From: Parcubacteria group bacterium GW2011_GWA1_56_13 | Lineage (GTDB): Bacteria; Patescibacteriota; Minisyncoccia; Phycocordibacterales; Phycocordibacteraceae | DNA: 64,000 bases | Reading direction: 5' to 3' | NCBI GenBank assembly: GCA_001004905.1 | Contig: LCRY01000002.1 | Location: 199,251-263,250, forward strand | Shown: positions 1 to 64,000 of the stretch, piece after piece | How positions within the stretch are numbered: position 1 is the first letter of the stretch | Layout of the letters: every line of letters begins with the position of its first letter | The notes under the pieces: model-generated | Databases searched by the model: none | Seen by the model: the letters and a program-made list of their open reading frames with translations, nothing else | Told to the model about the DNA's origin: nothing | Made by a program: the position numbers and the translations under genes

Positions 1-1
1 G

Positions 2-91
2 AAGGGGAATTGGCGCTACGTCCGCAAGGCCGATGCCATGGAGCTCAAAGCCGGTCGGCTCACCGAGTGGAAAAAATCCGACCCGCGAACA
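2..91 (+). CDS. 3' end of an unidentified upstream gene (partial, frame 2, ...KGNWRYVRKADAMELKAGRLTEWKKSDPRT*)
   Basis: Open frame runs from the window edge to TAA at 89-91; nothing to anchor the identity. Confidence 0.25.
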
Positions 92-113
92 TAAGATGAT
101 CTTACGGGTATCA

Positions 114-143
114 TTGACACATTGCATTATTACGTGGTAGAAT
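114..143 (+). promoter_or_regulatory. sigma70-like promoter (TTGACA, 18-nt spacer, TAGAAT) upstream of the NUDIX gene
   Basis: TTGACA at 114-119 and TAGAAT at 138-143 read directly. Confidence 0.45.
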
Positions 144-196
144 TTCATTAGGCACATTCACTTAACTCAGTTGATTTTTACCCGCTAGGGAGGCGG

Positions 197-643
197 GTGC
201 GAATGTATGAAAAATCAGGAAGAGACCGCGGTGCGGTCATCATCGTTCCGATCGATGAGAAAACGGGCAGGATAGTGCTTGTCATGGAACCCTCCAAACC
301 GGAGCCGCATTATTGGAAGTTTCCCGGCGGCGGCATAGAGCTGTGCGACGTTGATCCCCGATTCCCGGACGATGATATGCAAGCGGCGTATAATGCCGCT
401 CGCCGGGAAGCCGAGGAGGAAACCGGCGTCGCGGTCGAAGTGGCGCACATCGCCACCATTCCGAGGAAGACGCACATCGTGCATATTTTCACGGGCCTCG
501 GAGACGTCGACCAGCTTCGAAAGAGGGGGCCCGAGGGAGAAATCCCCCAGGCCTTCTCGCTCGGCCAAATCAGGGCGCTGACGAATTTCATGCCCTCGCA
601 CCGGCCGATCCTGGATATCGCGGTAGAAAAGCTCACGAGGTAA
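197..643 (+). CDS. NUDIX hydrolase
   Basis: Nudix box G-x5-E-x7-REAEEETGV present (AARREAEEETGV). Confidence 0.8.
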   Translation: MRMYEKSGRDRGAVIIVPIDEKTGRIVLVMEPSKPEPHYWKFPGGGIELCDVDPRFPDDDMQAAYNAARREAEEETGVAVEVAHIATIPRKTHIVHIFTGLGDVDQLRKRGPEGEIPQAFSLGQIRALTNFMPSHRPILDIAVEKLTR

Positions 644-690
644 TAATCACACCCCCAACTCAACCCGGCGCACGGCCGGGTTGTTCTTTA

Positions 691-1410
691 CTACTCTGGT
701 GCTTTGCGGACGAGAAAGAAGGGGGTCATTTCGCTGTCCTGTCCGGCGGGGTTGTCGGAGAGGAGTTCGCGGATAAATTTTTCTGGGATGGAGGAGTTCG
801 ACTTGCCAAGCGAGAACGCGCCGCGATAATTGGCGTCGACGATGACGGTCTCAACGCCGAACTCGCGTTTGATGCTACGCGCGACGCCGTCCGGGTGAAG
901 CGGCGCTCGCTTCGCGTACTCTTTGAACTCGTCGATGGTCCAGGACATCGGGCAGTCGATGGATTTCGCCTGCTTGCCGACAAGGTAATAAAACGCGCCG
1001 CCAATACCGAGGGGACGCGTGAGCGCCGACACGGCCGCCGCAAACAAGGTCCGCGGATACCCGGCCTCCTCGATGAGGAGTTGCATGGCGGGCGCGGTGC
1101 CGTGCCCCAAGCCCCGGAACTGCGGCGTGCCGTAGTAGTTGCGCACCTTGCTCGCAAGGAAACGGGCGAGCCATGAGGTCTTCACCGCATCGCGGTGGAT
1201 GATGCGGTTCTGCGTGATGCATACGATTTTCTCGCTCACGAACAAGATGTCGTCCGGTCGAAGATGCGGGACGACGTACCGTTTCAGTAGCTCGAACAGG
1301 TCGTCGCCGACCCGTATGAGCCGCGTTTTGATAGGCAGGCGCAGGTACCGGATCCCTTCAATGGTGACATCCAGCTTTTTCCCCTTGTTGGGCGCGAGCG
1401 ACGGCGGCAT
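691..1410 (-). CDS. CofE-like protein (coenzyme F420-0:L-glutamate ligase fold family)
   Basis: Roughly 240-aa product with GDDL...SEK-type motifs. Start placed at ATG 1410 because the longer ORF would run into the cspA gene on the same strand. Confidence 0.55.
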   Translation of the reverse strand: MPPSLAPNKGKKLDVTIEGIRYLRLPIKTRLIRVGDDLFELLKRYVVPHLRPDDILFVSEKIVCITQNRIIHRDAVKTSWLARFLASKVRNYYGTPQFRGLGHGTAPAMQLLIEEAGYPRTLFAAAVSALTRPLGIGGAFYYLVGKQAKSIDCPMSWTIDEFKEYAKRAPLHPDGVARSIKREFGVETVIVDANYRGAFSLGKSNSSIPEKFIRELLSDNPAGQDSEMTPFFLVRKAPE

Positions 1411-1480
1411 GACGGACGCAGTATACCAAAAGAAAACGTCCCGCATGAAGCGGGACGTTTTCTGAAGTCGGTTTAATTGC

Positions 1481-1690
1481 TTAAACCTTGCTGACGTTGA
1501 GGGCGTTCGGGCCTTTCGGGCTGTCGCCGACCTCAAAGGAGACCTTGTCGCCTTCCTGAAGCTCATCGAACGAAATGTTCTTGAGCTCGTTGGAATGGAA
1601 GAAAAGATCCTTCGCGCCGTCAGGCGTTCCGTCGACTTTGATGAAGCCGAATCCCTTGTCATTCTTCTTGATTACTGTACCGTTTTGCAT
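1481..1690 (-). CDS. cspA: cold-shock protein, CspA family
   Basis: 69 aa with KGFGFI and the DLFFH RNA-binding motifs. Confidence 0.93.
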   Translation of the reverse strand: MQNGTVIKKNDKGFGFIKVDGTPDGAKDLFFHSNELKNISFDELQEGDKVSFEVGDSPKGPNALNVSKV

Positions 1691-1791
1691 ACTGCAATTG
1701 AGAATAGATTGTGTGACTAATGCATCAAATCAGTAGCCGAAATTAGAAGCTCGATCCCACTTCTCTGGATCCAGCTCTGGTTGATGCGGTG

Positions 1792-1820
1792 AGGATAGCA
1801 GGGCAGTGCTTTTTTGTCAA
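1792..1820 (-). promoter_or_regulatory. promoter for the csp gene (minus strand: TTGACA, 17 nt, TATCCT) giving a roughly 95-nt 5' UTR
   Basis: Reverse complement of 1792-1820 reads TTGACAAAAAAGCACTGCCCTGCTATCCT. Confidence 0.4.
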
Positions 1821-1852
1821 TGCTCCGTGACGGGTACGGGCCAAAATACCGC

Positions 1853-2107
1853 TTATTGCTTACCCGCCGCACGCCTCAATGCGGCCGCGTGCTGGGGAAG
1901 CCAGTCGAGGACTTTTTTTCGATGCTCATCGAGAGACCACAGGTCGCCATGCTTGAAAAACAAGGGATGCGTCGCTTTGAACTTTTTCAACAGGGCGACC
2001 GAAGATCGGGGGAAATTGACGGGCAGGTTTTTGTTATAGGACTTCAGAAAGCCAGCGAGGGACAGCTGCGTCTCGCTTATCTTCAGCTCTTCCCCGTATT
2101 TTTTCAT
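1853..2107 (-). CDS. hypothetical protein (84 aa, Lys-rich)
   Basis: The minus frame has protein-like composition, whereas the overlapping plus ORF is Arg-rich and looks like antisense. Confidence 0.4.
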   Translation of the reverse strand: MKKYGEELKISETQLSLAGFLKSYNKNLPVNFPRSSVALLKKFKATHPLFFKHGDLWSLDEHRKKVLDWLPQHAAALRRAAGKQ

Positions 2108-2146
2108 GCCACAACAATACCATGGATAAGCAAGTGAAGCAATCGA

Positions 2147-2548
2147 TCAGGGTGCAGAGACATGCGCGATGCTGGTAACCACGACGTGTTCATGTTCCGC
2201 GTGGCCGGTCACCTGCACACGAGCCCCTGTCCACGAGAAAAAGCCGGCCGGCGGGGCCTCGGTGAACGTGAGAGCCTTGCTCGCCGTATGTCCGCTGCGG
2301 GTCTGGTAAAAGAGGTAGGGGACCGGAGCGACATTGTTCGGATAGAACACGAGCGTTCCCGTTTCATTAAAATCCGGTGAGGTGGCGGTCGCCCCGACGA
2401 CCGCCGCGGGCTGCGCCGGCGGCCGCGTACCCAGACCCTTTATATACGCTCCGGTTATCGAGACGATCACGTAGGCAGCCGCGATCGCCATGACAAAAAG
2501 GAAAAGCATTCGTCCCATCCAGCCGGAGACGTCGGCTCGGACGCCCAC
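2147..2548 (-). CDS. hypothetical membrane-anchored protein
   Basis: N-terminal TM segment LFLFVMAIAAAYVIVSI; the start could instead be M11 or M14. Confidence 0.5.
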   Translation of the reverse strand: MGVRADVSGWMGRMLFLFVMAIAAAYVIVSITGAYIKGLGTRPPAQPAAVVGATATSPDFNETGTLVFYPNNVAPVPYLFYQTRSGHTASKALTFTEAPPAGFFSWTGARVQVTGHAEHEHVVVTSIAHVSAP

Positions 2549-2577
2549 TTACACCTCGTCGGATAGATTATAATCCG

Positions 2578-3516
2578 GTGATGCGGAAGATGATCTACCT
2601 CGTTCTGCTCGTTTCGGTCGTGGGAGGGGCGGGATATCTGGCATACACGCATCAGACGGAATTGCGCGCAATGACGCGTGTCTTTGGGATAGTCGCGCCG
2701 TGCACAGAGCCGATTACCTACTCGATAGGATCCATAGACCGGCGTTTCGGTATTTCGACAAGCACGCTCGTAAGCGATCTTGGCGCGGCGGAAGCGGTGT
2801 GGGAAAAACCGTCGAACAAGGACCTGTTTACGTACGAGCAGCAGGGTGGGGACGTGACGATCGCCCTCGTCTACGACAGCCGTCAGGCCGCAACGGATAC
2901 ACTCAAGGCGGCGGGCATTCAAATTGACAAGAGCAAAGCGTCCTACGACGCGCTCAAAACAAGATATGACGAGCTGTTGCTCCAAGTCGAGACGGAGCAA
3001 TCGCGGTATAACGACCTGGTCGCCGCCTATACGCGTGATGAAGATGCGTACAACGCCGAGGTGGAGAAGTGGAATCGGCGTGGAGGGGCTCCGGCTGCCG
3101 AATACGAGCGGCTTCAGGACGAAAAGGCGGCGCTTTCGAGGGAATTCGCGGTGGTGAAATCGCTCGAAAGCATGTTGAACGCGAACATCGACACGCTGAA
3201 CGCGCTTGCCACGACGCTCAATCAGCTCATTGTTCAGCTTAATTTGAACGTCGCGCAGTATAACCGCACGGGAGCATCGGCGGGCGAGTTTGAGGAAGGG
3301 TTATATCGGCTGGCGAAGGGAGTGCAGACGATAGACATTTACGAATATTCGAACCGTACACAACTGGTGCGCGTCCTCGCGCATGAAATGGGACATGCGC
3401 TCGGGCTTGAACACGTCGCCGATGCCGATGCCATCATGTACAAGATAAATCGCATTGAAACGCTCAAGGCGACCGCGAGCGACATGGCCGAACTTAGCAG
3501 AGTGTGCAGAAAATGA
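2578..3516 (+). CDS. membrane-anchored zinc metalloprotease (zincin/matrixin-like, HEMGHALGLEH) with a central coiled coil
   Basis: N-terminal TM, HExxHxxGxxH motif near the C-terminus, heptad-rich central part. Confidence 0.7.
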   Translation: MMRKMIYLVLLVSVVGGAGYLAYTHQTELRAMTRVFGIVAPCTEPITYSIGSIDRRFGISTSTLVSDLGAAEAVWEKPSNKDLFTYEQQGGDVTIALVYDSRQAATDTLKAAGIQIDKSKASYDALKTRYDELLLQVETEQSRYNDLVAAYTRDEDAYNAEVEKWNRRGGAPAAEYERLQDEKAALSREFAVVKSLESMLNANIDTLNALATTLNQLIVQLNLNVAQYNRTGASAGEFEEGLYRLAKGVQTIDIYEYSNRTQLVRVLAHEMGHALGLEHVADADAIMYKINRIETLKATASDMAELSRVCRK

Positions 3517-3517
3517 A

Positions 3518-3548
3518 GCCGCCTCCGACGGGTTTGGTCGGAGGCGGT
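3518..3548. terminator. GC-rich hairpin (GCCGCCTCCGAC / GTCGGAGGCGG) between convergent genes, possibly a bidirectional terminator
   Basis: Perfect 11-12 bp stem read directly; the flanking T tracts are weak. Confidence 0.4.
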
Positions 3549-3558
3549 GTGGAGCTGA

Positions 3559-3972
3559 CTAGTGCGTGTGCGCTTTTTGGCGCACTTCGAGCAGGTTCTT
3601 CAAGGGCGAAACAATCGCCTTCATTTTGAAAACCTGTTCTGCCGCCGCCGCCCTCTTTTGTGCTTCTTGCAGAAGGCGTTGCGGTTCGTCCAAGCGCATA
3701 TTCGGATATCGCCAGACGAGACAGAGACAATTTCCGTCCCCGATGGTCGTGGCTTCCGGCGAATCGAGGAGCTCCGCCGTAGAGGCGCTCTCGCGGATCT
3801 TTTGAACTTCCATCGGATTGCTTGGAATGAACGCCGCGACGAGGCATTTCCCGCGTATGAACCGTCGCGGATAATTCACGACGATGGACCTTTCGTCCTG
3901 GGGATATGCCTTACTCGACAGGCGGCCAAACAATCGTTCCAGCGTACGTCTTGTTCTGCTTGTTCTGCGCAC
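3559..3972 (-). CDS. hypothetical protein (137 aa)
   Basis: ORF on the minus strand, preceded (on minus) by a TTGCAT-17-TACGGT promoter-like sequence near 4060-4090. The overlapping plus ORF is Arg-rich. Confidence 0.35.
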   Translation of the reverse strand: MRRTSRTRRTLERLFGRLSSKAYPQDERSIVVNYPRRFIRGKCLVAAFIPSNPMEVQKIRESASTAELLDSPEATTIGDGNCLCLVWRYPNMRLDEPQRLLQEAQKRAAAAEQVFKMKAIVSPLKNLLEVRQKAHTH

Positions 3973-4251
3973 AGGATGCTCTCCTTTGAGAATAATATTG
4001 TTGGTGGAGTTTCGGCCGGATGAACATGAACACAGCCGACGCTACCGTACCACATATCCGCTTTTAATGCAAATAAAAATTGCGTACTCGGCGTTCCTGT
4101 TGTAGGATGCCGAAGGCGCCTGGCTGTTCCCGCATTTCCTCCCTTTATCCCCTAGGAACATGCCAGCGCTTCTTCACGGCCCCCGAGCCCACAAGGCAGA
4201 GGGGTCTTTCTTTTTGCGCGATGACATGTGCCGGGAAAGCACGTGCGCGGT

Positions 4252-5124
4252 TCAATCGAAAATGGAGATGAGGTACGCATCAATGGTGCGCTGGTCCATG
4301 GTATAAAAATAGGAATTTGTGGCGTGGAGATTTGTCGCCAGTTTTACGCCGACGAAGCGCCAATGCCAGGGCTCGAACATGTAATAACCGTTGTTTTTCG
4401 GGTAGGAGAGAACGAATCCGTAGCGATGGGCATTCGCCGTGAGCCACGTGTATGCCGGCGTGCGCTCGAACCCGATAAGCTGGCCGCCGGTGCCGGTGGT
4501 AATGAAATCGACCGCCGTGCCGAGCTGGTGTTCGGAGTATCCTTGTTCCGCGGAAAATTGGTTCGCCGTGCCGGCGCCGTATGTCATCACGTATCGCTCC
4601 TTGAGCGCCTCTTGGGTATTGAAGGAACGGTACGCCGAGTCAACGTAGAGCAACACTTCGTCCGCGCTGGCCTGACCCAACATTTTTTCCAGGTGGGGAA
4701 GTACTTCGGGCAGGATTTGCAGCGGCTTGTTTTCGGAATATTTGTATTTGGAGGGGATTTCCGCGAGCCGCGCGGGCGCGTAGGCATCGCTCAAGAAAAA
4801 GACCTTTGAATATTTCGCCAGCAATTCGGGATCGATCGCACTAAGCTTTTGTAGCTCTGTTACCGTTCCATTTATCGCGCCGACTTGTGATTCGACCATC
4901 TTCCTTTCGCGGGTGAATGCATCACTGAGCGAGATAGTCGAATCCTGTAGCAGTGCCGTCGTCGAGGCGAGCCCTGTGGAAAGTTCCGTGACTTGTTCTG
5001 AAAGGGAGGCAATACGGGCATATCCGTACCACGAGACGGCGCCCAAAACGACGGCCATGCAAAGAAATCCCGCCGCAAGAGCATCCTGACTCGAAGATAT
5101 TCGCCGTAAAAATCGCGATAGCAT
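4252..5124 (-). CDS. D-alanyl-D-alanine carboxypeptidase, VanY/M15B family, membrane-anchored
   Basis: SEHQLGTAVDF and EPWHWR motifs; N-terminal TM; start at ATG 5124. Confidence 0.8.
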   Translation of the reverse strand: MLSRFLRRISSSQDALAAGFLCMAVVLGAVSWYGYARIASLSEQVTELSTGLASTTALLQDSTISLSDAFTRERKMVESQVGAINGTVTELQKLSAIDPELLAKYSKVFFLSDAYAPARLAEIPSKYKYSENKPLQILPEVLPHLEKMLGQASADEVLLYVDSAYRSFNTQEALKERYVMTYGAGTANQFSAEQGYSEHQLGTAVDFITTGTGGQLIGFERTPAYTWLTANAHRYGFVLSYPKNNGYYMFEPWHWRFVGVKLATNLHATNSYFYTMDQRTIDAYLISIFD

Positions 5125-5284
5125 TTGGGCAGTATACCCCCTCACCGGCACTGCATCTACACCCCGGCGCCGAAGGGTGATGCAGAGCGCCGGTGTCACA
5201 CATTTCTTGCGGAGTGCGTCTTGTGTTGAGAGGGTTCTCTCTGACTCTCGGCTTACTTTTCTCCCTATGTATTATTGATTAGGT

Positions 5285-5755
5285 ATGAATAACGGTACAT
5301 TGTGGTCCGCCCTTGTCGCGTCCATTGTCTTCGGCGGCGTTGTCCTTGCGGCATACGGCCTTCTGGGCGGTCTCTTTGCCGTTTCTTCCTCCCCGCTGAA
5401 GAACGAAACGGCAGCGAAGACCGCCGCAATCGCCGCCCCGACGGCTATCGCGGTTCCCACCGCCGCGACCAAAGCTGCAAAGAGCGTGATGTCTTCGACC
5501 GCCATCCTGTACGGCACGGTGGGTCCTCATGACTCGCCGGTGCGATACTGGTTTGAATACGGTCCCGACCCGCTCCTCAGTGCGGTCCTGGTTCGCACGA
5601 CCCCTCGACTGCCGCTTGACGTTCGTACTGAAGAAACAACGGTTGAAATCGGCATCTTCGACCTCGCCCCCCACACGACGTACTACTTCCGTATCGTCGC
5701 CGATACGGACGCAGGAGTGGCGCGCGGAGAACCTGCGTCATTCAGGACGAAATAG
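5285..5755 (+). CDS. membrane-anchored protein with a fibronectin-III-like domain
   Basis: N-terminal TM, Ala/Thr/Pro linker, then YWFEYG...TYYFRIVA, typical of FN3/PKD folds. Confidence 0.55.
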   Translation: MNNGTLWSALVASIVFGGVVLAAYGLLGGLFAVSSSPLKNETAAKTAAIAAPTAIAVPTAATKAAKSVMSSTAILYGTVGPHDSPVRYWFEYGPDPLLSAVLVRTTPRLPLDVRTEETTVEIGIFDLAPHTTYYFRIVADTDAGVARGEPASFRTK

Positions 5756-5759
5756 GCGT

Positions 5760-6353
5760 TTAGGAGCTGTTCGGACGGTCGTCGGAATTATTCCTAACGA
5801 GCAAATGGGTGAACCAGCCGAGGAAACCGGATGTCTTTTCGTTCACGACTACGAAATCCCGGATCCTCGTCTGTTCTTTCTCAAGTGCTCGTATTTGGGC
5901 CGTGAGAATGGTGCGCTCGGTAGTGTCTGTCGTGCTGGCGAGGAGGGTTTGTAGTTCGGCGAGATGCCGTCGCGTTTTTTCCATCTCGGCTTCAAGTACA
6001 CCGAGATTCTTCGGATCGCTTCCGAAGAAAAGGCGCGCGACGGCTCCGCGGCTCGCCGTTTCCTGGATGGCCTCGGTCGCTGCCGTCATGGAATCGATCT
6101 GCGCCTCCGCGATCCGACGCATGTGCGCACCTACCGCGCTTGTCGCGCCCTTTTTCTTTGCGATATAAAGGAGCGACTCGGCGAAGGATGCTACGGTGCT
6201 CCGATGATCTTCGGCTATGAGCTGTCCGCGAACGCTCTCATTTATGGTACGGCGGGGAGTTCCTTCCGTATTGTGAACGGCATGCGCGACAAAGGCGGTC
6301 GAAGCCGAAAGAGCGACCGTGCATGCCATAAGCGCCATGAACCTTCGTCCCAT
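5760..6353 (-). CDS. secreted hypothetical protein (DUF5667-like, coiled coil)
   Basis: Signal peptide MGRRFMALMACTVALSASTAFVAHA; start taken at ATG 6353. Confidence 0.55.
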   Translation of the reverse strand: MGRRFMALMACTVALSASTAFVAHAVHNTEGTPRRTINESVRGQLIAEDHRSTVASFAESLLYIAKKKGATSAVGAHMRRIAEAQIDSMTAATEAIQETASRGAVARLFFGSDPKNLGVLEAEMEKTRRHLAELQTLLASTTDTTERTILTAQIRALEKEQTRIRDFVVVNEKTSGFLGWFTHLLVRNNSDDRPNSS

Positions 6354-6364
6354 ACACGCTGTGT

Positions 6365-6583
6365 TTACGGTGTATAAGAATTGTTCTGCGTTCCTCCTGT
6401 CGGGGCGGGAATCGTCACGTTTATATTCGTGCCGTTCGGCGCCGGCGGGACGGCGGCGCGCCGATAGTTGACCCAAAAGTATGCGCCGATACCGACCACT
6501 GCGAGGAGTATGATGACCGCGACCACCCAGCCAGCATTCCCGTCGCCATTATCCGACCGCGGTGTATTGATTACCGTTGTCAT
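6365..6583 (-). CDS. small membrane protein (72 aa)
   Basis: Single TM segment WVVAVIILLAVVGIGAYFWV, on the same strand just upstream of the previous gene. Confidence 0.45.
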   Translation of the reverse strand: MTTVINTPRSDNGDGNAGWVVAVIILLAVVGIGAYFWVNYRRAAVPPAPNGTNINVTIPAPTGGTQNNSYTP

Positions 6584-6947
6584 ACTGTGAATTCCTGATC
6601 TTGTAATCGTCCAATCCTGCCCAAGGGGGCCGTGCTAAGGGAACGGGTATTACAGAAAGTTGTAATGCCTCGTCGCTTCGGGCGGCTTACGGTCGTGGGT
6701 GGCGTGTAGGAGTCAAATTATTATTTAACATAATTTCTTCTATGAACGAGACGCGCACGAAAGATCCGCAGACGGACCCGGAGAAGCACGGCCAAGATGA
6801 TGAGAAAAAGGCGGAGGAAGAAAGAAAGAGGAGGGAAGGAGGGAATCCATAATGCGCGACTCACGGCCGCCCCAGGAACGGCCGTGAGTCGTTTCAAAGG
6901 AGGTCTCGGTGCGAAGAAAATGGTCGCTTTGTTATACTGCCCCTTCG

Positions 6948-7379
6948 ATGGCGAAATTATATGTTGATAAGAAAATAAGGATCAATGCGCCGGCGCAGAA
7001 AGTCTGGGAAGCGCTGACCAGCCGCGCATGCACGGACATATGGTCGCTTGAATTCGGAAGCGATGGTCCGCTCATGCATGTCGAGTCCGATTGGCAGCTC
7101 GGAAGCCCGGTGCTTTGGAAAGACGAGGAGGGAACCCTGCTCGTGCAGGGAATCGTAACGGCCGTAACGCCGCGGAAAATGATGCGCTATACGGTCTTCG
7201 ATACGCGCACTGAACGTCCTGAAACAAGCCCGGAAGACGGCATTACCTATGAGCTCACCGAACAGGAGGGGAATATTGCCGAGGATAAAAACGCTTGCCG
7301 AAGTGGAATTGCCGTAACGTCCTTCATGCGAAACACATTTGAAGTGCGAGACACTACCACGGCGCGATTTATCCGTTAA
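6948..7379 (+). CDS. SRPBCC-family protein (AHSA1/polyketide-cyclase-like)
   Basis: INAPAQKVWEALT... pattern of the Bet v1/AHSA1 fold; start at ATG 6948. Confidence 0.6.
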   Translation: MAKLYVDKKIRINAPAQKVWEALTSRACTDIWSLEFGSDGPLMHVESDWQLGSPVLWKDEEGTLLVQGIVTAVTPRKMMRYTVFDTRTERPETSPEDGITYELTEQEGNIAEDKNACRSGIAVTSFMRNTFEVRDTTTARFIR

Positions 7380-7388
7380 CGCATCCTC

Positions 7389-7550
7389 ATGTTGGTAACC
7401 ATTGCTGTCATTCTTTTCATTCTGTGGTTCCTCGGTATTGTCGGCGTCTACACAATCGGCTGGTTCATCCATCTGCTCCTCATACTCGCGATAATCTCGG
7501 TCTTGATCCGCGTGATTTACGGCGAGTACCCTTTCGGTCCGAATCCCTAG
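7389..7550 (+). CDS. Lmo0937-family small membrane protein (53 aa, below the ORF-track cutoff)
   Basis: Translates to MLVTIAVILFILWFLGIVGVYTIGWFIHLLLILAIISVLIRVIYGEYPFGPNP*. Confidence 0.6.
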   Translation: MLVTIAVILFILWFLGIVGVYTIGWFIHLLLILAIISVLIRVIYGEYPFGPNP

Positions 7551-7568
7551 AGCGAAATAGCCGCGTGT

Positions 7569-7597
7569 TGACATTTTAGTTCAAACTCACGATAGTA
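7569..7597 (+). promoter_or_regulatory. promoter (TTGACA, 17 nt, GATAGT) upstream of the algH-like gene
   Basis: Read directly; a GGGGG RBS precedes the ATG at 7649. Confidence 0.4.
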
Positions 7598-7648
7598 CGA
7601 GCGGAAGGCGCTCATTGTCAGGCCTTCATTCCCAACCAGGGGGCTCTC

Positions 7649-8245
7649 ATGGAGAAACTTCGTCGTGCAATCCTCACTATCCTCTGCGGACTCGTCCTTT
7701 CGCTCGCTTACGTTTCACCGGCGGCGGCGCAGACCATCGATCTCGGAAAGCCGCTTCTCCTCGTCGCCGCGCCTGGTTTGAGCGGCTTCTACGGTCGCAC
7801 GGTGCTGATCGCCGTACCGGTGAAGGACGAACACTTCGGCTTCATCCTGAATCGTTCGATGGGGATGAAAATGACGCAGCTATTTCCCGACCATTTGCCT
7901 TCGGCCAAGGTCGTTGACCCGATCTATCTCGGCGGGCCGCAGTTGCCAGAAGCGCTCTTTGCGCTCCTGCGCCATGATCCCGGGAAACCTTCGCTGCGCC
8001 TTCTTACAGACCTCTTCGTGATCTCCACCAGAGGCCTCATCGATAAGGTCATCGAGGAGACGCCGAACGAGGCGCGCTACTTTACCGGATTCGTGGGCTG
8101 GAGGCGTGGCGAACTCGCGTCTGAACTCAAAAGCGGGTACTGGTACGCACTCGATGCCGACGCGGATGCCGTTTTTCACGGGGCGCCGGACGCCATGTGG
8201 GAGGAGTTTCTCCAAAAAGCGCAGATGAGCAGGGACGGCATCTGA
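7649..8245 (+). CDS. YqgE/AlgH family protein (UPF0301) with an apparent N-terminal signal peptide
   Basis: FILNRS...GGP pattern of DUF179; N-terminal LTILCGLVLSLAYVSPAAAQ. Confidence 0.65.
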   Translation: MEKLRRAILTILCGLVLSLAYVSPAAAQTIDLGKPLLLVAAPGLSGFYGRTVLIAVPVKDEHFGFILNRSMGMKMTQLFPDHLPSAKVVDPIYLGGPQLPEALFALLRHDPGKPSLRLLTDLFVISTRGLIDKVIEETPNEARYFTGFVGWRRGELASELKSGYWYALDADADAVFHGAPDAMWEEFLQKAQMSRDGI

Positions 8246-8355
8246 CGCTGATGTTTTCGAAGCCGCGCGGGGTGTCCTCCACCCGCGCGGCTTCTCTTAT
8301 TCGCCCTCCGAAGTGTTGGGTCAAAACGAGCGGTGTCTGTTGTATACTTGCTCCT

Positions 8356-9411
8356 ATGAACACAAAGGTGCTACGACCCTATTTTCTTGTCGCGCTTATC
8401 ACGATTTCGTTCATATTGACCTTTTTTATTTTCCGCCCGTTCCTCATTATCCTGGTCCTGGCGGGCGTATTCGCCGTGGTGCTTCAGCCCTTGTACCAGG
8501 GAGTCCTTCGCGGCATGAGCGGTTCGCCGGGGTTGGCCGCGTTCGCGACGATGCTATTGTCGGTGTTATGCATTCTGATCCCGGTCATGTTCATTGCGAC
8601 ACAGATAGCAGGCGACGCACATGATTTGTACACTTCGCTTTCAGACGGTAGCGGGGAAACCTATCTTGGCTCGATCCTCCAATACACAAACGATGTCGCA
8701 GAAAAATACGTGCCGAGTTTTGCGCTTTCCAGAACGGAATTTTCGGCGGCTGCCGTTGACGAGTACGTAAAAGGCGGCCTGACATGGCTGGTGCAGAATG
8801 TGGGCGGAGCCTTCGGCGGAGTTGCCCGATTCCTCGTCAGTCTTTTTATCTTCCTGATCGCGCTCTACTATTTTCTTCGTGACGGCGCCAAGATCAAACA
8901 GATAATCGTGAAAGCAAGCCCTCTTGCCGATAGCAACGATGAGATCGTGTTCGCGCGGCTCGAGCTCGCCATAAATTCGGTCATTCGAGGAAGCCTTTTA
9001 ATAGCGTCCATACAGGGCATCTTGACCGGCATAGGATTCACCCTTTTTGGCGTGCCAAACAGTGTTTTGTGGGGAGTGGTGGCCGCGCTTGCCGCGCTCA
9101 TTCCCGGCGTCGGAACCTCGCTTGTTCTCGTACCCGCGATTGCATATCTGTTCATTACCGGCGCGACGATGCCGGCGGTCGGGCTTCTGGTTTGGAGCAT
9201 AGCGGCCGTCGGTCTGATCGACAATCTGCTCGGACCTAAGTTGATGGGGAAGGGAATGCATCTCCATCCCCTTATCGTGCTTCTTTCGGTATTCGGCGGC
9301 CTTGCATTTTTCGGTACGGCCGGCCTCTTTCTCGGGCCGCTCAGCGTCAGCCTCTTATTCACGCTCCTATCCCTCTATCGCCACATGGCACCGGAATTGA
9401 CGACGCTTTAA
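8356..9411 (+). CDS. AI-2E family transporter (PerM/YhhT, UPF0118)
   Basis: Eight TM helices; ...LIPGVG...GLLGP motifs of the AI-2E family. Confidence 0.8.
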   Translation: MNTKVLRPYFLVALITISFILTFFIFRPFLIILVLAGVFAVVLQPLYQGVLRGMSGSPGLAAFATMLLSVLCILIPVMFIATQIAGDAHDLYTSLSDGSGETYLGSILQYTNDVAEKYVPSFALSRTEFSAAAVDEYVKGGLTWLVQNVGGAFGGVARFLVSLFIFLIALYYFLRDGAKIKQIIVKASPLADSNDEIVFARLELAINSVIRGSLLIASIQGILTGIGFTLFGVPNSVLWGVVAALAALIPGVGTSLVLVPAIAYLFITGATMPAVGLLVWSIAAVGLIDNLLGPKLMGKGMHLHPLIVLLSVFGGLAFFGTAGLFLGPLSVSLLFTLLSLYRHMAPELTTL

Positions 9412-9461
9412 TCCGGCGTCGTACCGCGCGGTATATACGTCGCCCCGGATGGGGTCCGTGG

Positions 9462-9920
9462 TCAGGGATTTTTAACCACCAAGGTGGCCATGACACTAGC
9501 GTCTTCACCGGCAACGACGACCTGATAGGTTCCCGGCACAAGCGCGACCGAATCCGAATAGGACCAGCGACCCTTCACTACGGGCACATCCGCCGCGCCG
9601 ACGATGCCGATACCATCGCTGTTGTTGATGACTATCGCGATTTTTGAGACATTGGCCGTTCCCGTGATAGTGGGGTACGCCGAGGTTGAAATGAGGGACT
9701 GAGCGTCAAACCGTACCGACAATACGCTCTTCTTAGTCGTACTTCCGAAGAGAAACGTCGGCTGTGCGCCGGTCGCCGTGACCTGCGACGTTGTTGCGGC
9801 CGGATTTTGCTGCGTGGTGCCTGCCGTCGTCGGCGCGGATGCGGGGCGGAGGAAAAAGAAACTGGCGGCGATGATAATAAGAAGAGCGGTAATCATTCCG
9901 AGCGCGACTTTGGTGTTCAT
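9462..9920 (-). CDS. secreted or membrane-anchored hypothetical protein
   Basis: Signal anchor MNTKVALGMITALLIIIAASFFF; Thr-rich linker; beta-rich C-terminus. Confidence 0.5.
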   Translation of the reverse strand: MNTKVALGMITALLIIIAASFFFLRPASAPTTAGTTQQNPAATTSQVTATGAQPTFLFGSTTKKSVLSVRFDAQSLISTSAYPTITGTANVSKIAIVINNSDGIGIVGAADVPVVKGRWSYSDSVALVPGTYQVVVAGEDASVMATLVVKNP

Positions 9921-10022
9921 AGCCCAAAGTATACGACACCACGGGCCAGTCGCAATATAAAACAATATAAAAACAGAAACCGCTCGAACAGACGCAGTGT
10001 CTGTTCAAGCGGCAGGGTTTCT

Positions 10023-10196
10023 TTAGCGCGCGTTCCACCTGCGGAGCCGCGGAACTAGAACGAACGCCTGGAGGAAGCAAACGGCGAAGAATACGACGCC
10101 TGTCGCGATGGAGCCGGTTAGATTCCCATCGGCGAGCGCGTATAGAAAGAATGCGCCAAATACAAGGATGAGAATGATCGAGACGGTCTTGGCCAT
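10023..10196 (-). CDS. small two-helix membrane protein (57 aa, below the ORF-track cutoff)
   Basis: MAKTVSIILILVFGAFFLYALADGNLTGSIATGVVFFAVCFLQAFVLVPRLRRWNAR*; RBS AAGGAAAT; near-consensus promoter upstream; hairpin terminator downstream. Confidence 0.55.
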   Translation of the reverse strand: MAKTVSIILILVFGAFFLYALADGNLTGSIATGVVFFAVCFLQAFVLVPRLRRWNAR

Positions 10197-10234
10197 GGTA
10201 TTTCCTTACGAGTAGAGGAATATGTTCCGCGCAC

Positions 10235-10263
10235 ATTATGTATTTCAATGCCTGATATGTCAA
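10235..10263 (-). promoter_or_regulatory. near-consensus sigma70 promoter (TTGACA, 17 nt, CATAAT) for the 57-aa membrane protein gene
   Basis: Reverse complement reads TTGACATATCAGGCATTGAAATACATAAT. Confidence 0.55.
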
Positions 10264-10284
10264 GTCCTGCTCCGGGAGCAGGAC
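10264..10284. repeat. perfect 21-bp palindrome GTCCTGCTCCGGGAGCAGGAC; shares 17 nt with the tRNA-3'-end-like fragment at 10452-10475
   Basis: Read directly. Confidence 0.8.
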
Positions 10285-10407
10285 CATCGGAATTTCTCTT
10301 CCGCAACTCAAACACTCGCCGCCGCGAGTGTTTGGTCGTGTCCGCGACTCGCGACCTGCACTGCTGTGCAGGTGCCCGCTCCGTCTCTTCGAGTTCTGCA
10401 CCCCGGT

Positions 10408-10452
10408 AGAAAAAGAAAAGAACTGGAGACATGCTCCAGCCCTTTCTTTTTT
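10408..10452. terminator. bidirectional rho-independent terminator (stem CTGGAG/CTCCAG, loop ACATG, with U tracts on both strands)
   Basis: Plus strand: hairpin then CCCTTTCTTTTTT. Minus strand: hairpin then TTCTTTTCTTTTTCT. Confidence 0.65.
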
Positions 10453-10478
10453 GCTCCGGGAGCAGGACTCGAACCTGC
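10452..10478 (-). other. tRNA 3'-end-like fragment (T-arm GCAGG-TTCGAGT-CCTGC plus acceptor 3' strand TCCCGGA-G); resembles the 3' end of the adjacent tRNA-Asn; no complementary 5' acceptor strand found
   Basis: Minus strand reads GCAGGTTCGAGTCCTGCTCCCGGAGCA, against tRNA-Asn ACAGGTTCGAGTCCTGTCTCCGGAGCCA. Confidence 0.5.
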
Positions 10479-10562
10479 AACCAACGCCTTAACCCCAGTA
10501 GTACAGCAAAGCTGACTACGGGGCAGGCACGGCGCTGCGGCATATACCTATGCACCAACTCT

Positions 10563-10637
10563 TGGCTCCGGAGACAGGACTCGAACCTGTAACCACCTCG
10601 TTAACAGCGAGATGCTCTACCATTGAGCTACTCCGGA
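10563..10637 (-). tRNA. tRNA-Asn (GTT), CCA encoded
   Basis: Cloverleaf folded by hand: acceptor TCCGGAG/CTCCGGA, D-stem GCTC/GAGC, anticodon loop CTGTTAA, T-arm ACAGG-TTCGAGT-CCTGT, discriminator G then CCA. Confidence 0.85.
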
Positions 10638-10767
10638 GCCAAAGTTTGGTGCCAGGCCATTGACCCTGATGAGATAGCCATAGGCGGCATCTCACGGAGC
10701 AAGGCTATCCCGGAATGTCTTTGCATGTTAACCGAAAAATCATATATCGCAATGATAGAATTGCGGC

Positions 10768-11244
10768 ATGGGCACCCTGTCGCTCACCAGTCCCGCGTTC
10801 GAGCATAACGGGACGATACCCGCAAAGTACACCTGCGATGGGAATAGCGAGCTTTCGCCGCCTCTTTCCATCAGCGGCGTGCCGGAGGGCGCACAATCGC
10901 TCGTGCTCATCATGGACGATCCGGACGTGCCGAGGGAGCTGAAAGCGGACGGCGTCTTCGACCACTGGACGCTGTTCAATATTCCGCCCGATACGCATGA
11001 GATCCCCGAAGGCGCCATAGCGGGGGAGGCGGGAGCGAATTCAAGCGGCGCGGCGGGATATACCGGCCCGTGCCCGCCGCCCGAGTATGAACCAAGCGAG
11101 CACCGCTATGTCTTTGCGCTGTACGCGCTTTCCGGACCGCTTCTCCGGTTCGCCGAAATACCGACGAAGCGACAGGTGCTCTCCGCGCTTGAACCGCTCG
11201 TACTCGAAAAGGCGGAACTCATCGGCCGTTATTCCAGAACATAA
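10768..11244 (+). CDS. YbhB/YbcL family protein (PEBP, Raf-kinase-inhibitor-like)
   Basis: HRYVFALYAL PEBP signature. Confidence 0.8.
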   Translation: MGTLSLTSPAFEHNGTIPAKYTCDGNSELSPPLSISGVPEGAQSLVLIMDDPDVPRELKADGVFDHWTLFNIPPDTHEIPEGAIAGEAGANSSGAAGYTGPCPPPEYEPSEHRYVFALYALSGPLLRFAEIPTKRQVLSALEPLVLEKAELIGRYSRT

Positions 11245-11462
11245 TGTACATTAAAGTATTCGTCACGCCGGACGCTAAACGCGAAAAAGTCGAGGAGAAG
11301 GGAGAAGCGCTGACAATTTCCGTCAGAGAACCGGCGTCGGGGAACCGGGCGAACAATCGGGTGCGCGAGATCATCGCGCTGCGGCTGCGAAGCCCGCTCG
11401 GGAAAGTCCGCATACTGACAGGACACCACTCGCGGGCTAAAATGATAAGCGTTGGCACTTAA
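11244..11462 (+). CDS. DUF167 (YggU/UPF0235) family protein
   Basis: 72 aa with the ...KVEE.GE.L.I.V...P..G.AN..L pattern. Confidence 0.65.
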   Translation: MYIKVFVTPDAKREKVEEKGEALTISVREPASGNRANNRVREIIALRLRSPLGKVRILTGHHSRAKMISVGT

Positions 11463-11471
11463 CATCTTCCT

Positions 11472-11834
11472 ATGAATATTGTTACAAAAGCGACGAAGTA
11501 TAAGCTCACTCCCGATACCGAAGCCCTCGTGGAAGAAAAACTCGTGGCGCCGTTGCGCCTGCTGGGCAGAAAAGGCGATAAAGCCCTGCTCGAAATAGAA
11601 GTAGAACAGGCGCCGGCGGAAGGCCGTTCCTCGGAGCCGTTCCGCCTGGTTGCGCGTCTTATCGTGGACGACAAGGTCTTCCACGCCGAGGCGGTGAAGC
11701 CGACGCCTGAAAGCGCGGCCGACAAGGTCAGGAGCGAACTGGAGGCAGAGATACGCAAAGACCGCGGCCGCACGCGGACATTCATCAGGCGCGGCGGCGC
11801 GGCGCTCAAGGAAATGTTGCGCTTCGGACGTTAG
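11472..11834 (+). CDS. hpf: ribosome hibernation promoting factor / RaiA (short form)
   Basis: Ribosome-associated inhibitor A fold; size 120 aa. Confidence 0.75.
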   Translation: MNIVTKATKYKLTPDTEALVEEKLVAPLRLLGRKGDKALLEIEVEQAPAEGRSSEPFRLVARLIVDDKVFHAEAVKPTPESAADKVRSELEAEIRKDRGRTRTFIRRGGAALKEMLRFGR

Positions 11835-11862
11835 TGTCTCGGCTTTTTGGCGTAGCAGTATC

Positions 11863-12414
11863 TTAACCTCTCTTGTTTTCCAGCCACGCGAGCATCGTAC
11901 CCGCGTCCGATACTTCAAGCGGGTCGTCGGGACAGTCATCGGAAAGTCCCGGTTCGATGAACAGCTTTTGTATGGTGCCGTCCTCGACCAGCATCGAATA
12001 GCGCCAGCTTCTGTCGCCGAAGCCGAGATTTTCTTTCTTGACCAGCATCCCCATGCCGCGTGTGAACGCGGCGTTGCCGTCCGGAAGCATTTTCACGTTC
12101 TGTACGCCGAGCTTGTCCGCCCACTGCTTCATCACGAACGCGTCATTGACCGAGAGACAGTACACTTCGTCAACACCTAACTCTTTGAACGTATCGTAAT
12201 TCGCTTCGTAACCCGGCAAGTGCGTTGACGTGCAGACGGGTGTGAAAGCGCCGGGAAGCCCCAGCACGACGACTTTTTTGCCGCTGAAAATTTCCTTGGA
12301 GGAGACGTCCTGCCAGCGGTAAGGATTATCGCCGCCTACGGATTCATCGCGGACCCGCATCTTGAACGCGACATCCGGCACCGAAGACCCTTCTGTGAGG
12401 GGTTGTTGAGCCAT
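11863..12414 (-). CDS. peroxiredoxin, Prx5-like (AhpC/TSA family)
   Basis: PGAFTPVCT with a peroxidatic Cys; KVVVLGLPGAFTP. Confidence 0.85.
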   Translation of the reverse strand: MAQQPLTEGSSVPDVAFKMRVRDESVGGDNPYRWQDVSSKEIFSGKKVVVLGLPGAFTPVCTSTHLPGYEANYDTFKELGVDEVYCLSVNDAFVMKQWADKLGVQNVKMLPDGNAAFTRGMGMLVKKENLGFGDRSWRYSMLVEDGTIQKLFIEPGLSDDCPDDPLEVSDAGTMLAWLENKRG

Positions 12415-12441
12415 GGCGTAGTGAGTATAGCAAAAGGCATC

Positions 12442-13809
12442 CTACGGACGGCTCGCGGCGCGTGGACCGGCGTACTCCATTTCCCGTTTTCCTTCGGGAA
12501 TAACCCGCTCGATGATGAATTCGTCGCCTCGGAAGGATGCCTTCACTACCTTCATGCGTTTTCCATGTTCGAAAAAATACGTGCCTATGGTGTCGGCATA
12601 CGCACGGTATTTATTCCAATTCTCCTTCGCGGGAGCATCAAGCGAGAGGAGCCCGTCTTCCTTCCGTATCTTATACGCGCGAATGGCACGCGAAGCGTCT
12701 TGCGGAATTGGAACGATCTTGTCTTCCAGGTACGCGGGAATCGTGTGGACAAGCAGATCCGCGCCGATAGAAATAAGCCGTGGGCGCAGTTCTCGGGCGG
12801 TTTCGCCGTTCTCTACAGCGGTCTTCTCTTGCGCCAGAATATCGCCGGCGTCGAGTTCTTTCGTCATTTTCTGGATCGTGACCCCGGTACCCGCGTCGCC
12901 GGAGAGAAGCGCGGTCTCAAGCGGCGTGGCGCCGCGGTATTTCGGCAGAAGGGAATAATGGACGTTCAACACGCCTTTGGGGAATGCGTTGATGAGTGTT
13001 TCGGGGAAAATCTTTCCGTATGCGACGCAGACGGCATACTCGCATCCGAGCCCGGCGATCGCCGCGACGGTTTCGGCGTCCAGTTTTTCCGGCGTTATGA
13101 CCGGGATGCCGTATGCAAGGGCAAGTTTTTTCGTTTCCGAAGGAGTGAGCGTAAGTCCGCGGCCTCTTGGCGCGTCGGGAGAGGTGATGATAAGCGACGG
13201 TATGAAGCCGCGTTCAATGAGGATCGCAAGCGTGTCCCCCGCGACTTTCGGCGTGCCGAAAAATACGAACGGATGAAGCGACCCTTCCGGAATGCGGATG
13301 AGGCGTTCGGCATGGTCGGTGAAGAGGATCCCGTTCAGGTGGTCTATCTCGTGCTCGAATATCTGCGCTAATAGGCCGCCCGCGCCTCGTTTCAGGGTCG
13401 AGCCGTCGGGATTCTGCGCCTGTATGGTGACGCGCTCGTGCCGTTTAGTCGTTCCGTAGACTCCGTGGACCGAGAGACACCCTTCATCGGCTTCCGCGCG
13501 CTTGCGGGACGTCTTTACTATTTTCGGGTTGATATACACCTCGATGGTAGGTGGCGGGGGAGGCGACGGCGTGGCGCCTTTTTTGGTCGGAGCCGGAGGA
13601 GGCAGTGTGCGGTCCTTGCGCACGATAAAGAGGCGGTACGAAACGCCCACCTGCGGTGCGGCAAGCGCAACGCCTTCAGGAAACCGGTCGAGTGCCTCGG
13701 CCATGTCGCGTATGAGACGCTCAAGCTCGGGGGAGCCGAAGAGCTCCTCCGGCACCGGGCGCGCGATCTCGCGCAGTACCGGCGCCCCATCTTGCGTGAT
13801 TTCTTTCAT
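12442..13809 (-). CDS. bifunctional peptide deformylase / methionyl-tRNA formyltransferase fusion (Def-Fmt)
   Basis: N-terminal about 190 aa carry the Def motifs (GVALAAPQVG, EGCLS, HEIDHLNG). The C-terminal part carries Fmt motifs (FFGTP, HYSLLPKYRG). One uninterrupted ORF of 455 aa. Confidence 0.8.
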   Translation of the reverse strand: MKEITQDGAPVLREIARPVPEELFGSPELERLIRDMAEALDRFPEGVALAAPQVGVSYRLFIVRKDRTLPPPAPTKKGATPSPPPPPTIEVYINPKIVKTSRKRAEADEGCLSVHGVYGTTKRHERVTIQAQNPDGSTLKRGAGGLLAQIFEHEIDHLNGILFTDHAERLIRIPEGSLHPFVFFGTPKVAGDTLAILIERGFIPSLIITSPDAPRGRGLTLTPSETKKLALAYGIPVITPEKLDAETVAAIAGLGCEYAVCVAYGKIFPETLINAFPKGVLNVHYSLLPKYRGATPLETALLSGDAGTGVTIQKMTKELDAGDILAQEKTAVENGETARELRPRLISIGADLLVHTIPAYLEDKIVPIPQDASRAIRAYKIRKEDGLLSLDAPAKENWNKYRAYADTIGTYFFEHGKRMKVVKASFRGDEFIIERVIPEGKREMEYAGPRAASRP

Positions 13810-13871
13810 GTGCTCCAGTGTATCATCTCCTCTAGCGCCGTGGTATTCTGATGCTCATTAAATCTTTTCAT

Positions 13872-14543
13872 ATGCGGACCGCACTTATTACCGGCGTCAG
13901 CAAAGGAATCGGAAAAGCGGAGGCCCAAAAGCTCCTTGCGGAAGGGTTCCATGTTTTCGGAACATCAACAACCGGAAAAATTGATTACGCCCATAAAAAT
14001 CTGCAAATCATTCCATTGGACCTGAAATCATCGGAGAGCATCGCCGCTTGCGCATCTGCCATCGCTAAGACAAAGACCATGTTCAATGTTGTCATCAATA
14101 ACGCGGGGGTGCTACTGGACGATGAAGATACGGTGCTCATTCCTGAAAAACTGAGAGCAACGCTCGAAGTGAATCTCATCGGGACGGCCGAATTCACCGA
14201 ACGCGTTTTGTCCTCCGTAAAAAAGGAGGGAATTATCGTTATGACATCTTCGACGGCCGGCTCCTTACAGCTTGCCGAAACGGCCGATCATTACCCGCTC
14301 CACTATCCCGCGTACAAGATCTCAAAGGCCGCTTTAAACATGTACATGCGGACCTTGGCCCGCAGATTGCGCGACACCGGCCCCATCGTTCTTTCCGTGC
14401 ATCCAGGATGGGTAAAGACCGACATGGGTGGGGAAGAGGCCGACACCACGCCAGAAGAGGCCGCGGAGGATATCTACCACACCATCGTTTCCCGACCCAA
14501 AAACGGCGTTTTCCTATTCCGTGGTCGGCACATTCCTTGGTAA
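13872..14543 (+). CDS. SDR-family oxidoreductase
   Basis: TGxxxGIG Rossmann motif and the YKISK catalytic dyad. Confidence 0.8.
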   Translation: MRTALITGVSKGIGKAEAQKLLAEGFHVFGTSTTGKIDYAHKNLQIIPLDLKSSESIAACASAIAKTKTMFNVVINNAGVLLDDEDTVLIPEKLRATLEVNLIGTAEFTERVLSSVKKEGIIVMTSSTAGSLQLAETADHYPLHYPAYKISKAALNMYMRTLARRLRDTGPIVLSVHPGWVKTDMGGEEADTTPEEAAEDIYHTIVSRPKNGVFLFRGRHIPW

Positions 14544-14837
14544 TTATCGCGTCTCGTGCTTCGTCGGATCAAGTTCCCACCAGAATTTTTTACTGAAACT
14601 CTTCGCCTGGCTGCAAACGCTTTTCAAGTAATACAGGTCCTGTGTCGGTATTTTTTCGAGCACGGTACCGAGATGGGCCATGGTCATGGGAGCGAGCCCG
14701 TCCTGCTTGCGTGCATAGTTCAGATGGCGCAGGAAGAAGCGCATCAGTTCGCCACGCTCGGTCTGGCGTTTTCTTCCTTTGGGCGCTTCCGCCGCTTTCT
14801 TTTCGAAATCCGGAAGGATATCACTGATGGCTCTCAT
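14544..14837 (-). CDS. hypothetical protein (98 aa); start ATG overlaps the murA stop (ATGA)
   Basis: ORF with translational-coupling geometry downstream of murA. Confidence 0.45.
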   Translation of the reverse strand: MRAISDILPDFEKKAAEAPKGRKRQTERGELMRFFLRHLNYARKQDGLAPMTMAHLGTVLEKIPTQDLYYLKSVCSQAKSFSKKFWWELDPTKHETR

Positions 14838-16147
14838 GACGCTTCGATAGAGGCGCCGAGCTTTCGCAGGCGCGGGACGAGATTTTCGTAGCCGCGGTTG
14901 ATGGTGTAGACATTCCGCAGCATGGAACGGCCCTTTGCCGCGAGCATCGCGATGACGAGAATGGCGCCGATGCGCAGTACGGGCGGGCAAATTATCTCGG
15001 CCGCCTTGAGGTGCGACGGCCCCGTTATCGAGATGCGGTGCGGGTCATGCAGCAAGGTGGTCGCGCCGAGCCGGTCGAGTTCCGTGTAGTAAATGGCGCG
15101 CTTGTCATACACCCAGTCGTGGAGCATGGTAGTACCTTTCGCCTGTGTGGCGATAACGGCGAAAAAAGGAAGGTTATCCATGTTCAATCCGGGATAGGGG
15201 CGAGGATGGATCGGTTCGGGGAACGCGACGAGTTCGGAAGGCTTGATAGCGATGTCCGCGAGGCGCGTAATGCCGTTCTCTGAGGTTCCCGTTTCGGCGA
15301 TGGAGAACTGCAGACCCATTTTTTCAAGAACGATGAGCTCTATTTCAAGAAAGGCGATGGGCGCGCGGCGCACCGTGACGGCGGAGTGCGTCGCGGCCGC
15401 GGCGGCGATGAAGAACATGCTGTCGATCGGGTCTTCGGCCACGCTGTAAGAAACGTCTTTGGCGATGTCGGCCAGTCCGGTAATGGTCAGCGTCGTGCTC
15501 CCGACACCGTCTATCTTCACGCCAAGGGCTTTGAGGAATCCGCACAGCTCCTGCACTTGATAATTCGCCGAGGCATATTTGATGACGCTCGTGCCGGGAA
15601 TGCGAGATGCCGCAAGCAGGGCGTTTTCGGTAGCCGTATCGCTTGATTCATACAGGATTATCTCGGCGGGCCGGAGCCCTGAATGCTTGATGGAAAAGCG
15701 GTCCTTCAGCGCCTCGATCTCCACGCCGAATTTCTCCAGCGCGAAAAGATGCGGGCGTACGGTCCGCGTTCCGAGCGTGCAGCCGCCTGACTGCGGGATC
15801 TCGAACGAGCGCGCATGATGCAGCAGCGGGCCGATGAAGAGCAGGATGCTGCGGGTCCGGGTCGCCGCGTCGCGGTCGATTGACCCCAGGGAGAGCTTTC
15901 CGGGCACCTCGATGACGACGCTCGTACCGCGCCACTCGACCGAGACGCCGATGGAACGAAGCACTTCGATGAGGCGGTTCACTTCCTCGATTTTTGGCAC
16001 GTGGTCGAACGTCGTGCGGCCCTTATTGAGAAGGGAAGAAGCGAGGAGCGCGACAACCCCGTTCTTGGACCGGCTTGTCTCGACTGATCCCGAAAGCTCG
16101 CGACCCCCCTCGACGAAAAAGTTAACTCCTTCCTCCATACGGGCCAT
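14834..16147 (-). CDS. murA: UDP-N-acetylglucosamine 1-carboxyvinyltransferase
   Basis: Full-length similarity to MurA (...GGCTLG..., ...RGYENLVPRLRKLGA); start at ATG 16147. Confidence 0.9.
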   Translation of the reverse strand: MARMEEGVNFFVEGGRELSGSVETSRSKNGVVALLASSLLNKGRTTFDHVPKIEEVNRLIEVLRSIGVSVEWRGTSVVIEVPGKLSLGSIDRDAATRTRSILLFIGPLLHHARSFEIPQSGGCTLGTRTVRPHLFALEKFGVEIEALKDRFSIKHSGLRPAEIILYESSDTATENALLAASRIPGTSVIKYASANYQVQELCGFLKALGVKIDGVGSTTLTITGLADIAKDVSYSVAEDPIDSMFFIAAAAATHSAVTVRRAPIAFLEIELIVLEKMGLQFSIAETGTSENGITRLADIAIKPSELVAFPEPIHPRPYPGLNMDNLPFFAVIATQAKGTTMLHDWVYDKRAIYYTELDRLGATTLLHDPHRISITGPSHLKAAEIICPPVLRIGAILVIAMLAAKGRSMLRNVYTINRGYENLVPRLRKLGASIEAS

Positions 16148-16184
16148 CGTACCATCTTTGCGCGGGAGCGCCGAGCGAGATATT

Positions 16185-17219
16185 ATGGGAGCGATGACTT
16201 TCTTTTCTCCGAAACTGGGCATAGACCTCGGAACCACGAATATCCTCGTATTCGTTCCCGGCAAAGGCGTCATCATTAATGAGCCCTCGGTCGTTGCCGT
16301 CGGCAAAGCGCACGGCAAGAAGGGGGGCAACAAGATACTCGCCATCGGCGCGGAGGCGAAACAGATGATAGGCCGCACGCCCGACGACATTATCGCGTAC
16401 CGTCCGATGAAAGACGGCGTCATCGCTGACTACCGCATCACCGAGGCGATGCTCCGCTATTTCATAAAGAAAGCACTCGGCCATAATCCGTTCAAGCCGA
16501 CCGTGCTCATTTCGGTTCCCGCGGGCGTCACTTCGACCGAAAAGCGCGCCGTCATCGAGGCGGCGCTCAAGGCCGGCGCGAAGAATGCGTACGTGGTGAA
16601 AGAGCCGATACTCGCGGCTATCGGCGCGGGCATTCCCATCCACGAACCCATGGGGCGCATGGTCGCGGACATCGGAGGCGGGACCATAGACGTCGCCGTA
16701 ATATCGCTCGGCGGCATCGTCGCCTCGACGAGCGTGAAATGCGCGGGCGATCGGCTCGACCGCGCCATCATTGACCATGTGAAAAAACAGCACAATCTCT
16801 CCATCGGCGAAAAGACCGCGGAGGAATTGAAGATAAAAGTCGGAGCCGCAATACCGATGAACGAAGAACTCTCCATGGCAGTCAAAGGACGCGACCTCAT
16901 GAGCGGCCTGCCGCGCACCGTTGATATCTCCACGAACGACCTTGTGCAGGCCATGGCTCGTGAACTGCGCGAAATGACGCAGGCGGTGCGCAAGGTGCTC
17001 CAGGACACGCCGCCAGAACTTGCCGCCGACATCATCGATAACGGCATCATCCTTACCGGCGGCTCCTCCCAGCTCCGTCAGATGCCAGAGCTTGTGTATC
17101 GCCGCACGGGCGTCGTCGCAAAGCTCGGACAGGACCCTTATTTCTGCGTCGCGCGCGGCACCGGCGTCGCGCTCAAGCATTTGGATACGTACCAGAAAAG
17201 CATCTTGGCGAAGCAGTGA
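16185..17219 (+). CDS. mreB: rod shape-determining protein MreB (paralog 1)
   Basis: Actin-fold motifs GIDLGTTN, DIGGGTTD, ILTGGSS. Confidence 0.9.
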   Translation: MGAMTFFSPKLGIDLGTTNILVFVPGKGVIINEPSVVAVGKAHGKKGGNKILAIGAEAKQMIGRTPDDIIAYRPMKDGVIADYRITEAMLRYFIKKALGHNPFKPTVLISVPAGVTSTEKRAVIEAALKAGAKNAYVVKEPILAAIGAGIPIHEPMGRMVADIGGGTIDVAVISLGGIVASTSVKCAGDRLDRAIIDHVKKQHNLSIGEKTAEELKIKVGAAIPMNEELSMAVKGRDLMSGLPRTVDISTNDLVQAMARELREMTQAVRKVLQDTPPELAADIIDNGIILTGGSSQLRQMPELVYRRTGVVAKLGQDPYFCVARGTGVALKHLDTYQKSILAKQ

Positions 17220-17271
17220 TTCTTTGTATTAAAAGACAAAAAAGTTGCGGATTTCTCTGTATACTCAATGC

Positions 17272-17976
17272 ATGCGGTACTTCACTGACGCTCAGCATCT
17301 TCGACACCACGCGTTTATCATCGAGGCGGAAGGGGAGCAAGGGGTAGCGGCGGCGCAGGCGTGGGCGAAGCGGGAGCTTGGAATGAACACGCGGGGGAAT
17401 CCCGATGTCGTGGTACTGCGATATGGTCTGCTCTCGGTCGAAGATGCGCGGCGCGTTGCGGAAACCGCCGCCGGGGTCCCTTTTGCGGGCGAGTACAAGG
17501 TCGTCATCATAGCCGCGAACCGCGCGTATCACGAAGCGCAAAATGCGCTCTTAAAGCTGTTTGAAGAGCCGCCCCCGGGCATGTATCTTTTTCTCGTACT
17601 GCCGTCATTGGGAGGACTCCTCCCGACGCTACGCTCTCGCATTCAAATTCTCAAATACGGATTTCGTAAACCGGTATTTTCAGAAGCGGCGGCGGAGTTT
17701 CTGAGAGCCGGTAAGGAAAAACGCAGCGCGATGATAAAAAAGCTCACGAGCGGTTCGGACGAAGAGGAGCGGCGCGAGAATCGGGAAGAGGCGATTGGCA
17801 TCATGAACGGCGTCGAAGCGGCGGCGTATGCGGCAATGCAAAAAAAGAACGGCGGGTCCATTGCGGCGCTGCTTTCCGATATCGCGGCGTTACGAGGCCA
17901 TCTTTATGACCGCAGCGCGCCCGTCCGCATGATCCTTGAGCATCTCTCGCTCATCACTCCAAAGGGTTTGATATAA
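17272..17976 (+). CDS. holB: DNA polymerase III delta' subunit-like (HolB)
   Basis: LLKLFEEPP and LPTLRSR motifs. Confidence 0.65.
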   Translation: MRYFTDAQHLRHHAFIIEAEGEQGVAAAQAWAKRELGMNTRGNPDVVVLRYGLLSVEDARRVAETAAGVPFAGEYKVVIIAANRAYHEAQNALLKLFEEPPPGMYLFLVLPSLGGLLPTLRSRIQILKYGFRKPVFSEAAAEFLRAGKEKRSAMIKKLTSGSDEEERRENREEAIGIMNGVEAAAYAAMQKKNGGSIAALLSDIAALRGHLYDRSAPVRMILEHLSLITPKGLI

Positions 17977-17983
17977 TGCGCGG

Positions 17984-18535
17984 ATGGTCTACGACTTCTC
18001 GAAGCTCAAGGCGAACATCAAAGAGACGGAAGAGTGGCTTGCGCGCGAACTTGCGGGAGTCCGCACAGGCCGCGCGACCCCGACCCTGCTTGACGGCGTA
18101 AAGCCGGAAGCGTACGGCACTCGGACGCCGCTTCGCGAACTCGGTTCCGTATCGGTAGAAGACGCACGGACGCTCCGCGTCATTCCGTGGGACAAGGGGC
18201 TTCTCAAGGCGATAGAGAAGGGAATTACCGACGCCGACCTCGGCGTCGGCGTTTCAACCGATGATCAGGGGCTCCGCGTATCATTTCCAGAACTCACCAG
18301 TGAGCGCCGTTCGCAACTTTCGAAGATCGCCGGCGATAAGACCGAGCAGGCGAAAGTGACGCTGCGCTCGCATCGCACCGACGCACTCAAGGCGCTTGAG
18401 GCGGCGGAAAAGGCGGGCGGCATGGGCGAAGACGAAGTAAAGCGCTTGAAAGTGGAGATACAGAAGCTCGTTGATGCCGGCAATGATGCTCTCGCGACTA
18501 TCCTCGCGAGAAAAGAGGGCGAGATAGCGCAATAA
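17984..18535 (+). CDS. frr: ribosome recycling factor
   Basis: 183 aa, conserved RRF sequence throughout. Confidence 0.9.
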   Translation: MVYDFSKLKANIKETEEWLARELAGVRTGRATPTLLDGVKPEAYGTRTPLRELGSVSVEDARTLRVIPWDKGLLKAIEKGITDADLGVGVSTDDQGLRVSFPELTSERRSQLSKIAGDKTEQAKVTLRSHRTDALKALEAAEKAGGMGEDEVKRLKVEIQKLVDAGNDALATILARKEGEIAQ

Positions 18536-18538
18536 ATA

Positions 18539-19642
18539 ATGAGCATAATCATTTTCATTATAGTTATCGTTGCACTTATTGTGGTGCACGAATTCGGGCA
18601 TTTCGTCGCCGCAAAGCTCTCGGGAATGCGCGTGGATGAGTTCGGACTTGGCTATCCGCCGCGCGCGATGACGATCGCGAAGGTGGGGGAAACGGTCTAC
18701 ACGCTGAATTGGCTGCCGTTCGGGGGTTTCGTAAAGATACTCGGGGAAGATGACAGCCGCCCTTCCGAGACGGACCCGCGCGCCTTTCCGTCCCGCCCGC
18801 GCATTTTACAGGCGTTCGTGCTTATCGCGGGAATCGCGATGAACATGTTCTTCGCCTATGTCCTCATCACGGGCGCGCTCGCCATAGGAACGCCGCGAGC
18901 CCTCTCACAGGACGAGATACCGAATGCCCGCGCCGCGCAGCTCATTGTGGCGAACGTGCTTCCCGGGAGTCCGGCGGCGCGCGCGGGGCTGTCCGCAGGC
19001 GACGTCATCATTTCCGCCGAGGACGGCCATTTTGTTTTTTCCGGGGTAGACCCGGCCGCATTTACCGAATTCGTCGCGAACGGGGGCGGGAATGCGACCA
19101 TCGCGCTTTCCGTTCGGCACGCAGGCAATGAGGAAAAAACAATATTCATTCGGCCCGAGACGGGCGTCATCGCCGCTGATCCGTCCCGTTCGGCACTTGG
19201 TGTCGAAGTGGCACCGGTGGGCGTCGTGCCGCTTTCATTCGGTTCGGCTTTGGTAGAGGGGGCCCGGCTCACGTGGGGCGTGACCACTTTGACTGCCGTG
19301 GGACTTTGGCACTTTTTCTCCGGGGTATTCACCTTTTCTGCCGATCTCTCGCAAGTCGCCGGACCTGTCGGCATTGCCGGCGTGGTCGGCACCGCTTCGG
19401 TGCAGGGCCTCGGATACCTTTTCTCCATTATGGCCATCATTTCCATCAACCTGGCGCTTATCAATCTCATTCCCGTTCCCGCGCTCGACGGCGGTCGGCT
19501 CCTGTTCGTCATCATCGAGAGCATCATTCGCCGACCGATCAAAGCTGGGGTCGCCCGCACGCTGAATGCCGTCGGGTTCGTCTTTCTCGTACTTCTCATG
19601 GTAGTCGTCACCGCCCACGATATTTTCAGAATAGTCGGCTGA
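18539..19642 (+). CDS. rseP: RIP metalloprotease RseP (site-2 protease, M50)
   Basis: HEFGH in the first TM segment, PDZ region, LDGG motif. Confidence 0.85.
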   Translation: MSIIIFIIVIVALIVVHEFGHFVAAKLSGMRVDEFGLGYPPRAMTIAKVGETVYTLNWLPFGGFVKILGEDDSRPSETDPRAFPSRPRILQAFVLIAGIAMNMFFAYVLITGALAIGTPRALSQDEIPNARAAQLIVANVLPGSPAARAGLSAGDVIISAEDGHFVFSGVDPAAFTEFVANGGGNATIALSVRHAGNEEKTIFIRPETGVIAADPSRSALGVEVAPVGVVPLSFGSALVEGARLTWGVTTLTAVGLWHFFSGVFTFSADLSQVAGPVGIAGVVGTASVQGLGYLFSIMAIISINLALINLIPVPALDGGRLLFVIIESIIRRPIKAGVARTLNAVGFVFLVLLMVVVTAHDIFRIVG

Positions 19643-19720
19643 TGGAGCGGGGAAACATTTACCGGAAGGGAAAAACGTGGTATATTCTTGAGCGGCGTTC
19701 CTTACAGAAAGGGGTGTGTC

Positions 19721-20068
19721 ATGAAAACGGTCAGTTCCGGATACGGGAATTTCGGTGACATCAGACAGGCCAGTGAGGAGGCCGAGAAAGAAAAACGCTT
19801 TCGGTATCTCGTCTTCACCGAAAGCGGCGGCGTTCGCGGCATGATTGGCGGCACTTGGGATTACGAGATCCGCGGTACGAACGTTTTTAAAGAACTGCTC
19901 CGGCCGTCCATTCTCAGGCAGAAGAACGAAATCTTCGACACGAAGACGGGCAAGCCAATTAAAAAGGAGCGGCTCGTCAAAGAGTACCTCAGATTCCTCA
20001 ACAGGAATGAGAAGCGCATGCTAGCCGACGAGGCGCTCATCGCGTTCTTTACCAGGCAAGTTGCCTGA
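19721..20068 (+). CDS. hypothetical protein (115 aa)
   Basis: ORF with an AAAGGGG RBS; no recognisable domain. Confidence 0.5.
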   Translation: MKTVSSGYGNFGDIRQASEEAEKEKRFRYLVFTESGGVRGMIGGTWDYEIRGTNVFKELLRPSILRQKNEIFDTKTGKPIKKERLVKEYLRFLNRNEKRMLADEALIAFFTRQVA

Positions 20069-20123
20069 TCCGCCCACCGAAGGCCCCGTGCTTTCCGTGG
20101 GTTTTCGTTTTATACTATCGCCC

Positions 20124-21365
20124 ATGAAGCAGTCGCATCTCTTCACCAGGACCCGGCGCGAGGCGCCTGCGGATGAGGTGGCGAAGAACGCGCAACTCCT
20201 AGTGCGGGCCGGCTATATCCATAAAGAAATGGCGGGCGTCTACTCTTACCTGCCTTTGGGACTGCGTACCCTCAACAACATCATCCGCATCATCCGCGAA
20301 GAAATGAACGCCATCGGCGGGCAGGAGATAGTGATGACCGCGCTCCAGGACAAGGCGCTCTGGGAGCGCACCGACCGTTGGGACGACGCCAAGGTGGACA
20401 ACTGGTTCAAGACCAAGCTCGCCGTCGGCGGCGACACGGGCCTCGCGATAACGCACGAGGAACCATTGACGCGCATCATGGCCGCACACATCTCCTCGTA
20501 TCGCGACCTGCCGGCGATGGTCTATCAATTCCAGAACAAGTTCCGCAACGAATTGCGCGCCAAGTCCGGCGTGATGCGCGGGAAGGAGTTCATGATGAAG
20601 GACCTCTACTCGTTCGCAAAGAGTTCCGAGGAGCACGAAGCACAGTACGCGGCCACGCGCGCCGCGTATATCAAGGTCTTCAAGCGCTTCGGCCTCGCGA
20701 AGCGCACGTATCCGACCTTCGCCTCGGGCGGAGTGTTCGCCGATTTTTCCGAAGAATTCCAGACGGTCTCGGAGGCGGGTGAAGATACGATCTATGTGGA
20801 CGAAGAGAAACACGTCGCGGTCAATAAAGAGGTGCTCACCGACGAAGCGCTCGCCAAGCTCGGTCTTGACCGCGCGCGGCTCGTGGAGAAGAAGGCGATA
20901 GAGTCGGGGAACATCTTTCATCTCGGTACGCGCTTCTCCGAAGCGCTCGGGCTCGCTTTCACCGCTGAAGACGGTACGAAGAAACCGGTCATCATGGGAA
21001 GCTACGGTATCGGCGTCACGCGTATGGTGGGCATCCTCACCGAGGTCTTTGCGGACGAAAAAGGGCTCGTGTGGCCGGCCGAAGTCGCGCCGTTCGCGAT
21101 GCACATCGTATCTCTCGGGAAGAAAGGAGACGAGATTTCCAAGACCGCGGATGCGCTGTACGAAGACCTCGTGAAAGCGGGCGTTGAGGTCTTGTACGAC
21201 GACCGCGAGCTTCGCGCCGGCGAGAAGTTCGCGGACAGCGATCTGCTCGGCATTCCGAGACGTATCGTGGTCGGCAAAGACGCCGTCGCGACGGGCGATT
21301 TCGAGGTGGTAGAGCGAGTGACGGGAGAGGTCGCGAAAATTCCGCGCGCGGAGCTTTTTTCATAA
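20124..21365 (+). CDS. proS: proline--tRNA ligase (short bacterial-type, no INS editing domain)
   Basis: Class II motifs and a C-terminal anticodon-binding domain; 413 aa. Confidence 0.85.
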   Translation: MKQSHLFTRTRREAPADEVAKNAQLLVRAGYIHKEMAGVYSYLPLGLRTLNNIIRIIREEMNAIGGQEIVMTALQDKALWERTDRWDDAKVDNWFKTKLAVGGDTGLAITHEEPLTRIMAAHISSYRDLPAMVYQFQNKFRNELRAKSGVMRGKEFMMKDLYSFAKSSEEHEAQYAATRAAYIKVFKRFGLAKRTYPTFASGGVFADFSEEFQTVSEAGEDTIYVDEEKHVAVNKEVLTDEALAKLGLDRARLVEKKAIESGNIFHLGTRFSEALGLAFTAEDGTKKPVIMGSYGIGVTRMVGILTEVFADEKGLVWPAEVAPFAMHIVSLGKKGDEISKTADALYEDLVKAGVEVLYDDRELRAGEKFADSDLLGIPRRIVVGKDAVATGDFEVVERVTGEVAKIPRAELFS

Positions 21366-21366
21366 C

Positions 21367-22419
21367 ATGCCGAGATTCTCAAAAAGCTCCCTGTTCAGCA
21401 GTGATATCGCGATAGATCTCGGCACGACCAACACACTTGTCTACGTGCGCGGCCGCGGCGTCGTCATCAACGAGCCGTCGGTAGTTGCAGTGAACGACAA
21501 GACGCATCAGATGGTTGCCGTGGGAAGGGAAGCGAAGTCCATGCTCGGCAAGACGCCCGGGCATATCCGCGTCGTGCGCCCGCTCGCGCACGGCGTCATT
21601 TCCGACTTTGAGGTGACCGAAGAACTCCTCACGTACCTCATCAACAAAGCGCAGGGCGGCCGTGTCCGGCTCTTCGGGCCACGCGTCGTTATCGGAGTGC
21701 CGACCGGCGTGACCAACGTGCAGAGCCGCGCGGTGCGGGACGCGGCCAAAAACGCCGGCGCCCGCGAAGCCATCATCCTCGAGGAGCCGGTTGCGGGCGC
21801 CATCGGCGCGAAATTGCCGGTCTCGGAAGCGGTCGGGACGATGGTCCTCGATATCGGAGGCGGAACGACCGACATCGCGGTCATCTCGCTTAAGGGAATG
21901 GTCGCTTCCAGGAGTTCGCATGTCGCCGGAGACCGGTTCAATGAAAATATTATCGATTTTGTGCGAAGCGAGTTCAAGCTCGGCATCGGCGAGCGTACCG
22001 CCGAAGACGTCAAGATAGCCATCGGAACAGTCGTGCCGCTGCCAGAAACGCTTTCCCGAAGCGTGCGCGGCCGCGATTACGCGACGGGACTTCCGCGCGA
22101 GATAGTGCTCACCGATGCCCATATCCGCGAAGCCATTACCCCTTCTCTTGATGCGCTCATGGATGCCATGAAGGAAGTTATCGAAGTGACTCCGCCCGAA
22201 CTCCTTTCCGACATACTTCAACAGGGCGTAACCGTTTTTGGCGGCGGAGCGTTGCTTCGCGGCCTGCCGCAGATACTTGCAAAGATGCTCGGCGTGCCGG
22301 TGCGGGTCGCGGCCGATCCGCTTTCGGCGGTCGTGCGGGGAGCGGGCATTGTGACCGAAGACCCCGGGTCATACGAGGATTTCTTTATCGATGAGGAGGA
22401 CATTCTTAGCGAAGCGTAA
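21367..22419 (+). CDS. mreB: rod shape-determining protein MreB (paralog 2)
   Basis: Second actin-fold MreB; heads an mreB-mreC-mreD-mrdA operon. Confidence 0.9.
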   Translation: MPRFSKSSLFSSDIAIDLGTTNTLVYVRGRGVVINEPSVVAVNDKTHQMVAVGREAKSMLGKTPGHIRVVRPLAHGVISDFEVTEELLTYLINKAQGGRVRLFGPRVVIGVPTGVTNVQSRAVRDAAKNAGAREAIILEEPVAGAIGAKLPVSEAVGTMVLDIGGGTTDIAVISLKGMVASRSSHVAGDRFNENIIDFVRSEFKLGIGERTAEDVKIAIGTVVPLPETLSRSVRGRDYATGLPREIVLTDAHIREAITPSLDALMDAMKEVIEVTPPELLSDILQQGVTVFGGGALLRGLPQILAKMLGVPVRVAADPLSAVVRGAGIVTEDPGSYEDFFIDEEDILSEA

Positions 22420-23166
22420 CGCGCTCCTGTCGTCCACGAACATATCGTGGGGAGCGCTTGCGCTCGTGCTTGCCTTGTTCCTGCTCTGTCTACGACTCGT
22501 CGCTCCGAACCTTTTTTGGTCCGCACTTGCACCGGTATTCCGCCTGTCGGATGCAGTTGCGGCGAGAAGTCATGTATTTTTCAGCAGTTTCGGCAATGCG
22601 GCAGCTCTTGCGTTGCAGAACGAAACCCTACGGAACACCAATGCCGCGCTTGCACTCCAAAACCAGGCCTTGCTTCAGAAAATAGATGGTATTTCGGGCC
22701 TGCAGGAAGAGCATACGGGTATTATCGCCGGGATTACCGCCCGTCCCCCCGCGAGCCCATACGATACTCTCGTACTTGCCGCCGGTTCCGCAGATGGCGT
22801 TCAGAACGGCATGGAAGTATTTGCGGCGGACGGGCGACGCTTTTTTCATCACCGGGAATGTCTGTAAGCGGTTGGGTGGGGCGTGCTCATCTGCCACTTG
22901 CGATCAAAGGCGCGGGTGCGGGCGCCATGAACGCTTCTGTTCCGCGGTCTGCCGGCATTGCCGCGGGCGACATCGTGTTTGCGCCCGGCCCCGGAATGCT
23001 TCCGATCGGGACGGTGGTACGCATTGACAGCGAGCCCTCATCCCGTTCGATCATCCTGCGCATTCTGCCGGCCCAGAACCCCTTTTCGATCGGCTGGGTC
23101 CTCATACGCGATACAGGAACGTCTTTTCGCGCCGCCGTTTCCTCGACCACGCCGTTCATGCCATGA
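22391..23166 (+). CDS. mreC: rod shape-determining protein MreC, interrupted by an apparent -1 frameshift in a T6 run at about 22843-22848 (pseudogene or sequencing error)
   Basis: N-terminal half is in frame A (22391-22867). The C-terminal half (GDIVFAPGPGMLPIGTV beta domain) is in frame B (to 23166). Adding one T to the T6 run restores a continuous MreC. Confidence 0.7.
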
Positions 23167-23417
23167 TGTCTGGAATACTTACGTTACTCGCCTTTGTCTC
23201 CACGATATTTTTCCCGTGGTCGTTTACTGCCGCTCTCGCGATCGCTGTCGCGCTTTTTGAGCCTTTGGTGCCGCTTGCAGTCGGACTTTTCGCTGACACT
23301 CTGTATTACGTACCGCATGCGGGAACGCTTCCTGTCTTTACTTTATATGGAGCTGTGGCGACCATGTTGGCATTCTTCGTGCGAAACCGGCTCAATGCGA
23401 GTATTATCGGAAGATGA
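23163..23417 (+). CDS. mreD: rod shape-determining protein MreD (short)
   Basis: 84-aa polytopic membrane protein lying between mreC and mrdA. Confidence 0.6.
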   Translation: MMSGILTLLAFVSTIFFPWSFTAALAIAVALFEPLVPLAVGLFADTLYYVPHAGTLPVFTLYGAVATMLAFFVRNRLNASIIGR

Positions 23418-25087
23418 TGCAGCGTCGGCGCATTCGGCGGCGGGATCCGGAAATCGCCCCCGATGAAATATTCCTTGACTCATCGAACGCGCCAGCGTTC
23501 GATCGCGCACGTTTCGAAGGACGGCTCGAAAAACCTCTTTCGCACAATACATTTTCATATCTCGCGGCCGCGCTTGCCCTCGTCTTTCTGGTCCTTGTCA
23601 CTCGCGCCTGGAATCTTCAGGTTACCCGGGGAGCCGAATTCGCCGCCGAAAGTGCGCATAACAGCTTGAACGTTACGACGTTGTTCGCCCCGCGTGGCAT
23701 CATTACGGACAGACGAGGCGTCATCCTTGCGGAGAACGGTGAGAAGGAAGACGGCAGCGTAGAACGCAAGTATCTGCTGCCCGCGCTTGGCCAGATCATC
23801 GGGTACGTGTCGTATCCAAAGAAGGACGCGAAAGGGATCTATTACGATACGAGCGAAACAGGCATTGCCGGCCTGGAAGCCCAGTACGACAAGCTCCTTT
23901 CCGGCAAGAATGGCCAGGTGCTCACCGAGACGGATGCTCTTGGTCGCGTGCGCTCCGAAGGCACGATCGTGAAAGCCGAGGAAGGGAAGCCATTGCATCT
24001 TTCCATCGACGCGGACCTGGAGCGGCTCTTTGCGCGCGCGATCAGGAACACCGCGAACGCGCACGGTTTTATCGCCGGCGCCGGCGTCATCATGGACGTG
24101 CACACCGGAGCGATCCACGCCATTGTTTCGTATCCGAGCTACGACCCAAATGTTATGGCGAGTGGCGGACCCGCGAGTACCATTGATTCGTATAATGCGG
24201 ATCCAGGGCGACCCTTTCTCGATCATGCCGTGCAGGGCGTCTACACTCCCGGTTCCATCGTGAAGCCCTTCATCGCTTCCGGTGCGCTTACCGACGGCAT
24301 CATCACGTCCGACACGCGTATCGATGACAACGGATTCATTTCGCTGCCGGATCCGTATCATCCGGGGAAATCATTCATCTACAAGGGATGGAAGGCGCTC
24401 GGTCCGGTGGATGTAAAAAGGGCGATCGCATGGTCATCGGACATCTTTTTCTACGCGGTCGGCGGTGGCTTCATGGATCAAAAAGGTCTGGGTATCGATC
24501 GCCTCAATTACTGGTATCGGCAATTCGGGATGGGGAGCCCGACCCGCATAGCGCTTCCGGGGGAGGCGCAAGGACTCGTTCCCACCCCCGCTTGGAAGAA
24601 AGAGGTGTTCGGCGAACCGTGGTATCTCGGCGACACGTACTTCACAGCGATCGGACAGTATTCGGTGCAGGTGACGCCGATACAGGTGGTACGCGCGACG
24701 GCGGCGGTCGCAAACGGCGGGAAGCTCCTCACCCCGACCCTGCTCGTCGAAGATACGCCTTCCTACACCACGGTGCCCGTGAACGCCTCTGCGCTCGAGC
24801 TCGTACGCCAGGGCATGCGGCAAACCGTTACGACCGCGCTCGCAAACGCACTCAACCTTCCCTATGTGAGCGTCGCGGCGAAAACCGGCACCGCGCAGAC
24901 GGGCACGCGCAATCAATATGACAACTCGTGGGTGGAGGGATTTTTCCCCTACGACGACCCGCAGTATGCTTTTGCCGTCGTACTTGAACGGGGTCCCGAA
25001 GGCGCCGGCGGACAAGCGGTGAACGCCATGCGGGAATTATTCGATTCCCTATACGCCGAAAATTCCCCGTACGTCGGGGGCTTATGA
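23414..25087 (+). CDS. mrdA: penicillin-binding protein 2 (class B transpeptidase)
   Basis: TM anchor, dimerisation domain, transpeptidase motifs S-x-x-K (SIVKP), SxN, KTGT. Confidence 0.88.
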   Translation: MMQRRRIRRRDPEIAPDEIFLDSSNAPAFDRARFEGRLEKPLSHNTFSYLAAALALVFLVLVTRAWNLQVTRGAEFAAESAHNSLNVTTLFAPRGIITDRRGVILAENGEKEDGSVERKYLLPALGQIIGYVSYPKKDAKGIYYDTSETGIAGLEAQYDKLLSGKNGQVLTETDALGRVRSEGTIVKAEEGKPLHLSIDADLERLFARAIRNTANAHGFIAGAGVIMDVHTGAIHAIVSYPSYDPNVMASGGPASTIDSYNADPGRPFLDHAVQGVYTPGSIVKPFIASGALTDGIITSDTRIDDNGFISLPDPYHPGKSFIYKGWKALGPVDVKRAIAWSSDIFFYAVGGGFMDQKGLGIDRLNYWYRQFGMGSPTRIALPGEAQGLVPTPAWKKEVFGEPWYLGDTYFTAIGQYSVQVTPIQVVRATAAVANGGKLLTPTLLVEDTPSYTTVPVNASALELVRQGMRQTVTTALANALNLPYVSVAAKTGTAQTGTRNQYDNSWVEGFFPYDDPQYAFAVVLERGPEGAGGQAVNAMRELFDSLYAENSPYVGGL

Positions 25088-25179
25088 GGACATAACCCCA
25101 TTTGGGTTTTATACTCATTTCATTCGTTAAAAATCTCGGCGGCGGCACGGGAGAAGACGGCGCAGAGGCGCCGTAGCGC

Positions 25180-25207
25180 TTGCACTTCGGCGGCGGGCGC
25201 GTACAAT
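25180..25207 (+). promoter_or_regulatory. promoter (TTGCAC, 16 nt, TACAAT) only about 12 nt upstream of the greA ATG, implying a leaderless or very short-leader mRNA
   Basis: Read directly; ATG at 25220. Confidence 0.4.
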
Positions 25208-25219
25208 GCCCACACCCAT

Positions 25220-25693
25220 ATGACCGACGTACAGAACGCCGTTGTCTCGCAGGAAAAATTTGACGAGATGATAAAGGAATTGGAGCACCTTAAAACGGTG
25301 CGCCGCACGGAGATTGCCAAGAACCTCGAATATGCGAGGTCGCTCGGCGATCTGTCCGAGAACGCCGAGTATCAGGAGGCGCGCGACCTGCAGGCCGCGA
25401 CCGAGGAGCGCATCAAGAAGCTCGAGGAATTGGTGAAATACACAAAGATCGTCACGGATGGCAAGAAAAAGAACGAAGTCGGCTTCAATTCGAAAGTTTC
25501 CATAAAGAAGGAAGGCGTCAATGAGGTGCATGAGTACGTCATCGTCGGGAGCGAAGAGGCCGATATGCGCATGAAGAAGCTTTCCCACGTTTCGCCGCTC
25601 GGCTCCGCGCTCATGGGGAAGAAAAAAGGCGATGTATTCACCTTCGAGACCCCCGCGGGCAAGCAGACCTATACCATCGAGAAAGTGACGTAA
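25220..25693 (+). CDS. greA: transcription elongation factor GreA
   Basis: Coiled-coil N-domain and FKBP-like C-domain; conserved throughout. Confidence 0.9.
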   Translation: MTDVQNAVVSQEKFDEMIKELEHLKTVRRTEIAKNLEYARSLGDLSENAEYQEARDLQAATEERIKKLEELVKYTKIVTDGKKKNEVGFNSKVSIKKEGVNEVHEYVIVGSEEADMRMKKLSHVSPLGSALMGKKKGDVFTFETPAGKQTYTIEKVT

Positions 25694-25717
25694 GAGATAA
25701 AATGGTACGATAAGTCC

Positions 25718-27283
25718 ATGCTGTGGGCAGATCGGATAGCCGGCGAGATCCGGGATACGCACACGCCGCGGGACGGTAAGACATTCCTCATCCGCGATGA
25801 GAAGACCCTTTCCGGCCGCGTGCACGTTGGGAGTATGCGCGGGGTCGCCGTTCATGGCATCATCGCGGAAATTCTGGGCGAGTACGGCATACCGAATGAA
25901 TACCGCTATGAACTGAACGATTTCGACCCGTTCGATTCGGTGCCCAGCTATCTTGACGCGGACATATTCCGGGAACACCTTGGGAAGCCGCTATACGCCG
26001 TCCCAAGTCCTGAACCGGGATTCGCGAACTACGCCGAATATTTCGGCGCCGAGTTCGCAGCCGTGCATAAAAACGCCGGCTTCGCACCGACATATTATCG
26101 CGCAACCGAGTACTACCGCTCGGGAAAGATGGATGCACTTGTGAAGATCGCGCTCGAGCGCGCGGCAGACGTCCGTCGGATACTAAAAGAGGTGTCCGGG
26201 TCCGAGAAAGACGAGTCGTGGCTTCCGGTTTCCGTCGTATGCGAGAACTGCGGAAAGATGATGACCACGCGCGCATACGAATACGACGGCGAGACAGTCG
26301 GTTATTCCTGCGATGGGAATCCGGACGGGGTGCAAAGCTGCGGACATACGGGGCGCGTCGCACCGTGGAAGGGTGCCGCAAAGCTTTTTTGGAAGGTTGA
26401 TTGGGCGGCGAAATGGATCGCAGTCGGCGTAGACGTCGAAGGCGGCGGCAAGGATCATTCGACGAAAGGCGGTTCACGCGACGTTGCCAATCACATCTGC
26501 CGGGAAGTGTTCGGTCAGGAACCGCCGTTCGACATACCGTATGAATTTTTTCTCGTGGGCGGAAAAAAAATGTCCTCCTCGAAAGGCCGCGGTTCGAGCG
26601 CGAAAGATATAAGCGACCTCTTCCCGCCGCAGATTTTCCGTCTCGCTCTCATCGGCAAGGATATCCGCGAGCAGGTCGATGTAGATCCGGCAGGAGAATC
26701 GGTCCCGCGGCTCTATGACTGGTACGACGAACTCGGGAATGGTGTGCGGGAAGGGAAGGCGGATGATTACTCGCGGCTCTTTGCCCTGTGCGAGCTCCCG
26801 GAGAATCGCGCGGCGCTTTCGGCTCCATGGCAGATGCGGTTCAGGGAAGTCGCGTTCATCGTGCAAATGCCCCATCTCTCGCTCATTGAAGAGGCCGCCA
26901 AAGTAAAAGGAAGCGTTCTTTCCGAAGACGAGTGGACCGCGCTCGATGAGCGCGCGCGATATGCGAAGTACTGGCTCACGACGTATGCACCGGAAGAATT
27001 TAAATACGAATTACAGGAAGAAATGCCCGACGTCGCCTTGTCGGATGCGCAGAAAAAAGCGCTTACCTCGCTTGCCGGATATTTAGAAGTCGAGCGTACG
27101 GGCGAAGAACTCCATGCCCGCCTGCACGAGATGAAAACCGAAGTGCCGATAGCGCCCAAAGACCTATTTCAGGCCTTGTACCGGATTTTCCTGAACCGTG
27201 ATTCGGGCCCGAAGGCCGGATGGTTTCTCGCCGGTCTTTCTCGCGATTTTGTCGTTGCGCGCTTGCACGAGGCGGCTTTGTAA
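25718..27283 (+). CDS. lysK: lysine--tRNA ligase, class I (archaeal/spirochaete-type LysK)
   Basis: N-terminal WADxIA...SGxVHVG (HIGH-like) and KMSSSKG (KMSKS). The C-terminal ...LYRIFL...GPKAGWFLAGL matches class I LysRS end to end. Confidence 0.85.
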   Translation: MLWADRIAGEIRDTHTPRDGKTFLIRDEKTLSGRVHVGSMRGVAVHGIIAEILGEYGIPNEYRYELNDFDPFDSVPSYLDADIFREHLGKPLYAVPSPEPGFANYAEYFGAEFAAVHKNAGFAPTYYRATEYYRSGKMDALVKIALERAADVRRILKEVSGSEKDESWLPVSVVCENCGKMMTTRAYEYDGETVGYSCDGNPDGVQSCGHTGRVAPWKGAAKLFWKVDWAAKWIAVGVDVEGGGKDHSTKGGSRDVANHICREVFGQEPPFDIPYEFFLVGGKKMSSSKGRGSSAKDISDLFPPQIFRLALIGKDIREQVDVDPAGESVPRLYDWYDELGNGVREGKADDYSRLFALCELPENRAALSAPWQMRFREVAFIVQMPHLSLIEEAAKVKGSVLSEDEWTALDERARYAKYWLTTYAPEEFKYELQEEMPDVALSDAQKKALTSLAGYLEVERTGEELHARLHEMKTEVPIAPKDLFQALYRIFLNRDSGPKAGWFLAGLSRDFVVARLHEAAL

Positions 27284-27335
27284 CGGCACGACGGCCTTGC
27301 ACCCCATTTCCCGACCTCCTTTGAGGGGTCTTTCG

Positions 27336-27421
27336 ATGTGGGGATAACTTCACACAAAATATGGGAAGAAGTGGTATATACTTACCTACCAGTGGGAAGA
27401 AGTGGGGAATGGGAGTGGTGG
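27336..27421 (+). promoter_or_regulatory. MraZ-type operator: clustered GTGGG/TGGGA direct repeats (including two copies of TGGGAAGAAGTGG) upstream of mraZ
   Basis: Repeats read directly at 27347, 27362, 27371, 27391, 27401, 27410 and 27415. Confidence 0.55.
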
Positions 27422-27453
27422 CCCGTTCTCGTGTTCCGACCGCTACTTTTGTC

Positions 27454-27879
27454 ATGTTCATCGGAGAATACCTGCACACTCTCGACCCGAAGAATCGAAT
27501 CTCGCTTCCGGCAAAGTTCCGGAAAGATCTGGGCCGCGCCGTCATCATGACGCGCGGTCTTGATCGCTGTCTCTTCGTCTACCCGAAGGCGGCATGGCAA
27601 AGAGAAGCGGGAAGCCGTGCGGTGCATGCAGGCGGCACGTCGGCGGCGCGCGGGCTGGCGCGACTGTTCCTCGCCGGAGCGATGGAAGCGGAGGTCGATG
27701 CGGTCGGTCGCGTCCTCGTCCCGGACCATTTGAAGAGCTTTGCAGGATTGAAGAACAAGACGGTCATCGCTGGCGTCGCGAACCGTGTCGAGATATGGGA
27801 CGCTGCGGCGTGGAAGAAGTACACGGCCGCGATCGAACGTGATGCCGACGTGTTCGCGGAGAAGATCGGCGACCGTTGA
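27454..27879 (+). CDS. mraZ: division/cell-wall cluster transcriptional regulator MraZ
   Basis: Duplicated SpoVT/AbrB-like halves with DxxxRxxxP motifs. Confidence 0.85.
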   Translation: MFIGEYLHTLDPKNRISLPAKFRKDLGRAVIMTRGLDRCLFVYPKAAWQREAGSRAVHAGGTSAARGLARLFLAGAMEAEVDAVGRVLVPDHLKSFAGLKNKTVIAGVANRVEIWDAAAWKKYTAAIERDADVFAEKIGDR

Positions 27880-27886
27880 TATTGAT

Positions 27887-28855
27887 ATGCAGGCGAAACA
27901 CGAGAGCGTACTTATGAGTGAGGTTCTGCAAGCCCTTGCGGTGCAGCCGGGCGATACGGTCGTGGACGCGACCATCGGAGGAGCGGGACATTTTGCAAAA
28001 ATACTAGCCGCCCTCGGAGAGGGCGGCATCATTATCGGCATTGACGCTGATCCCGGAGCCGTGGAGCGCGGACGCGAAGCGTATGCCGCGGACCGCCGGC
28101 CCGAGAGACCGGTCGCGCATTTGGTAAATGACAATTTCCGCAATCTCGCGCGCATCCTGGAACGGCTCGGCATCGGCTCCGTGAATGCCATAGTGTTCGA
28201 TCTTGGCTGGAGCGGGTACCAGATCGCCGCGCCTCGCGGGTTCTCGTTCTCTGCCGGCGGGGAAGAGCCGCTCCTCATGACATATGGACTGCCTGCGCGG
28301 GCGGGCGAGAGCGGTCCTTCGGCCGGACTCGGGACGGGCCAGACGGCGGCGGACATCGTGAACAGTTTTTCCGAGGCAGAACTAGCCGATCTTATTTTTA
28401 CCTTCGGCGACGAACGTTTCGCGCGAAGCATCGCGCATGCCATCGTGGCCGCGCGCTCTTCGGGACGAATTCTTACGACCGGAGCCCTCGTTGCTGCGAT
28501 ACAGGCGGGCACGCCCGCGTGGTATCAAAGGAAAAAAATCCATCCCGCGACTAAGACCTTTCAGGCGCTTCGCATCGCGGTCAATGACGAGATCGCGGCG
28601 CTCCGAGAGGGGCTCGCCGCCGCCCTTCATTCGCTCGCGCAAGACGGGCGGCTCGTCGTCATTTCCTTCCATAGCATCGAGGATCGTGTCGTGAAAAACA
28701 TACTGCGTGACGCCGTGCGCGCGGGGCTCGGCTCGGTTTCGCCAAAAAAACCGATCGTGCCGGCGCGCTCGGAGATCCTCGCTAATCGCCGCGCCCGCAG
28801 CGCGAAATTGCGCGTATTCAGACGTTCCGCCGCCCCCCTCTCCACGTATGCGTAA
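27887..28855 (+). CDS. rsmH: 16S rRNA (cytosine1402-N4)-methyltransferase RsmH
   Basis: SAM-binding DATxGxGGH; conserved throughout. Confidence 0.88.
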   Translation: MQAKHESVLMSEVLQALAVQPGDTVVDATIGGAGHFAKILAALGEGGIIIGIDADPGAVERGREAYAADRRPERPVAHLVNDNFRNLARILERLGIGSVNAIVFDLGWSGYQIAAPRGFSFSAGGEEPLLMTYGLPARAGESGPSAGLGTGQTAADIVNSFSEAELADLIFTFGDERFARSIAHAIVAARSSGRILTTGALVAAIQAGTPAWYQRKKIHPATKTFQALRIAVNDEIAALREGLAAALHSLAQDGRLVVISFHSIEDRVVKNILRDAVRAGLGSVSPKKPIVPARSEILANRRARSAKLRVFRRSAAPLSTYA

Positions 28856-29141
28856 CGTTCGCCTCCATATGCCGTTCTCCTTGGTATCGCTTATGGGGGG
28901 TACGGTCGCGGTGCTCGTGGTCGCCTATCTTGCGCTCATTGCCGTTGTTATGAGTTATGCGGCCCTCACCATCGAATTCTCGCAGTCGCTCCGAAATGAC
29001 GAGGCATCGGTTGCCGCCCTTGAAGGTCAGTATCTCGCCGCCGTGGCGCACATCACCGCGCTCGATTACACGGCGGCCGGTTATGCACAGCCCGTCCTCA
29101 AGACATTCGTGAGAGCGAAGAGTGTGACCGCACTGCGCTAG
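28848..29141 (+). CDS. ftsL: cell division protein FtsL-like (small bitopic protein)
   Basis: About 97 aa with a single TM helix, between rsmH and ftsI. Confidence 0.55.
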   Translation: MRNVRLHMPFSLVSLMGGTVAVLVVAYLALIAVVMSYAALTIEFSQSLRNDEASVAALEGQYLAAVAHITALDYTAAGYAQPVLKTFVRAKSVTALR

Positions 29142-29146
29142 GGATC

Positions 29147-30901
29147 ATGCGCGCCCAGTTCCGCTCCCGTATCCGTCTCGTTCTCGCATTCCTTATTTTT
29201 GCGGCGCTCGGCATCATCCTGCGCCTTTACTTCGTCCAGATCGTGTACGGCGAAGATTACTCGCGGAAGGCGGACCGGCAATTCTCTTCCGGCGGCGGCG
29301 AGCTCTTCGACCGGGGCTCGATCTACTTCGCCCGCAAGGATGGCGCGCTTATTTCGGCGGCCACGCTCGGTTCCGGATTCCTCGTGGCGATAAATCCGCA
29401 GGTGCTCGCCGATCCTGCAGCCGCTTATTCCGCAATAACGGCCGTTGCCACCACGACGGTGAGTCGCGACGCATTCTTCGCGGCCGCCGCAAAGAAAGCA
29501 CAGGTGTATATCGAGGTCGCCCACCGCCTTTCCGAAACCAGCGGCCAGGCGCTCGCCGCGAAAGCCATTCCCGGCGTGCAGGTGCTCCGCGAACGATGGC
29601 GCCAATACCCGGGCGCAACGCTCGCTTCGCAGACCATAGGCATCGTGTCGTATGGTTCCGGGGACTCGCTCGCCGGACGAACCGGTCTTGAAGCCGTGTA
29701 TGACGGAACGCTCTCACGTTCGGGGGATTCGCTCTATAGGAATTTTTTCGCGGAACTTTTTTCGAACGTAGGGAATTTGTTGGTGAACGCCAGAGATGCG
29801 CGGCACGGTGACATCGTGACGACCATAGAGCCGGAAGTGCAAACGCGGCTCTCGAGCGACCTTGTAAAGCTGACCGAGCGGTATGGGAGCAAGGAATCCG
29901 GCGGCATCATCATGGACCCCGCCACGGGGGCAATCCTGGCTATCGCAAGCCACCCGACCTATGACGGGAACAACCTGCAGAACGTCGATCCCTTGCTCTT
30001 GGGAAATCCGTTCGCGGAGCACATTCATGAATTCGGCTCTATCATGAAGCCTCTCACGATGACGGCGGCGCTTGATGCGGGGGTAGTCACGCCGGAGACG
30101 ACCTATAACGATACGGGATGCATCACGGTCAACACGAGGCAGATATGTAATTGGGACCTGAAGGCGCGCGGCGTCATTCCCATGCGGCAGATCATCATGC
30201 AGTCCCTGAATGTAGGCGCCTCGTGGCTCGCGACGGAGATGGGGCAGGCGACCTTTCGCGGTTATTTCACGAAGCTTTTCGGCGAGAAGACGGGCATAGA
30301 CCTGCCGAACGAAACCGGCGCTCTGTTAGGAAACCTCTCGAAGCCCCAGCAGGTCGGTTTCGACACGGCCGCGTTCGGACAGGGAATCGCGGTAACGCCT
30401 TTGCAAATGATCCGCGCCCTAGGCGCGCTCGCGAACGGAGGCACCATGGTGACGCCGCATCTCGTGAGCGCAGTGCGTCTCAATTCGGGCATCGTGCGCA
30501 CGCTCGACTGGGGCGGGCGCGTGCCGGTCTTTGCGACGAGCTCCGTGCGCGAGACGGTCAGCATGATGGGTGCGCTGAATGATGAGATCCTCTACAATGG
30601 CAAAGCGAAGATACCGACGATGTCGGTGGCGGTGAAAACCGGCACGGCGCAGCTCACCGCTCCGGGCGGCGGCTACTATACGGACCGCTTTTTCCATTCG
30701 TTCGTCGGTTTCTTTCCCTCGTACAGTCCGCGATTCATCATCCTGCTCTACACGAACGACCCGAAAGGCGTACAGTACGCATCCGAAACGCTGGATACCA
30801 CCTTCCTTGACCTTGTGCACTTTCTCATTGACTATTACGCAGTACCGCCCGATCGGGGCCTGTCTGCGCAGGCAGACCTACCGGCCGCCACACGTTTATG
30901 A
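29147..30901 (+). CDS. ftsI: penicillin-binding protein (FtsI/PBP3-like, class B transpeptidase)
   Basis: TM anchor plus transpeptidase motifs (SIMKP, SxN, KTGT). Confidence 0.85.
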   Translation: MRAQFRSRIRLVLAFLIFAALGIILRLYFVQIVYGEDYSRKADRQFSSGGGELFDRGSIYFARKDGALISAATLGSGFLVAINPQVLADPAAAYSAITAVATTTVSRDAFFAAAAKKAQVYIEVAHRLSETSGQALAAKAIPGVQVLRERWRQYPGATLASQTIGIVSYGSGDSLAGRTGLEAVYDGTLSRSGDSLYRNFFAELFSNVGNLLVNARDARHGDIVTTIEPEVQTRLSSDLVKLTERYGSKESGGIIMDPATGAILAIASHPTYDGNNLQNVDPLLLGNPFAEHIHEFGSIMKPLTMTAALDAGVVTPETTYNDTGCITVNTRQICNWDLKARGVIPMRQIIMQSLNVGASWLATEMGQATFRGYFTKLFGEKTGIDLPNETGALLGNLSKPQQVGFDTAAFGQGIAVTPLQMIRALGALANGGTMVTPHLVSAVRLNSGIVRTLDWGGRVPVFATSSVRETVSMMGALNDEILYNGKAKIPTMSVAVKTGTAQLTAPGGGYYTDRFFHSFVGFFPSYSPRFIILLYTNDPKGVQYASETLDTTFLDLVHFLIDYYAVPPDRGLSAQADLPAATRL

Positions 30902-32172
30902 AATCATTCCTAAAAATGATCGTTGCCAATATGCTCGCCATTGTTGCGCGGGCGGTCGTACATCGCTACGCGCCGCGTATCGTGATGGTAACCGGTTCGG
31001 TGGGGAAGAGTTCGACGAAAGATGCGATCGCCGCAGTTCTTGCAAAGCGTTTTTTCGTTCGTAAAAGCGAAAAGAATCTCAATACCGAATTCGGTGTCCC
31101 GTACACCATTCTGGGAGTGAAGGATCCATGGGGGACCTTCTTCGGCTGGGTTTCCGTTATGAAGGCCTCGCTCGCCCTTCTTCTCTTACCCAACCACTAT
31201 CCGAACTTGCTCGTGCTCGAGGTGGGGGCGGACAGGCCCGGCGACCTCGCACGGATACTCTCCATCGCGAACCCGGTCGCAGTAGTGGTGACGCGCCTTC
31301 CGGAGGTCCCGGTGCACGTCGAGGCCTATTCTTCGCCCGAAGCGGTGCGGGAGGAGGAATTCTCTCCCGCCTATTCGCTCAAGAACGGCGAGCCGCTTAT
31401 TCTCTCGGCCGATGATCCCTATGCGCTTGATAGCGCGGTACGGACCTCGGCGCGCATCATTTCATACGGCACCTCGGAGGATTCCATGGTGCGCATAAGC
31501 GATATCGGTTTTTACGAATCGGGAGGAAAGGTTGCCGGTATGCAGGCGACTATCAGCATGAACGGGCAGCAAGAGAATCTGGTCGTGAAGGGTTCGGTAG
31601 GCACGACGCATCTGTTACCGGCCGCGGCCGCGGTTGCCCTCGCGGGAGCGTTTGACATACCGCTTCCCGAAGCCCTCAAAGCACTCGATGGATACGAGCC
31701 GCCGCCGGGCCGCGGCCGCCTTTTTGCAGGGATAAAGGGCTCGATTATTATTGACGATTCATACAACGCTTCGCCCGTCGCAGTCGAGGAAGCACTTTCT
31801 ACGCTGAAGTCATTTCCGCGCGCGAAGAGGCGTATTGCCGTCCTGGGCGACATGCTCGAGCTCGGACGCTATTCGGCGATAGAGCACGATCGCATAGGCG
31901 CTCTCGCGAAGGACTCGGCCGATATTGTGGTCGCCATCGGTGTCCGGACGCGCGCATTCGCCGCCGCGAAGGGGAAAACCGAGGTCATGCTGTTCAATAC
32001 CGCACGCGCGGCGGCGGAAGCTCTTCCTGCACTCATCCGGAAAGATGATGCCATTCTCGTTAAAGGTTCCCAATCCATGCGCACCGAGCGCGTTGTGGAG
32101 GCAATGCTTGCGCATCCTTCGGACGCATTGTTCCTCGTTCGCCAAGAGCGCGAATGGAAGCGAAAGGTATGA
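30898..32172 (+). CDS. murF: UDP-N-acetylmuramoyl-tripeptide--D-alanyl-D-alanine ligase
   Basis: Mur ligase P-loop GSVGKSS; full-length similarity. Confidence 0.88.
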   Translation: MKSFLKMIVANMLAIVARAVVHRYAPRIVMVTGSVGKSSTKDAIAAVLAKRFFVRKSEKNLNTEFGVPYTILGVKDPWGTFFGWVSVMKASLALLLLPNHYPNLLVLEVGADRPGDLARILSIANPVAVVVTRLPEVPVHVEAYSSPEAVREEEFSPAYSLKNGEPLILSADDPYALDSAVRTSARIISYGTSEDSMVRISDIGFYESGGKVAGMQATISMNGQQENLVVKGSVGTTHLLPAAAAVALAGAFDIPLPEALKALDGYEPPPGRGRLFAGIKGSIIIDDSYNASPVAVEEALSTLKSFPRAKRRIAVLGDMLELGRYSAIEHDRIGALAKDSADIVVAIGVRTRAFAAAKGKTEVMLFNTARAAAEALPALIRKDDAILVKGSQSMRTERVVEAMLAHPSDALFLVRQEREWKRKV

Positions 32173-32306
32173 TTCGTAATCCATATGTATGTAACGAGTG
32201 CGGTCTTAAATACGAATCAGAAGAATTGAAAAATAGATGTGAAGCGTGGTGCAAGGAACACCACAGTTGCAATCTCGAGATAATCGAGCACGCAATCAAG
32301 GATTAG
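32169..32306 (+). CDS. small zinc-ribbon protein (45 aa, CxxC...CxxxC; below the ORF-track cutoff); start ATG overlaps the murF stop (ATGA)
   Basis: MIRNPYVCNECGLKYESEELKNRCEAWCKEHHSCNLEIIEHAIKD*; RBS GAAAGG inside the murF 3' end. Confidence 0.5.
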   Translation: MIRNPYVCNECGLKYESEELKNRCEAWCKEHHSCNLEIIEHAIKD

Positions 32307-32321
32307 TTATCTTTCGTTTTG

Positions 32322-32393
32322 TGACCTCACGGGGAATCGAACCCCGGTTCCATCCTTGAGAAGGATGTGTCCTAGCCGCTAGACGATGAGGCC
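32322..32393 (-). tRNA. tRNA-Glu (CTC), no encoded CCA
   Basis: Hand-folded: GGCCTCA/TGAGGTC acceptor, anticodon loop TTCTCAA, T-arm CGGGG-TTCGATT-CCCCG. Confidence 0.85.
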
Positions 32394-32469
32394 TCGCTCA
32401 CAAGTTACGGCCGAGAGCCGTCAATGTTTTATAACAGAAAAATGCGGAAGTGGAAAGACAAATATAAAA

Positions 32470-32497
32470 ACTAACGGCATCCCGTGAGGGATGCCGT
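32470..32497 (-). terminator. hairpin AACGGCATCCC-TCAC-GGGATGCCGTT followed by a T-rich tract on the minus strand; terminator for the 32499-32906 gene
   Basis: Read directly. Confidence 0.5.
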
Positions 32498-32498
32498 T

Positions 32499-32906
32499 TC
32501 AGGCCTTGAAGGCGAGCTGATGACTGCCGTCCTTCTCTTCGAATACTTCGAGCGGCTTGTCGGCCTTCTTTCCCGCTTTCGCCTTGGCGGAAGTGCGGCC
32601 GGCCGTGACTTTTCCCACCGCTTTGTCCCGGACCTTTTTGCGAGCGCCGTGGGTCCCGAAATACGAACCCATGACCCAGCGATAGTTGTCGCGCTCCCAT
32701 TCCTTGCGGATATGGAATTCGTTCAAAGCGCTCCGCAGCGCCTCTTCGAAGCTGTAGTGCAGTTCCTTGTTCGAGTAGAGCTCGGCTACCTTATACGCCA
32801 AGGTAAACACAAGCTGTTTATTCACCAGCGGACCCTTTCTTCCTTTCCTTTGGCTCTCTTTACGTATCGCGACCCCCAACTGATACAAATTGATGGCGAT
32901 GGCCAC
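32499..32906 (-). CDS. hypothetical protein with a Lys/Ala-rich histone-H1-like C-terminal tail
   Basis: C-terminal AKAKAGKKADK tract; protein-like composition. Confidence 0.5.
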   Translation of the reverse strand: MAIAINLYQLGVAIRKESQRKGRKGPLVNKQLVFTLAYKVAELYSNKELHYSFEEALRSALNEFHIRKEWERDNYRWVMGSYFGTHGARKKVRDKAVGKVTAGRTSAKAKAGKKADKPLEVFEEKDGSHQLAFKA

Positions 32907-32971
32907 TCGTTCCTCCTGCTATCTGGTTGTTCTGTGTCCTGCTGTGTATATACGACAAAGCGAAGCAAGTG

Positions 32972-33214
32972 TCAATGCATTTCCCGTGACTTCTCTTCGA
33001 GCGCCAACACGATGTTTGGATCGGGCGGGAGAACGTCCCCTTCTTCGTTCACGTGGTAGAGCTTCTCGCGCTGGGAGAACTCTTCCTTTTCCAGTGTTTT
33101 CTTATACGCGCGCCGCAGTCCCGCCCGGATGCCTCCTTCTGCGCCCATTTTGGAGAGTTTTTCGGTATCATCCGCCAACTGCGCTTGTCGTACTTTTTCC
33201 GGTTTTCTTTCCAT
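32972..33214 (-). CDS. hypothetical protein (80 aa, acidic)
   Basis: ORF on the same strand as its neighbours. Confidence 0.4.
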   Translation of the reverse strand: MERKPEKVRQAQLADDTEKLSKMGAEGGIRAGLRRAYKKTLEKEEFSQREKLYHVNEEGDVLPPDPNIVLALEEKSREMH

Positions 33215-33224
33215 ACAAGTTACA

Positions 33225-33680
33225 TTAAGAAAGTATAGTATCCACCACCGCTTTCACATCGCCTCCGTCGGCTTTTCCTTTGAGCTCTTTCATGAGCATG
33301 CCGGTGAATTTGCCCGCTTCGGTTTTACCTGAAATGTTCATCTCGGCCATTTTCTTCTTTGCGACGGCGGTTATTTCCTCGCGGCTCATCTGGGCGGGAA
33401 GATAGGACTCAAGAATGGCGAGCTCGGCCTTTTCCGGCTCGGCGAGGTCGTTGCGCGACGCCTTTTCGAATTGTTCAATGGAGTCCTTGCGCTGATTGGC
33501 GGCGCGTTTTAGAACGACGATCGCCTCGTCATCGGTGAGGAGCTCGTCGGGCTTGCGCTTCTTGGCGACGACTTCGTTGGTCATCGCGGTAACGAGCGAG
33601 CGGAGCGTTCGGAGCCGCACTTCATCATGGGCGCGCAGCGCATCGGGAATGGATTTTTTCAGTGTTTCGTGGATAGCCAT
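33225..33680 (-). CDS. GatB/YqeY domain-containing protein
   Basis: Conserved YqeY sequence (...LKKSIP..LRA.D..RL..LR...). Confidence 0.85.
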   Translation of the reverse strand: MAIHETLKKSIPDALRAHDEVRLRTLRSLVTAMTNEVVAKKRKPDELLTDDEAIVVLKRAANQRKDSIEQFEKASRNDLAEPEKAELAILESYLPAQMSREEITAVAKKKMAEMNISGKTEAGKFTGMLMKELKGKADGGDVKAVVDTILS

Positions 33681-33703
33681 GGCCGAAGTATACTATACCT
33701 ACT

Positions 33704-34756
33704 ATGGACACCGCGACCGCCGTCCTCCTTATCGTTTTGCTTTTAGCCACTCAGGGCGTCGTCCTCTATTTTGTTCTGCGCCGCCGCGGATCTCCGCCCG
33801 AACAGAGCGGCCTGGTCCTGCTGCAGCAGCAGATGCAGGAACTGGCCCGCACGCTTGATGCGCGCGTCTCGGAGTCGTCGCGCACGATGCAGGAGAACGC
33901 GCACCGGCAGTTCTCGGAGTCCTCACGGCTCATCAAGGAGATAACGACGGAGCTTACGTCGGTGAAAGAAATCGGCCGTCAGACGCAGACGTACGCCGAA
34001 CAGCTCCAGTCGCTCCAGGACTTGCTCAAGAATCCCAAGCAACGCGGTATCCTCGGTGAGTACTATCTCGAGACGGTATTAAAGAACGTGATGTCGCCTG
34101 AGGATTATCGTATCCAATACATGTTCAAGAACGGCGAGGTGGTGGATGCGGTCATTGTCATCAATAAGAAGCTCGTTCCGGTGGACTCGAAGTTCTCACT
34201 CGATAATTACAACCGTTTCGTAAGCACGCCGGTAGGGACCCCCGAGCGCGCGGCCGCTGAGAAAGTGTTCGTAAACGACCTCAAACTGCGTATCCAGGAG
34301 ACGGCGAAATATATCCGCCCGGAAGAAGATACGATGGATTTCGCCTTCATGTTTATCCCGTCAGAGGGAATTTACTATGACCTTTTAACCAACCAGATAG
34401 GCGGTGGCGAGGACGAAAACCTTATCCAGAGGGCGGCGAGCAAATATAAGGTCATCATCGTTTCGCCCACCTCCTTCCTGGCCTACCTCCAGACGGTGAT
34501 GCAGGGCCTGAAGGCGCTCCAAATCGAGCAGAAAGCCGTTGATATCCAGAAGCGGGTAGGGGAACTGGGGAAGCATATCGGTGCCTACGAGGAGTTCTAC
34601 CGCAAGCTTGGCATCTCACTCAGCACTTCCGTCAGCCATTACAACGCGGGCTACAAGGAGCTCGGCAAGATAGATAAGGACGTGTATCGCATCGCGGAAT
34701 CAAAGATCGGCATCGAACCTGGATTGCTGGACAAGCCGAGCGTAGAATTTGACTAG
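33704..34756 (+). CDS. rmuC: DNA recombination protein RmuC
   Basis: N-terminal TM, coiled coil, RmuC nuclease-like C-domain. Confidence 0.85.
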   Translation: MDTATAVLLIVLLLATQGVVLYFVLRRRGSPPEQSGLVLLQQQMQELARTLDARVSESSRTMQENAHRQFSESSRLIKEITTELTSVKEIGRQTQTYAEQLQSLQDLLKNPKQRGILGEYYLETVLKNVMSPEDYRIQYMFKNGEVVDAVIVINKKLVPVDSKFSLDNYNRFVSTPVGTPERAAAEKVFVNDLKLRIQETAKYIRPEEDTMDFAFMFIPSEGIYYDLLTNQIGGGEDENLIQRAASKYKVIIVSPTSFLAYLQTVMQGLKALQIEQKAVDIQKRVGELGKHIGAYEEFYRKLGISLSTSVSHYNAGYKELGKIDKDVYRIAESKIGIEPGLLDKPSVEFD

Positions 34757-34808
34757 AATAACGAAGTGATGTATAGTGGGTCTCGGTATTTCGACAAAGG
34801 GAGGTGGT

Positions 34809-34997
34809 ATGACCACGTACATCGTTGCATACGCAGGGGCTGTTCTTCTGTTCGGCATCGGTCTTTGCTTCGTGTTTCTCGCGGGCCGATGCTGGCAGCA
34901 TGTGGATGGTCGCACCGGGAGCGCTGTCTGCATGCTGCTTGCCGTGAGCATGCTTTGGGGCTCGCTTTTCTCACTTCCGGCTGCGACGTGCCAGTGA
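34809..34997 (+). CDS. small membrane protein (62 aa)
   Basis: GGGAGGTGG RBS; two TM helices; hairpin terminator at about 35019-35058. Confidence 0.5.
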   Translation: MTTYIVAYAGAVLLFGIGLCFVFLAGRCWQHVDGRTGSAVCMLLAVSMLWGSLFSLPAATCQ

Positions 34998-35081
34998 GGG
35001 AGCCGGGGAAACGTGCGACACAAGACGGGTCTTTCGATCCGTCTTGTCTTTTTGCCAGTTAGATGCTACAGTCACGAGACT

Positions 35082-35399
35082 ATGGAAGTGGCCGTAATTA
35101 AGACCGGCGGGAAGCAGTATGTCGTCCAGAAGGGCGACACGATCGTTATTGAGAAGCTCCCGGGGGATTTGAAAAAAGGTGACACGGTTGTATTTGGCGA
35201 GGTGCTCCTCGTCGACAACGGCTCGGACACGACCATCGGCGCGCCCGCTATCAAGGGTGCGGAGGTCAAGGGCACCGTTGTTCTCGCCGGATTGGATAAG
35301 AAAGTCGAGGTGGTGAAATACAAGCCGAAAAGCCGCTACTATAAGCGCAAAGGCCATCGCCAGCCGATCCTGAAAGTGAAGATCGATTCGATTTCTTAA
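35082..35399 (+). CDS. rplU: 50S ribosomal protein L21
   Basis: MEVAVIKTGGKQY...KYKPKSRYYKRKGHRQ. Confidence 0.9.
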   Translation: MEVAVIKTGGKQYVVQKGDTIVIEKLPGDLKKGDTVVFGEVLLVDNGSDTTIGAPAIKGAEVKGTVVLAGLDKKVEVVKYKPKSRYYKRKGHRQPILKVKIDSIS

Positions 35400-35482
35400 A
35401 CTCCTTACATTCTTCGAGAACGGACTTCGTTACAAGGGCTTTTTGCCTTTATCTTTCATTTTATTTATCTAGCAGAAACAAT

Positions 35483-36835
35483 ATGCAAATAGGGCGTTGG
35501 AATCATCAATCAGCAGGGAATCATTCGGGATCTTCAGGGAGTTCGCATGGCGGACGCCCGTATTCGCCGCGCCCACATGAGAAAGGCGCGGACGCTTTTT
35601 CGCAAGGGAAGCCGTCGCGGGGCGGCCGGGCGAGCCGCTTCCCATCGCGGGGCGGTTACGGCAGCCGAGGCGGTTATCGCGGACGGGGTGGCGTACGTCG
35701 CGGCGGTTTCGGCTCGTTCGGGCAGACGGAAGCCGAGATATCGAAATTCATGAACAAAACGGTCGTCACGACCGAGGAGCCGGTATTCGTGCCCGAACAC
35801 ACATTCTCCGACTTCGACATCAACGAGCATCTGAAAAAGAACATACTTGCGCGCAAGTACGAGCTTCCGACTCCCATTCAGGACAAGGCCATTCCGCACG
35901 CGCTTCTCGGACAGGACGTGGTCGGCCTCGCAGAAACCGGAACAGGGAAGACGGCGGCGTTCCTCATTCCGCTCATTGACAAGGTTATGAAGCAAAAAGG
36001 CGAGCGTATCCTCGTTATGGCGCCGACGCGCGAGCTTGCCGTGCAGATAGAAAAAGAACTTGCCGGCTTCGCACGGGGACTCGGCTTCCGTGGCATGGTG
36101 GCGGTGGGCGGGGCGAATATCGGCCCGCAGATCTCCCAACTGAAGCACGAACCGGCATTCGTCATCGGCACGCCCGGACGGCTCAAGGACCTGATGGAGC
36201 GCCGTGCGCTGAATCTGTCCGGTTTTGGGACCGTTGTGCTCGACGAAGCGGACCGAATGCTCGACATGGGGTTCATTGATGACATGCGCTTTATATTGGG
36301 AAAGATGCGCAAGGAGCGTCATACGCTTTTCTTCTCGGCAACGATGTCGAAGGACATCGAGCGGCTCATCGGCGACTTCCTCACGAGTCCCGTTGTCATT
36401 TCGGTAAAGAAACGCGACACTCCTTCAAGCGTTGATCAGGATGTCGTTCGCATTCCGTCCGGAAAAGATAAATTCGAGGTACTAGCTGAAATGCTGAAAG
36501 ACCGGGCATTCAGCCGCGTACTCGTCTTCGGGCGCACCAAGTTCGGGGTAGAGAAACTTGCGAAAGCGCTTTCTCGCCGGCATATTCACGCCGAGAGTAT
36601 CCATGGCAACAAGACCCATGGTGCCCGCATACGCGCACTCGAGGCCTTCAAGAGCGGAAAAGTGAGCGTGCTCGTGGCGACCGATGTGGCTGCGCGGGGT
36701 CTCGACATTCCGGCCGTTTCGCATGTCATCAACTATGACCTGCCTTCGACGTACGAGGACTATATTCACCGCATCGGCCGCACCGGCCGGGCCACGCTCA
36801 AAGGCAAGGCGCTGACGTTCGTGCAAGGCCGCTAA
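35483..36835 (+). CDS. DEAD-box ATP-dependent RNA helicase with an N-terminal Gly/Arg-rich (RGG) extension
   Basis: Q-motif, AETGTGKT, DEAD, SAT and HRIGRTGR motifs. Confidence 0.9.
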   Translation: MQIGRWNHQSAGNHSGSSGSSHGGRPYSPRPHEKGADAFSQGKPSRGGRASRFPSRGGYGSRGGYRGRGGVRRGGFGSFGQTEAEISKFMNKTVVTTEEPVFVPEHTFSDFDINEHLKKNILARKYELPTPIQDKAIPHALLGQDVVGLAETGTGKTAAFLIPLIDKVMKQKGERILVMAPTRELAVQIEKELAGFARGLGFRGMVAVGGANIGPQISQLKHEPAFVIGTPGRLKDLMERRALNLSGFGTVVLDEADRMLDMGFIDDMRFILGKMRKERHTLFFSATMSKDIERLIGDFLTSPVVISVKKRDTPSSVDQDVVRIPSGKDKFEVLAEMLKDRAFSRVLVFGRTKFGVEKLAKALSRRHIHAESIHGNKTHGARIRALEAFKSGKVSVLVATDVAARGLDIPAVSHVINYDLPSTYEDYIHRIGRTGRATLKGKALTFVQGR

Positions 36836-36856
36836 TACCCAAGAACACCAATCAGC

Positions 36857-36895
36857 AAAATGGCCACTTCGAAGTGGCCATTTTCGTTTTTCTTC
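36857..36895 (+). terminator. rho-independent terminator (AATGGCCACTTC/GAAGTGGCCATT followed by TTCGTTTTTCTTC)
   Basis: Read directly. Confidence 0.7.
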
Positions 36896-36897
36896 AA

Positions 36898-37342
36898 AAC
36901 TTTCATAACACTTGGTAAAACGAGAATAATTTTTACTTTATAAATTTTAAATTCAATCTGTCATTTGAACCTTGAAAACAAAGGATTTCTTGTCTCGGAT
37001 AAGCGTGATTCAAATTCTATCAGCAAATGGTCTTTGCAAGAATTATTTAATAAAGATGACTACATCGTTGTTCTTATCAGGTGATGTATGCCCAGAATTA
37101 GTGAATCAATGGAGCGTGTAGACGCTTTATTAGGGCATATTTACTCATATTTCTGCCTATTCTCATAAATGGACCGCCTGCGGATCAAAAAGCGGTCAGC
37201 CAAGCAACTCTCCGGCAGAGGCCTCGCCATGTTCAAGATTTGATCCGAGATGCCAAATCTTGGTGACAAAAACTTATCCACTTATCAGATTTATAGAAAA
37301 TGGAAATAATCAGTTACTATCTGATTAGTTTCGGTATCGGCA
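36898..37342. other. AT-rich (about 35% GC) roughly 450-bp non-coding segment, compositionally foreign to the flanking roughly 62% GC DNA
   Basis: Composition is visibly different; no ORF of at least 30 aa has support. Confidence 0.6.
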
Positions 37343-40300
37343 ATGAAATCAAACCTCTACAAAAAAGATCTGATCACGACACGATTTGCCGGTAAACTTT
37401 CCGGGTACACTTCGAGTTATTTGAGGCGCCTTGCACGGTCCGGCGAAATAGAGGGTGTCCAGGTCGGCCGGGTGTGGATGATCAAGCGCAGTTCGCTCGT
37501 CCGCTTTCTTGATGTACAAGCAAAGCGCAAGGAAGAGCTATCACACGTTCGCTCTCAAGTTCGCGCCGCTGAATATCACTCGCACCGTCCGCCGTTGCGC
37601 AGGCCTGCAAAAACGATCACGAAACCACTCTCGGCATCGTACTTCGGCACCAAAAAAGAGGCGATTATTTTTGCGTCAATTCTGACGTTCATCGTCATCT
37701 CTTTCGGAACTGTCGCGCTGCAAGGGGCCAGTATCGTTCCGGCTGTCATCACTGCAGGGAAGCAAACGGCAGCCGTTGTTGGCATGCAGTCCGTCTCAGG
37801 CATCGGCGAAAAACTCGCTCTTGCTACGTACGAAACCGTTCAAAGTTTTTTTGATTCTGCACAACGCGCGCTCGCGTCGCTTTTCAAGCCGTCGTCCACC
37901 CTGGTCGTGCTCCCAAGTCCGCCGCCCACCGTCATCGCCTCGAACCCGCCTCCTGTGCATTCGGCTTTCACAACGATTGTCGCCACGACGACCCGGCCTT
38001 CATATACCACCATCGTCCAGGGCATATCTTCCGCCTTCCTCGACCAGTCGCTCTCCACGCTGCGCGCCGACATCATCGCCACCGTCGTTGGCATGGTGAA
38101 TCCGGTGGCCGCACAGGTGAATCCCATCTACCATTACTCCGAAGCAGACTCCTTTGACGGCGGTGCCGTGGGCAACGCCGTCACCGCCCCTTCTTTCTCG
38201 GCAAGCGATGCTGAGGGCATGAACTCCCTCGCCCTTCTTACCGCTGGCACCACCACTCTCACCAATCTCGCGGTCACGAACACGAGCACGAGCACGTTCG
38301 CGGGTCCTCTTTCCGTTGCTGGCGTCCTCACCGTCACCGGAACCACCACCGCTGCCGGATTCATATCGACAGACCTCGGCTCCGCCGAACGCCCCGCCTT
38401 CGCCTTCCTCGCCGACCTCGCCACCGGCCTGTTCTCTCCCACCGCCTCCACCCTCGCCCTGTCAAGCGGCGGCACCGAGCGCCTGCGCATCGACGCCGAC
38501 GGCAACGTGGGCATCGGCACCACCTCCCCCGACGCCCTCCTCTCGCTCCAGCAAGTCACCAACGGCACGCCCTTCTTGAGTGCGTACCGCGTGACCGACA
38601 CGGTCCCCTCCGGCGACTTCATCTCATACAAGCAGAACGACGGCACCACGCTCTTCCGCGTGGACAACTCGGGCAACCTCCTTGCCGGCGGCATCATCAA
38701 CTCCGGCAGCCAGACCATTACGTCCGTTTCGACGCCGCAATTCAGAGTCCAGTATGACCCCACCAACGAGATTACCCTCTCGGTGAACTCCCTGGGCACC
38801 ACCACCATCGGACTAAACGGCACCGCCCCCGGCCTCACCTTCACCCCCCAGTCGAATCTCGTGAACCAGTTCAACTTCACCGACAAGGACAGCAGTTCCG
38901 TGCTCTCCATCGATACCGTGAACAAGCGGGTGGGGGTGGGGACGACGAGTCCATATGCGAAGTTGAGCGTGGTGGGGCCGATAATTGCTGAATACTTTCA
39001 TGCAACCTCGTCTGTTGCTACCTCCACCTTTTCAGGAAAGGTCGGCGTCGGAACCGCGAATCCCGCAAGGAAGGTGCATATAGTAGATGGCACCTCATAT
39101 GGCTTTGGTTTCGGCGAACAACTGCGCGTTGATGGTTCGAATACGGTTGGAGCCAACATCGGTTTCTATACGTCGCTTGGAGGTGATAGGAGAAATTGGT
39201 TGATCGGCACCGACGTGGCTACTGTGGGGGATTTCGGTTTCGTAAGATCGGCAAGCCCCGGGACGGAACCACTGTCTTCCTTAGTGTCTTTGGTCATCAA
39301 CAACGCCGGCAACGTCGGCATCGGGACGACGAGCCCGTGGGCGCAACTTAGCGTGAACCCGAACGGCATCACCGGCCCCGCCTTCGCCATCGGCTCCTCG
39401 ACCAAGACCGATTTCGTGGTGACGAATGGGGGGAAGGTGGGGGTGGGGACGGCGGCGCCCGCCTATCCGCTCCATATCACAGGCACATCAGACACAGGCC
39501 ATCTCGCCGTAGAAGCATCGGGCGGCATCGCCCAAATCCAGCTTCTTGGCAACGCCGGCTCGGCGGACGACATTAATTTCGGCATTTCGGGCGGCACGTT
39601 CGCCAATGCCCCGGGTAAAATCCGCTATAACAACGGCTCTTCAGGCCTCATGCAGTTCTATACCAATAGCGAGGCACGCCTCAACATTACCAACACCGGC
39701 AACGTCGGCATTGGGACGACGACACCTCAATCAAAATTATCGGTTGTGGCGAGTGAAGCGACTAATGCGGCCATATCACTTTCTGCAGACGATGGGGACG
39801 ACATCTCGGACACGTGGTTTTTAAACTCCATTGCTAGTGGCAATACCCTCACCTTTACTAACAGCGGTAATACAGCATTTTCATTGAGTGGTTTTGGCGC
39901 CTTATCATTACCCCAAACAACTGCACAAGTGACTCTGTATAGCTCTTCTGACTCAACGGGGCTGGATTTGGATGTTAGAGCTTCATCTTTACCGACAGCA
40001 TCATACATATACACAGCCGATGGGAGTGGGGGTTCCTATCCGTTTACTACATGGGGTAATTTACTTCTTGGCCCGGCAAGCGGAGCGGATATTGTTCTCG
40101 GCAGGGACAGCGAGGTGGTAATCAAAGACGGCGGCAACGTCGGCATTGGGACGACGAGCCCCGGACACAAACTCTCCGTCGCCGGCTCCGCCTATTTCGA
40201 TGGTGGCACCATTACGGCCTCCGGTTTCACCGCGACTTCGAGCATTTCCGCTCCATACTTCACCACGACCGATGCAACCGCTACTTCCACTTTCGCAGGA

Positions 40301-43300
40301 TTCATAGACGTGAACGGCACCGGTTCGAACGCCACGTCGACCTTCGCCTCGAACCTTTGGGTGAAAGGGACGCTCCGCACGGGTACTGGTTCCATATACT
40401 TGAATGACACTGGCCTCACCGCGTCAGACGGAAATATCGCCCTCACTCGAAACGGCGTCTCACATATAAACGGCGGCAACGTCGGCATAGGCACCACGAC
40501 GCCGGTCGGGAAGCTCACCGTAGCGTCGAGCGGCGGCGTCAATACCGGGCTTACTTTGGACATAAGCTCCGCTTCAAGCTACGTTCCCATCGATTTCAGG
40601 TCCCAATCGACCCTGGGGGCACAGATCGCGATGACGGGCTCCTCTTTTTCGAGCGGCTCTTCCGGCGCGAACGAGCTGTTCGTTGCGAACGAACTGACTT
40701 CAGGAACGTTGCACCTTGCCTCGATCGGGTCGAGCGGAATAGTCAAATTCACTACCGGCGGAAATACCACTGCGAACGAAAGGATGCGCATCACGAGCGA
40801 TGGCAACGTCGGCATCGGCACGACGAATCCGACGGCAGGACACTTAGTGGTTGGTGACGGAACGACTTCAAGCAATCAAGCAATAGTAATGAACTCTCCC
40901 GCTGCGAATTGGGCGGGGATAGTCACACAGAAAGCTGGGACGGAGAAGTGGTTTATAGGGATGGGAGACACCGCAACTTACGGTGATAAGTTGTTATTAA
41001 GACGCACAGCTTCGTCCAACGACATGGTAATTGATACCTCCGGCAACGTCGGCATCGGGACGGCGAGTCCAGGGAGCAAGCTTCATGCATATGATAGTTC
41101 CACCGCTTCCAATCGAGTTGCCCAGTTTACGAATGCGGTAGACGCTAATGGAGAATTCAGCTACATCGGGATTGGCAGGGAAAGCGGTGAGCAAGCGTAT
41201 GTCGGCCATACTTATAATTCGACGGACGGAAACAGATATGCGTGGCTCGGCGTATCAGGCGACGGAATCACAGAGAACGGCACAGGTCTTATAGTCAAAA
41301 AAGGCGGCAACGTCGGCATCGGGACGGCGACGCCCAATGGAAAATTGGCAATCACCCCAAGTTCAGTTGGGACTCGAAAAATTGTGTTGTTTGAAGGTGC
41401 GAATAATGATTATCAGTTTTATGGATTCGGCGTTGAAGGCAGCACATTAGTATATACCACATATACAACAAGCGATGACCACGTATTCTTTGCAGGAACG
41501 TCTGCAACCTCACGGAACGAGTTAATGAGAATAAAAGGCACCGGCAACGTCGGCATCGGGACGGCCAATCCTGGATACAAACTGGATGTCAGTGGCTCTT
41601 TGAATGCTACTTCTCTGTACGAAAATGGGATCCAAGTGAGTTACCCCATACCTTTAGCGCCGGGTGCTAATAATTGTAGTGCTCAATGGGTGAATCTTGG
41701 TACTTTGACAATCGGTCAGGGAGGGCAGAGTGCCTTCATTAAGATGGTATCGAATGCGGGATACAACGCGAGTATAAGTCAAAACTTCGAAGCTTACATC
41801 AGATTCAAAACTAGTAACGGGGGTAGCGTTGACAGTAATGGATTCGCCGGTGATTCTTCGTTTTACACGACGGGAAGATCGCTGTTAAATGGTTCCAGTG
41901 CGGTGAAATGGGTGGCGAATGCGAGTGGTGTTAGTGCTACTTCGTACACTCTCTACGTTAACTTCGCCTCGTGTTTCGGAGTTGGCAGTTTTTATACTGT
42001 AGAAACTTCGGGTGGGTCTTGGGTAGATGTTAGTGCTGGGTCACAATCAGATCCGGGGAGCGGAAGCGCCACGGTTCTCATAGCGACGAATGAATTCAAT
42101 GTCGGCGGAAGTAGTTTGGTTGTCAATTCTTCTAGCAACGTCGGCATCGGTACGGCGGACCCTGGGGCAAAACTTGAAGTATTCGATTCTACGCCCACGA
42201 GCGCCCAGGCAGTAAATTCGAAAGCGAAGATGCTCGTCAATACGAATGGAAATGCGTTTCTAGAATTCCGATCGACTGCGGATAATAACAGCTATCAGGG
42301 ACTTCTCTTTGCCGACAACAATCAAGGAGGTTATGTGGCATTCAACAACGCCGGTGGCGGCGATGATTATTTGCATCTCGGCGGGTACACGGGCGTCAAG
42401 CTTGAGTACGGCTCACAGGATTCAACTACCGACATAGCTCTCAAAACGCTCGGAATGACGCTGAATAGTACGGGAGCGACTTTCGCCGGCGCCGTCGCTG
42501 TGACTGGAGCGCTTTCCCACAATGGCAGTACCGTCTGGGACGCCGGCAATGACGGTGCCAGCAGTGGTCTCGACGCGGACTTACTCGACGGCATAAGCTC
42601 CGCAACCTTTGCACGCCTTGATAGCGCTGCTAGTTTTTCAAGCACGCTCTATGCCGCGGGAAAGATAACGAGCGGCGTCAATGGTGCCGCCTACTTCTGT
42701 GGCGGTGACGATGCCTGTCTCTATGACGTGAACGTTGCCAATGTCGTCGGTATTGTCGGCGCTACAACCGATCGCGGCTATGTACAGTTTGGCAACGGTT
42801 CAAGCGCTATTTTAGGAGCAGTGAACGGAGGAGCTCTCACTTATAATGGCAACACCGTTTGGCATTCAGGAAATGACGGTGCCAGTTCCGGCCTAGACGC
42901 GGACTTACTCGACGGCGTGAGCAGCGGTTCGTTCGCGCGCGTCGATGCCGCCACTAATTTCACCACTGCGCCGACCATTAGCGGAAATACGGTATGGCAC
43001 GCCGGCAACCTCACCAACCTTAACCAGCTCACCAACGGCCCCGGCTACATCACCGACGGCAATAGCGGCTGGGATAACGTTTATGGATACATCACCGACG
43101 GCAATAGCGGCTGGGATAACGCTTATGGCTACATCACCGACGGCAATAGCGGCTGGGATAACGCTTATGGCTACATCACCGGTTCGAACCCAACATTTTC
43201 TAGCCTCAGTATGTTTAGTGGATATAGCGTCTGCATGACCGCACAAACAGGAGGGAATCTTGGTTGGTGCGATCCATCAGACGTGCGTTTGAAGAAGGAG

Positions 43301-44599
43301 ATAGTTCCCCTTCCGACGGCTGCAACAATCGAGAAGCTTCGGGGACTTAACCCGGTTTCATTCAAATGGATCGATGAGGCCGTTAGCACCAGCACCCAGA
43401 TCGGCTTGATTGCCCAAGAAACGATGGAATTTTTCCCTGAATTGATATTATCCGGCAACGGTCCTTATTATGGAGTTAATTACTCAAGACTGGTTTCACC
43501 GCTTATCGTAGGATTCCAGGTGCTTGATAGTCGGACTATCGACATTTCTTCCGACGGTAACGGCAACGTCGGCATCGCTTCGACTTCGCCTTCGGCTACG
43601 CTTAGTGTAAACGGCACCGGCTATTTCACAGACAACCTTACCGTAACCAGTGATGTGCGCGCCACGGGCTTCGTGAACACCTCGACGAGGACGCTCAAGA
43701 CGAACGTCAGTTATCTCTCCGCAAGCTCCTCGCAGCGGATGCTCGCCGAACTCCTCGACCTTAAGGCCGCCACCTACCGCTACATAAGCGACTCGCCTGT
43801 TCTAGGCGGAGCCGAAGGTCTCCGCCTCGGCCTCATCGCCGAAGACGTCGCGGCCATTGCCCCCGAGCTCCTCTCTCTGGACGGGAAGGGAATAGACCTC
43901 TACAAACTCGCCACCTTTACGCTCGCCGGCGTACAGGCACTCGCGATACGCATCGAAGGGCAGGAGACACGCCTCACCTCGCTTGAAGCGCGCGTTGCCG
44001 CTCTCGAGAGTGGGGCGGTGAGCACGGCGAGCGGGACGATGTTGACCGCGTCCTCTACGCAACAATGGATAACGAGCTGGTTCGCGAGCGCACAGAACGG
44101 GATAGGCGACCTGCTCGCAAAGACATTCCGTGCAAGCGAGAAGATATGTGTTGACGACCAATGTCTGACCAAGGATGACGTACATACCTTGCTCCAGATG
44201 GTGAGAGCCCAGGCCACGTCAACGGCCCCAACCAGCACGACTTCGGGTGGGGAAATATCCATAATCACGACCGCATCCTCAACACCGACGGCCGACGCAG
44301 CGACGGCCAGTTCGACCGCGCTTATTACCGCAGACACGGCGGATACGACCGCCACGAGCACGCCAGCGGATACGGCAACAACTACTACACCGATAGAGAT
44401 AACCGACACCCCGCCGACGACGGATACCGCGACAGACAGTACCGTGGTAATCACTGACGTTTTGCCAACGACAGATACAGCGGTCTCCACTGATCAAACA
44501 ACGGCCACATTGGAAACTTCCAGCGAAGTTCCAACGGAGCAGGCCACCGATAGCTCAACCGCGCCTGCAACCGACACCACCACAACAACCTCTCCTTAA
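37343..44599 (+). CDS. giant surface protein (2418 aa): N-terminal excisionase-type HTH, one TM helix, tail-fibre-like GNVGIGTTSP repeats, two S74-type intramolecular chaperone domains, Thr/Ala/Pro-rich C-terminal tail
   Basis: Single uninterrupted ORF with the domain features read from the translation. Confidence 0.85.
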   Translation: MKSNLYKKDLITTRFAGKLSGYTSSYLRRLARSGEIEGVQVGRVWMIKRSSLVRFLDVQAKRKEELSHVRSQVRAAEYHSHRPPLRRPAKTITKPLSASYFGTKKEAIIFASILTFIVISFGTVALQGASIVPAVITAGKQTAAVVGMQSVSGIGEKLALATYETVQSFFDSAQRALASLFKPSSTLVVLPSPPPTVIASNPPPVHSAFTTIVATTTRPSYTTIVQGISSAFLDQSLSTLRADIIATVVGMVNPVAAQVNPIYHYSEADSFDGGAVGNAVTAPSFSASDAEGMNSLALLTAGTTTLTNLAVTNTSTSTFAGPLSVAGVLTVTGTTTAAGFISTDLGSAERPAFAFLADLATGLFSPTASTLALSSGGTERLRIDADGNVGIGTTSPDALLSLQQVTNGTPFLSAYRVTDTVPSGDFISYKQNDGTTLFRVDNSGNLLAGGIINSGSQTITSVSTPQFRVQYDPTNEITLSVNSLGTTTIGLNGTAPGLTFTPQSNLVNQFNFTDKDSSSVLSIDTVNKRVGVGTTSPYAKLSVVGPIIAEYFHATSSVATSTFSGKVGVGTANPARKVHIVDGTSYGFGFGEQLRVDGSNTVGANIGFYTSLGGDRRNWLIGTDVATVGDFGFVRSASPGTEPLSSLVSLVINNAGNVGIGTTSPWAQLSVNPNGITGPAFAIGSSTKTDFVVTNGGKVGVGTAAPAYPLHITGTSDTGHLAVEASGGIAQIQLLGNAGSADDINFGISGGTFANAPGKIRYNNGSSGLMQFYTNSEARLNITNTGNVGIGTTTPQSKLSVVASEATNAAISLSADDGDDISDTWFLNSIASGNTLTFTNSGNTAFSLSGFGALSLPQTTAQVTLYSSSDSTGLDLDVRASSLPTASYIYTADGSGGSYPFTTWGNLLLGPASGADIVLGRDSEVVIKDGGNVGIGTTSPGHKLSVAGSAYFDGGTITASGFTATSSISAPYFTTTDATATSTFAGFIDVNGTGSNATSTFASNLWVKGTLRTGTGSIYLNDTGLTASDGNIALTRNGVSHINGGNVGIGTTTPVGKLTVASSGGVNTGLTLDISSASSYVPIDFRSQSTLGAQIAMTGSSFSSGSSGANELFVANELTSGTLHLASIGSSGIVKFTTGGNTTANERMRITSDGNVGIGTTNPTAGHLVVGDGTTSSNQAIVMNSPAANWAGIVTQKAGTEKWFIGMGDTATYGDKLLLRRTASSNDMVIDTSGNVGIGTASPGSKLHAYDSSTASNRVAQFTNAVDANGEFSYIGIGRESGEQAYVGHTYNSTDGNRYAWLGVSGDGITENGTGLIVKKGGNVGIGTATPNGKLAITPSSVGTRKIVLFEGANNDYQFYGFGVEGSTLVYTTYTTSDDHVFFAGTSATSRNELMRIKGTGNVGIGTANPGYKLDVSGSLNATSLYENGIQVSYPIPLAPGANNCSAQWVNLGTLTIGQGGQSAFIKMVSNAGYNASISQNFEAYIRFKTSNGGSVDSNGFAGDSSFYTTGRSLLNGSSAVKWVANASGVSATSYTLYVNFASCFGVGSFYTVETSGGSWVDVSAGSQSDPGSGSATVLIATNEFNVGGSSLVVNSSSNVGIGTADPGAKLEVFDSTPTSAQAVNSKAKMLVNTNGNAFLEFRSTADNNSYQGLLFADNNQGGYVAFNNAGGGDDYLHLGGYTGVKLEYGSQDSTTDIALKTLGMTLNSTGATFAGAVAVTGALSHNGSTVWDAGNDGASSGLDADLLDGISSATFARLDSAASFSSTLYAAGKITSGVNGAAYFCGGDDACLYDVNVANVVGIVGATTDRGYVQFGNGSSAILGAVNGGALTYNGNTVWHSGNDGASSGLDADLLDGVSSGSFARVDAATNFTTAPTISGNTVWHAGNLTNLNQLTNGPGYITDGNSGWDNVYGYITDGNSGWDNAYGYITDGNSGWDNAYGYITGSNPTFSSLSMFSGYSVCMTAQTGGNLGWCDPSDVRLKKEIVPLPTAATIEKLRGLNPVSFKWIDEAVSTSTQIGLIAQETMEFFPELILSGNGPYYGVNYSRLVSPLIVGFQVLDSRTIDISSDGNGNVGIASTSPSATLSVNGTGYFTDNLTVTSDVRATGFVNTSTRTLKTNVSYLSASSSQRMLAELLDLKAATYRYISDSPVLGGAEGLRLGLIAEDVAAIAPELLSLDGKGIDLYKLATFTLAGVQALAIRIEGQETRLTSLEARVAALESGAVSTASGTMLTASSTQQWITSWFASAQNGIGDLLAKTFRASEKICVDDQCLTKDDVHTLLQMVRAQATSTAPTSTTSGGEISIITTASSTPTADAATASSTALITADTADTTATSTPADTATTTTPIEITDTPPTTDTATDSTVVITDVLPTTDTAVSTDQTTATLETSSEVPTEQATDSSTAPATDTTTTTSP
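43043..43198 (+). repeat. three and a half tandem copies of a 48-bp unit encoding GYITDGNSGWDNAY inside the giant gene
   Basis: Near-identical tandem units read directly. Confidence 0.85.
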
Positions 44600-44621
44600 A
44601 CCCGCCTCATTAGCGCAGCCC

Positions 44622-44644
44622 ACTTAGCGGTCGAACCCCTAAGT
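44622..44644. repeat. 23-bp palindromic repeat ACTTAGCGGTCGAACCCCTAAGT, copy 1 (upstream of the transposase)
   Basis: Four copies at 44622, 44843, 45122 and 45335. Confidence 0.85.
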
Positions 44645-44666
44645 TGCACGATGATAAGATGTGAGG

Positions 44667-45332
44667 ATGGGAACAAGGAAAAAGTCTTTTGCGAATGGAG
44701 AGTTCTATCATATTTACAACAGAGGAGTTGATAAGAGGGTTATCTTTGTGGATGAAGAGGAGATTCACAGATTCTTCCAAAGTATGGTCGAATTCAATGT
44801 TGTCGATCCCGTAGGAAGTTTGTATCAGAATTCATTCCGCCAACTTAGCGGTCCGACCCCTAAGTCAGAAGACATGCTGGTTGATATCATTGCATATTGT
44901 CTGAATCCAAATCATTTTCACATTATCCTTGAGCAGTTGGTGGAGGGCGGTATCAGCGAATTTATGAAGAGATTGAGTGGCGGCTACACATGCTTTTTTA
45001 ATCATAAAAATGAAAGAAGTGGGTCCTTGTTCCAAGGAAAATTTAAGGCTGTCCATATTGATTCGAACGAATACCTGCTTCATGTAAGTGCGTATGTGAA
45101 TCTGAATGACCGAGTACACGTACTTAGCGGTCGAACCCCTAAGCTGATTGCAAGCAGATCGAGCTGGCAAGAGTATATGGGTAACGGGGTTAGAGGGATT
45201 TGCGAAAAGGAGATTATCTTGGGACAGTTCAAAAATATAGGTGAATACAAAGAATTTGCGCTTGAATCTCTCGAATCAACTAGACAAAGAAAGCAGGAAC
45301 TAAAGGATTTCGACGCATTCCTTCTTGAATAA
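44667..45332 (+). CDS. IS200/IS605-family Y1 (HuH) transposase, REP-associated tyrosine transposase-like
   Basis: YHIYNRG N-terminal motif, HFHIIL HuH motif, and AYVNLN...SRSSWQEY, which resembles the Y-motif region of RAYTs. Confidence 0.7.
   Translation: MGTRKKSFANGEFYHIYNRGVDKRVIFVDEEEIHRFFQSMVEFNVVDPVGSLYQNSFRQLSGPTPKSEDMLVDIIAYCLNPNHFHIILEQLVEGGISEFMKRLSGGYTCFFNHKNERSGSLFQGKFKAVHIDSNEYLLHVSAYVNLNDRVHVLSGRTPKLIASRSSWQEYMGNGVRGICEKEIILGQFKNIGEYKEFALESLESTRQRKQELKDFDAFLLE
44843..44865. repeat. 23-bp palindromic repeat, copy 2 (inside the transposase CDS, in frame, encoding LSGPTPK)
   Basis: Read directly. Confidence 0.85.
45122..45144. repeat. 23-bp palindromic repeat, copy 3 (inside the transposase CDS, in frame, encoding LSGRTPK)
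   Basis: Read directly. Confidence 0.85.
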
Positions 45333-45334
45333 CT

Positions 45335-45357
45335 ACTTAGCGGTCGAACCGCCAAGT
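45335..45357. repeat. 23-bp palindromic repeat, copy 4 (immediately after the transposase stop)
   Basis: Read directly. Confidence 0.85.
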
Positions 45358-45359
45358 GG

Positions 45360-45962
45360 TCAGGCCTCTTTGCGGTTCGTGAGGGCTGCCCGGAGCGTTT
45401 CTGCGTCGGAGTATTCAAGTTCGCTGCCTGTCGCAAGTCCGCGGCCGAGCATGGAAACCTTTATATGATCGCGCCATGGCGCAAGGAGCTCGCGCACGCG
45501 GTCGGTCGTGTGCTCGCCTTCGCTCGTCGCCGACAGCGCGAGCACAACTTCCTTTAATCCTCGCTTCAGATGATTTTCTATCGCTTTCGTCAGCTCCTTT
45601 TCACGAATGGCTCCTTTGCCCGAGAGGGTCAGCACGCCGCCGAGGACGAAGTAGCGGCCTTTGTAGGTGCCGGCGCGCTCTACCGCGGAAAGGTCCTGGT
45701 CTTTTTCAACGATCATCAATTGTGCGTCGTCACGCGCTTTATCGGTGCAGTAGTTACAGATGGCCGCATTCGTTCCGTTAAAGAAACGCAGACATTCCGG
45801 GCATTGCCGGACATCCTTACCCAAGGAGGCGATGAGCTCGGCAAGCGTCGTCCGCTCGCTCGCGGGCGCGGCGAGCAGGTAATAGACGAAGCGCTTTCCC
45901 TGGCGGGGACCGATACCGGGGAAGCGGGCGAGGACTCGCGCGAGTTCTTCAATATGGTCCAT
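45360..45962 (-). CDS. recR: recombination protein RecR
   Basis: HhH, C4 zinc finger (CPECLRF...CNYC) and Toprim domain. Confidence 0.9.
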   Translation of the reverse strand: MDHIEELARVLARFPGIGPRQGKRFVYYLLAAPASERTTLAELIASLGKDVRQCPECLRFFNGTNAAICNYCTDKARDDAQLMIVEKDQDLSAVERAGTYKGRYFVLGGVLTLSGKGAIREKELTKAIENHLKRGLKEVVLALSATSEGEHTTDRVRELLAPWRDHIKVSMLGRGLATGSELEYSDAETLRAALTNRKEA

Positions 45963-45967
45963 TTACA

Positions 45968-47353
45968 TTAAAATTCCGCGACAAGTTCTCCCAAATCGGC
46001 TTTCTCCATCGACTGGAACGTGGCGCGCTTCTCGTCGAAATAGAGGTCGGTCTTGCCAGTAGGGCCGTTCCGGTGCTTCTCGATGAGGATTTCCGCGATA
46101 TTTTGTCGGTCACTTTCGGGATTGCGTTTGTCCTCACGGTGGATGAACATCACGATATCGGCATCCTGCTCGATGCTTCCTGAATCACGCAGGTCGGAGA
46201 GTCGCGGTTTGCCGCCACGCTGTTCCACCGCGCGCGAAAGCTGTGAGAGGGCGATAACCGGCACTTTGAGCTCGCGTGCGAGCGACTTCAAGGAGCGGGA
46301 GATCTCGGTAACCTGCTGAACGAGCGAATCGGACGACTTCGTCGACGTCGGAGACATGAGCTGGAGATAGTCCACGATGATAAGCCCGATGCCGCGTTCG
46401 CGCTTCAGTCGTCGGGCGACCGCGCGCATAGCGAGGATGTTATTCCCCGGCTTGTCGTCGATGAAAATAGGTGCTTTCGAGAGCGACTCGAGCGCGTCTC
46501 GGATACGATTGAAATCTTCCTCCTCGCGTACCTGGCCAGTGCGCAGTTTCCATGAATTCACGAATGATTCAGCCGCAAGCATACGGTCGATGAGCTGTTC
46601 AGAGCTCATTTCAAGCGAGAAAATGCCGACGGGAACGTTATGCCGCACCGCCGCATTCCTCGCGATGTCGAGCGCGAGAGAGGTTTTACCCATCGAAGGC
46701 CTCGCAGCGATGATGACCAGATCGGAGGGATGGAAGCCCGAAAGCAGATTATCGAGGGAAGGAAAGCCCGATGGCACGCCGCGTATGCCGCTCTCTTTCT
46801 TGGAGAGCGCTTCAATACGATCCCATACTTCGTGGACTTTGTCGCCGATGGCGGTGAATTTATGCGCAGCCGACGCGTCGCCGATGGCGTAAATGCTTTT
46901 TTCGGCCTCATCGAGCACTTCCATCGTATCGCGCGCCTCGTCATACGCGGATTCGCTGATACTGTAGGCGGCGTCTATCAAGGAACGCATGAGCGACTTG
47001 CGGGAAACAAGTTCTGCGTAATGCGAGAAGTTGCCCGGAGCGGGCGCCGAGCCCGCGAGTTCGGCGAGGTAACTCCTGCCGCCGGCGCGCTCGATGAGCC
47101 CCTGGTCCTGCATCCGCGCCGAAAGAGAGAGGAGGTCTATCGGCTCACCGCGTTCGGCGAGCTCGTGCATCGCGCCGAATATAAGCCGATGCTTTTCGGC
47201 ATAAAAGGATTCGGGCCGGATAAGATCCAGGACGTCGTGGATGGCGTCCGGTTTGAGGAGCAGGGCGCCGAGGAGCGCGCGTTCGGATTCGAGCGATTGG
47301 GGCGGAACGCGATCGGAAGAGGCCATTGCCCTGATTGTATCACTCATCTCCAA
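45968..47353 (-). CDS. dnaB: replicative DNA helicase DnaB
   Basis: Walker A GxxxxGKT (ARPSMGKTS) and the conserved DnaB C-domain. Confidence 0.9.
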   Translation of the reverse strand: MEMSDTIRAMASSDRVPPQSLESERALLGALLLKPDAIHDVLDLIRPESFYAEKHRLIFGAMHELAERGEPIDLLSLSARMQDQGLIERAGGRSYLAELAGSAPAPGNFSHYAELVSRKSLMRSLIDAAYSISESAYDEARDTMEVLDEAEKSIYAIGDASAAHKFTAIGDKVHEVWDRIEALSKKESGIRGVPSGFPSLDNLLSGFHPSDLVIIAARPSMGKTSLALDIARNAAVRHNVPVGIFSLEMSSEQLIDRMLAAESFVNSWKLRTGQVREEEDFNRIRDALESLSKAPIFIDDKPGNNILAMRAVARRLKRERGIGLIIVDYLQLMSPTSTKSSDSLVQQVTEISRSLKSLARELKVPVIALSQLSRAVEQRGGKPRLSDLRDSGSIEQDADIVMFIHREDKRNPESDRQNIAEILIEKHRNGPTGKTDLYFDEKRATFQSMEKADLGELVAEF

Positions 47354-47421
47354 AAGCAGGGTAAAGGGTGCGTTCCGGCGAGGGAGGTCACGTCCAACGC
47401 CCGTTTTCCCGCTTTTTGGCT

Positions 47422-48789
47422 CTATTTCTTCTTTCCCAGTACCGGACCATGCGAGCTGTCATCCACATGATATCCACTCTTTTCTATCGCGCCTCGGAGG
47501 CGGTCGGCCTCCGTGAAGTCCTTTGCGGCGCGCGCCGCTTCGCGCCGCGCGAGCATGTCGCGCACCTCAAGAGGGATGTCCTCTTGTTTTAGGGCGTCCG
47601 CGAGAGGAGGATGTACGAGTGAAAGGCCGAAATGCGCATCGGCATCGAGAATGAGCCCCCATTTCTCTTCGGGCGTATATTCTTCGCTTCGAAGCGTATC
47701 CCAAAGAATGCCAAGCGCCTGCGGAGTCGCAAGGTCATCCCGAAGCGCCGCGAGGAGGCGCGCGCGGACTTCCGAAGGGGCGCTTCTGCGTCCCGATTCG
47801 GCGGCGATCTCGGAAGAGGCATTCCAAAGTCGGTCAAGCGCGCCAGCGGCTCCCGCGAGAGCGTCCCACGAGAAAGAGAGGGGGGTACGATAATGCGCCT
47901 GCAGGAAGAAATAACGCAAAGAGAGCGGATGGAATCTTTTTTTCGTGACATCAGAGAGATAGACAGCATTTCCCGTCGATTTTGCCAATTTTTGCCCCTG
48001 CAGGGACAGGTGCGCATTGTGCATCCAGTAATGCACGAAGGTCCGGCCGCTCGCCGCTTCCGATTGGGCTATTTCGTTGTTGTGATGAGTGGCGATATGT
48101 TCCGTGCCACCCGTGTGCACATCGATTTCCGGGCCCAGGAGCGAGCGCGACATCGCCGAACATTCTATATGCCATCCCGGATTGCCGCGGCCCCACGGGC
48201 TGTCCCACTGTTGAAGATCGTTCGGCCGCGCAGTCCTCCAGAGTACGAAATCGGCGGGGTGTCGTTTGCCCTTTGCGACTTTCACGCGCGCGCCCGCCTC
48301 CTGCTTCGCCATGGAAACGCCGCCGAGCTTTCCGTATGCGGCGAATTTTTGCGTATCAAAGTAGAGACCGTCCGGCAGATGATAGGCAAACCCTTTTTCT
48401 TCCAGCGTCCTGGCAAGCGCTATCTGTTCTTTGATGTATTCGGTCGCTCGGGGGAACAGGATGCTGTTCGTGTCTATATTGAGTTCGTCCAGGTCTTCCA
48501 GGTATATTTTTGTGTACCGGGCGGCGATGACTTCGGGAGTTGTGCGTTCTCTGGCAGCCCCGACCGCCATCTTGTCTTCGCCATAGTCGTCGTCGCTAAC
48601 CAAGTGTCCCACGTCCGTAATATTCAGCACGCGCCGCACATGATATCCGGCGGCGTTGAATACGCGCGCTATCGTGTCGGGAAACACGGCGGCGCGCAGG
48701 TTCCCGATATGTTGACGGCTATAGACCGTCGGTCCGCACGAATACATTGTCACGATGCCCGGTCTTTGGGATATGAAAAGTTCTTTCAT
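47422..48789 (-). CDS. cysS: cysteine--tRNA ligase
   Basis: CGPTVY/HIGN and KLAKSTGN (KMSKS) motifs; start at ATG 48789. Confidence 0.88.
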   Translation of the reverse strand: MKELFISQRPGIVTMYSCGPTVYSRQHIGNLRAAVFPDTIARVFNAAGYHVRRVLNITDVGHLVSDDDYGEDKMAVGAARERTTPEVIAARYTKIYLEDLDELNIDTNSILFPRATEYIKEQIALARTLEEKGFAYHLPDGLYFDTQKFAAYGKLGGVSMAKQEAGARVKVAKGKRHPADFVLWRTARPNDLQQWDSPWGRGNPGWHIECSAMSRSLLGPEIDVHTGGTEHIATHHNNEIAQSEAASGRTFVHYWMHNAHLSLQGQKLAKSTGNAVYLSDVTKKRFHPLSLRYFFLQAHYRTPLSFSWDALAGAAGALDRLWNASSEIAAESGRRSAPSEVRARLLAALRDDLATPQALGILWDTLRSEEYTPEEKWGLILDADAHFGLSLVHPPLADALKQEDIPLEVRDMLARREAARAAKDFTEADRLRGAIEKSGYHVDDSSHGPVLGKKK

Positions 48790-48882
48790 ACCCGAGAGCG
48801 TGTTGGTGAGGAATATTCTCGGCGGCCGCCGAGCCGACCTGTGCTGCAATTTTCCGAATATACGAGCAAGGAAACCCATAGG

Positions 48883-49800
48883 TCAAAGCCAGCGCCGTCT
48901 AATAAAGAACGTGGTGAGTAACAGCGCGACGCCGAGCATGAGACCGAGCACTATCCAGAAAGAATTTGGCGACTCGATGAGCGGCATGCCTTCCGTGCGC
49001 ATGGCAAATGTCCAGCTGATGAGCCCGAGCGGTAGAAAAATAAAGTTGACGATCGTCAGCGTTTTCATGATCTCGTTCTGGCGCGCTCCGAGCAAGGCGA
49101 CGTTGGTTTCGCGCATTTCCGTTGCGATGGCACGATGCGTTTCCACTATCCCTGCGGCATGCGTCCGCTCGGCGAGGATGCGAAGCGAGCGTTCGGCGAA
49201 CGAATGGCCAAAAAAACCGGAACGGTCGACGGCATCGAGGAAGCGTTTAAGCGCTTCCTCCTGGTTCGCAAGAACCCCTTCCATATGGAGGAACTCACGA
49301 CTGATGCTCGAGATCGAGCCGACCGTCGTTCGCTCGCGGCCGTCGAACATTTCTTTTTCGACACGAGAGAGCTTCCCGGCGACATGGTTCATGTGGTCGC
49401 GCATTGCGGTATACAAATGCGCAAAAAGCACCTCAAGAAGAACATCGGTCGTAACCGGCACTTTCCCTATGACGAGCTGTTGTGCCTCAATGAGCTTCTT
49501 GAGGTGATGCAAGGGTGCGACGACCTCATAGCGCACGGTGATGATAAAATTCTTTCCAACGATGAAATCGACTTCCTGGCTTTTCGTTTCGCCCTCTTTC
49601 TCGCTTTGAGAAGGGAAGTGGAGAACAAGAAGCAGCATATCGTCACCGGCGACTACCGTGGGTATGGGAGTCGGCAAGAGAAGCTCGCGCTCCATCCGTT
49701 CGTTGATGGAGAATTCTTCCGCTATCTGCCGGATTTCATCAGGGCTTGGCTGTTCCAGATCGATCCAGATGCCGCCCAAATATTCGTGCCGGAATATCAT
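48883..49800 (-). CDS. corA: magnesium/cobalt transporter CorA family
   Basis: Two C-terminal TM helices with a GMN-like motif region; start at ATG 49800. Confidence 0.75.
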   Translation of the reverse strand: MIFRHEYLGGIWIDLEQPSPDEIRQIAEEFSINERMERELLLPTPIPTVVAGDDMLLLVLHFPSQSEKEGETKSQEVDFIVGKNFIITVRYEVVAPLHHLKKLIEAQQLVIGKVPVTTDVLLEVLFAHLYTAMRDHMNHVAGKLSRVEKEMFDGRERTTVGSISSISREFLHMEGVLANQEEALKRFLDAVDRSGFFGHSFAERSLRILAERTHAAGIVETHRAIATEMRETNVALLGARQNEIMKTLTIVNFIFLPLGLISWTFAMRTEGMPLIESPNSFWIVLGLMLGVALLLTTFFIRRRWL

Positions 49801-49887
49801 GCGCCTAGAATACCATGTCCCGCATCGGGACACTGTCGAGCGCGCACCCGACGGTGTGACGAAGCGTCATGTGCTACACTCTGCAAA

Positions 49888-51135
49888 ATGGAATCCGACA
49901 CGGCACGCGGGCAGAGCATAGTTATGCGCGGTATTTCTTTCGCGCTCGTGGCGGCGATCGCGTTCGGCGCAGGCGTCGCGGCAGGCAGCAACGGCTCTGC
50001 GGCCTCTATTGCTTCGCATATTCCGCTCGTGGGTGATGGGCTCGATGCGACGCCCGATGCGAGCGTCGATCTTGCCAACTTCTGGAAAGCATGGAACGCA
50101 CTTGAAGAGCACTATGTCATCACGCAGGCCTCCTCCACGCTTCCAACGGTAAAAGACCGGCTATATGGCGCAATAGAAGGTCTTGCCTCCTCCTACGGTG
50201 ACCCCTACACGGTATTCTTTCCTCCGGAAGAAGCGAAGCAGTTTGCCGACACCATTTCCGGCAGTTTCGCGGGTGTTGGGATGGAAATAGACGTGAAGGA
50301 CGGTGTTTTGACCGTCATCGCTCCGCTCAAAGGAACGCCGGCCGAAGCCGCCGGCGTCAAGGCGGGCGATCAAATCGTAGCCATCGACGGGAAGTCGACG
50401 GACGGCCTCTCCATCGATAAAGCGGTGACGAAGATCCGCGGGCCCATCGGAACGACGGTGGAAATCACCGTTGTTCGCGGCGGAAAGACGTTCAACTTCA
50501 AGATCGTACGCGACACCATCCAGGTTCCCGAAACTGACGATGGGCTCGACGCGGCAAGTGGCGTGTACCGCATCGCGCTCTACGAATTCACCGCCAATTC
50601 CGCGAATTTGTTCAATCTGGCGTTCGAGCGGTTCAGGAATTCCGGATCCAAAAAACTGGTCCTCGACCTGCGCGGCAATCCGGGTGGTTATTTGGATTCC
50701 GCGGTCGACATCGCGAGCCATTTCCTCCCCAAAGGCGCGGATATCGTCACGGAAGATTTTGACGGGAAGGAGCCAAAACAGGCCCATACCAGCTTGGGCT
50801 ACTCCGATGTGCCGCGAGGGACCAAAATCGTCATGCTCATCGACGGAGGGTCGGCTTCGGCGTCCGAGATACTCGCCGGCGCTCTGCAGGATAATCGCGC
50901 TGCGACCTTGATCGGTACCCGCTCGTTCGGTAAGGGTTCGGTGCAGACCCTGCTTGACCTTGACAAGGGTTCGTTGAAAATAACCGTCGCACGCTGGATC
51001 ACTCCCGCCGGCCACTGGATCATGGGCAACGGCATTACTCCGGACATCGTCGTGCCATTTACGCAAGAAGATGCTGCGGCCGGGAAGGATCCGCAAATGG
51101 CGCGCGCCGTACAATTTTTGACGACGGGGAAGTAA
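49888..51135 (+). CDS. ctpA: carboxyl-terminal processing protease (S41 family)
   Basis: Signal peptide, PDZ domain, S41 catalytic region (GSASASE...K); alternative start at 49924. Confidence 0.8.
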   Translation: MESDTARGQSIVMRGISFALVAAIAFGAGVAAGSNGSAASIASHIPLVGDGLDATPDASVDLANFWKAWNALEEHYVITQASSTLPTVKDRLYGAIEGLASSYGDPYTVFFPPEEAKQFADTISGSFAGVGMEIDVKDGVLTVIAPLKGTPAEAAGVKAGDQIVAIDGKSTDGLSIDKAVTKIRGPIGTTVEITVVRGGKTFNFKIVRDTIQVPETDDGLDAASGVYRIALYEFTANSANLFNLAFERFRNSGSKKLVLDLRGNPGGYLDSAVDIASHFLPKGADIVTEDFDGKEPKQAHTSLGYSDVPRGTKIVMLIDGGSASASEILAGALQDNRAATLIGTRSFGKGSVQTLLDLDKGSLKITVARWITPAGHWIMGNGITPDIVVPFTQEDAAAGKDPQMARAVQFLTTGK

Positions 51136-51181
51136 GAGTCACTTCGGGGCAGGCCTGTTTACTTTGGTATACTTGCCGGAA

Positions 51182-51745
51182 ATGAGCATCCAGAGCCGTA
51201 GGAATGGTCTTCTGCTGCATGATGTACTTGTTATCGCCCTCAGCATCGGCATTGCCGCAGTTCTGGTAAAGACCGATGTGCTGGTGCATATATTGACGTC
51301 CACGCAAAAACTGGAATTAGTGGGAAGTTTTATAGCGGGCCTATTTTTCACTTCGGTGTTCACCACCGCACCGGCCATCGTCACCCTCGGCGAAATTGCT
51401 CGCCTCAATTCCATACTCCCGATGGCTGTCTTCGGGGCATTGGGAGCGGTATGCGGAGACGTGCTTATCTTTCGCTTCGTTCGTGACAAGTTCGCCGAAC
51501 ATATCCTGGAATTGATACGCCACCGAAGCGTAGGAAAAAAAATGGGCGTGCTATTCCGACTCAAGCTTTTTCGATGGCTCTCGTTCTTCGTTGGGGGTCT
51601 GATCATTGCTTCTCCGTTACCGGACGAGCTTGGGATCGGACTGTTCGGTTTTTCAAAAATGAAGATGTCGTGGTTCATCCCCCTTTCCTTCACCTTTAAC
51701 TTCATCGGCATCGCGCTCATCGGCCTCATTGCACAAGCGATATGA
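51182..51745 (+). CDS. polytopic membrane protein (hypothetical)
   Basis: Five or six predicted TM helices; alternative start at 51164. Confidence 0.5.
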   Translation: MSIQSRRNGLLLHDVLVIALSIGIAAVLVKTDVLVHILTSTQKLELVGSFIAGLFFTSVFTTAPAIVTLGEIARLNSILPMAVFGALGAVCGDVLIFRFVRDKFAEHILELIRHRSVGKKMGVLFRLKLFRWLSFFVGGLIIASPLPDELGIGLFGFSKMKMSWFIPLSFTFNFIGIALIGLIAQAI

Positions 51746-54378
51746 CTCATACGGGAATGGCGAGCGAAATACAGAAAAACAGCCCTTTTTGGACGTTGTC
51801 TCTGCCGGATATCTCGAAAGAGATGCACACGAATATTCAGAACGGGATTTCGCAGGCGGAAGCGCTGGAACGACTGAAAGTTTTCGGTCTCAATGTGATC
51901 GAAAGGCCGCAGCGGTCGCCTTGGCTTCGGATTTTCCTGAACCAGTTCAAGAGCCCCTTGATCCTCATCCTGCTGTTCGCGAGTAGTGTGACGTTCCTTA
52001 TTGCCCATTATCGCGACGCCTTTTTCATTTTTATCGCCGTTCTGGTCAACACTATTCTTGGCTTTTATCAGGAATTCAAGGCGGAAAAGGCGCTGTCAGA
52101 ACTCAAGACGTATCTTAAACAACGCACGCGTGTCATTCGTGACACGGAAGAGCGTGAAATAGACGCCGCGCGGATAGTGCCGGGGGATATCATACGCCTC
52201 ACGCAAGGGGACCGTGTCCCCGCGGACGCGCGTCTCGCGTTCGTGAACGACTTCCAGGTTGACGAGGCGATCTTGACGGGAGAATCACTGCCGGTATCAA
52301 AGTCGGTCGAACCGGTGGGCGCGGCTGCTGCCCTCGGGGATCAGCGGTCCATGGTGTTCGCCGGAACTTTGGTCACCCAAGGGGTGGGGACGGCAGTGGT
52401 ATGTCGTACGGGTTTCTCGACCGAATTGGGGAAAATAGCGGCCCTCGTCGCCGAATCACAGCGGGAGGAGACACCGCTCCAAAAAAAGATAGCGACGTTC
52501 AGCCTCCAGGCAGGATCTTTTTTGGGAGTGCTCACGCTCGCCATTTTCGGCGCCGGCATCGCCCTCGGGTACTCATACGTGGACATGTTTCTTACGTCGG
52601 TAGCGATCGCGGTTGCGGCGGTTCCGGAAGGATTGCCCGTGGCGATGACGGTCATACTGGCCATCGGGGTACAGCGCATGGCGCGCCGCAAAGGAGTAGT
52701 GAGGAAACTGATTGCAGCGGAAACGCTGGGAAGCACCACTATCATCCTGACCGATAAAACCGGCACGCTGACCCAAGCGAGCATGGCCATCAGCAAGATC
52801 ATTCCGGCCGAAGGAAAGGAAGCGGGAACACTGCTCGAATGGGCGCTTCTGAACACAAATGTCCTTGTGGAAAACCCGAACGATCACCCGTCCGGATGGC
52901 GAATGAACGGTCGGGTGATCGAGAAGGCACTCGTGCAGTCGGCCGCACTCCGGGGAATAACGGTCGAAAAAGCCAGACATAAAAATCCATTGCTGAATTC
53001 TCTGCCGTTTAACGCGGTTAATAAATTTTCCGTTTCGCTGATACGCAACCATGAGAGGGATGTGCTGGTATTTTTAGGCGCACCCGATATCCTCGTAGCC
53101 CATTCAACGCTTGATTCGAGGCAGCAAGAAGAAGCTTTGGGAACCATACATGCCCTGGCCAAATCGGGCGAACTTGTCCTAGGGGTCGCGATCAAAGAAA
53201 ACGAGGGAAGAAAGGATTTTTCCTTCTCGAAGGACCTGAAACTCGCGCAACTCTCTTTTCAAGGTTTGCTAACACTGAACGATCCGGTGCGCCCGCGCGT
53301 CAAAGACGCCCTCCGTCGCCTCGAACAGGCCGGAATAAAGACAATGATCGTGACCGGCGATCATCGCGGTACGGCGGAAGCGATCGCCCGCGAAGTCGGC
53401 ATGCGGATCGACGAGCGCAGCGTCTTGGATGCTTCGGAATTGCGCCCCCTGTCAGACAAGGAACTGAAAAGTCGGTTGCCTCACCTACAGGTCATTTCAC
53501 GAGTATCTCCCCTTGATAAAATGCGAATGGTACGGATCCTCCAGGAAATGGGGGAGGTTGTGGCGATGACCGGCGACGGCGTTAACGATGCTCCCAGTAT
53601 CAAACAGGCGGACGTCGGCATTGCTATGGGCTCGGGCACGGAAGTGGCTCGCGACGTGGCCGATCTCGTACTACTCGACGATAATTTTGAGACGATTGTC
53701 GCCGCCGTTGAAGAAGGGCGGCAGATGATGAACAATATCCGCAAGGTGCTGGTGTATCTGCTCTCTTCGGTGGCAGACGGACTGATTTTGATAGGAGGTG
53801 CTCTTGCGACCGGTGTGGCGCTTCCATTGAACGCTCTTCAGATCTTGTGGGTGAATTTCTTTTCGGACAGTTTTCCCGCTGTCGCATTCGCTTTTGAGAA
53901 AAACATCGACGGGATGACCCGCCGTCTCCAGCGTACGAATACCGGACTCTTTAATCCTTTGATGAATTTCCTGATCCTCTATATAGGCCTCTCCACCAGC
54001 GCACTGTTGTTCGTACTGTACTGGACCATGCTACGGGCCGGGTTTCCGGAAGATATCGTGAGAACGTTTATTTTCGCAAGCTTCGGCACGTATACCTTAT
54101 TCCTGGCTTTTGCACTGAGAAGTTTGGAAAAAAGCATCTTTACCTATTCGATATTTTCAAATCTATATTTGGTCGTCGGCGTCGGCGTCGGCGTCGTCCT
54201 CATGGGCGCGGCGATTTATATCCCGTTTTTGCAGTCGGTATTTAATACGGTTTCTCTGCCGTTTTTCTGGCTCCTTGGTGTCGTGGCGGTCGGCATACTT
54301 AATATCGCCGCCGTGGAATGCGGAAAATGGTTTTTCCGCCGCAAGCAATTGATGGCCCGCAACGAAGGCGCATTTTGA
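51742..54378 (+). CDS. cation-transporting P-type ATPase (P2-type, Ca2+/Mg2+-like)
   Basis: DKTGTLT, TGDHRGTA and GDGVNDAPS motifs; 10 TM helices. Confidence 0.9.
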   Translation: MTHTGMASEIQKNSPFWTLSLPDISKEMHTNIQNGISQAEALERLKVFGLNVIERPQRSPWLRIFLNQFKSPLILILLFASSVTFLIAHYRDAFFIFIAVLVNTILGFYQEFKAEKALSELKTYLKQRTRVIRDTEEREIDAARIVPGDIIRLTQGDRVPADARLAFVNDFQVDEAILTGESLPVSKSVEPVGAAAALGDQRSMVFAGTLVTQGVGTAVVCRTGFSTELGKIAALVAESQREETPLQKKIATFSLQAGSFLGVLTLAIFGAGIALGYSYVDMFLTSVAIAVAAVPEGLPVAMTVILAIGVQRMARRKGVVRKLIAAETLGSTTIILTDKTGTLTQASMAISKIIPAEGKEAGTLLEWALLNTNVLVENPNDHPSGWRMNGRVIEKALVQSAALRGITVEKARHKNPLLNSLPFNAVNKFSVSLIRNHERDVLVFLGAPDILVAHSTLDSRQQEEALGTIHALAKSGELVLGVAIKENEGRKDFSFSKDLKLAQLSFQGLLTLNDPVRPRVKDALRRLEQAGIKTMIVTGDHRGTAEAIAREVGMRIDERSVLDASELRPLSDKELKSRLPHLQVISRVSPLDKMRMVRILQEMGEVVAMTGDGVNDAPSIKQADVGIAMGSGTEVARDVADLVLLDDNFETIVAAVEEGRQMMNNIRKVLVYLLSSVADGLILIGGALATGVALPLNALQILWVNFFSDSFPAVAFAFEKNIDGMTRRLQRTNTGLFNPLMNFLILYIGLSTSALLFVLYWTMLRAGFPEDIVRTFIFASFGTYTLFLAFALRSLEKSIFTYSIFSNLYLVVGVGVGVVLMGAAIYIPFLQSVFNTVSLPFFWLLGVVAVGILNIAAVECGKWFFRRKQLMARNEGAF

Positions 54379-54416
54379 CTATTGCGGTCCGGCTCTCTTT
54401 GCAGTAGGGTGGTGCT

Positions 54417-54863
54417 ATGAAAGTCATTTTGCTCAAAGACGTAAAAGGCATCGGGCGCCTTCACGAGGTAGTGGAAGCCAAGGACGGGTATGCCTTGAAC
54501 TTCCTCATTCCGCAGGAGCTTGCCATTGCGGCCACTCCGGCGGCTCTCAAGGAAGCGGAAGTGCGGCGAAAGAGGAACGCCGAACGCGCCGAGCTTGATG
54601 CCAAGCTCCTCGCGCAAAACATTGCTTCACTCGCCGATGCGCGCATCGTGGTTACAGCGAAAGCGAATGAGAAAGGTCATCTGTATGACGCGGTAGGGGA
54701 GTCCGAGATACGCGTCGCGGCGAAAGAACAGGCCCGCATCGATATTCCCGAGGGCGCCATCAAATTGGACAAGCCGATCAAGGAGTTGGGTACATTCGAT
54801 ATTCCCGTCACGACCGGCGAGACCTTTGGAAGATTTTCCATTACTGTCGAATCGGAGGCGTGA
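54417..54863 (+). CDS. rplI: 50S ribosomal protein L9
   Basis: [13 protein letters not shown]... Confidence 0.9.
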
Positions 54864-55384
54864 TTGTCATGACGCTGGAGGAATCTCTCGCAAGGAAAGA
54901 TATCCCGAAAGAAATCAAACAAGCACAAACATTACTCGATATTCCGTATCTGTCGTTTGAAGGAACCGTACGAATGGGGCAACTTTTGGTCCATACCGAT
55001 CTCGCCCGCGAGATTCAATGCATTTTTGAGGAATTACTTGAGCGTAAATTTCCGATAGAAAAAATGATCCCCGTCGTCGCATTCGATTGGAATGACGACG
55101 CGTCGATGGCCGCAAACAACACGTCAGCGTTTAATTACCGCGTCATTCACGGCACGGACCGGCTTTCGAATCATTCCTTCGGCCGCGCCCTAGATATTAA
55201 TCCCGTTCAGAACCCCTATGTACGTCCGGACGGCACAACCGTGCCCCAGAATGCATCCTACGAATCCCGGAAGCAGGGAACGATAACGCACGAAACGGCA
55301 GATCTCTTCAGATCACGCGGTTGGGAATGGGGAGGAGATTGGCGGCAGTTCAAGGATTGGCAGCACTTCGAAAAACCGGCTTAA
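54860..55384 (+). CDS. M15-family metallopeptidase (D-Ala-D-Ala carboxypeptidase-like)
   Basis: [11 protein letters not shown] (H-x6-D) and DWQHFE zinc-ligand motifs. Confidence 0.7.
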
Positions 55385-55653
55385 ACCACCTCGGCGACTT
55401 TCTTGGAGACGATACGGCCGGTAAAATTGGTCTTGCGACGAGTGCGATAGGCAACCGTGCCGGAGGCAAGGGCGAAGAGCGTATGGTCGCGTCCCACCGC
55501 GACGTTTTTTCCGGCCTCTATTCTCGTGCCGCGTTGGCGGACGATGACCATGCCCGGACGGGCAGGAGCGCCGTCGGCGAGCTTCACCCCGAGGTATTTC
55601 GGGTTTGAGTCGTTAAGGTTTTTGGCTGATCCGCCGGCTTTTGTTGACGCCAT
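55381..55653 (-). CDS. rpmA: 50S ribosomal protein L27
   Basis: ...GGSAKN..DS.PKYLGVK...IVRQRGT...GRDHTLFA... Confidence 0.9.
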   Translation of the reverse strand: MASTKAGGSAKNLNDSNPKYLGVKLADGAPARPGMVIVRQRGTRIEAGKNVAVGRDHTLFALASGTVAYRTRRKTNFTGRIVSKKVAEVV

Positions 55654-55672
55654 GGTGATATAGTTTTACCGT

Positions 55673-56020
55673 ATGACTATAGCAGAAGCTCGCAGAAAAT
55701 GCAAAAGTTTTACCGAATGTATCCCGCGAGACCTGCTCATTCTCGCCCTTGTCGTATCGGCTTCAACGTTCAGCTTCGGCTTCGGTTACCTCGCGGGGCT
55801 TGATGCGGAACAAGAAGACGGCGTACGCCTCGAAAAAACCTCTGGTGTCGCCACTTCCTCGCAAGAGCAGGTTGTGGCTTCAAAATCTGGCATGAAATAT
55901 TATTTGCCATGGTGCGCCGGAGTCGAACGCATCTCGGACGCCAACAAGGTCTGGTTCGCATCCGCTTCGTTCGCGCGCGCGGCAGGTTATGCCCCCGCCG
56001 CCAATTGCAAAGGCCTGTGA
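55673..56020 (+). CDS. membrane-anchored protein with a C-terminal Ada-type zinc-binding domain
   Basis: N-terminal TM, then YYLPWCAGVERISDANKVWFASASFARAAGYAPAANC, which matches the Ada_Zn_binding pattern (Y-x-C...N-x-V-x-F...A-G-Y/F-x-P-C). Confidence 0.55.
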   Translation: MTIAEARRKCKSFTECIPRDLLILALVVSASTFSFGFGYLAGLDAEQEDGVRLEKTSGVATSSQEQVVASKSGMKYYLPWCAGVERISDANKVWFASASFARAAGYAPAANCKGL

Positions 56021-56039
56021 ACTGGTACCATAGGAAGAC

Positions 56040-56804
56040 ATGAACGACGATTTGACGCGTCTGCCGGTTGCTCCGCCGCAGCCGTCCGTACGATATGAAA
56101 TGGCTGAACGCCTCGCACGTTCCGTGCACGAAGGAAGCCGGACCATGCCCGCGGACCGCCCGATGCTCGTCTGCAGGCCAAAAAAAATAGAATCATGGCG
56201 GGGGTTCAAGATAATGTCGGAATTCATCGAAGGGTTCGACATCATCCGCCGCTACGGCCTCGCCGCGAGCTTTTTCGGTAGCGCCCGCGCATCGCTTGAA
56301 GACGACGTATACCGGCATGCGTCCGAACTCGCCGCCCGGCTGGCGAAGAAAGGGTTCGCCATCATTACCGGCGGCAGTTCCGGCGTCATGCAGGCGGCGA
56401 ACAAGGGCGCATTCGAGGTCGGAGGCGTATCGGTCGGACTCAACATCAATTTGCCGGACATGCAGGTCTATAACCCGTATCTAACCGAACGGTTCGGTTT
56501 TGACCACTTCTTCGTCCGCAAGGTCATGCTGACGTACGCTTCGGAAGTCTACATTTATTTTCCGGGCGGCTTCGGTACGCTCGACGAATTCTTTGAGATC
56601 GTGACCCTGGTGCAGACGAAAAAGATACGTAAGGTCCCGATACTCCTCTTCGGAAAATCATATTGGGAGCCGCTCCTCTCCTTTATCGAAAAAACGCTGT
56701 ACAAGGAGCGCGGCGCCATTGACGAAGCCGATATGGAGCTCTACACGCTCGTTGATTCGGTTGACGAAGCGTATGATTACATCCTCGCGCACGCTTCTTG
56801 CTAG
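56040..56804 (+). CDS. LOG-family protein (TIGR00730, cytokinin riboside 5'-monophosphate phosphoribohydrolase-like)
   Basis: GGSSGVMQAANKGA and PGGFGTLDEFFE motifs. The core LOG domain starts at M59 (56214), so the true start may be 56214. Confidence 0.75.
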   Translation: MNDDLTRLPVAPPQPSVRYEMAERLARSVHEGSRTMPADRPMLVCRPKKIESWRGFKIMSEFIEGFDIIRRYGLAASFFGSARASLEDDVYRHASELAARLAKKGFAIITGGSSGVMQAANKGAFEVGGVSVGLNINLPDMQVYNPYLTERFGFDHFFVRKVMLTYASEVYIYFPGGFGTLDEFFEIVTLVQTKKIRKVPILLFGKSYWEPLLSFIEKTLYKERGAIDEADMELYTLVDSVDEAYDYILAHASC

Positions 56805-56978
56805 GTCCGATTTCCCCACCGACGGGAAGGGAAGAGGTTGCGGCGGTGGTATGCTGTCCCTATGCATGTGAAGCACCCGAGATATTCCGCCCGGCGTCTT
56901 CAGGTCTATGCGTTCTGGACCGGATTTTTAAGCACGCTCATCAGCTTGTCGCATGTCGTGAAAGATATATTGTGCGAC

Positions 56979-57179
56979 TCACTTACCTACGAACTGCTGT
57001 ACGTAGGTAATGAACAAATGCCAAAGCTGTGAAAGGAGATAGAGCAGATAACCGAAGTTCGCCTGGCCGGCGGGAGAATTAATTATCGCTTCAAGGGAGA
57101 TGCCGAAGAAGGATAGGCCGAGGACTAGCACAAATATCCATAAGATGAGATTGAGCATGGCCGCATTATACAACAACAT
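56979..57179 (-). CDS. small membrane protein (67 aa)
   Basis: Two hydrophobic helices (LNLILWIFVLVLGLSFFGI and GYLLYLLSQLWHLFI). Confidence 0.4.
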   Translation of the reverse strand: MLLYNAAMLNLILWIFVLVLGLSFFGISLEAIINSPAGQANFGYLLYLLSQLWHLFITYVQQFVGK

Positions 57180-57208
57180 GAAGAAAGGGCGGGTGTTAAA
57201 ATCTCGGC

Positions 57209-57838
57209 ATGACGAGCCGCGCCATCGCATTGAAGCATTTTAAAAAAACAGATCCCCATTTCCACGACGCCACGCGGGCATACCACTCTTCCCTGCCCGT
57301 GCGGCTTGTCGGGAAACGAACACGCAACGCGCTTTTTGAACGGCTCGTGCGCACCGTTATTTCTCAGCAGCTCGGCGTTGCCGCCGCGCGGAGCATTTTT
57401 GCGCGAGTGAAAAAGGTCTGCAATGGTACCGTAACGCCCGACATCATCATGAAAAAGCGACTTGCGGCGTTCCGCAACGCCGGACTTTCGGCAGCAAAGA
57501 TCAAAACGCTGAAAACCATCGCGCGAGCGGTGAAACAAGGCGAGCTCGATCTTGTTTCATTGGGAAAAAGTTCCGAGGCCGATGCCACCGAAAAATTGCT
57601 GGGCATCTGGGGCCTTGGTCCGTGGTCGGCCGAAATGTTCCTCTTGTTCGCGCTCGGCCGAGGCGATGTGTTTTCTCCCGGCGATCTCGGCCTCGTCCGC
57701 GCGATAGAGGCGCTCTACGGCCTGCCGAAAGGCGCGTCCCGCGAGAAACTCCTCGCCATAGCGCAAAAATGGTCCCCGCATCGCACCTACGCTTCCCTAC
57801 TCCTTTGGCTCACGAGGGATGCAAAAGACCCAATTTAG
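57209..57838 (+). CDS. alkA: DNA-3-methyladenine glycosylase II (AlkA-like, HhH-GPD)
   Basis: HhH-GPD motif region ...GIWGLGPWSAEMFLLFALGRGDVF..GD... Confidence 0.8.
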   Translation: MTSRAIALKHFKKTDPHFHDATRAYHSSLPVRLVGKRTRNALFERLVRTVISQQLGVAAARSIFARVKKVCNGTVTPDIIMKKRLAAFRNAGLSAAKIKTLKTIARAVKQGELDLVSLGKSSEADATEKLLGIWGLGPWSAEMFLLFALGRGDVFSPGDLGLVRAIEALYGLPKGASREKLLAIAQKWSPHRTYASLLLWLTRDAKDPI

Positions 57839-59179
57839 TTATAGATATGAAAGCGGATTTAGGTATGCGTCGAGAGTTGCGACCGGCATGACGGCGGAAG
57901 CGCAGCCAGTTTTCACGCCGTCGCGGAAATCACCGAGGCGCATTATCTTGGTCCCCTCGGTAGCGTAGACGCCGAAGTGGAGATGCGATCCGGTCGCGTA
58001 GCCGGTTCGGCCAGAAAGGCCTATCGCCTGTCTGGTCGAAACCTTCTGCCCTTTTGTTACATCGATGGCCGAGAGATGCGAGTAGAGCGTGCTTAAGCCA
58101 TTGTAGTGCTCCACCATTATCCATTTGCCGAACGAGTAGCAGTTCGACACAAGGTCGGTATTGCCGGTCGCGAGCACCGTGCCGGAGAGCGCGGCGAGAA
58201 TTGGAGTGCCGTCCGGCGCACCGACGTCAATAGCGTTGTGGCCTTTGCCGTTGTATACCTGCGGGTTGGCGGTTGAAAAAGGCGTCGTGCCGAAATACTG
58301 GGTGATGCAAAAAATGTTGCCGAACACTCCTTTGCGCTGCGCGCAATTGTTCATGAAAGAACGCGGGAAAGGCCACGAAAGAACGCCCGAGCCGACCTTC
58401 GGCAGGCGTCCGGGATGCACGATGAGATCCAGCTGGCTGCTCAAGTTCGCGAGCTCCTGCTCGAGCGCCTGCTCGGCCGCCTGCTTTTGCACGATAAGTT
58501 TCTGGTAATTCGCTTCCTGATTTTTCGTATCTGCGAGCAATTTCTGCTGCGCGGCTTTGTTCGCGTCAACGGAGCGTTTCTGAACCGTAAGCTCGCTCTG
58601 CAAAGCGAGAAGTTCCTCCTTTTGCGCGGTCACTGCGTCGCGATTGTCGGAAAGCTGCTTGCGCGCGCTCCGAAGGTCCGCGACATCGTCACCGAGCGCG
58701 CGATTGAGCTGGATGGCGTTGTCAGCGGCCCGCCACGCGTCACCGAGGGAATCGGAAGAGATCAGATGGGCCACCAGCGGAGTTTGTTCATCCTGCGCGA
58801 TGCCCCGGAGCGCTTTGGCGATGGCCGCCTGATCGGCCGTGATGGTCTTCTCCTTGTCCCCGATGGACAGCGTGAGCCGTCGGATTTCCAAATTAGCCGA
58901 GGAGATCTTGTTTTGGGTCGCTTGTATCTGTGTGGCGAGTTGTTTCTGGGAGATGGTGAGCGAACCTATGGCGGATTGGAGGGTATTTTTCTTCGTTCCG
59001 AGCGTATCCAGATCTTTTTGAAACGCGGCTATTTCGGCTTTGAGAGTGTCGAGTCGCTGATTATTCGCGGTGATCTGGGCCTGGAGGTCGGAAACGGTGT
59101 CAGCGAGTGCCGATTGCGGAAACGAAAAAGCAAAACCGCTCACACATACGAAAAGAAGCAGGAACCAAAAACGCGTCAT
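57839..59179 (-). CDS. M23-family peptidase (murein DD-endopeptidase, EnvC-like) with an N-terminal coiled coil
   Basis: Signal peptide, long coiled coil, C-terminal HxxxD...HLH M23 motifs (GHNAIDV, GSHLHFGV); start at ATG 59179. Confidence 0.8.
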   Translation of the reverse strand: MTRFWFLLLFVCVSGFAFSFPQSALADTVSDLQAQITANNQRLDTLKAEIAAFQKDLDTLGTKKNTLQSAIGSLTISQKQLATQIQATQNKISSANLEIRRLTLSIGDKEKTITADQAAIAKALRGIAQDEQTPLVAHLISSDSLGDAWRAADNAIQLNRALGDDVADLRSARKQLSDNRDAVTAQKEELLALQSELTVQKRSVDANKAAQQKLLADTKNQEANYQKLIVQKQAAEQALEQELANLSSQLDLIVHPGRLPKVGSGVLSWPFPRSFMNNCAQRKGVFGNIFCITQYFGTTPFSTANPQVYNGKGHNAIDVGAPDGTPILAALSGTVLATGNTDLVSNCYSFGKWIMVEHYNGLSTLYSHLSAIDVTKGQKVSTRQAIGLSGRTGYATGSHLHFGVYATEGTKIMRLGDFRDGVKTGCASAVMPVATLDAYLNPLSYL

Positions 59180-59231
59180 TATCCCCCAAGTATAGCCAGC
59201 ACTACAATATAAGCAATTTGCTCGCCGGAAT

Positions 59232-60575
59232 TTATCGCTCGGGACTAGTGCTGGCCACAGCAATTGCCCGTTGTATGCGGGAAACCGATTCCCCAGGACC
59301 CAGAATGGAGATGAGTGTGAAAGGGTCCGGTGAGCGTTCCGCGCCGGAAAGCGCGTACCGCAGAGGCCAGAGTACCGCCCCTCTGCCGCCCTTCCCCTTC
59401 GCCTCCTCCGCGTTGGCAAGGGGCATAATCGCCTCTTTTAGCGCTTCTGCCGAAACACCCTCGGAAAGGGCTTTTATGGCCCCTAAAAGGCCCTGTAAGG
59501 CCGTTATTGCCGTGCCAGGACGTCCGGGCGGCTCCTTGGCGAGGAGCTGGTTTTTATCGAGTTTTGGCTCGTGAAAAAGGAAAGACAGTTCGCCGGAGAG
59601 CATTTCGCGTGCCTCTCCAAAGGTCCGTGCGCGCTCTTTGAGAAGAGGAACGATTTTTCGCAGTTTTTCGGTATCGGGAGCCGCGAGATTCCCGCGCGAA
59701 ATGAAATCATCCGCCGGGAGCTGGCGCATCCAATGCTGATTTACCGACAAGAGCTTCACGTCGTCGAAGATGGCACTTCCCTTTTGCACGCGAGCAAGGT
59801 CGAAGGCCTCTATGAGTTCGTCGTGCGAAAGGTACTCGCGCTCGTCTCCCGGATTCCAGCCCAGGTAGGCGAGATAGTTGAGCATCGCTTCGGGAAGGAT
59901 ACCCCGGTCGCGGTATTCGGTCAGCGCCTTCGCGCCGGTGCGTTTACCGAGTTTCTTGTGCTGGCTATCGAGGATGAGCGGCAGATGCGCATAGAGCGGC
60001 GCCGGGAAACCAAGCGCGCGCTGAATGAGCATCTGCCGCGCCGTGTTCGATATGTGGTCGCCGCCGCGGATGACGTGCGTAACACGCTCGTCCGCATCAT
60101 CCACTACCACCGCGAAATGGAACACGGGCTCGTCGAGCGAGCGGGCGATGATAAAATCGCCCAGATCGGTCACGTCCGTCGTGATCTCGCCGCGGATGAC
60201 ATCGCTGAACGTGACGGAACCGCCCAGATTCTTAAAACGAATGACCTCTTCCCTGTCCCCCGGCGCCTGCGGTTTCTCTCTCGAGACGTATGCGGTGCCA
60301 TCCGCGATGAGCTTCTCGAGCAGTTGGCGATGCCGCGCGCGATGGTCGCTCTGTCGATAGGTTGCATCCGCCGGCAAGTTAAGCCAAGCAAGCGCCTCAA
60401 GGATATTCGCCTCATATTCCGGCTTGGAACGCGCTGCATCTGTGTCTTCGATGCGGACGATGAAAGAGCCGCGGTGGTGTTTTGCGAAGAGATATGCGAA
60501 TACGGCGGTTCGGTAATTGCCGGCGTGGAGATATCCGGTCGGCGAGGGGGCGAAGCGAGTGACGACGGGGTTCAT
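59232..60575 (-). CDS. gltX: glutamate--tRNA ligase
   Basis: PSPTGYLHAGN (HIGH), class I catalytic core, KLGKRTG. Confidence 0.88.
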   Translation of the reverse strand: MNPVVTRFAPSPTGYLHAGNYRTAVFAYLFAKHHRGSFIVRIEDTDAARSKPEYEANILEALAWLNLPADATYRQSDHRARHRQLLEKLIADGTAYVSREKPQAPGDREEVIRFKNLGGSVTFSDVIRGEITTDVTDLGDFIIARSLDEPVFHFAVVVDDADERVTHVIRGGDHISNTARQMLIQRALGFPAPLYAHLPLILDSQHKKLGKRTGAKALTEYRDRGILPEAMLNYLAYLGWNPGDEREYLSHDELIEAFDLARVQKGSAIFDDVKLLSVNQHWMRQLPADDFISRGNLAAPDTEKLRKIVPLLKERARTFGEAREMLSGELSFLFHEPKLDKNQLLAKEPPGRPGTAITALQGLLGAIKALSEGVSAEALKEAIMPLANAEEAKGKGGRGAVLWPLRYALSGAERSPDPFTLISILGPGESVSRIQRAIAVASTSPER

Positions 60576-61711
60576 GATTCGTGCGTGAGCGAGATGGATA
60601 TCATTTCGGCCGCCAGGATGCGCGCGGCATTCGGGTCGGTGAAACCAGCGGCGCTCGCGGACATCCGTTTTCCCAGTTCCAGATCGCCCGAGATGCGCTT
60701 TATCTCGGAAACGAGGAGATGCGGCGTGAGATTCCCTTCCTCAAGCACGATGGCGGCTCCGGTGCGGGCATACGCATACGCGTTGGTACGCTGGTCGTGA
60801 CTCACCGATTCGGGGATGGGAACGAGGATAGCCGGTTTCTTCCAAAGGCCTATCTCGGCAATCGAATTTGCGCCCGCGCGCGAAACGATGATGTTCGCAG
60901 CGCCTGCGGAGCGTTGGAGCGATATCTCGTCCAGATACTTGAACGGATGGTAGCGCTCTTTCTGCGGATGTGTGGTGAGCACGACGTGCGCCACGTCTTC
61001 TACGTTCTTGAAATTCGCCGGTCCCGTCTGATGGATAATGTTGGCGAAGGAAACGAGGTCCGGAAGCGCGGAAAGGACGATCTCATTTATGTTCTTTGCT
61101 CCTTGCGAGCCGCCCAGGATGAGCACGGTCGGTATGCCCTGTTCGAGGCCGAGATACTGCCGCGCACCTTCTTCCTCCGTCCGCATCAGGGCCTTGCGGA
61201 TGGGGATGCCGGTACGAGCGATCCTGTTTTGCACCCGTTTGGGGAAATATGCCGCCGCGCTCTCGAAGGAAATGGCTATCCGTTCGGCGAATTTTGCGGC
61301 AAGAAGGTTTGCTCTCCCGGGCTTCGCGTCCGATTCGTGAACGATGACCGGTATGCCGAGGAGGCGCGCGGCCAGCACCGTCGGCACGCTCGCATAGCCG
61401 CCCTTGCTCATGACGACATCCGGATATATGCGGAACAGTACGAAGATCGCCGAAAATATTCCGACGATGGTTATGAAAAAATCGGTGACATTCGCGAAGG
61501 AGGCGTACCGGCGCATCTTCCCCGCCGGTACGGAGATATAGGTGATACCGTTCTCAAAGAGCGCTTTCTCATCGAACGGCGTCGGCGCCACATAATACAT
61601 TCTTGGTTCGACGAGGTGCTTCTCGCGGACGAGGTCGCGCAGCGCTTCGCTTACCGCGATGATCGGATAGAAATGCCCCCCGCTTACCCCGCCGGTAAAC
61701 ACGATTACCAT
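60572..61711 (-). CDS. murG: undecaprenyldiphospho-muramoylpentapeptide beta-N-acetylglucosaminyltransferase
   Basis: GT28 family; TGGVSGGH motif at the N-terminus. Confidence 0.88.
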   Translation of the reverse strand: MVIVFTGGVSGGHFYPIIAVSEALRDLVREKHLVEPRMYYVAPTPFDEKALFENGITYISVPAGKMRRYASFANVTDFFITIVGIFSAIFVLFRIYPDVVMSKGGYASVPTVLAARLLGIPVIVHESDAKPGRANLLAAKFAERIAISFESAAAYFPKRVQNRIARTGIPIRKALMRTEEEGARQYLGLEQGIPTVLILGGSQGAKNINEIVLSALPDLVSFANIIHQTGPANFKNVEDVAHVVLTTHPQKERYHPFKYLDEISLQRSAGAANIIVSRAGANSIAEIGLWKKPAILVPIPESVSHDQRTNAYAYARTGAAIVLEEGNLTPHLLVSEIKRISGDLELGKRMSASAAGFTDPNAARILAAEMISISLTHES

Positions 61712-61731
61712 GCGTAAACTATATCAGTTTT

Positions 61732-62829
61732 TCACGCTCTGCGGTGCGCGGCCACGTTCAGGATGAGGCCGCACATGATGAGCGACGCGAGAAGCGCGGT
61801 GCCGCCGTGCGAAATGAACGGCAGGGGCAATCCGGTGAGCGGAACGATGCCGAGCATCGCCCCGATGTTCACGAAGGCCTGCAGAATGATGATGAACGAG
61901 AACCCGAGCGCGACGAGCCCGCCGAACAGATCATGCGAACGACCCGCTATCACGATGCCGCGCGCCGCGAGCGCGAGGAAGACCGCGACGAGGATGGTCG
62001 CGCCGAGAAACCCCGCCTCTTCGGCGAACACTGCGAAAATTGAATCGCCGTCGGGCTCCGGCAAATAGTTAAACTTTTCCACGCTTTGGCCGAATCCCCT
62101 TCCAAAAAGGCCTCCTGAACCGATGGCGATGAGCGACTGCTGGATCTGATATCCGCTCGACAAGGAATTCGCCGACGGGTCGACGTAGGTTTTGATCCTC
62201 TCCAGCACATACGGTCGCGCCGCAATGACGAGACCGAGAGCGACGATAATGCCGACGGTCAGAATGCCAAAATCGCGCCACGGTGCTCCCGCGGCGAAAT
62301 ACATCACCGCGCCCGTCGCAAGAATGAGAAGCATGGTCGACGTGTTCGGCTGCGCGAGCAGAAGAGCGCTCGGCAGGGCCAGCAGAATGCCGAAAGGAAT
62401 GAGCCCTTTCCGTGGGTTCCCGAGCTGACGGGCCCGCGGAGCAAGCCAGCTTGCGAGCAGGAGCACAAAACCGATCTTCAGGAATTCAGCCGGCTGCACG
62501 GTCGTGAAGCCGACATTGATCCATCGGGTGGCGCCGCCCGCGTTGAGCCCGACGCCGGGTACGAATACGAGCGCAGTAAGGAGTATCGTCGCTCCGTAGA
62601 GGTAGGGAGCGGCCCGCCTGAACCATGCAAGCGGAATGGCGCGCGCGGATAGAAGCGCGAGAAACCCGAGACCGAAGCCCAGTCCCGCCTGCAAAAGAAT
62701 GTCTTTCGAGACAGAGCTGCTTTCGCGGGCAAGCAGGCCGAGTGCGGCCGAGGAAAATATCGCGAGACCGGCAAGCACGAGGCCGAGCATGAGCATGAAG
62801 AACATTTTATCGCCGGAAGCGAACCTCAT
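61732..62829 (-). CDS. ftsW: SEDS-family peptidoglycan glycosyltransferase (FtsW/RodA)
   Basis: 10-TM SEDS protein lying between murG and mraY. Confidence 0.85.
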   Translation of the reverse strand: MRFASGDKMFFMLMLGLVLAGLAIFSSAALGLLARESSSVSKDILLQAGLGFGLGFLALLSARAIPLAWFRRAAPYLYGATILLTALVFVPGVGLNAGGATRWINVGFTTVQPAEFLKIGFVLLLASWLAPRARQLGNPRKGLIPFGILLALPSALLLAQPNTSTMLLILATGAVMYFAAGAPWRDFGILTVGIIVALGLVIAARPYVLERIKTYVDPSANSLSSGYQIQQSLIAIGSGGLFGRGFGQSVEKFNYLPEPDGDSIFAVFAEEAGFLGATILVAVFLALAARGIVIAGRSHDLFGGLVALGFSFIIILQAFVNIGAMLGIVPLTGLPLPFISHGGTALLASLIMCGLILNVAAHRRA

Positions 62830-62830
62830 A

Positions 62831-63907
62831 CTATTTCACGAGAGCAATGGTCATCCCTATGATGGCGAAAACGATCGAAATGATCCAATACCGCATCGTA
62901 ACCTTGTACGAAGGCCAACCGACCGCCTCGAAATGGTGGTGCAGCGGAGCGATGAGGAACACTTTCTTTCCCCGGACTTTTTTGGAAACGACCTGGATGA
63001 CGTTCGAAAGCACGGTCACGACGAGCGGGAACGCTATGACGGGAAGTGCCGCAACGCCAAAGCCGTTGCCTGGTGTATCGGTCATGAAAGCAATAACGGC
63101 GAGCGTGAGCGTGAGGCCCATGGTTCCCGTTTCGGTCATCCAAAAACGCGCGGGCGGTATATTGAACCAGAGAAATGCAAGTATCGCGCCGGTCAGCGTC
63201 GCACAGAATGCCGCCAGGTTTATCTGATTTTGAAAATAAGCGATGCCTGCGTACGCCATGAAGGCCGAACTGAAGATGCCGCCCGCAAGCCCGTCAATGC
63301 CGTCGATGACGCCGCCCGCATACAGTGAAATGGAAACGAGTATGAAAAGCGGAACAATGAGAGCTCCCAGATACAGCGTTCCGTCTCCGGGGATGCCGAT
63401 TGCGTCCATGCCGAGCTTCGCATAGAACCACCAACCGATGAATCCCGAAATAAGCGTGACGAACAGGAGCCGTGTGCGGAGCCGTATCCCCCGCTCCCCG
63501 GAAGGATGGATATCGAGGAAGTCATTCGCAAGGCCGATAAGCGCGCCGGCGATGAGCGTGAACAGCGGCACCCAGGTCTGGCTGCGGCTCAGGAAATCGA
63601 GTTTTTCCATAAACGGCAGCGGTACGACGCGCGCGAGCACCCATATGGCGACGGTCACGAACACAACGGTCCCCCAGATAAGGATGCCTCCCATGCGCGG
63701 CGTCTGCGTTTCGGTGCCCGCATGGATGGTGGTTCGTATTTTCTCAAATTCGACGGCCGGTTTGCCGTCAAGTGCGATCTTTTGTGTCGTCTTCTTCCAG
63801 ACCCTGTGTTTATAAAGGTAATGCGTCAGGATAGGAGCGAACAAAATACCCATGACGAACGCCGCAGACGCGGGAATGAAGACTTTGATGATACTGCTCG
63901 TTATCAT
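62831..63907 (-). CDS. mraY: phospho-N-acetylmuramoyl-pentapeptide-transferase
   Basis: Conserved MraY sequence (DD...D, ...PLHHHFE...); start at ATG 63907. Confidence 0.88.
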   Translation of the reverse strand: MITSSIIKVFIPASAAFVMGILFAPILTHYLYKHRVWKKTTQKIALDGKPAVEFEKIRTTIHAGTETQTPRMGGILIWGTVVFVTVAIWVLARVVPLPFMEKLDFLSRSQTWVPLFTLIAGALIGLANDFLDIHPSGERGIRLRTRLLFVTLISGFIGWWFYAKLGMDAIGIPGDGTLYLGALIVPLFILVSISLYAGGVIDGIDGLAGGIFSSAFMAYAGIAYFQNQINLAAFCATLTGAILAFLWFNIPPARFWMTETGTMGLTLTLAVIAFMTDTPGNGFGVAALPVIAFPLVVTVLSNVIQVVSKKVRGKKVFLIAPLHHHFEAVGWPSYKVTMRYWIISIVFAIIGMTIALVK

Positions 63908-64000
63908 ACCCTCCACATAGCGAAGTTTACAGTAAAGGATGTGGCGGGTATCGCCCGAGTAGGGCAAGAATGCGATGCTGTCTTGGTGTGTCGGGTCATA

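Follow-up and report, generated by a model that had tools for sequence, protein, structure and literature searches.

Duplication of a tRNA 3' end is the classic attL/attR mark of insertion by a tyrosine integrase, and the anticodon loop and the T-loop are reportedly the two classical places of crossover (Williams 2002). Leader-trailer stalks cleaved by RNase III are known for 16S and 23S rRNA; to our knowledge, none is known for a single bacterial tRNA gene. In Patescibacteria, tRNA-Asn(GUU) genes carry a group I intron at position 35/36 (Nakagawa et al. 2026, PMC13011429), and HNH genes are documented in the tRNA-Asn introns of this phylum (PMC13011429); SegB of phage T4 is a GIY-YIG free-standing homing endonuclease in a tRNA gene cluster (PMC13096335). 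Here we analyse a tRNA-Asn locus that resembles each of these systems in part, within a 64-kb stretch of DNA (the whole of which we call the window) on a Candidatus Kaiserbacteria (Patescibacteria/CPR) contig, which belongs to a MAG from the Rifle aquifer in Colorado. With somewhat better than even confidence, we read this locus as a gene-in-gene replacement at a tRNA-Asn hot spot.

An initial annotation of the window had described an intact tRNA-Asn followed by an 88-nt spacer, hairpins, a palindrome, a terminator and a promoter, and all of these are present in their places (Table 1). Three further features had escaped it: a relic of a tRNA 5' end, a 15-bp helix between the leader and the trailer of the tRNA, and an inverted T-loop/acceptor copy beside the terminator. 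The region is 100% identical in five independent contigs (NCBI, JGI, ENA) and differs by 1 nt in a second MAG; an assembly artefact is ruled out by this identity across independent assemblies. The Logan assembly (SRA-wide) breaks at 10496-10499, which is explained by the old 3' half being common to other members of the community. The tRNA gene itself scores 72.5 bits with the Rfam model and is also called as a full cloverleaf by ARAGORN. It is identical at 75 of 75 positions to the plain tRNA-Asn of a syntenic relative (L058) that has no relics, and we refer to this allele as new-type. Compared with the old-type tRNA-Asn of other syntenic relatives, six base pairs differ and all six are compensated, so the working tRNA is no hybrid of an old 5' part and a new 3' part; pairing the new 5' strand with the old 3' strand creates an A.C mismatch.

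Table 1. Features of the tRNA-Asn locus, in the direction of transcription of the tRNA gene (window positions).
Feature	Position	Strand	Basis
Putative ancestral tRNA promoter, TTGCGA, 16 nt, TAACAT	10725..10752	-	read from sequence
5' relic of old-type tRNA-Asn, positions 1-11, TCCGGGATAGC	10704..10714	-	exact match to relatives' tRNA-Asn
Spacer with conserved hairpin (GAGAUGCC / GGC-U-AUCUC)	10653..10703	-	predicted fold
Stalk leader strand, pairs with trailer	10638..10652	-	inverted repeat I3
Functional tRNA-Asn(GTT), new-type allele, CCA encoded	10563..10637	-	ARAGORN; Rfam RF00005
Stalk trailer strand, overlaps tRNA G73-CCA	10552..10566	-	I3, duplex energy, L062 comparison
Conserved linker and hairpin module (GGTATATGCC...CCCCGTAGTCAGCTTTGCTGTACTACTGGGG)	10497..10548	-	homology to L062:304-358
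3' relic of old-type tRNA-Asn, G34 to A75	10452..10493	-	identity to relatives' tRNA-Asn
Bidirectional intrinsic terminator adjoining the old 3' end	10416..10446	both	terminator scan
Inverted degenerate copy of T-loop and acceptor 3' strand	10388..10418	+	I1, predicted fold
GC-rich hairpins, lineage-specific	10285..10387		inverted repeat I7, fold
Second, more decayed old tRNA-Asn 3' copy	10264..10307	-	17-mer 10268-10284 within 21-bp palindrome 10264-10284
Promoter TTGACA-17-CATAAT	10235..10263	-	promoter scan, 11/12

The working gene lies between two pieces of an old-type gene. Downstream, the tRNA-like fragment seen earlier is indeed a duplicate of a tRNA-Asn 3' end and is longer than first noted: a repeat search aligns 44 nt (10450-10493) with the 3' half of the present tRNA, from the anticodon on, at 82% identity. 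Its identity to the tRNA-Asn of five syntenic relatives (L026, L037, L038, L039, L043) is complete, 42 nt out of 42, with a left boundary that is ambiguous between G34 and A38. A 20-mer taken from the fragment forms the true 3' terminus of tRNA-Asn at 29 genome loci, many of which have the gene order PBP / def-fmt / EPSP synthase / MreB, as in the window; in seven Patescibacteria loci it follows group I intron-like sequence (RF00028, 67-92 bits in six), and in syntenic Kaiserbacteria the old-type gene is either plain or carries the 35/36 intron. Upstream, the initial annotation had found no 5' acceptor strand for the fragment. One exists: the 11-nt sequence TCCGGGATAGC exactly matches the start of the old-type tRNA-Asn that relatives carry at the syntenic locus, and lies 77 nt upstream of the working tRNA, on the same strand as the 3' relic and in the right order. 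The two relics are non-overlapping parts in gene order, and old positions 12-33 are absent. About 10 nt upstream of the 5' relic ends a hexamer pair that aligns with TTGCGG-16-TAGAAT before the plain tRNA-Asn gene of L058, in sequence that is 73% identical to L058 upstream of the relic; because its match of 8/12 falls under the promoter-scan threshold of 9/12, we take it as a putative ancestral promoter.

Intron-bearing relatives raise the possibility that a tRNA-Asn with a group I intron left the fragment as its orphan 3' exon and the spacer as the remains of the intron. Syntenic relatives L024, L044, L047 and L048 do carry such an intron at 35/36 (PMC13011429). However, Rfam run at E up to 10 detects no RF00028 in 10150-10750, an nhmmer profile built from the introns of five relatives finds nothing in the region at E up to 100, and local alignment of the spacer with seven introns does not exceed its shuffled controls (p = 0.48). 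The boundary also disagrees: the fragment reads GGGG-T-TAAGG, that is, a contiguous G34-U35-U36, where the relatives read ...(A/G)TG|TAAGG; it has no omega-G followed by U36, and the 5' relic stops at position 11 rather than at U35. A decayed intron-containing gene is therefore largely refuted by the Rfam, profile, alignment and boundary data, and we regard it as very improbable. A hidden complete tRNA, a permuted tmRNA or a known ncRNA over the fragment was likewise sought and rejected: ARAGORN and Rfam, at gathering thresholds and at E up to 10, make no tRNA call over 10450-10493 or the palindrome, and over 10250-10560 Rfam 15 returns weak, hairpin-type matches only (for example mir-627 with 23.9 bits, where the gathering score is 86).

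The relics enclose a unit of 217 nt made of a spacer hairpin, the tRNA on its 15-bp stalk and a hairpin module of ~54 nt. The stalk belongs to a 22-nt inverted repeat (I3) of 86% complementarity and its duplex is predicted at -28.9 kcal/mol, the median for 88 tRNAs being -11.2; stalks of this kind are exceptional (-29 to -30 kcal/mol versus a median of -11). In the distant Parcubacterium locus L062, a promoter and a different 5' tRNA-Asn stump (TCCGCAGTAGCTCAGT) are followed by a 19-bp stalk enclosing a complete tRNA-Asn and by a homologous module. Between these two sequences, the two available for covariation, the stalk shows three compensatory pair changes and one wobble change, and its G.U pairs form on the tRNA-sense strand only. 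The module aligns with L062:304-358 with a local alignment score of 47, the null being 13.3 +/- 2.4 and none of 500 shuffles reaching the score; it is ~80% conserved across these very distant genomes, with seven hairpin pairs invariant, three changed to G.U and two broken in L062. No Rfam family matches the module or its L062 counterpart, and the module has no similarity to Patescibacteria tRNA-Asn introns. A small protein was rejected for it on a hand reading, which finds frame-shifting indels and mostly non-synonymous changes between the two copies; a decayed tRNA 5' half was considered too and is not claimed, the similarity being weak (p = 0.02-0.5). A scan for a short repeated or mobile element (MITE/REP-like) found no further copies within the 64-kb window, with 20 shared 11-mers where 17 are expected by chance.

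Another reading is that 5' piece, stalk-borne tRNA, module and 3' half are kept together by selection as a functional composite RNA, which could serve as a scaffold for tRNA-Asn processing or, after excision of the inner tRNA, may leave a two-piece tRNA-like RNA held by the stalk and the old acceptor stem. In the MFE fold (z = -6.6), the old acceptor 3' strand is indeed base-paired with the 5' relic and the T arm is retained, and the compensatory changes and sense-strand G.U pairs of the stalk, the unchanged 3' relic, the conserved module, and the conservation of relic, spacer and leader in the nearest relative, of which the flanks have no part, all speak for such a role. On the other side, the outer RNA has no D arm and an interrupted anticodon loop; conservation of the outer pairing fails in L062, which has neither the outer acceptor 3' strand nor the T arm; covariation is read from two sequences and no Rfam family matches; and 10258-10450 is unconserved in the nearest relative. 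We consider this composite RNA rather improbable. The earlier suggestion of a tRNA-like ncRNA of ~190 nt finds no counterpart among Rfam families, and 10258-10500 is unconserved in the nearest relative.

Comparison with that relative (L014, the nearest outside the species) bears on how the arrangement arose. L014 has the same 5' relic (TCCGGGATAGTC) at the same position, and relic, spacer and leader are 87% identical to those of the window (67/77), as against 52% upstream of the relic; in the spacer hairpin the stem is conserved and the loop variable. The L014 leader departs from that of the window by T to C at -6 and by CCCAG in place of CCTGG. The tRNA behind this common leader is, in L014, old-type and not new-type; therefore a single insertion shared by descent does not explain both genomes, which leaves independent insertions or a later exchange of the inner gene. 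The 3' side of the L014 locus is out of view because its contig stops in the anticodon loop. Two contigs of the same organism (L158/L159), reached via the 152-aa neighbour of the L014 locus and beginning 185 nt upstream of the small gene, have no significant homology to 10258-10500. In L062 we found no clear 3' relic, and when an uninterrupted site for its tRNA-Asn was sought via the neighbouring gene for a PaaX-family transcriptional regulator, the relatives had no tRNA-Asn at that locus. 5' tRNA-Asn stumps also stand upstream of full genes in L036, L048 and L050; in L050 a GIY-YIG ORF (Pfam E = 1.3e-17) lies between stump and full gene. The tRNA gene is a break point of gene order among relatives. 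When more syntenic relatives were sought via the gene for the PEBP-family protein (Pfam PBP), which neighbours the tRNA in the window, P0004 and P0011 had no tRNA-Asn beside that gene.

Debris of this kind might alternatively come from a local array of two or three tRNA-Asn copies, the first and last of which were mostly deleted, with no inserted or mobile unit. Tandem tRNA copies and pseudogenes are common, L048 has a decayed tRNA-like copy directly upstream of its functional gene, and several partial copies in both orientations surround the terminator here. Array decay does not lead one to expect, however, that the relics be complementary, non-overlapping and ordered parts of one gene, that the inner gene be a different allele with six compensated pair differences, or that a homologous stalk and module stand behind a different type of 5' stump in a distant lineage. 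We give this reading a low probability, comparable to that of the composite RNA.

The gene-in-gene replacement that we favour accounts for these features as follows. A resident old-type tRNA-Asn is split by a structured unit of roughly 217 nt (10494-10710), which supplies a complete tRNA-Asn of a different allele on a 15-bp stalk, followed by the hairpin module of ~54 nt; old positions 1-11 are left upstream and ~34-75 downstream, positions 12-33 having been lost, and the ends of the old gene would now be relics. The old promoter and the old terminator would drive a single precursor of ~290 nt, from which RNase P, cutting at the 5' end, and 3'-end processing would release the working tRNA-Asn; RNase III might assist by cleaving the stalk. 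The 17-mer with its palindrome and the inverted copy by the terminator would be further decayed old 3' ends from earlier recombination at this place. The relics, their order and the unit are shown by sequence comparison; promoter use, processing route and mode of arrival are what we infer, and the least certain step is that the unit may have arrived by recombination into the resident gene via tRNA-Asn homology. This mechanism is unproven because the window holds no nuclease, integrase or other mobility gene.

Several observations weigh against the replacement. The unit is known from only two or three instances, L062 has no clear 3' relic, and decay of a tandem array by deletions could leave similar debris. 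The arrangement seems old, yet all 42 nt of the 3' relic are unchanged; a recent arrival, gene conversion or selection fits this better than a neutral relic does (p about 0.04 by a rough estimate). A further-reaching proposal, which we think unlikely, is that stalk, tRNA-Asn and module form a protein-less "tRNA replacement cassette" spreading among Parcubacteria into resident tRNA-Asn genes via tRNA homology. Such a cassette might enter following DNA uptake, for instance, or at a break introduced by a homing endonuclease that targets tRNA-Asn; it would destroy the resident gene and become indispensable as the sole source of working tRNA-Asn. In a bolder variant, excising the inner tRNA would leave behind a two-piece tRNA-like RNA that itself has a function. 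Any tie between loci of the L050 type and the unit in the window is hypothetical.

Downstream of the 3' relic, the 17-mer GTCCTGCTCCCGGAGCA has exactly two minus-strand occurrences in the window, 10452-10468 and 10268-10284, identical at 17 of 17 positions and separated by 167 nt; as annotated, the second falls within a perfect palindrome of 21 bp, which is of the form 10+1+10 (10264-10273 / 10275-10284, inverted repeat I9). Allowing up to three mismatches, the window holds five matches, against 0.17 expected from shuffles. By hand alignment, the second copy would extend with three indels to GTTGCGG at 10301-10307. Scans on both strands recover the bidirectional terminator, the stem of which is lengthened by the inverted copy (I1 arms of 31 nt, 77% complementary), and the promoter is near-consensus; it serves a 57-aa membrane-protein ORF (10023-10196), and the homologous 59-aa gene in L158 has a TTGACA promoter in front too. 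The GC-rich hairpins in between, among them a perfect 11-bp stem at 10309-10334, have no copies elsewhere in the window and no significant homology in L158, and 10255-10562 altogether is extremely structured (z = -10.95).

It is for this stretch that integration has to be weighed. The initial annotation had proposed a decayed attachment site, and part of this stands: the repeats are true tRNA-Asn 3' duplicates, at a recombination hot spot. In its full form, the reading holds that one or two integrative elements once entered the anticodon loop and the T-loop of tRNA-Asn, duplicated its 3' end and were later almost wholly deleted. In keeping with it, the repeats are direct copies running from a classical crossover place to the 3' end (the main fragment from G34-A38 in the anticodon loop, the exact 17-mer from G59 in the T-loop, both to A75). 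The identical pair lies 167 nt apart, and these 167 nt could be an insertion because the placement of TTGACA in L024, 4 nt after the tRNA 3' end, matches that after the second copy here. The same 20-mer moreover marks a classical duplication, full gene plus 3' fragment, in a Polyangiales-type contig (L040/L041). Against it, the main fragment is only 82% identical to the present tRNA and differs from it at six compensated pairs, and the present tRNA is no hybrid of a resident 5' part and an element-borne 3' part, its 5' strand failing to match the acceptor strand of the fragment (A.C mismatch). The copies are separated by 88 nt and 167 nt only, with no integrase or island between or beside them. 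Pfam identifies no integrase or transposase among the neighbouring ORFs at 1-27 kb, which are housekeeping genes only, and no relative checked has an island at the syntenic tRNA-Asn site. A phage attP was sought by exact IMG/VR scans (17-mer, new-type 3' end and two module patterns) and rejected, as they gave chance matches only: the 17-mer is matched exactly six times, always within coding sequence and away from any tRNA, and the new-type 3' end not once. The hand alignment would take the second copy, with indels, as far as the variable loop, so that it resembles a decayed longer duplicate more than a crisp core. For the main fragment the att model fails because the fragment derives from the 3' portion of another tRNA-Asn allele, that of the relatives, and it fails also because it leaves unexplained an upstream 5' relic, which insertion into a tRNA 3' end does not produce. 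Integrase scars are thus mostly not supported as a reading of the locus, and we judge them quite improbable; the downstream 17-mer pair could still go back to an ancient integrase event.

What looks like a textbook att scar may thus be something else, and orphan tRNA-Asn pieces in Patescibacteria should first be checked against syntenic relatives for allele and intron state. In this phylum tRNA-Asn appears as a battleground: an essential, probably single-copy gene of tiny genomes, repeatedly struck by selfish elements (group I introns with HNH genes, a GIY-YIG gene). The present locus adds to these what we read as a whole-gene replacement nested within the old gene. Should the unit of stalk, tRNA and module prove mobile, it would represent a selfish or addictive element of a new kind, with only a tRNA as cargo. 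The compensatory changes in the stalk suggest that a bacterial tRNA may be processed by an RNase III-type route, which is possibly new.

Among known systems, the locus is like the att and island scars of tyrosine integrases in that an intact tRNA gene is followed by direct repeats of a tRNA 3' end, that fragment edges fall in the anticodon loop and the T-loop, and that the tRNA stands at a break of gene order among relatives; unlike them, it has no integrase or island, its repeats copy an allele other than that of the working tRNA, an old 5' relic is present, and the intervening DNA is a conserved structured unit with a whole tRNA gene. With intron-bearing tRNA-Asn(GUU) it has in common the gene, the phylum, the chromosomal locus in relatives and a seemingly orphan 3' part that starts at the anticodon and receives no ARAGORN call, but it has no detectable ribozyme core, its boundary is not 35/36, its 5' part ends at position 11, and a complete intron-less tRNA-Asn stands between the pieces. 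As in loci of free-standing homing endonucleases, which L050 resembles, the inserted segment has incomplete copies of the target gene on its flanks and a working copy survives, whereas the window has no endonuclease gene and only 66 non-coding nt from stump to tRNA. Split or permuted tRNA genes (Nanoarchaeum, Cyanidioschyzon) and two-piece tmRNA also have tRNA-like pieces set apart in the gene, and a long helper helix could join the pieces here after the intervening part leaves; yet the outer pieces are unable to form a complete tRNA because positions 12-33 are missing, no bulge-helix-bulge motif is seen by eye, and the outer 3' piece has no conserved counterpart in L062. Finally, as in the processing stalks of rRNA, a leader-trailer helix of 15-19 bp with compensatory changes extends the terminal stem of the mature RNA, but the helix in the window surrounds a single tRNA gene, where cleavage is putative.

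The tRNA-Asn locus of this Candidatus Kaiserbacteria genome (Patescibacteria/CPR; contig from aquifer metagenomes) is best explained as a gene-in-gene replacement, in which what is left of the resident tRNA-Asn gene encloses a structured unit with a tRNA-Asn of its own. Firstly, we verified the locus itself. The flanking PEBP-family (Pfam PBP) gene is identical on contig LCSC01000003.1 of GCA_001005015.1 and on several JGI, ENA and Logan (SRA-wide assembly) contigs; over the tRNA-Asn region those contigs are 100% identical to the window, and GCA_003531405.1, a second MAG, has a single base difference, which rules out an assembly artefact as the source of the structure. Two Logan contigs start exactly where the old 3' half begins, short-read breaks that probably arise because other Parcubacteria in these samples have the 42-nt sequence in their tRNA-Asn genes too. 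The intact tRNA-Asn(GTT), the tRNA 3'-end-like fragment, the 17-mer repeat, the palindrome, the bidirectional terminator and the promoter listed by the initial annotation were all recovered, the first by tRNA calling.

Features of the tRNA-Asn locus, its neighbourhood and comparison loci (L-numbers, fetched from other genomes or contigs)
Feature	Location	Strand	Details
Working (new-type) tRNA-Asn(GTT)	10563-10637	-	intact
5' relic	10704-10714	-	77 nt upstream of working tRNA
tRNA 3'-end-like fragment	10450-10493		44 nt; 82% identity with 3' half of tRNA, from anticodon on
3' relic	10452-10493		
Inserted unit	10494-10710		
Segment homologous to L062	10497-10548		score 47 vs 13.3 +/- 2.4
Exact 17-mer	10452-10468; 10268-10284		
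Terminator	10416-10446		readable on both strands
Inverted T-loop/acceptor copy	10388-10418		degenerate; lengthens terminator stem
Palindrome	10264-10284		perfect 10+1+10
Promoter	10263..10235		TTGACA-17-CATAAT
Starts of Logan contigs L004, L005	10496; 10499		
Gene block	5200-10260		small unknown proteins, AlgH/DUF179, AI-2E transporter, 152-aa and 57-aa proteins
Peptide deformylase-methionyl-tRNA formyltransferase fusion	12442-13809	-	single 455-aa ORF (Pfam Pep_deformylase + Formyl_trans_N/C)
MreB/Mbl paralogues	16185-17219; 21367-22419	+	about 4 kb apart; DNA pol III delta', M50 protease and class II tRNA synthetase between
5' stump and GIY-YIG ORF, Candidatus Yanofskybacteria PCXQ01000004.1	L050:5700-5990	-	stump: positions 1-11, 31-nt hairpin insertion, positions 13-20
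5' stump	L036:808-818	-	spacer looks highly structured
5' stump/decayed tRNA-like copy	L048:6056-6130	+	16-nt hairpin in D loop
Intron 5' parts with ORF	upstream of L044:4612, L049:2231		C-terminal CxxC...CANCHRE motif
LOOT RNA (Rfam RF03000), Yanofskybacteria contig	L036:4586-4708	+	76.4 bits
tRNA-Asn and 3' fragment, 'delta proteobacterium' CAWHLB010000026.1	L040:5356-5375; L041:2985-3061		same contig
tRNAs called Leu(taa), Pyl(cta), IMG/VR 429 kb contig	L126:4000-4150	-	AT-rich 'viral'; aquifer sample 3300025030

Secondly, we identified the origin of the fragment by searching TTCGAGTCCTGCTCCCGGAG in one genome per species. In most of the 29 loci obtained, it is the genuine 3' terminus of a full-length tRNA-Asn, both in Patescibacteria and in Polyangiales. 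In seven Patescibacteria loci without an ARAGORN tRNA, this 3' part follows the group I intron motif GATATAGTCC, with Rfam RF00028 scoring 67-92 bits in six; these are tRNA-Asn genes of the recently described Patescibacteria kind with a group I intron at 35/36, some carrying HNH genes (PMC13011429). The fragment matches positions 34-75 of this old-type allele, TCCGGGATAGCTCAATGGTAGAGCAGCGCCCTGTTAAGGCGTTGGTTGCAGGTTCGAGTCCTGCTCCCGGAGCA, at 42/42 nucleotides with no substitutions. The gene order PBP / PF1765-like / redoxin / def-fmt / EPSP synthase / MreB is common to the window and many old-type loci (tblastx), which argues that the old-type allele is the ancestral tRNA-Asn gene at this very locus. 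The initial annotation had seen no matching 5' acceptor strand; however, nucleotides 1-11 of the old gene, TCCGGGATAGC, are present on the same strand as the working tRNA. Positions 1-11 and about 34-75 thus survive in order and without overlap, and the presence of both relics means that the old gene is split, its positions 12-33 being replaced by about 217 nt that comprise first a spacer hairpin, then a complete tRNA-Asn and last a linker plus hairpin 'module'. Just upstream of the 5' relic, the putative promoter TTGCGA-16-TAACAT aligns with that of the plain tRNA-Asn gene of L058, a syntenic relative.

Reading the fragment as the orphan exon of an intron-bearing tRNA-Asn was rejected for want of an intron core and for a wrong 3' boundary. 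Between tRNA and fragment, Rfam returned no intron core at E up to 10, a nhmmer profile from five relatives' introns had no match at E up to 100, and shuffled local alignments to seven introns gave p = 0.48; G34-U35-U36 is contiguous in the fragment, and the 3' splice site would read G|U36. Integrase-mediated insertion at a tRNA gene predicts an old-5'/new-3' hybrid tRNA. Between the working and the old-type tRNA 12 positions differ; they form six base pairs, all compensated. The 5' acceptor strand of the working tRNA, set against the old 3' strand, leaves an A.C mispair, so the working tRNA is a separate allele and not such a hybrid. Its sequence is 75/75 identical to the tRNA-Asn of L058, which is without relics. 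The repeats behind the proposed attachment scar are real, but neither integrase nor island accompanies them, and an ancient integrase event is possible for the 17-mer pair. Allowing up to 3 mismatches, the 17-mer has 5 matches vs 0.17 expected. Its second copy seems to be the part that has survived best of a longer, decayed duplicate: aligned by hand, GTTGCGG...TTCCGATG-GTCCTGCTCCCGGAGCA matches old-type positions about 45-75 with three indels. The stretch 10264-10450 has no further copies within the window, and the corresponding region of the nearest relative has no significant homology except the TTGACA promoter of a small membrane-protein gene. Since TTGACA lies 4 nt past the tRNA 3' end in relative L024 and likewise past the second copy, the 167 nt between the copies could be an insertion, but the probability of such a coincidence is estimated at several per cent.

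Thirdly, we analysed the inserted unit. The working tRNA's leader pairs with its trailer over 15 bp, extending the acceptor stem, and their duplex reaches -28.9 kcal/mol vs a median of -11.2 for 88 tRNAs from all fetched loci. Scanning metagenomes for the new-type T-arm/acceptor 25-mer yielded one further case, L062, a Nomurabacteria-like Parcubacterium, where a promoter is followed by another kind of 5' tRNA-Asn stump (TCCGCAGTAGCTCAGT), a complete tRNA-Asn enclosed by a leader-trailer stalk of 19 bp, and a module-homologous segment; no clear 3' relic was found there. Aligned with the window, the stalk has three pairs in which both bases differ and one wobble change, and the module hairpin three changes to G.U; G.U pairs work on the tRNA-sense strand only, which points to a structure acting at the RNA level. 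Outside the species, the nearest relative is L014 (PBP 76% identical). It shares the 5' relic, the spacer and the leader with the window (67/77 identical), while its upstream sequence is unrelated; the tRNA behind this leader is, however, old-type, the contig ending within its anticodon loop. With two or three instances in hand, homology and covariation show the unit to be a conserved, apparently structured entity. The predicted fold of the whole stretch is very stable (z = -10.95). The initial annotation had alternatively proposed a tRNA-like ncRNA; such an RNA matches no Rfam family, and the whole composite RNA may have a functional role.

Stumps of TCCGGGATAGC also lie upstream of full tRNA-Asn genes in three other loci (L036, L048, L050). 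In L050 the gap is filled by a GIY-YIG ORF (Pfam E = 1.3e-17) of 81 aa, whose stop codon lies inside the complete downstream tRNA-Asn gene; this may be a free-standing homing-endonuclease locus. Both the L044 and the L049 intron contain an HNH-like ORF (Pfam HNH matched weakly, at E = 0.003, on partial sequence), in agreement with the HNH genes reported in these introns (PMC13011429). Stumps, GIY-YIG ORF and HNH-like ORFs thus indicate that selfish elements have repeatedly targeted tRNA-Asn in these genomes. The L036 and L048 stumps sit 65-190 nt upstream of intron-containing tRNA-Asn genes. Contig CAWHLB010000026.1 carries a tRNA-Asn whose anticodon loop has 8 nt (GTTT) and a separate 3' fragment starting in the anticodon stem, near-identical sequence following both; this is a classical island-type duplication of the same tRNA-Asn 3' end. 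The two L126 tRNAs may be suppressors, and its Leu(taa) is another tRNA on a stalk, with leader-trailer inverted repeats on both sides (-19.7 kcal/mol).

On the 3' side, the block 5200-10260 adjoins tRNA-Asn in this species, probably also in the organism of L014/L158, and was found beside it in no other syntenic relative, so this side is a gene-order break. The deformylase-formyltransferase fusion recurs in L014 and L163; L018 has two separate adjacent genes (175 aa, 273 aa).

Sequence comparison demonstrates the identity of the relics, the synteny with old-type relatives and the difference between old and working alleles; Rfam and the neighbouring genes revealed no integrase, island, intron core or Rfam family. 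In the replacement we favour, the unit would use the old gene's terminator and putative promoter, and the repeats would be what remains of the old gene together with older debris. Fitting less well are the old-type inner tRNA of L014, the unsubstituted 3' relic, the want of a clear 3' relic in L062 and the small number of instances. The tRNA would be processed by RNase P and by 3' maturation, RNase III perhaps cutting the stalk, and the unit would have entered through recombination driven by homology, which homing endonucleases may have provoked. In the literature searched, we found no description of a working tRNA gene nested between both ends of its predecessor, nor of a conserved stalk-plus-module unit common to distant Parcubacteria; intron-bearing tRNA-Asn genes are already published, and tRNA relics at recombination hot spots are of a known kind.

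What the first reader, a model, noticed from the sequence alone, without database searches (positions are those of the whole stretch)
12442..13809. Peptide deformylase and Met-tRNA formyltransferase fused into one 455-aa protein
def and fmt are normally adjacent but separate genes. Here a single uninterrupted ORF carries the three Def metal-binding motifs (GxGxAAxQ, EGCLS, HEIDHLNG) in residues 1 to about 190. It continues straight into an Fmt catalytic domain (FFGTP...HYSLLPKYRG) with a shortened C-terminal tRNA-binding region. A physical fusion of the two enzymes that process initiator Met is a notable piece of genome streamlining.
Basis: partly seen in the sequence, partly recalled or inferred. 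Interest (0 to 1): 0.6.

Follow-up and report, generated by a model that had tools for sequence, protein, structure and literature searches.

The report
Real deformylase–formyltransferase gene fusion
In this Kaiserbacteria (CPR) genome the two enzymes that add and later remove the formyl group on the starting methionine are truly joined in one protein, most likely after a one-base deletion in the short overlap between two formerly separate genes; the same kind of fusion recurs in many bacteria and was already shown to work in Exiguobacterium, so it is a tidy evolutionary example rather than a surprise.

Summary
Window 12442-13809 (-) is one uninterrupted 455-codon ORF. It has a peptide deformylase domain (res 1-169), a 15-residue linker, an Fmt catalytic domain (181-356) and a half-length Fmt C-terminal domain (380-448).

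It is not an assembly error. The gene is nucleotide-identical in five other assemblies. 23 of 80 species-level relatives carry the same in-frame fusion, and all 120 closest database homologs are fused with every catalytic motif kept.

The other 57 relatives (44-72% id) have separate genes. In most of them def and fmt overlap by 17 nt, with fmt in the +1 frame. The fused forms are exactly one base shorter (84 vs 85 nt) between two conserved His codons. That points to a single-base deletion inside the overlap. It saves one nucleotide, so it is not "streamlining".

The short Fmt C-domain and the Gly-to-Ala change in Def motif I also occur in the split relatives, so they are lineage traits unrelated to the fusion.

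Def-Fmt fusions recur elsewhere (Berkelbacteria, other Patescibacteria, Bacillota). One from Exiguobacterium was published in 2025 and complemented E. coli Δdef-fmt.

Verdict: a new member of a known kind, of modest interest.

The parts
12442..13809 (-). Complete def-fmt fusion ORF (455 codons plus TAG stop)
   Evidence: ORF list and sequence. The gene is nucleotide-identical in 5 other assemblies.
13813..13816 (-). GGAG, a possible Shine-Dalgarno element 3 nt upstream of the ATG (weak, inferred)
   Evidence: Read directly from the sequence. Function not tested.
13303..13809 (-). Peptide deformylase domain, residues 1-169
   Evidence: PF01327 E=3.9e-42. TIGR00079 108 bits vs cut-off 103.95; NF001159 133.2 vs 125. 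PDB Def hits down to E=5.5e-27.
13651..13674 (-). Def motif I, GVALAAPQ (res 46-53). The second Gly of the canonical motif is Ala.
   Evidence: The same Ala is present in 120/120 close homologs and in both fused and split relatives.
13549..13605 (-). Pro-rich insertion in Def, variable in length among relatives (res 69-87, LPPPAPTKKGATPSPPPPP)
   Evidence: Variable, gapped columns in alignment A1. Low model confidence there. Appears as a 20-residue gap against a Bacillota fused homolog.
13471..13485 (-). Def motif II, EGCLS (res 109-113; Cys111 is the metal ligand)
   Evidence: Retained in 120/120 close and 112/112 diverse fused homologs.
13339..13353 (-). Def motif III, HEIDH (res 153-157; two His ligands and the catalytic Glu)
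   Evidence: Retained in 120/120 and 112/112 homologs.
13270..13314 (-). Linker, res 166-180 (HAERLIRIPEGSLHP). Positions 13270-13287 (res 175-180) are the remnant of the ancestral 17-nt def/fmt overlap in which one base was lost. There is no in-frame ATG/GTG/TTG here.
   Evidence: Junction comparison of 80 loci. Model pLDDT below 50 across the linker. Longest homopolymer nearby is T5.
12742..13269 (-). Fmt N-terminal catalytic (formyltransferase) domain, res 181-356, starting with FVFFGTP
   Evidence: PF00551 E=1.1e-33. TIGR00460 covers res 182-426. PDB Fmt hits E=2e-43 to 1.5e-33. Foldseek TM about 0.8 to 4iqf/1fmt/2fmt.
13156..13179 (-). Fmt loop 1, PDAPRGRG (res 211-218). R217 aligns with E. 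coli Fmt Arg42.
   Evidence: HMMER alignment to 1fmt_A. R217 and G218 are invariant in A1 (whose numbering is offset by -1).
12931..12966 (-). Fmt catalytic motif NVHYSLLPKYRG (res 282-293). N282 and H284 align with E. coli Asn108 and His110.
   Evidence: alignment. Motif retained in 120/120 homologs.
12844..12855 (-). Fmt LDAG (res 319-322). D320 aligns with E. coli Asp146.
   Evidence: alignment. Retained in 119/120 homologs.
12466..12672 (-). Half-length Fmt C-terminal domain, res 380-448. K380 and K383 align with E. coli Lys206 and Lys209. It ends with VIPEGKREM.
   Evidence: PF02911 matches only profile positions 1-49 of 100. The E. coli alignment ends at chain residue 251 of 314. The model shows one helix and three strands at pLDDT 80-88. 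The same short form is seen in stand-alone CPR Fmt.

Best explanation
This is a genuine bifunctional Def-Fmt polypeptide.

The C-terminal Fmt part (Asn282/His284/Asp320 centre, Arg217 loop) would formylate Met-tRNAfMet from 10-formyl-tetrahydrofolate. The N-terminal Def part (Cys111, His153, His157, Glu154, Gln53) would remove the formyl group from nascent chains. No new chemistry is involved, and no intermediate passes between the two sites, because fMet-tRNA is not a Def substrate.

The fusion most likely arose within Kaiserbacteria from the usual def-fmt pair. In sister species those genes overlap by 17 nt: the fmt ATG lies inside a def His codon, and the def TAA overlaps the fmt His-Lys codons. 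Loss of one base between those two His codons put def in frame with fmt. That skipped the def stop and made the fmt start redundant; it has since decayed.

The result is obligatory 1:1 co-synthesis in place of translational coupling. The change is probably near-neutral and easily reached.

Shown here: the ORF, the domains, motif retention, the split and fused junctions, and recurrence of the fusion. Inferred: both activities, the direction of change (split to fused), and near-neutrality.
For: Architecture and scores.

Not an artefact:
- The exact protein is carried on 14 contigs, and the gene is nucleotide-identical in the 5 places fetched, which come from NCBI, JGI and Logan assemblies.
- All 120 closest homologs (69-83% id, 439-477 aa) carry Def and Fmt domains.
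- Motifs I-III and the Fmt N-x-H...RG motif are retained in 120/120; the Asp motif in 119/120.

Origin:
- Of 80 species-level loci, 23 are in frame and 57 are split.
- The modal HExxH-to-FxYFGTP distance is 84 nt in fused forms and 85 nt in split forms.
- Split junctions read ...C-ATG-CCG-CAA-CCG-CAT-AAG-TTT with def ending GCA-TAA. Fused forms read H-x-x-x-H-x-F, one base shorter.
- 50 of 54 split loci keep an fmt ATG, and the overlap is 17 nt in 36 of them. Only 2 of 24 fused forms have an in-frame ATG in the linker, and the window has none.
- CATG and TAA are near-invariant in split forms only.
- The fused state is phylogenetically clustered: 7 Fitch changes against 19.9 for permuted labels, minimum 14.

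Functional precedent: an Exiguobacterium Def-Fmt fusion rescued E. coli Δdef-fmt (PMC12690207).
Against: - No biochemical or expression data exist for this protein.
- Def motif I has Ala where more than 95% of single-copy PDFs have Gly (PMC12690207). The whole clade shares this, split forms included.
- The Fmt equivalog model scores just below its cut-off (198.2 vs 201.5 bits) because half of the C-domain is missing.
- The single-protein NJ tree does not recover the fused set as one clade (0/100 bootstraps). The number of fusion events, and hence the polarity, is inferred rather than shown.
- Only 64 kb of the genome could be searched for a second def or fmt. None was found there.
Confidence: 0.85

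Rival explanations
1. Assembly or sequencing artefact: two overlapping genes were joined by a spurious 1-nt deletion in this assembly.
For: Fused and split forms differ by a single base at the junction. This is the size of a typical indel error.
Against: - The gene sequence is identical in five other assemblies made by different pipelines.
- 23 other species-level genomes and all 120 closest homologs are fused in frame. Their linkers differ at the amino-acid level but keep the frame.
- The fmt start codon has decayed in fused forms.
- There is no long homopolymer at the deletion site.
Confidence: 0.02
2. The ORF is fused but only one half is active. For example, the Def half could be a degenerate domain and a second stand-alone def elsewhere in the genome would do the work, as Exiguobacterium also has a second PDF.
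For: - Motif I has Ala at the position of the highly conserved second Gly.
- Exiguobacterium genomes with the fusion also carry a second PDF.
- Only 14% of the 455,725-bp contig (the longest known to carry this protein) lies in the window.
Against: - The metal ligands and catalytic Glu/Gln are conserved in 120/120 homologs.
- The Gly-to-Ala change is equally present in relatives where def is a separate gene, so it predates the fusion.
- Def curated cut-offs are passed.
- No second def or fmt lies in the window.
Confidence: 0.07
3. The fused ORF still gives two separate proteins, through internal initiation or proteolytic cleavage in the linker.
For: The linker is predicted to be flexible (pLDDT below 50). 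A few fused relatives have an in-frame start codon in the linker (4 of 24).
Against: - The window's linker has no ATG/GTG/TTG.
- The next possible starts would remove the essential FFGTP strand.
- No protease site is evident.
- The Exiguobacterium fusion works as one ORF, although its processing was not examined.
Confidence: 0.05
4. The fusion is adaptive: it physically couples the two steps. It might hold Fmt at the ribosome through Def, or replace the missing C-terminal ribosome-docking helix of Def, and is kept by selection rather than by accident.
For: - Fusions of the same order (Def then Fmt) recur in several lineages.
- The Def tail is short here. The alignment to E. coli Def ends at chain residue 148 of 168, and only 11 residues precede Fmt.
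- The fusion has persisted across at least 23 species.
Against: - Closely related species do well with split genes (57 of 80).
- The short Def tail and the short Fmt C-domain are also present in split relatives.
- The Def-then-Fmt order simply mirrors the operon order.
- No intermediate is shared between the two reactions (established biochemistry).
- The model gives no confident inter-domain contact (pTM 0.54).
Confidence: 0.1

Closest known systems
Def-Fmt fusion of Exiguobacterium (E. alkaliphilum), Mol Biol Evol 2025, PMC12690207
   Same: A single ORF with Def at the N-terminus and Fmt at the C-terminus. That fusion was shown to complement E. coli Δdef-fmt, which shows that a Def domain carrying Fmt on its C-terminus can work.
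   Different: - Different phylum (Bacillota vs Patescibacteria).
- The Exiguobacterium sequence itself was not available here.
- Bacillota fused homologs in the database are only 33% identical, have a full-length Fmt C-domain (PF02911 positions 1-99 of 100) and lack the Pro-rich Def insertion.
- The nearest relatives of the window protein are split-gene species, so the origin is independent.
- Exiguobacterium also has a second PDF. Whether this genome does is unknown.
Overlapping def/fmt gene pair of sister Kaiserbacteria/Paceibacterota species (e.g. loci L058, L056, L073)
   Same: 64-72% identical over both halves. They share the short Def tail, the motif-I Ala, the half-length Fmt C-domain and the murA ... 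def fmt ... hpf-DUF167 neighbourhood.
   Different: They are two genes overlapping by 17 nt in different frames, with a conserved fmt ATG and def TAA. The window has one base fewer and a single frame.
Canonical def-fmt operon of E. coli (Meinnel & Blanquet 1993; Mazel et al. 1994; cited in PMC12690207)
   Same: The same two enzymes in the same gene order. The catalytic residues align: Fmt Asn108/His110/Asp146/Arg42/Lys206/Lys209 correspond to N282/H284/D320/R217/K380/K383. Def motifs II and III are intact.
   Different: - Separate proteins in E. coli.
- E. coli Def has about 20 more C-terminal residues. From general knowledge, these form the ribosome-binding helix.
- E. coli Fmt has about 33 more residues in the distal C-domain.
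Other multidomain formyltransferases (ArnA; the 10-formyl-THF dehydrogenase hydrolase domain)
   Same: They share the Fmt-like N- plus C-domain fold, joined to another enzyme.
   Different: They have different partners and substrates. The scores are far below those families' cut-offs (ArnA NF005998: 116 vs 777 bits), so the window protein is not a member.

Membership tests
Peptide deformylase (PF01327 / TIGR00079) | Profile score above the curated cut-off | tested here: met
   PF01327 143.9 vs 22.8 bits. TIGR00079 108 vs 103.95; NF001159 133.2 vs 125.
Peptide deformylase (PF01327 / TIGR00079) | Motif II EGCLS (Cys ligand) and motif III HExxH (two His ligands, catalytic Glu) | tested here: met
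   EGCLS at 109-113 and HEIDH at 153-157. Conserved in 120/120 homologs.
Peptide deformylase (PF01327 / TIGR00079) | Motif I GΦGΦAAxQ, or the updated ΦGΦAAxQ of PMC12690207 | tested here: not met
   The sequence is GVALAAPQ. The Gln and both Ala are present, but the second Gly is Ala. This holds clade-wide, in split relatives too. The paper notes that exact motif conservation is not required for activity.
Peptide deformylase (PF01327 / TIGR00079) | Deformylase activity | not testable with these tools
   Needs an enzyme assay or complementation.
Methionyl-tRNA formyltransferase (TIGR00460; PF00551 + PF02911) | Equivalog model score above the cut-off | tested here: not met
   198.2 vs 201.5 bits, a marginal miss. 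The match covers profile positions 4-250 of 315. The shortfall is due to the truncated C-domain.
Methionyl-tRNA formyltransferase (TIGR00460; PF00551 + PF02911) | N-terminal formyltransferase domain with the Asn/His/Asp catalytic residues | tested here: met
   PF00551 E=1.1e-33. N282, H284 and D320 align with E. coli N108, H110 and D146.
Methionyl-tRNA formyltransferase (TIGR00460; PF00551 + PF02911) | Fmt-specific loop 1 with the Arg42 equivalent (initiator-tRNA recognition) | tested here: met
   PDAPRGRG at 211-218, with R217 aligned to R42. This is a sequence-level result only.
Methionyl-tRNA formyltransferase (TIGR00460; PF00551 + PF02911) | Complete C-terminal tRNA-binding domain (PF02911) | tested here: not met
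   Only profile positions 1-49 of 100 are matched, and the region is about 33 residues shorter than in E. coli. Stand-alone CPR Fmt proteins have the same short form.
Methionyl-tRNA formyltransferase (TIGR00460; PF00551 + PF02911) | Best match is Fmt rather than a paralogous formyltransferase (ArnA, PurN, PurU) | tested here: met
   Fmt E=1.7e-58, against ArnA 1.4e-33, PurN 9.6e-17 and PurU 4.7e-12. The six best PDB hits are all Fmt.
Def-Fmt fusion proteins (as described for Exiguobacterium) | One ORF, Def N-terminal and Fmt C-terminal, with no stop or frameshift | tested here: met
Def-Fmt fusion proteins (as described for Exiguobacterium) | Common descent with the published fusion | tested here: inconclusive
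   The Exiguobacterium sequence was not obtainable. Indirect evidence points to an independent origin: the nearest relatives are split, and Bacillota fused homologs are 33% identical with a full C-domain.
Def-Fmt fusion proteins (as described for Exiguobacterium) | Both activities shown in vivo | not testable with these tools
   This was shown only for the Exiguobacterium protein.

The most novel reading that the evidence does not exclude
The fusion is not a neutral accident. It would be part of a CPR-specific way of handling the initiator methionine. In this reading, Fmt has lost the distal half of its tRNA-binding domain across Patescibacteria, and Def has lost its long C-terminal helix. In several lineages the two are covalently joined, so that Fmt is recruited to the ribosome (or Def to the initiator-tRNA pool). 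That would imply an altered mode of initiator-tRNA recognition and co-translational deformylation in these reduced-genome bacteria.
Probability: 0.1. Interest if true: 0.55.

Novelty: new member of a known kind. Interest (0 to 1): 0.3.

Why it matters
It gives a clean, dated-by-relatives example of how overlapping, translationally coupled genes become one gene through a single-base deletion. Fused and unfused states still coexist in sister species.

It extends the recently published Def-Fmt fusion from one Bacillales genus to many candidate-phyla-radiation lineages.

For annotation, these proteins are currently labelled only 'methionyl-tRNA formyltransferase', 'peptide deformylase' or 'hypothetical'. 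They should be called bifunctional.

The CPR-wide half-length Fmt C-domain may deserve a look by people who study initiator-tRNA recognition.

None of this overturns current understanding.

Tried and rejected
- **Monophyly of the fused set.** A Kimura-distance NJ tree with 100 bootstraps did not recover it (0/100). Only clustering could be shown. No ML tool or genome-wide markers were available.
- **Names for diverged fused representatives.** The listing of cluster members returned none. The profile search gave them instead.
- **Exiguobacterium sequence.** I looked for it in the paper's supplements. Only the figure legend and a strain table are held there.
- **Literature on a CPR/Patescibacteria Def-Fmt fusion.** Nothing was found in the searchable library.
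- **Relaxed constraint in the former overlap.** Mean nucleotide entropy is no different overall (1.06 vs 1.03). Only the start and stop codon positions differ.
- **Functional link to the downstream peroxiredoxin.** Rejected, because it neighbours def/fmt in only 6 of 80 loci, and the upstream SDR in 2 of 80.
- **Programmed frameshifting in the split relatives.** Rejected as unnecessary. There is a conserved fmt ATG (50/54) and a conserved def TAA, and no slippery motif was seen by eye in the junction alignment.
- **Second def or fmt in the window.** None found by tblastn.
- **Inter-domain geometry from the AlphaFold model.** Not interpretable (pTM 0.54, linker pLDDT below 50, shallow alignment).

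Full report
**Observation**

Window 12442-13809 (minus strand) is a single ORF of 455 codons, from ATG at 13807-13809 to TAG at 12442-12444. The profile searches give three matches:
- PF01327 (peptide deformylase) on residues 1-169, E=3.9e-42.
- PF00551 (formyltransferase N-domain), E=1.1e-33.
- A partial PF02911 (formyltransferase C-domain) on residues 380-428, matching only profile positions 1-49 of 100.

NCBIfam names the two halves as Def (TIGR00079 108 vs 103.95 bits; NF001159 133.2 vs 125) and Fmt (TIGR00460 198.2 bits, just under its 201.5 cut-off, covering profile 4-250 of 315). The best solved-structure relatives are six Fmt proteins for residues 181-427 and many Def proteins for residues 2-175. 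A Foldseek search with the AlphaFold model returns Fmt structures with TM about 0.8.

- Motif I is GVALAAPQ, with Ala in place of the second Gly.
- The Def domain ends near residue 169.
- The linker (residues 166-180) lies at 13270-13314.

A numbering caveat applies. Alignment A1 and the structure model lack Met1, so their numbering is one less than the true protein numbering used in this report.

**Catalytic equipment**

Def keeps EGCLS (109-113) and HEIDH (153-157), plus the Gln of motif I. In a HMMER alignment to E. coli Fmt (1FMT/2FMT), the following residues correspond:
- N282, H284 and D320 align with Asn108, His110 and Asp146.
- R217 in the PDAPRGRG loop aligns with Arg42.
- K380 and K383 align with Lys206 and Lys209.

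That alignment ends at E. coli residue 251 of 314, with 30 query residues left. So about 33 residues of the distal C-domain are absent. The model shows a compact helix plus three strands there, at pLDDT 80-88. The alignment to E. coli Def ends at chain residue 148 of 168, and only 11 residues separate that point from the first Fmt strand.

**Is it an assembly error?**

No. The exact protein is on 14 contigs. In five loci fetched from NCBI (two assemblies), JGI (two metagenomes) and Logan, the 1368-nt gene is identical to the window. All 120 best hits in the 5.8-billion-protein collection (69-83% identity, 439-477 aa) carry both Def and Fmt Pfam domains. The source names include Kaiserbacteria, Paceibacterota and Parcubacteria. 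All 120 keep Def motifs I-III and the Fmt N-x-H...RG motif, and 119 keep the Asp motif. The linker varies in sequence among them but stays in frame.

**What the relatives show**

A scan of one genome per GTDB species found 298 genomes with a relative. I examined the best 80 loci.
- 23 loci (L001-L022 and L024) have both domains in one frame, and 57 do not.
- In about 50 loci, fmt lies in the +1 frame relative to def.
- The distance from HExxH to FxYFGTP is typically 85 nt in the split forms and 84 nt in the fused forms.

At the nucleotide level, split forms read ...CAC-C**ATG**-CCG-CAA-CCG-CAT-AAG-TTT. In the def frame this is CAT-GCC-GCA-ACC-GCA-**TAA**. So the fmt ATG sits inside a def His codon, and the def stop overlaps the fmt His-Lys codons. 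Fused forms read H-x-x-x-H-x-F, exactly one base shorter between those two His codons.

Of 54 split loci analysed, 50 have an fmt ATG, and the overlap is 17 nt in 36 of them. Of 24 fused genes (including the window's), only 2 have an in-frame ATG in the linker, and the window has no start codon of any kind there. CATG and TAA are near-invariant in split forms and free to vary in fused ones.

The simplest reading is a one-base deletion inside the 17-nt overlap. The remnant lies at window 13270-13287 (residues 175-180). In the window E175 occupies the position of the former def His, and H179 is the former fmt His.

The direction of change, split to fused, is an inference. It rests on three points: the bacterial norm of separate genes; the fact that a deletion needs nothing else, whereas the reverse needs a start and a stop to appear together; and the outgroups L025 and L033 being split.

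**How many fusion events?**

On an NJ tree of the concatenated Def and Fmt sequences with the linker excluded, the fused state is strongly clustered. It takes 7 Fitch changes, against 19.9 on average (minimum 14) for permuted labels. A BLOSUM-distance tree places the 84-nt fused forms together. A Kimura-distance tree and its bootstraps do not recover them as one clade, so a single protein cannot settle this.

L020 (108-nt spacing, nested among split species) and L021 (90 nt, 57% identity) look like separate events.

More widely, 46 of the top 150 representatives of 50%-identity clusters are fused, all in Def-then-Fmt order, at 29-48% identity to each half. The top 120 hits of a profile built from them are all fused. 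Their source names include Berkelbacteria, Paceibacterota, Patescibacteria, Firmicutes/Bacillota and Thermaerobacter. Fusion of this gene pair is therefore recurrent.

**Traits that are not due to the fusion**

- The half-length PF02911 match also appears in stand-alone Fmt of split relatives (L058, L025, P0121) and in Berkelbacteria fusions. Bacillota fusions have the full domain.
- From FxYFGTP to the stop, Fmt is 266-281 residues in split and fused forms alike.
- The motif-I Ala is present in 51 of 54 split and 23 of 24 fused loci.
- The short Def tail is the same in split genes.

**Streamlining?**

The two-gene arrangement already overlaps, and the fusion shortens the locus by a single nucleotide. 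Streamlining is not a useful description.

**Context**

The neighbourhood murA ... def-fmt ... hpf-like/DUF167 is conserved (68, 69 and 61 of 80 loci). The downstream peroxiredoxin and the upstream divergent SDR are particular to a few lineages (6 and 2 of 80). No second def or fmt lies in the 64-kb window.

**Comparison with what is known**

The only report of a def-fmt fusion in the searchable literature is Mol Biol Evol 2025 (PMC12690207). It covers four Exiguobacterium reference genomes. The fused gene rescued E. coli Δdef-fmt, and those genomes also have a second PDF. Searches that combined deformylase or formyltransferase with CPR or Patescibacteria terms found nothing relevant.

A Bacillota fused homolog is 33% identical to the window protein. 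It has a full C-domain and lacks the Pro-rich Def insertion. Because the window protein's closest relatives are split-gene species, its fusion is independent of the Bacillota ones.

**Mechanism and verdict**

The protein most likely carries out both canonical reactions from one chain. The fusion replaces translational coupling by covalent 1:1 synthesis. There is no substrate channelling to gain, because fMet-tRNA is not a Def substrate (established biochemistry).

The Exiguobacterium result shows that Fmt hanging from the C-terminus of Def is compatible with Def function. An adaptive role, such as ribosome tethering, cannot be excluded. No evidence supports it, and thriving split sister species argue against it.

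This is a real, well-supported fusion and a new (CPR) member of a known kind. It has an unusually clear origin and is of modest interest.

Noticed in passing
L025:2944-4443 and L033:2953-4275: In these more distant Patescibacteria (44-48% id), def and fmt are in the same frame, separated only by one stop codon followed directly by the fmt ATG (...EAK*MKYVFFGTP). A single substitution in the stop would also create a fusion. This is a second easy route to the same architecture.
   Followed up: partly
window 12466-12672; also L058:3473-4345, P0121, P0329, P0286: Patescibacteria Fmt proteins, whether fused or stand-alone, match only the first half of the Pfam C-terminal (tRNA-binding) domain and total about 270-290 aa. 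Bacillota fused proteins have the full domain. This looks like a lineage-wide truncation. I found no description of it in the searchable literature.
   Followed up: partly
window 13651-13674: Def motif I is G-V-A-L/I-A-A-P-Q in all 120 close homologs and in nearly all split relatives. The Ala replaces a Gly reported as conserved in more than 95% of single-copy PDFs.
   Followed up: partly
window 13549-13605: A proline-rich insertion in the Def domain (res 69-87) varies in length and sequence among relatives and has low model confidence. It is absent from a Bacillota fused homolog.
   Followed up: partly
window 37343-44599 (+): A giant 2418-aa ORF whose only Pfam hit is Peptidase_S74, the intramolecular chaperone of endosialidase / tail-fibre type, near residues 1979-2035 (two stretches). 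It may be a very large surface or fibre-like protein.
   Followed up: no
window 25718-27283 (+): A class I lysyl-tRNA synthetase (PF01921, E=1.3e-82). As far as I know, most bacteria use the class II enzyme instead.
   Followed up: no
window 11863-12414 (-) and 13851-14543 (+): A peroxiredoxin lies directly downstream of def-fmt and an SDR lies divergently upstream. These occur next to def/fmt in only 6 and 2 of 80 related loci, whereas murA, the hpf-like gene and DUF167 are conserved neighbours. They look like lineage-specific insertions.
   Followed up: yes
window 14834-16423 (-) and 15834-17219 (+): The mechanical ORFs for MurA (529 aa) and MreB (461 aa) overlap head to head because of long N-terminal extensions. 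Gene calls in other assemblies give 437/480 aa and 341/344 aa, so the extensions are ORF-listing artefacts.
   Followed up: partly
L035 and L064 (JAKAJJ010000022.1, JAKAJJ010000004.1): One MAG (WY3.bin89) contributes two different split def/fmt loci (69% and 65% id to the query). This suggests a mixed bin.
   Followed up: no

Follow-up and report, generated by a model that had tools for sequence, protein, structure and literature searches.

REPtrons are among the closest described relatives of the system reported here. They combine an HUH/Y1 enzyme of about 165–240 aa, found in low copy number, with flanking hairpins of the enzyme's own type that also occur elsewhere; the repeat is lineage-specific and tracks the gene (E. 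coli TnpAREP, structure 4ER8; PMC3333891, PMC3479197, PMC8266576). The foot of a canonical REP hairpin has the tetranucleotide GT[AG]G on its 5' side (PMC6006769, PMC8266576). The mechanisms of REP dissemination were called poorly understood in a 2021 study of TnpAREP (PMC8266576).

In subclass 2.4 (Bertels group 4) of the 2018 RAYT survey, REPs lie in frame inside the tnpAREP gene (Quentin et al. 2018, PMC6006769). Table 1 of the survey describes subclass 2.1 (TIRYT-like) by the motifs NH[YF]H, FQ or W[EQ], and Y[IV]HLNP, SS in the tail, and a length of about 238 aa; the survey reported no REPs for it. The same table gives Y[IV]ENQ as the Y motif of IS200/IS605 transposases and a minimal core of about 150 aa. 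In housekeeping genes, notably uvrA and those for DNA ligase and tRNA synthetases, intragenic REPs and Rickettsia palindromic elements (RPE) are inserted in frame (Di Nocera et al. 2013, PMC3733652, and references there).

A RAYT-like gene with four copies of one hairpin

The locus lies in a 64-kb window, the whole stretch of DNA analysed, and contains the following features.

44622..44644, no strand assigned: non-coding hairpin copy 1, ACTTAGCGGTCGAACCCCTAAGT, which overlaps the transposase promoter as presumed here
44652..44660, plus strand: putative extended -10 box TGaTAAGAT, read from sequence only, 6 nt before the ATG
44667..45332, plus strand: RAYT-like HUH/Y1 transposase gene, 221 aa, assigned by Pfam, invariant motifs and predicted fold
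44843..44865, no strand assigned: in-frame hairpin copy 2, translated as LSGPTPK (residues 60–66)
45122..45144, no strand assigned: in-frame hairpin copy 3, translated as LSGRTPK (residues 153–159)
45335..45357, no strand assigned: hairpin copy 4, ACTTAGCGGTCGAACCGCCAAGT, in the gap that separates the transposase gene from the convergent recR

The gene is a Y1/HUH transposase homologue, in agreement with a preliminary description of the locus. With the Pfam model PF01797 (Y1_Tnp) its product scores 32.3 bits, above the curated cutoff of 23 (E 1.2e-7; match over residues 67–145). The open reading frame extends from 44661 or 44667 to 45332 on the plus strand; the homologues start at the ATG at 44667, which corrects the length from the 222 aa given earlier to 221 aa. 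The HUH motif H83-F-H85 is encoded at 44913–44921 and the catalytic Tyr143 at 45093–45095, and alignments of 18, 65 and 93 sequences show no variation at H83, H85 or Y143. An AF2 model built on 65 close homologues was unusable (pLDDT 52.7), and the 93-sequence alignment, which includes two distant subfamilies, was used instead (pLDDT 83.5). In this model Y143 is located in helix 134–145, and the protein has a C-terminal helical tail. The best Foldseek match in the PDB is 4ER8_A, the E. coli RAYT with a REP hairpin (E 1.4e-6, TM (target) 0.62), followed by 2VJV, 2A6M and 2XMA; the TnpA proteins of IS608 and ISDra2 are significant matches. A sequence search of the PDB with an 18-sequence profile found no match at E ≤ 1. 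The GC content is 0.41 in the gene against 0.57 in the flanks, and the gene is below its flanks at every homologous locus.

The 23-bp hairpin ACTTAGCGGTCSAACCSCYAAGT has exactly four plus-strand sites in the window with up to three mismatches allowed, while none is expected from 100 shuffled sequences; the 64 kb contain no fifth copy or half-copy. The four palindrome copies reported earlier at 44622, 44843, 45122 and 45335 are thereby confirmed. As single-stranded DNA, on either strand, each of them adopts a 10-bp stem that contains one mismatch and is capped by a 3-nt loop (-3.5 to -8.2 kcal/mol), a fold that the preliminary description had proposed to examine, and the same C.C mismatch is found in three of the copies. 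Copies 1 and 4 indeed bracket the gene, the former ending 22 nt before the ATG and the latter starting 2 nt past the stop codon, within the 27-nt gap ahead of the convergent recR. Copies 2 and 3 lie inside the reading frame at offsets of 176 and 455 from the ATG and share the frame A-CTT-...-AAG-T, so that the reported LSG(P/R)TPK peptides stand. In the predicted fold, the copy 2 peptide forms a loop joining helix alpha1 to the strand that leads into the HUH motif, and model confidence is low at residues 51–70. The copy 3 peptide forms a loop following the Tyr-bearing helix, ten residues beyond Y143, with pLDDT below 50 at residues 156–158. Both loops are flexible and at the protein surface. 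Copy 3 had been placed in the Y-motif region; it lies outside the Y motif itself, whose AYVNLN contains the catalytic tyrosine Y143, and encodes a later loop.

The unit is similar to REPtrons in the type and size of its enzyme, in its low copy number at the loci examined, and in having flanking hairpins of its own type that are also found in other stretches of CPR genomes and follow the gene lineage. In contrast to canonical REPs, no GTAG or GTGG adjoins any copy here, and the conserved outer stem is (C)ACTTGG/CCAAGT(G). With the NCBIfam RAYT equivalog model NF047646, the product of this gene scores 25.1 bits, under the cutoff of 80. At the level of motifs only, the protein resembles subclass 2.1 as listed in Table 1 of PMC6006769: it has NHFH, LFQG, YVNLND (YIHLNP in sister subfamilies) and SSW/PWSS. 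With subclass 2.4 it shares cognate REPs placed inside the open reading frame without disruption, in a peripheral and variable protein region. However, the FQG and YVNLND motifs and the lack of GTAG set it outside that subclass as delimited in the survey, and its sites lie before the HuH motif (residues 60–66) and after the Y motif (153–159), at fixed codon positions in a family of thousands. The host radiation, CPR, is absent from the survey text. The in-frame occurrence of a transposase's own hairpins had been called unusual; the arrangement is real, but it is less unprecedented than supposed, given the in-frame REPs reported for subclass 2.4 in PMC6006769. Our search of the literature on such an arrangement in CPR/Patescibacteria found nothing relevant.

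Conservation of the hairpin sites in CPR bacteria

The four sites were compared across 82 homologous loci from CPR bacteria. An upstream hairpin of the same type is present in 74 of the 82 loci, 25–58 nt ahead of the start codon, and a downstream hairpin at or just past the stop codon in 70. Internal site 1, equivalent to copy 2, holds a hairpin in 57/82 loci, with the same frame in 53 of these 57; internal site 2, equivalent to copy 3, holds one in 53/82, in one frame throughout. At least three of the four sites are occupied in 66 loci. Several lineages are missing one or both internal copies and still keep the catalytic motifs, and decayed remnants of hairpins are found, for example, at internal site 1 of L069 and in L028. 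The layout is kept with unrelated hairpin sequences in three subfamilies that are only about 33–38% identical (L059b, L110 and L112), and at L059 two paralogues that share 33% identity have a hairpin of their own each. Hairpin copies are found in both orientations, exact reverse complements included. The encoded residues of the internal copies vary freely along with the hairpin sequence. Loop inversions and duplicated half-hairpins are seen beside many of the outer copies. Searches of Rfam gave no family match, only a sub-threshold chance match to a snoRNA, and those of PHROGs no match.

The upstream hairpin is followed by a -10-like box in 61 of 74 loci and by the extended form TGn-TAnnnT in 53 of 74; the distance from the box to the start codon is 6–9 nt in 54 of the 61. 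A strict consensus promoter scan of the window did not call the box at 44652..44660; the promoter proposed for the window is based on the cross-locus comparison. Because this putative box is only 6 nt before the ATG, its position implies that the transposase mRNA may be leaderless or nearly so. The upstream hairpin would then lie in the -35/spacer region, and hence outside the gene's own transcript. Through this copy, the enzyme or cruciform extrusion would probably damp the gene's own transcription. A self-regulatory role, one of the readings suggested earlier, is possible at least for the promoter copy, whose position suggests a simple autoregulatory circuit.

Stem covariation and concerted evolution

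The hairpins of the compared loci fall into 21 inner-stem types, all of them compensatory. Pairing holds in 97.9% of cells across the 63 distinct upstream copies, which are non-coding; this percentage is inflated by the choice of hairpins at ≥8 of 10 pairs. Double changes affect 7 of the 10 stem pairs in these copies (116 cells), and the covariation score was reached by none of 500 shuffles; such palindrome-preserving covariation alone does not tell whether the site acts as an extruded hairpin or as a symmetric duplex read by a dimer. Mismatches show no excess of G.T over A.C (28 vs 30), and thus no preference for the sense strand.

Copies of one locus resemble each other more than those of different loci, with a stem identity of 18.0/20 within and 13.4/20 between loci. 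In relatives separated by masked protein distances of about 0.16–0.22, all copies have switched together (L072 vs L079; L024 vs L026/L029). L023 has three identical imperfect copies, and copy 4 of L008 is the exact reverse complement of its copies 1 and 2. Imperfections common to the copies of one locus point to copying rather than to independent selection. Two hairpin types are found in some loci (L074, L066/L071, L043, and downstream of L079), hence homogenisation is imperfect.

Judged by these sequence comparisons, the conserved entity is the DNA hairpin and not a peptide motif, since the inner stems change compensatorily while the copies inside a locus match. The preliminary description had considered that the repeat may be just a conserved coding motif with chance similarity in the flanks, if the 23-mer were absent elsewhere and homologues kept the encoded segments. 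On its face half of this holds, as the window has no additional copies and the homologues keep the segments. We nevertheless reject a conserved peptide motif: the residues vary, the 10-bp stem is kept by compensatory changes, and the non-coding copies match the coding ones.

Dispersed copies in CPR genomes

The 22-mer is present in 21 stretches of CPR genomes, mostly without a transposase gene nearby. Ten more copies of the same type were found in the 306 kb surrounding the gene at related loci, or about one per 30 kb; the rest of the 64-kb window contains no solo copy. Classical REPs are far denser. In genome JAHFMM01, a solo hairpin pair matches the hairpin of the RAYT locus of the same genome. 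Solo copies are found in either orientation inside unrelated genes and lie in frame in Pfam-confirmed LeuRS, IleRS, UvrA, UvrC, LigA, MurC, TsaD, Dus, TatD and GT2. The hairpin pair of UvrA corresponds to 16 added residues in a loop that is missing from most homologues. Close relatives have a loop of variable length at this site, whereas most others have nothing there, in support of an insertion but not of a precise indel boundary. Inspection by eye revealed no evident target-site motif or duplication around solo copies.

This mostly intragenic location of the dispersed copies differs from that of REPtron repeats. It is similar to that of RPEs and intragenic REPs, which are likewise in frame and hit the same gene classes. 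However, RPEs are much longer and have no identified transposase, whereas the CPR hairpin has 23 nt (7–8 codons), and the gene of its cognate enzyme is itself a host.

Origin of the in-frame hairpins

We consider it probable that this locus, from an ultra-small bacterium of the CPR (Patescibacteria/Parcubacteria), is a REPtron-like unit in which a RAYT-like HUH/Y1 gene is associated with cognate 23-nt REP-like hairpins that have colonised loops of the gene itself and are kept uniform. The enzyme would bind the hairpin extruded from single-stranded DNA and then cleave and rejoin beside it, in the way that REPs are processed by E. coli TnpAREP; precedents for this biochemistry are given in PMC3333891 and PMC8266576. 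Cleavage and rejoining would spread hairpins and overwrite or convert existing ones, which would explain the uniformity inside a locus. The internal copies may have begun as in-frame insertions tolerated in loops. The outer stem A-CTT-GG..CC-AAG-T encodes Leu...Lys in either orientation and is stop-free in two of three frames. Among the three readings of the preliminary description (REP invasion tolerated in frame, a self-regulatory hairpin, and a domesticated RAYT), the first is the best fit to the low-confidence loops, the freely varying residues and the in-frame copies in housekeeping genes.

An autonomous insertion sequence of the IS200/IS605 type, with the outer hairpins as left and right subterminal ends of a 736-bp element and the internal copies as incidental passengers or alternative ends, seems unlikely to us. 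The unit shares with IS608 and ISDra2 the enzyme fold, with significant structural matches to both TnpA proteins, the presumed recognition of subterminal single-stranded hairpins and a hairpin-bracketed gene; it is sharply bounded by the hairpins and is 16 GC points under its flanks, with a lower GC content of the gene at every locus. Neighbourhoods also vary between distant loci, where a flanking gene family is common to at most 9 of 79. But the best fold match is a RAYT and not an IS transposase. IS200/IS605 elements have distinct imperfect left and right hairpins with 5' guide tetranucleotides, whereas here the same near-perfect palindrome, in either orientation, is found at both ends; and in comparison with Table 1 of PMC6006769, the Y motif is YVNLN(D/P) rather than Y...Q, in a protein of 221 aa with a helical tail instead of a core of about 150 aa. 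Such elements have several near-identical copies per genome and often tnpB. At the loci examined, there is one gene per contig, no second near-identical gene copy in the window or at any homologous locus, and no tnpB among the called neighbours. Eight contigs from different samples have the identical unit in the same place; a search for an empty site via the neighbouring RecR protein found none, all eight being occupied, so that no element boundary or target site is definable. Solo hairpins without the gene are, moreover, common.

Passive homogenisation is an improbable explanation for the whole pattern, although ordinary gene conversion, or template switching during replication, between short repeats near each other could keep the copies alike with no part for the enzyme. 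The internal copies would then be neutral relics without function, in line with their dispensability in lineages that keep the catalytic motifs and with the decayed remnants, and the inverted loops and half-hairpin duplications near the outer copies resemble products of slippage or template switching. However, just 23 bp of identity are available for recombination, the layout is kept even in subfamilies of about 35% identity whose hairpin sequence has been replaced entirely, and neutral relics should decay rather than keep perfect 10-bp stems. Hairpins acting in the transposase mRNA as translation brakes, RNase sites or 3' stabilisers, and kept by selection on the transcript, are very unlikely. 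Copies 2, 3 and 4 are transcribed, copy 4 stands directly past the stop codon in most loci (70/82), and REPs located 3' of genes stabilise mRNA (PMC3733652). Against this, the equally conserved upstream copy would lie in the -35/spacer region ahead of a leaderless start and outside the transcript. The mismatches, with their balanced G.T and A.C counts, show no preference for the sense strand; copies are present in both orientations, with exact reverse complements among them; solo copies reside in either orientation in unrelated genes, and no Rfam family matches.

Within the preferred reading of a REPtron-like unit, we tentatively speculate that the in-frame hairpins could be working cis-elements rewritten by the enzyme, doubtful as this is. 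The enzyme would cut at the conserved outer stem and swap the inner stem-loop, overwriting 7-codon cassettes, including those in two loops of its own gene, and the promoter copy. If true, it would amount to a naturally occurring system of DNA replacement in short patches, with hairpins as the address. Such a system would also leave a direct in vivo trace of REP copy-and-paste, uncaught in classical RAYT systems.

Implications for RAYTs and CPR genomes

Earlier work has described both REPs placed in frame within RAYT genes and intragenic REPs in general (PMC6006769, PMC3733652). New here are the CPR clade, the lack of a GTAG foot, the fixed positions, the concerted evolution, and the embedding in the promoter; for subclass 2.4, neither concerted evolution of internal and flanking copies nor promoter embedding is mentioned in the available text of PMC6006769. 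The basic picture of RAYTs and REPs is unchanged and gains a clade and a hairpin type that are new to it. The REP-like elements that persist in such highly compact genomes are largely intragenic and take the form of loop inserts of 7–8 residues, which is relevant to the annotation of CPR proteins, for example where recurring L-G-x-x-x-x-K or L-A-V-x-P-L-S patches occur in housekeeping enzymes. For the copying of REPs by RAYTs in vivo, the CPR family is an unusually clean natural record: it has thousands of homologues, mostly with three or four copies of the cognate hairpin, and because the positions of these are fixed and can be aligned, turnover, flips in orientation, conversion and loss become countable on a tree.

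Transposase gene and its hairpin copies

The preliminary description had reported four copies of a palindromic 23-mer at a transposase gene, two of them inside the reading frame as LSG(P/R)TPK. Scanning the window for ACTTAGCGGTC(G/C)(A/G)ACC(C/G)C(T/C)AAG(T/C) recovered four sites on the forward strand (44622, 44843, 45122 and 45335), against a chance expectation of none, and no further copies or half-sites were found in the 64 kb. When folded as single-stranded DNA, each copy forms on either strand a 3-nt loop on a 10-bp stem that has one mismatch. The reported observation is confirmed.

Features of the unit
44667-45332, + strand: transposase ORF, 221 aa from the ATG used by homologues
from 44622: copy 1, its 3' end 22 nt ahead of the ATG
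from 44843: copy 2, in-frame, encoding LSGPTPK (residues 60-66)
from 45122: copy 3, in-frame, encoding LSGRTPK (residues 153-159)
from 45335: copy 4, beginning 2 nt past the stop codon, in the 27-nt gap to the convergent recR

The two internal copies are confirmed to lie in a common frame, A-CTT-..-AAG-T. The distance between copies 1 and 2 is 221 nt in the window and ~195-223 nt across loci, and that between copies 3 and 4 is 213 nt and 210-213 nt, respectively; this near-constant spacing may reflect protein length constraints.

The encoded protein passes the Pfam Y1_Tnp model (32.3 bits vs cutoff 23) and does not pass the NCBIfam RAYT (REP-associated tyrosine transposase) equivalog (25 bits vs cutoff 80). 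Residues H83-x-H85 and Y143 do not vary in any alignment made. An AlphaFold run on close homologues alone gave a poor model; a 93-sequence alignment that also covered two distant subfamilies gave pLDDT 83.5 and pTM 0.82. The closest PDB fold is 4ER8, the E. coli RAYT with a REP hairpin (E 1.4e-6), followed by IS608 and ISDra2 TnpA; the gene is a Y1/HUH transposase homologue. The sole internal low-confidence stretches of the model, residues 51-70 and 151-160, are the loops encoded by copies 2 and 3. The homologue family contains 6795 clusters at E <= 0.001; among the matches listed, all taxon-bearing source names belong to CPR/Patescibacteria lineages.

Conservation of the four-site layout

The gene set comprised 82 members, drawn from 80 metagenomic loci (relatives 52-80% identical) together with the window, a paralogue and two loci from genomes; each was scanned for 10-bp stems closed by a 3-nt loop. 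At least three hairpin sites are filled in 66 loci, and the frame is identical in 53 of 57 copies at the first internal site and in all 53 at the second.

Loci with a hairpin of the locus's own type (inner-stem sequence class) at each site
upstream site, 25-58 nt before the ATG: 74/82
internal 1 (equivalent to window copy 2), near +176: 57/82
internal 2 (equivalent to window copy 3), near +455: 53/82
downstream site, at or just past the stop codon: 70/82

The outer stem is conserved as ACTT(G/A)G/C(C/T)AAGT. The inner four base pairs fall into 21 types that are always complementary, among them CGGT/ACCG, GGGT/ACCC, AAGC/GCTT, GTGT/ACAC and CAAC/GTTG. In 63 distinct non-coding upstream copies, preselected at >= 8/10 pairs, 97.9% of cells are paired, double changes occur at seven of the ten stem pairs (116 cells), and the covariation score was reached by none of 500 shuffles; fixed position and within-locus identity are independent of this selection.

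A conserved peptide motif could also have accounted for the internal sites. The encoded peptides, however, track the DNA (LGGETPK, LGSEASK, LGNRVAK, LRRPTSK and others), and only their Leu and Lys, set by the outer stem, are invariant. Since the residues vary with the DNA while stem pairing persists, this explanation is ruled out, and the conserved entity is the DNA hairpin and not the peptide.

Concerted evolution of hairpins

Stem identity within a locus is 18.0/20, with 55% of pairs identical, compared with 13.4/20 and 3% between loci. All copies have switched jointly to another type at a masked protein distance of ~0.16-0.22 (L072 vs L079; L024 vs L026/L029; L-numbers denote CPR stretches with the homologous gene and/or hairpin). 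Three of the window copies have a C.C mismatch in common, one 8-of-10 hairpin is repeated three times in L023, and copy 4 of L008 is the exact reverse complement of its copies 1 and 2. Such shared imperfections are beyond the reach of independent selection for pairing; the copies must have been copied from each other or from a common pool. Loop orientation is mixed inside single loci, e.g. CTC/GAG/CTC/GAG in L025. Exceptions are L074, L066/L071, L043 and L079 (through its downstream copy), each combining two hairpin types.

The layout recurs, with unrelated hairpin sequences, in three subfamilies whose proteins share only ~33-38% identity with that of the window, and the architecture therefore outlasts full turnover of the hairpin.

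Hairpins of the distant subfamilies (each with one further copy spanning the stop codon)
L059b: TGACCTAAACTTAGTTTAGGTCA, at -28 and +167
L110: TGTCAGAAGTTCAACTTTTGACA, at -53 and +167
L112: TGTCAAACAYCSGRTGTTTGACA, at -53 and +170

One contig, L059, encodes two Y1 paralogues (337-966 and 4004-4654) that are 33% identical and have separate hairpin families in the same promoter, in-frame and stop-codon layout. Next to many outer copies, the 5' or 3' half alone is repeated in tandem once or twice, e.g. CACTTGGCGGTTAAACCGCCAAGTG-ACCGCCAAGTG-ACCGCCAC (loci L046, L034, L041, L084, L060, L038, L049, L051, L069, L045, L077 and L078).

Promoter copy

Of the 74 loci with an upstream hairpin, 61 have a -10-like box separating it from the start codon, with an extended TGn in 53 of those. 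In the commonest layout, ...CCAAGT-Gn-TAnnnT (37 loci), the T of TG is the final hairpin base, and in the TGTCAAA...TTTGACA subfamily the 3' hairpin arm forms a perfect TTGACA -35 box. In 54 of the 61 loci, 6-9 nt separate the end of the -10 box from the start codon, which implies a leaderless mRNA. In the window, a putative TGaTAAGAT (44652-44660, 6 nt before the ATG) was read from the sequence; it is not called by a strict promoter scanner. Being ahead of the -10 box and the leaderless start, copy 1 would lie outside the gene's own transcript. Hairpin mismatches include 28 G.T and 30 A.C, i.e. no G.T excess. Together with the occurrence of both orientations, these observations argue for a DNA-level rather than an RNA-level element. 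Autoregulation via the promoter copy is plausible.

Mobility and surroundings of the unit

The G+C content of the transposase gene is 41%, compared with ~57% around it, and is lower than that of the flanks in every locus. Flanking genes vary among distant loci, any flanking family being common to at most 9 of 79. The identical unit occupies the identical place in eight contigs from different samples encoding identical RecR, and two close copies of the gene in one locus were never found. These data favour a low-copy, mostly vertically inherited, occasionally transferred RAYT over an active insertion sequence.

The gene upstream of the unit (37343-44599, + strand) encodes a 2418-aa protein with GNVGIGTTSP-type repeats throughout, a Thr/Pro-rich tail and, by precomputed Pfam matches, a domain of the intramolecular chaperone Peptidase_S74. 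It resembles a giant surface protein of the tail-fibre kind, and a giant repeat protein is also directly upstream of the transposase gene in several related loci. On the - strand, 44861-44931 matches the Rfam model of SNORD73, a eukaryotic snoRNA, below threshold (28.5 bits vs gathering score 42), which is regarded as chance.

Hairpins inside other genes

A 22-mer scan over one genome per species found the hairpin in 21 stretches of up to 8 kb, every taxon-bearing record title being a CPR lineage (Saccharibacteria, Azambacteria, Paceibacterota, Nomurabacteria, Yanofskybacteria and others). Only 4 of the 21 loci have a transposase gene within the stretch (three gene copies). Most solo copies, those away from a transposase gene, are in-frame within Pfam-confirmed genes: LeuRS, IleRS, UvrA, UvrC, LigA, MurC, TsaD, Dus, TatD and a GT2 glycosyltransferase; another supplies the C-terminal tail to a putative dihydroorotate dehydrogenase ORF identified by eye. 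Translation gives LSGxTAK in one open frame and LAVxPLS in the second; the third frame, in which ACT-TAG creates a stop codon, is never used. The UvrA insert is a tandem hairpin pair of 48 nt (16 codons); most homologues have nothing in this loop, and among close relatives its length varies. The solo pair of genome JAHFMM01 is of the same type as the copies at that genome's own RAYT locus. Around the 82 genes, 306 kb contain 10 further same-type hairpins; this density, ~1 per 30 kb, is compatible with no solo copy in the rest of the window.

Hairpin pairs in tandem, 2 nt apart and in frame (48 nt, 16 codons), occur at L002 6919-6966 and L016 7560-7607, the two hairpins of the latter being oppositely oriented. 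They resemble REP dimers (REPIN/BIME-like) but lie within coding sequence. The IleRS ORF of L012 (110-3649) has a His_Phos_1 (histidine-phosphatase) match in its middle, at residues 524-686, and an in-frame hairpin at residue 225. An intergenic solo hairpin, L020 7465-7503, is part of a longer perfect palindrome, TGTGGATA-hairpin-TATCCACA. The Saccharibacteria contig L005 has at 1187-1209 a second hairpin type, ACTTGGGTGTCCGACACCCAAGT, with its 3' half duplicated, at a distance of 585 nt from one of the ACTTAGCGG type, so a single genome can harbour more than one hairpin family.

Proposed mechanism and comparison with known systems

TnpAREP binds REPs in single-stranded form; the site at which it cleaves and recombines them is a CT or CA dinucleotide adjoining the hairpin (PMC3333891, PMC8266576). 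By analogy with this biochemistry, the enzyme would recognise the extruded hairpin and cut within or beside the conserved outer stem; CT within ACTT is present in every copy. Rejoining would then spread hairpins and replace existing ones. Cleavage and rejoining of this kind, or else slippage during replication, could have left the duplicated half-hairpins as scars. For the internal copies, the most fitting view is that of ancient in-frame insertions into loops, which would be continually overwritten, with a possible extra role as a protected hairpin reservoir or in self-limitation. The leading interpretation of the preliminary description is, in our judgement, right.

In-frame REPs within tnpAREP genes are given as a hallmark of subclass 2.4 by Quentin et al. 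2018 (PMC6006769). Di Nocera et al. 2013 (PMC3733652) list REPs located within genes for UvrA, DNA ligase and tRNA synthetases and also refer to the Rickettsia palindromic elements; with these precedents the principle is not new. The present family differs from published in-frame cases in its host clade, CPR bacteria, and its hairpin, unlike canonical REPs, has no GT[AG]G foot. The protein motifs (NHFH, FQG, YVNLND/YIHLNP, SSW) are close to those of subclass 2.1, reported without REPs in PMC6006769; compared with subclass 2.4 as presented there, the two fixed insertion sites are outside the HuH-Y core. Further distinguishing features are that coding and non-coding copies evolve in concert throughout the family and that the upstream copy is embedded in the promoter. 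Our literature search found no description of this arrangement in CPR bacteria, which is not proof of absence. For specialists in RAYTs and REPINs, the conserved, co-evolving in-frame copies offer a useful natural experiment rather than a new principle.
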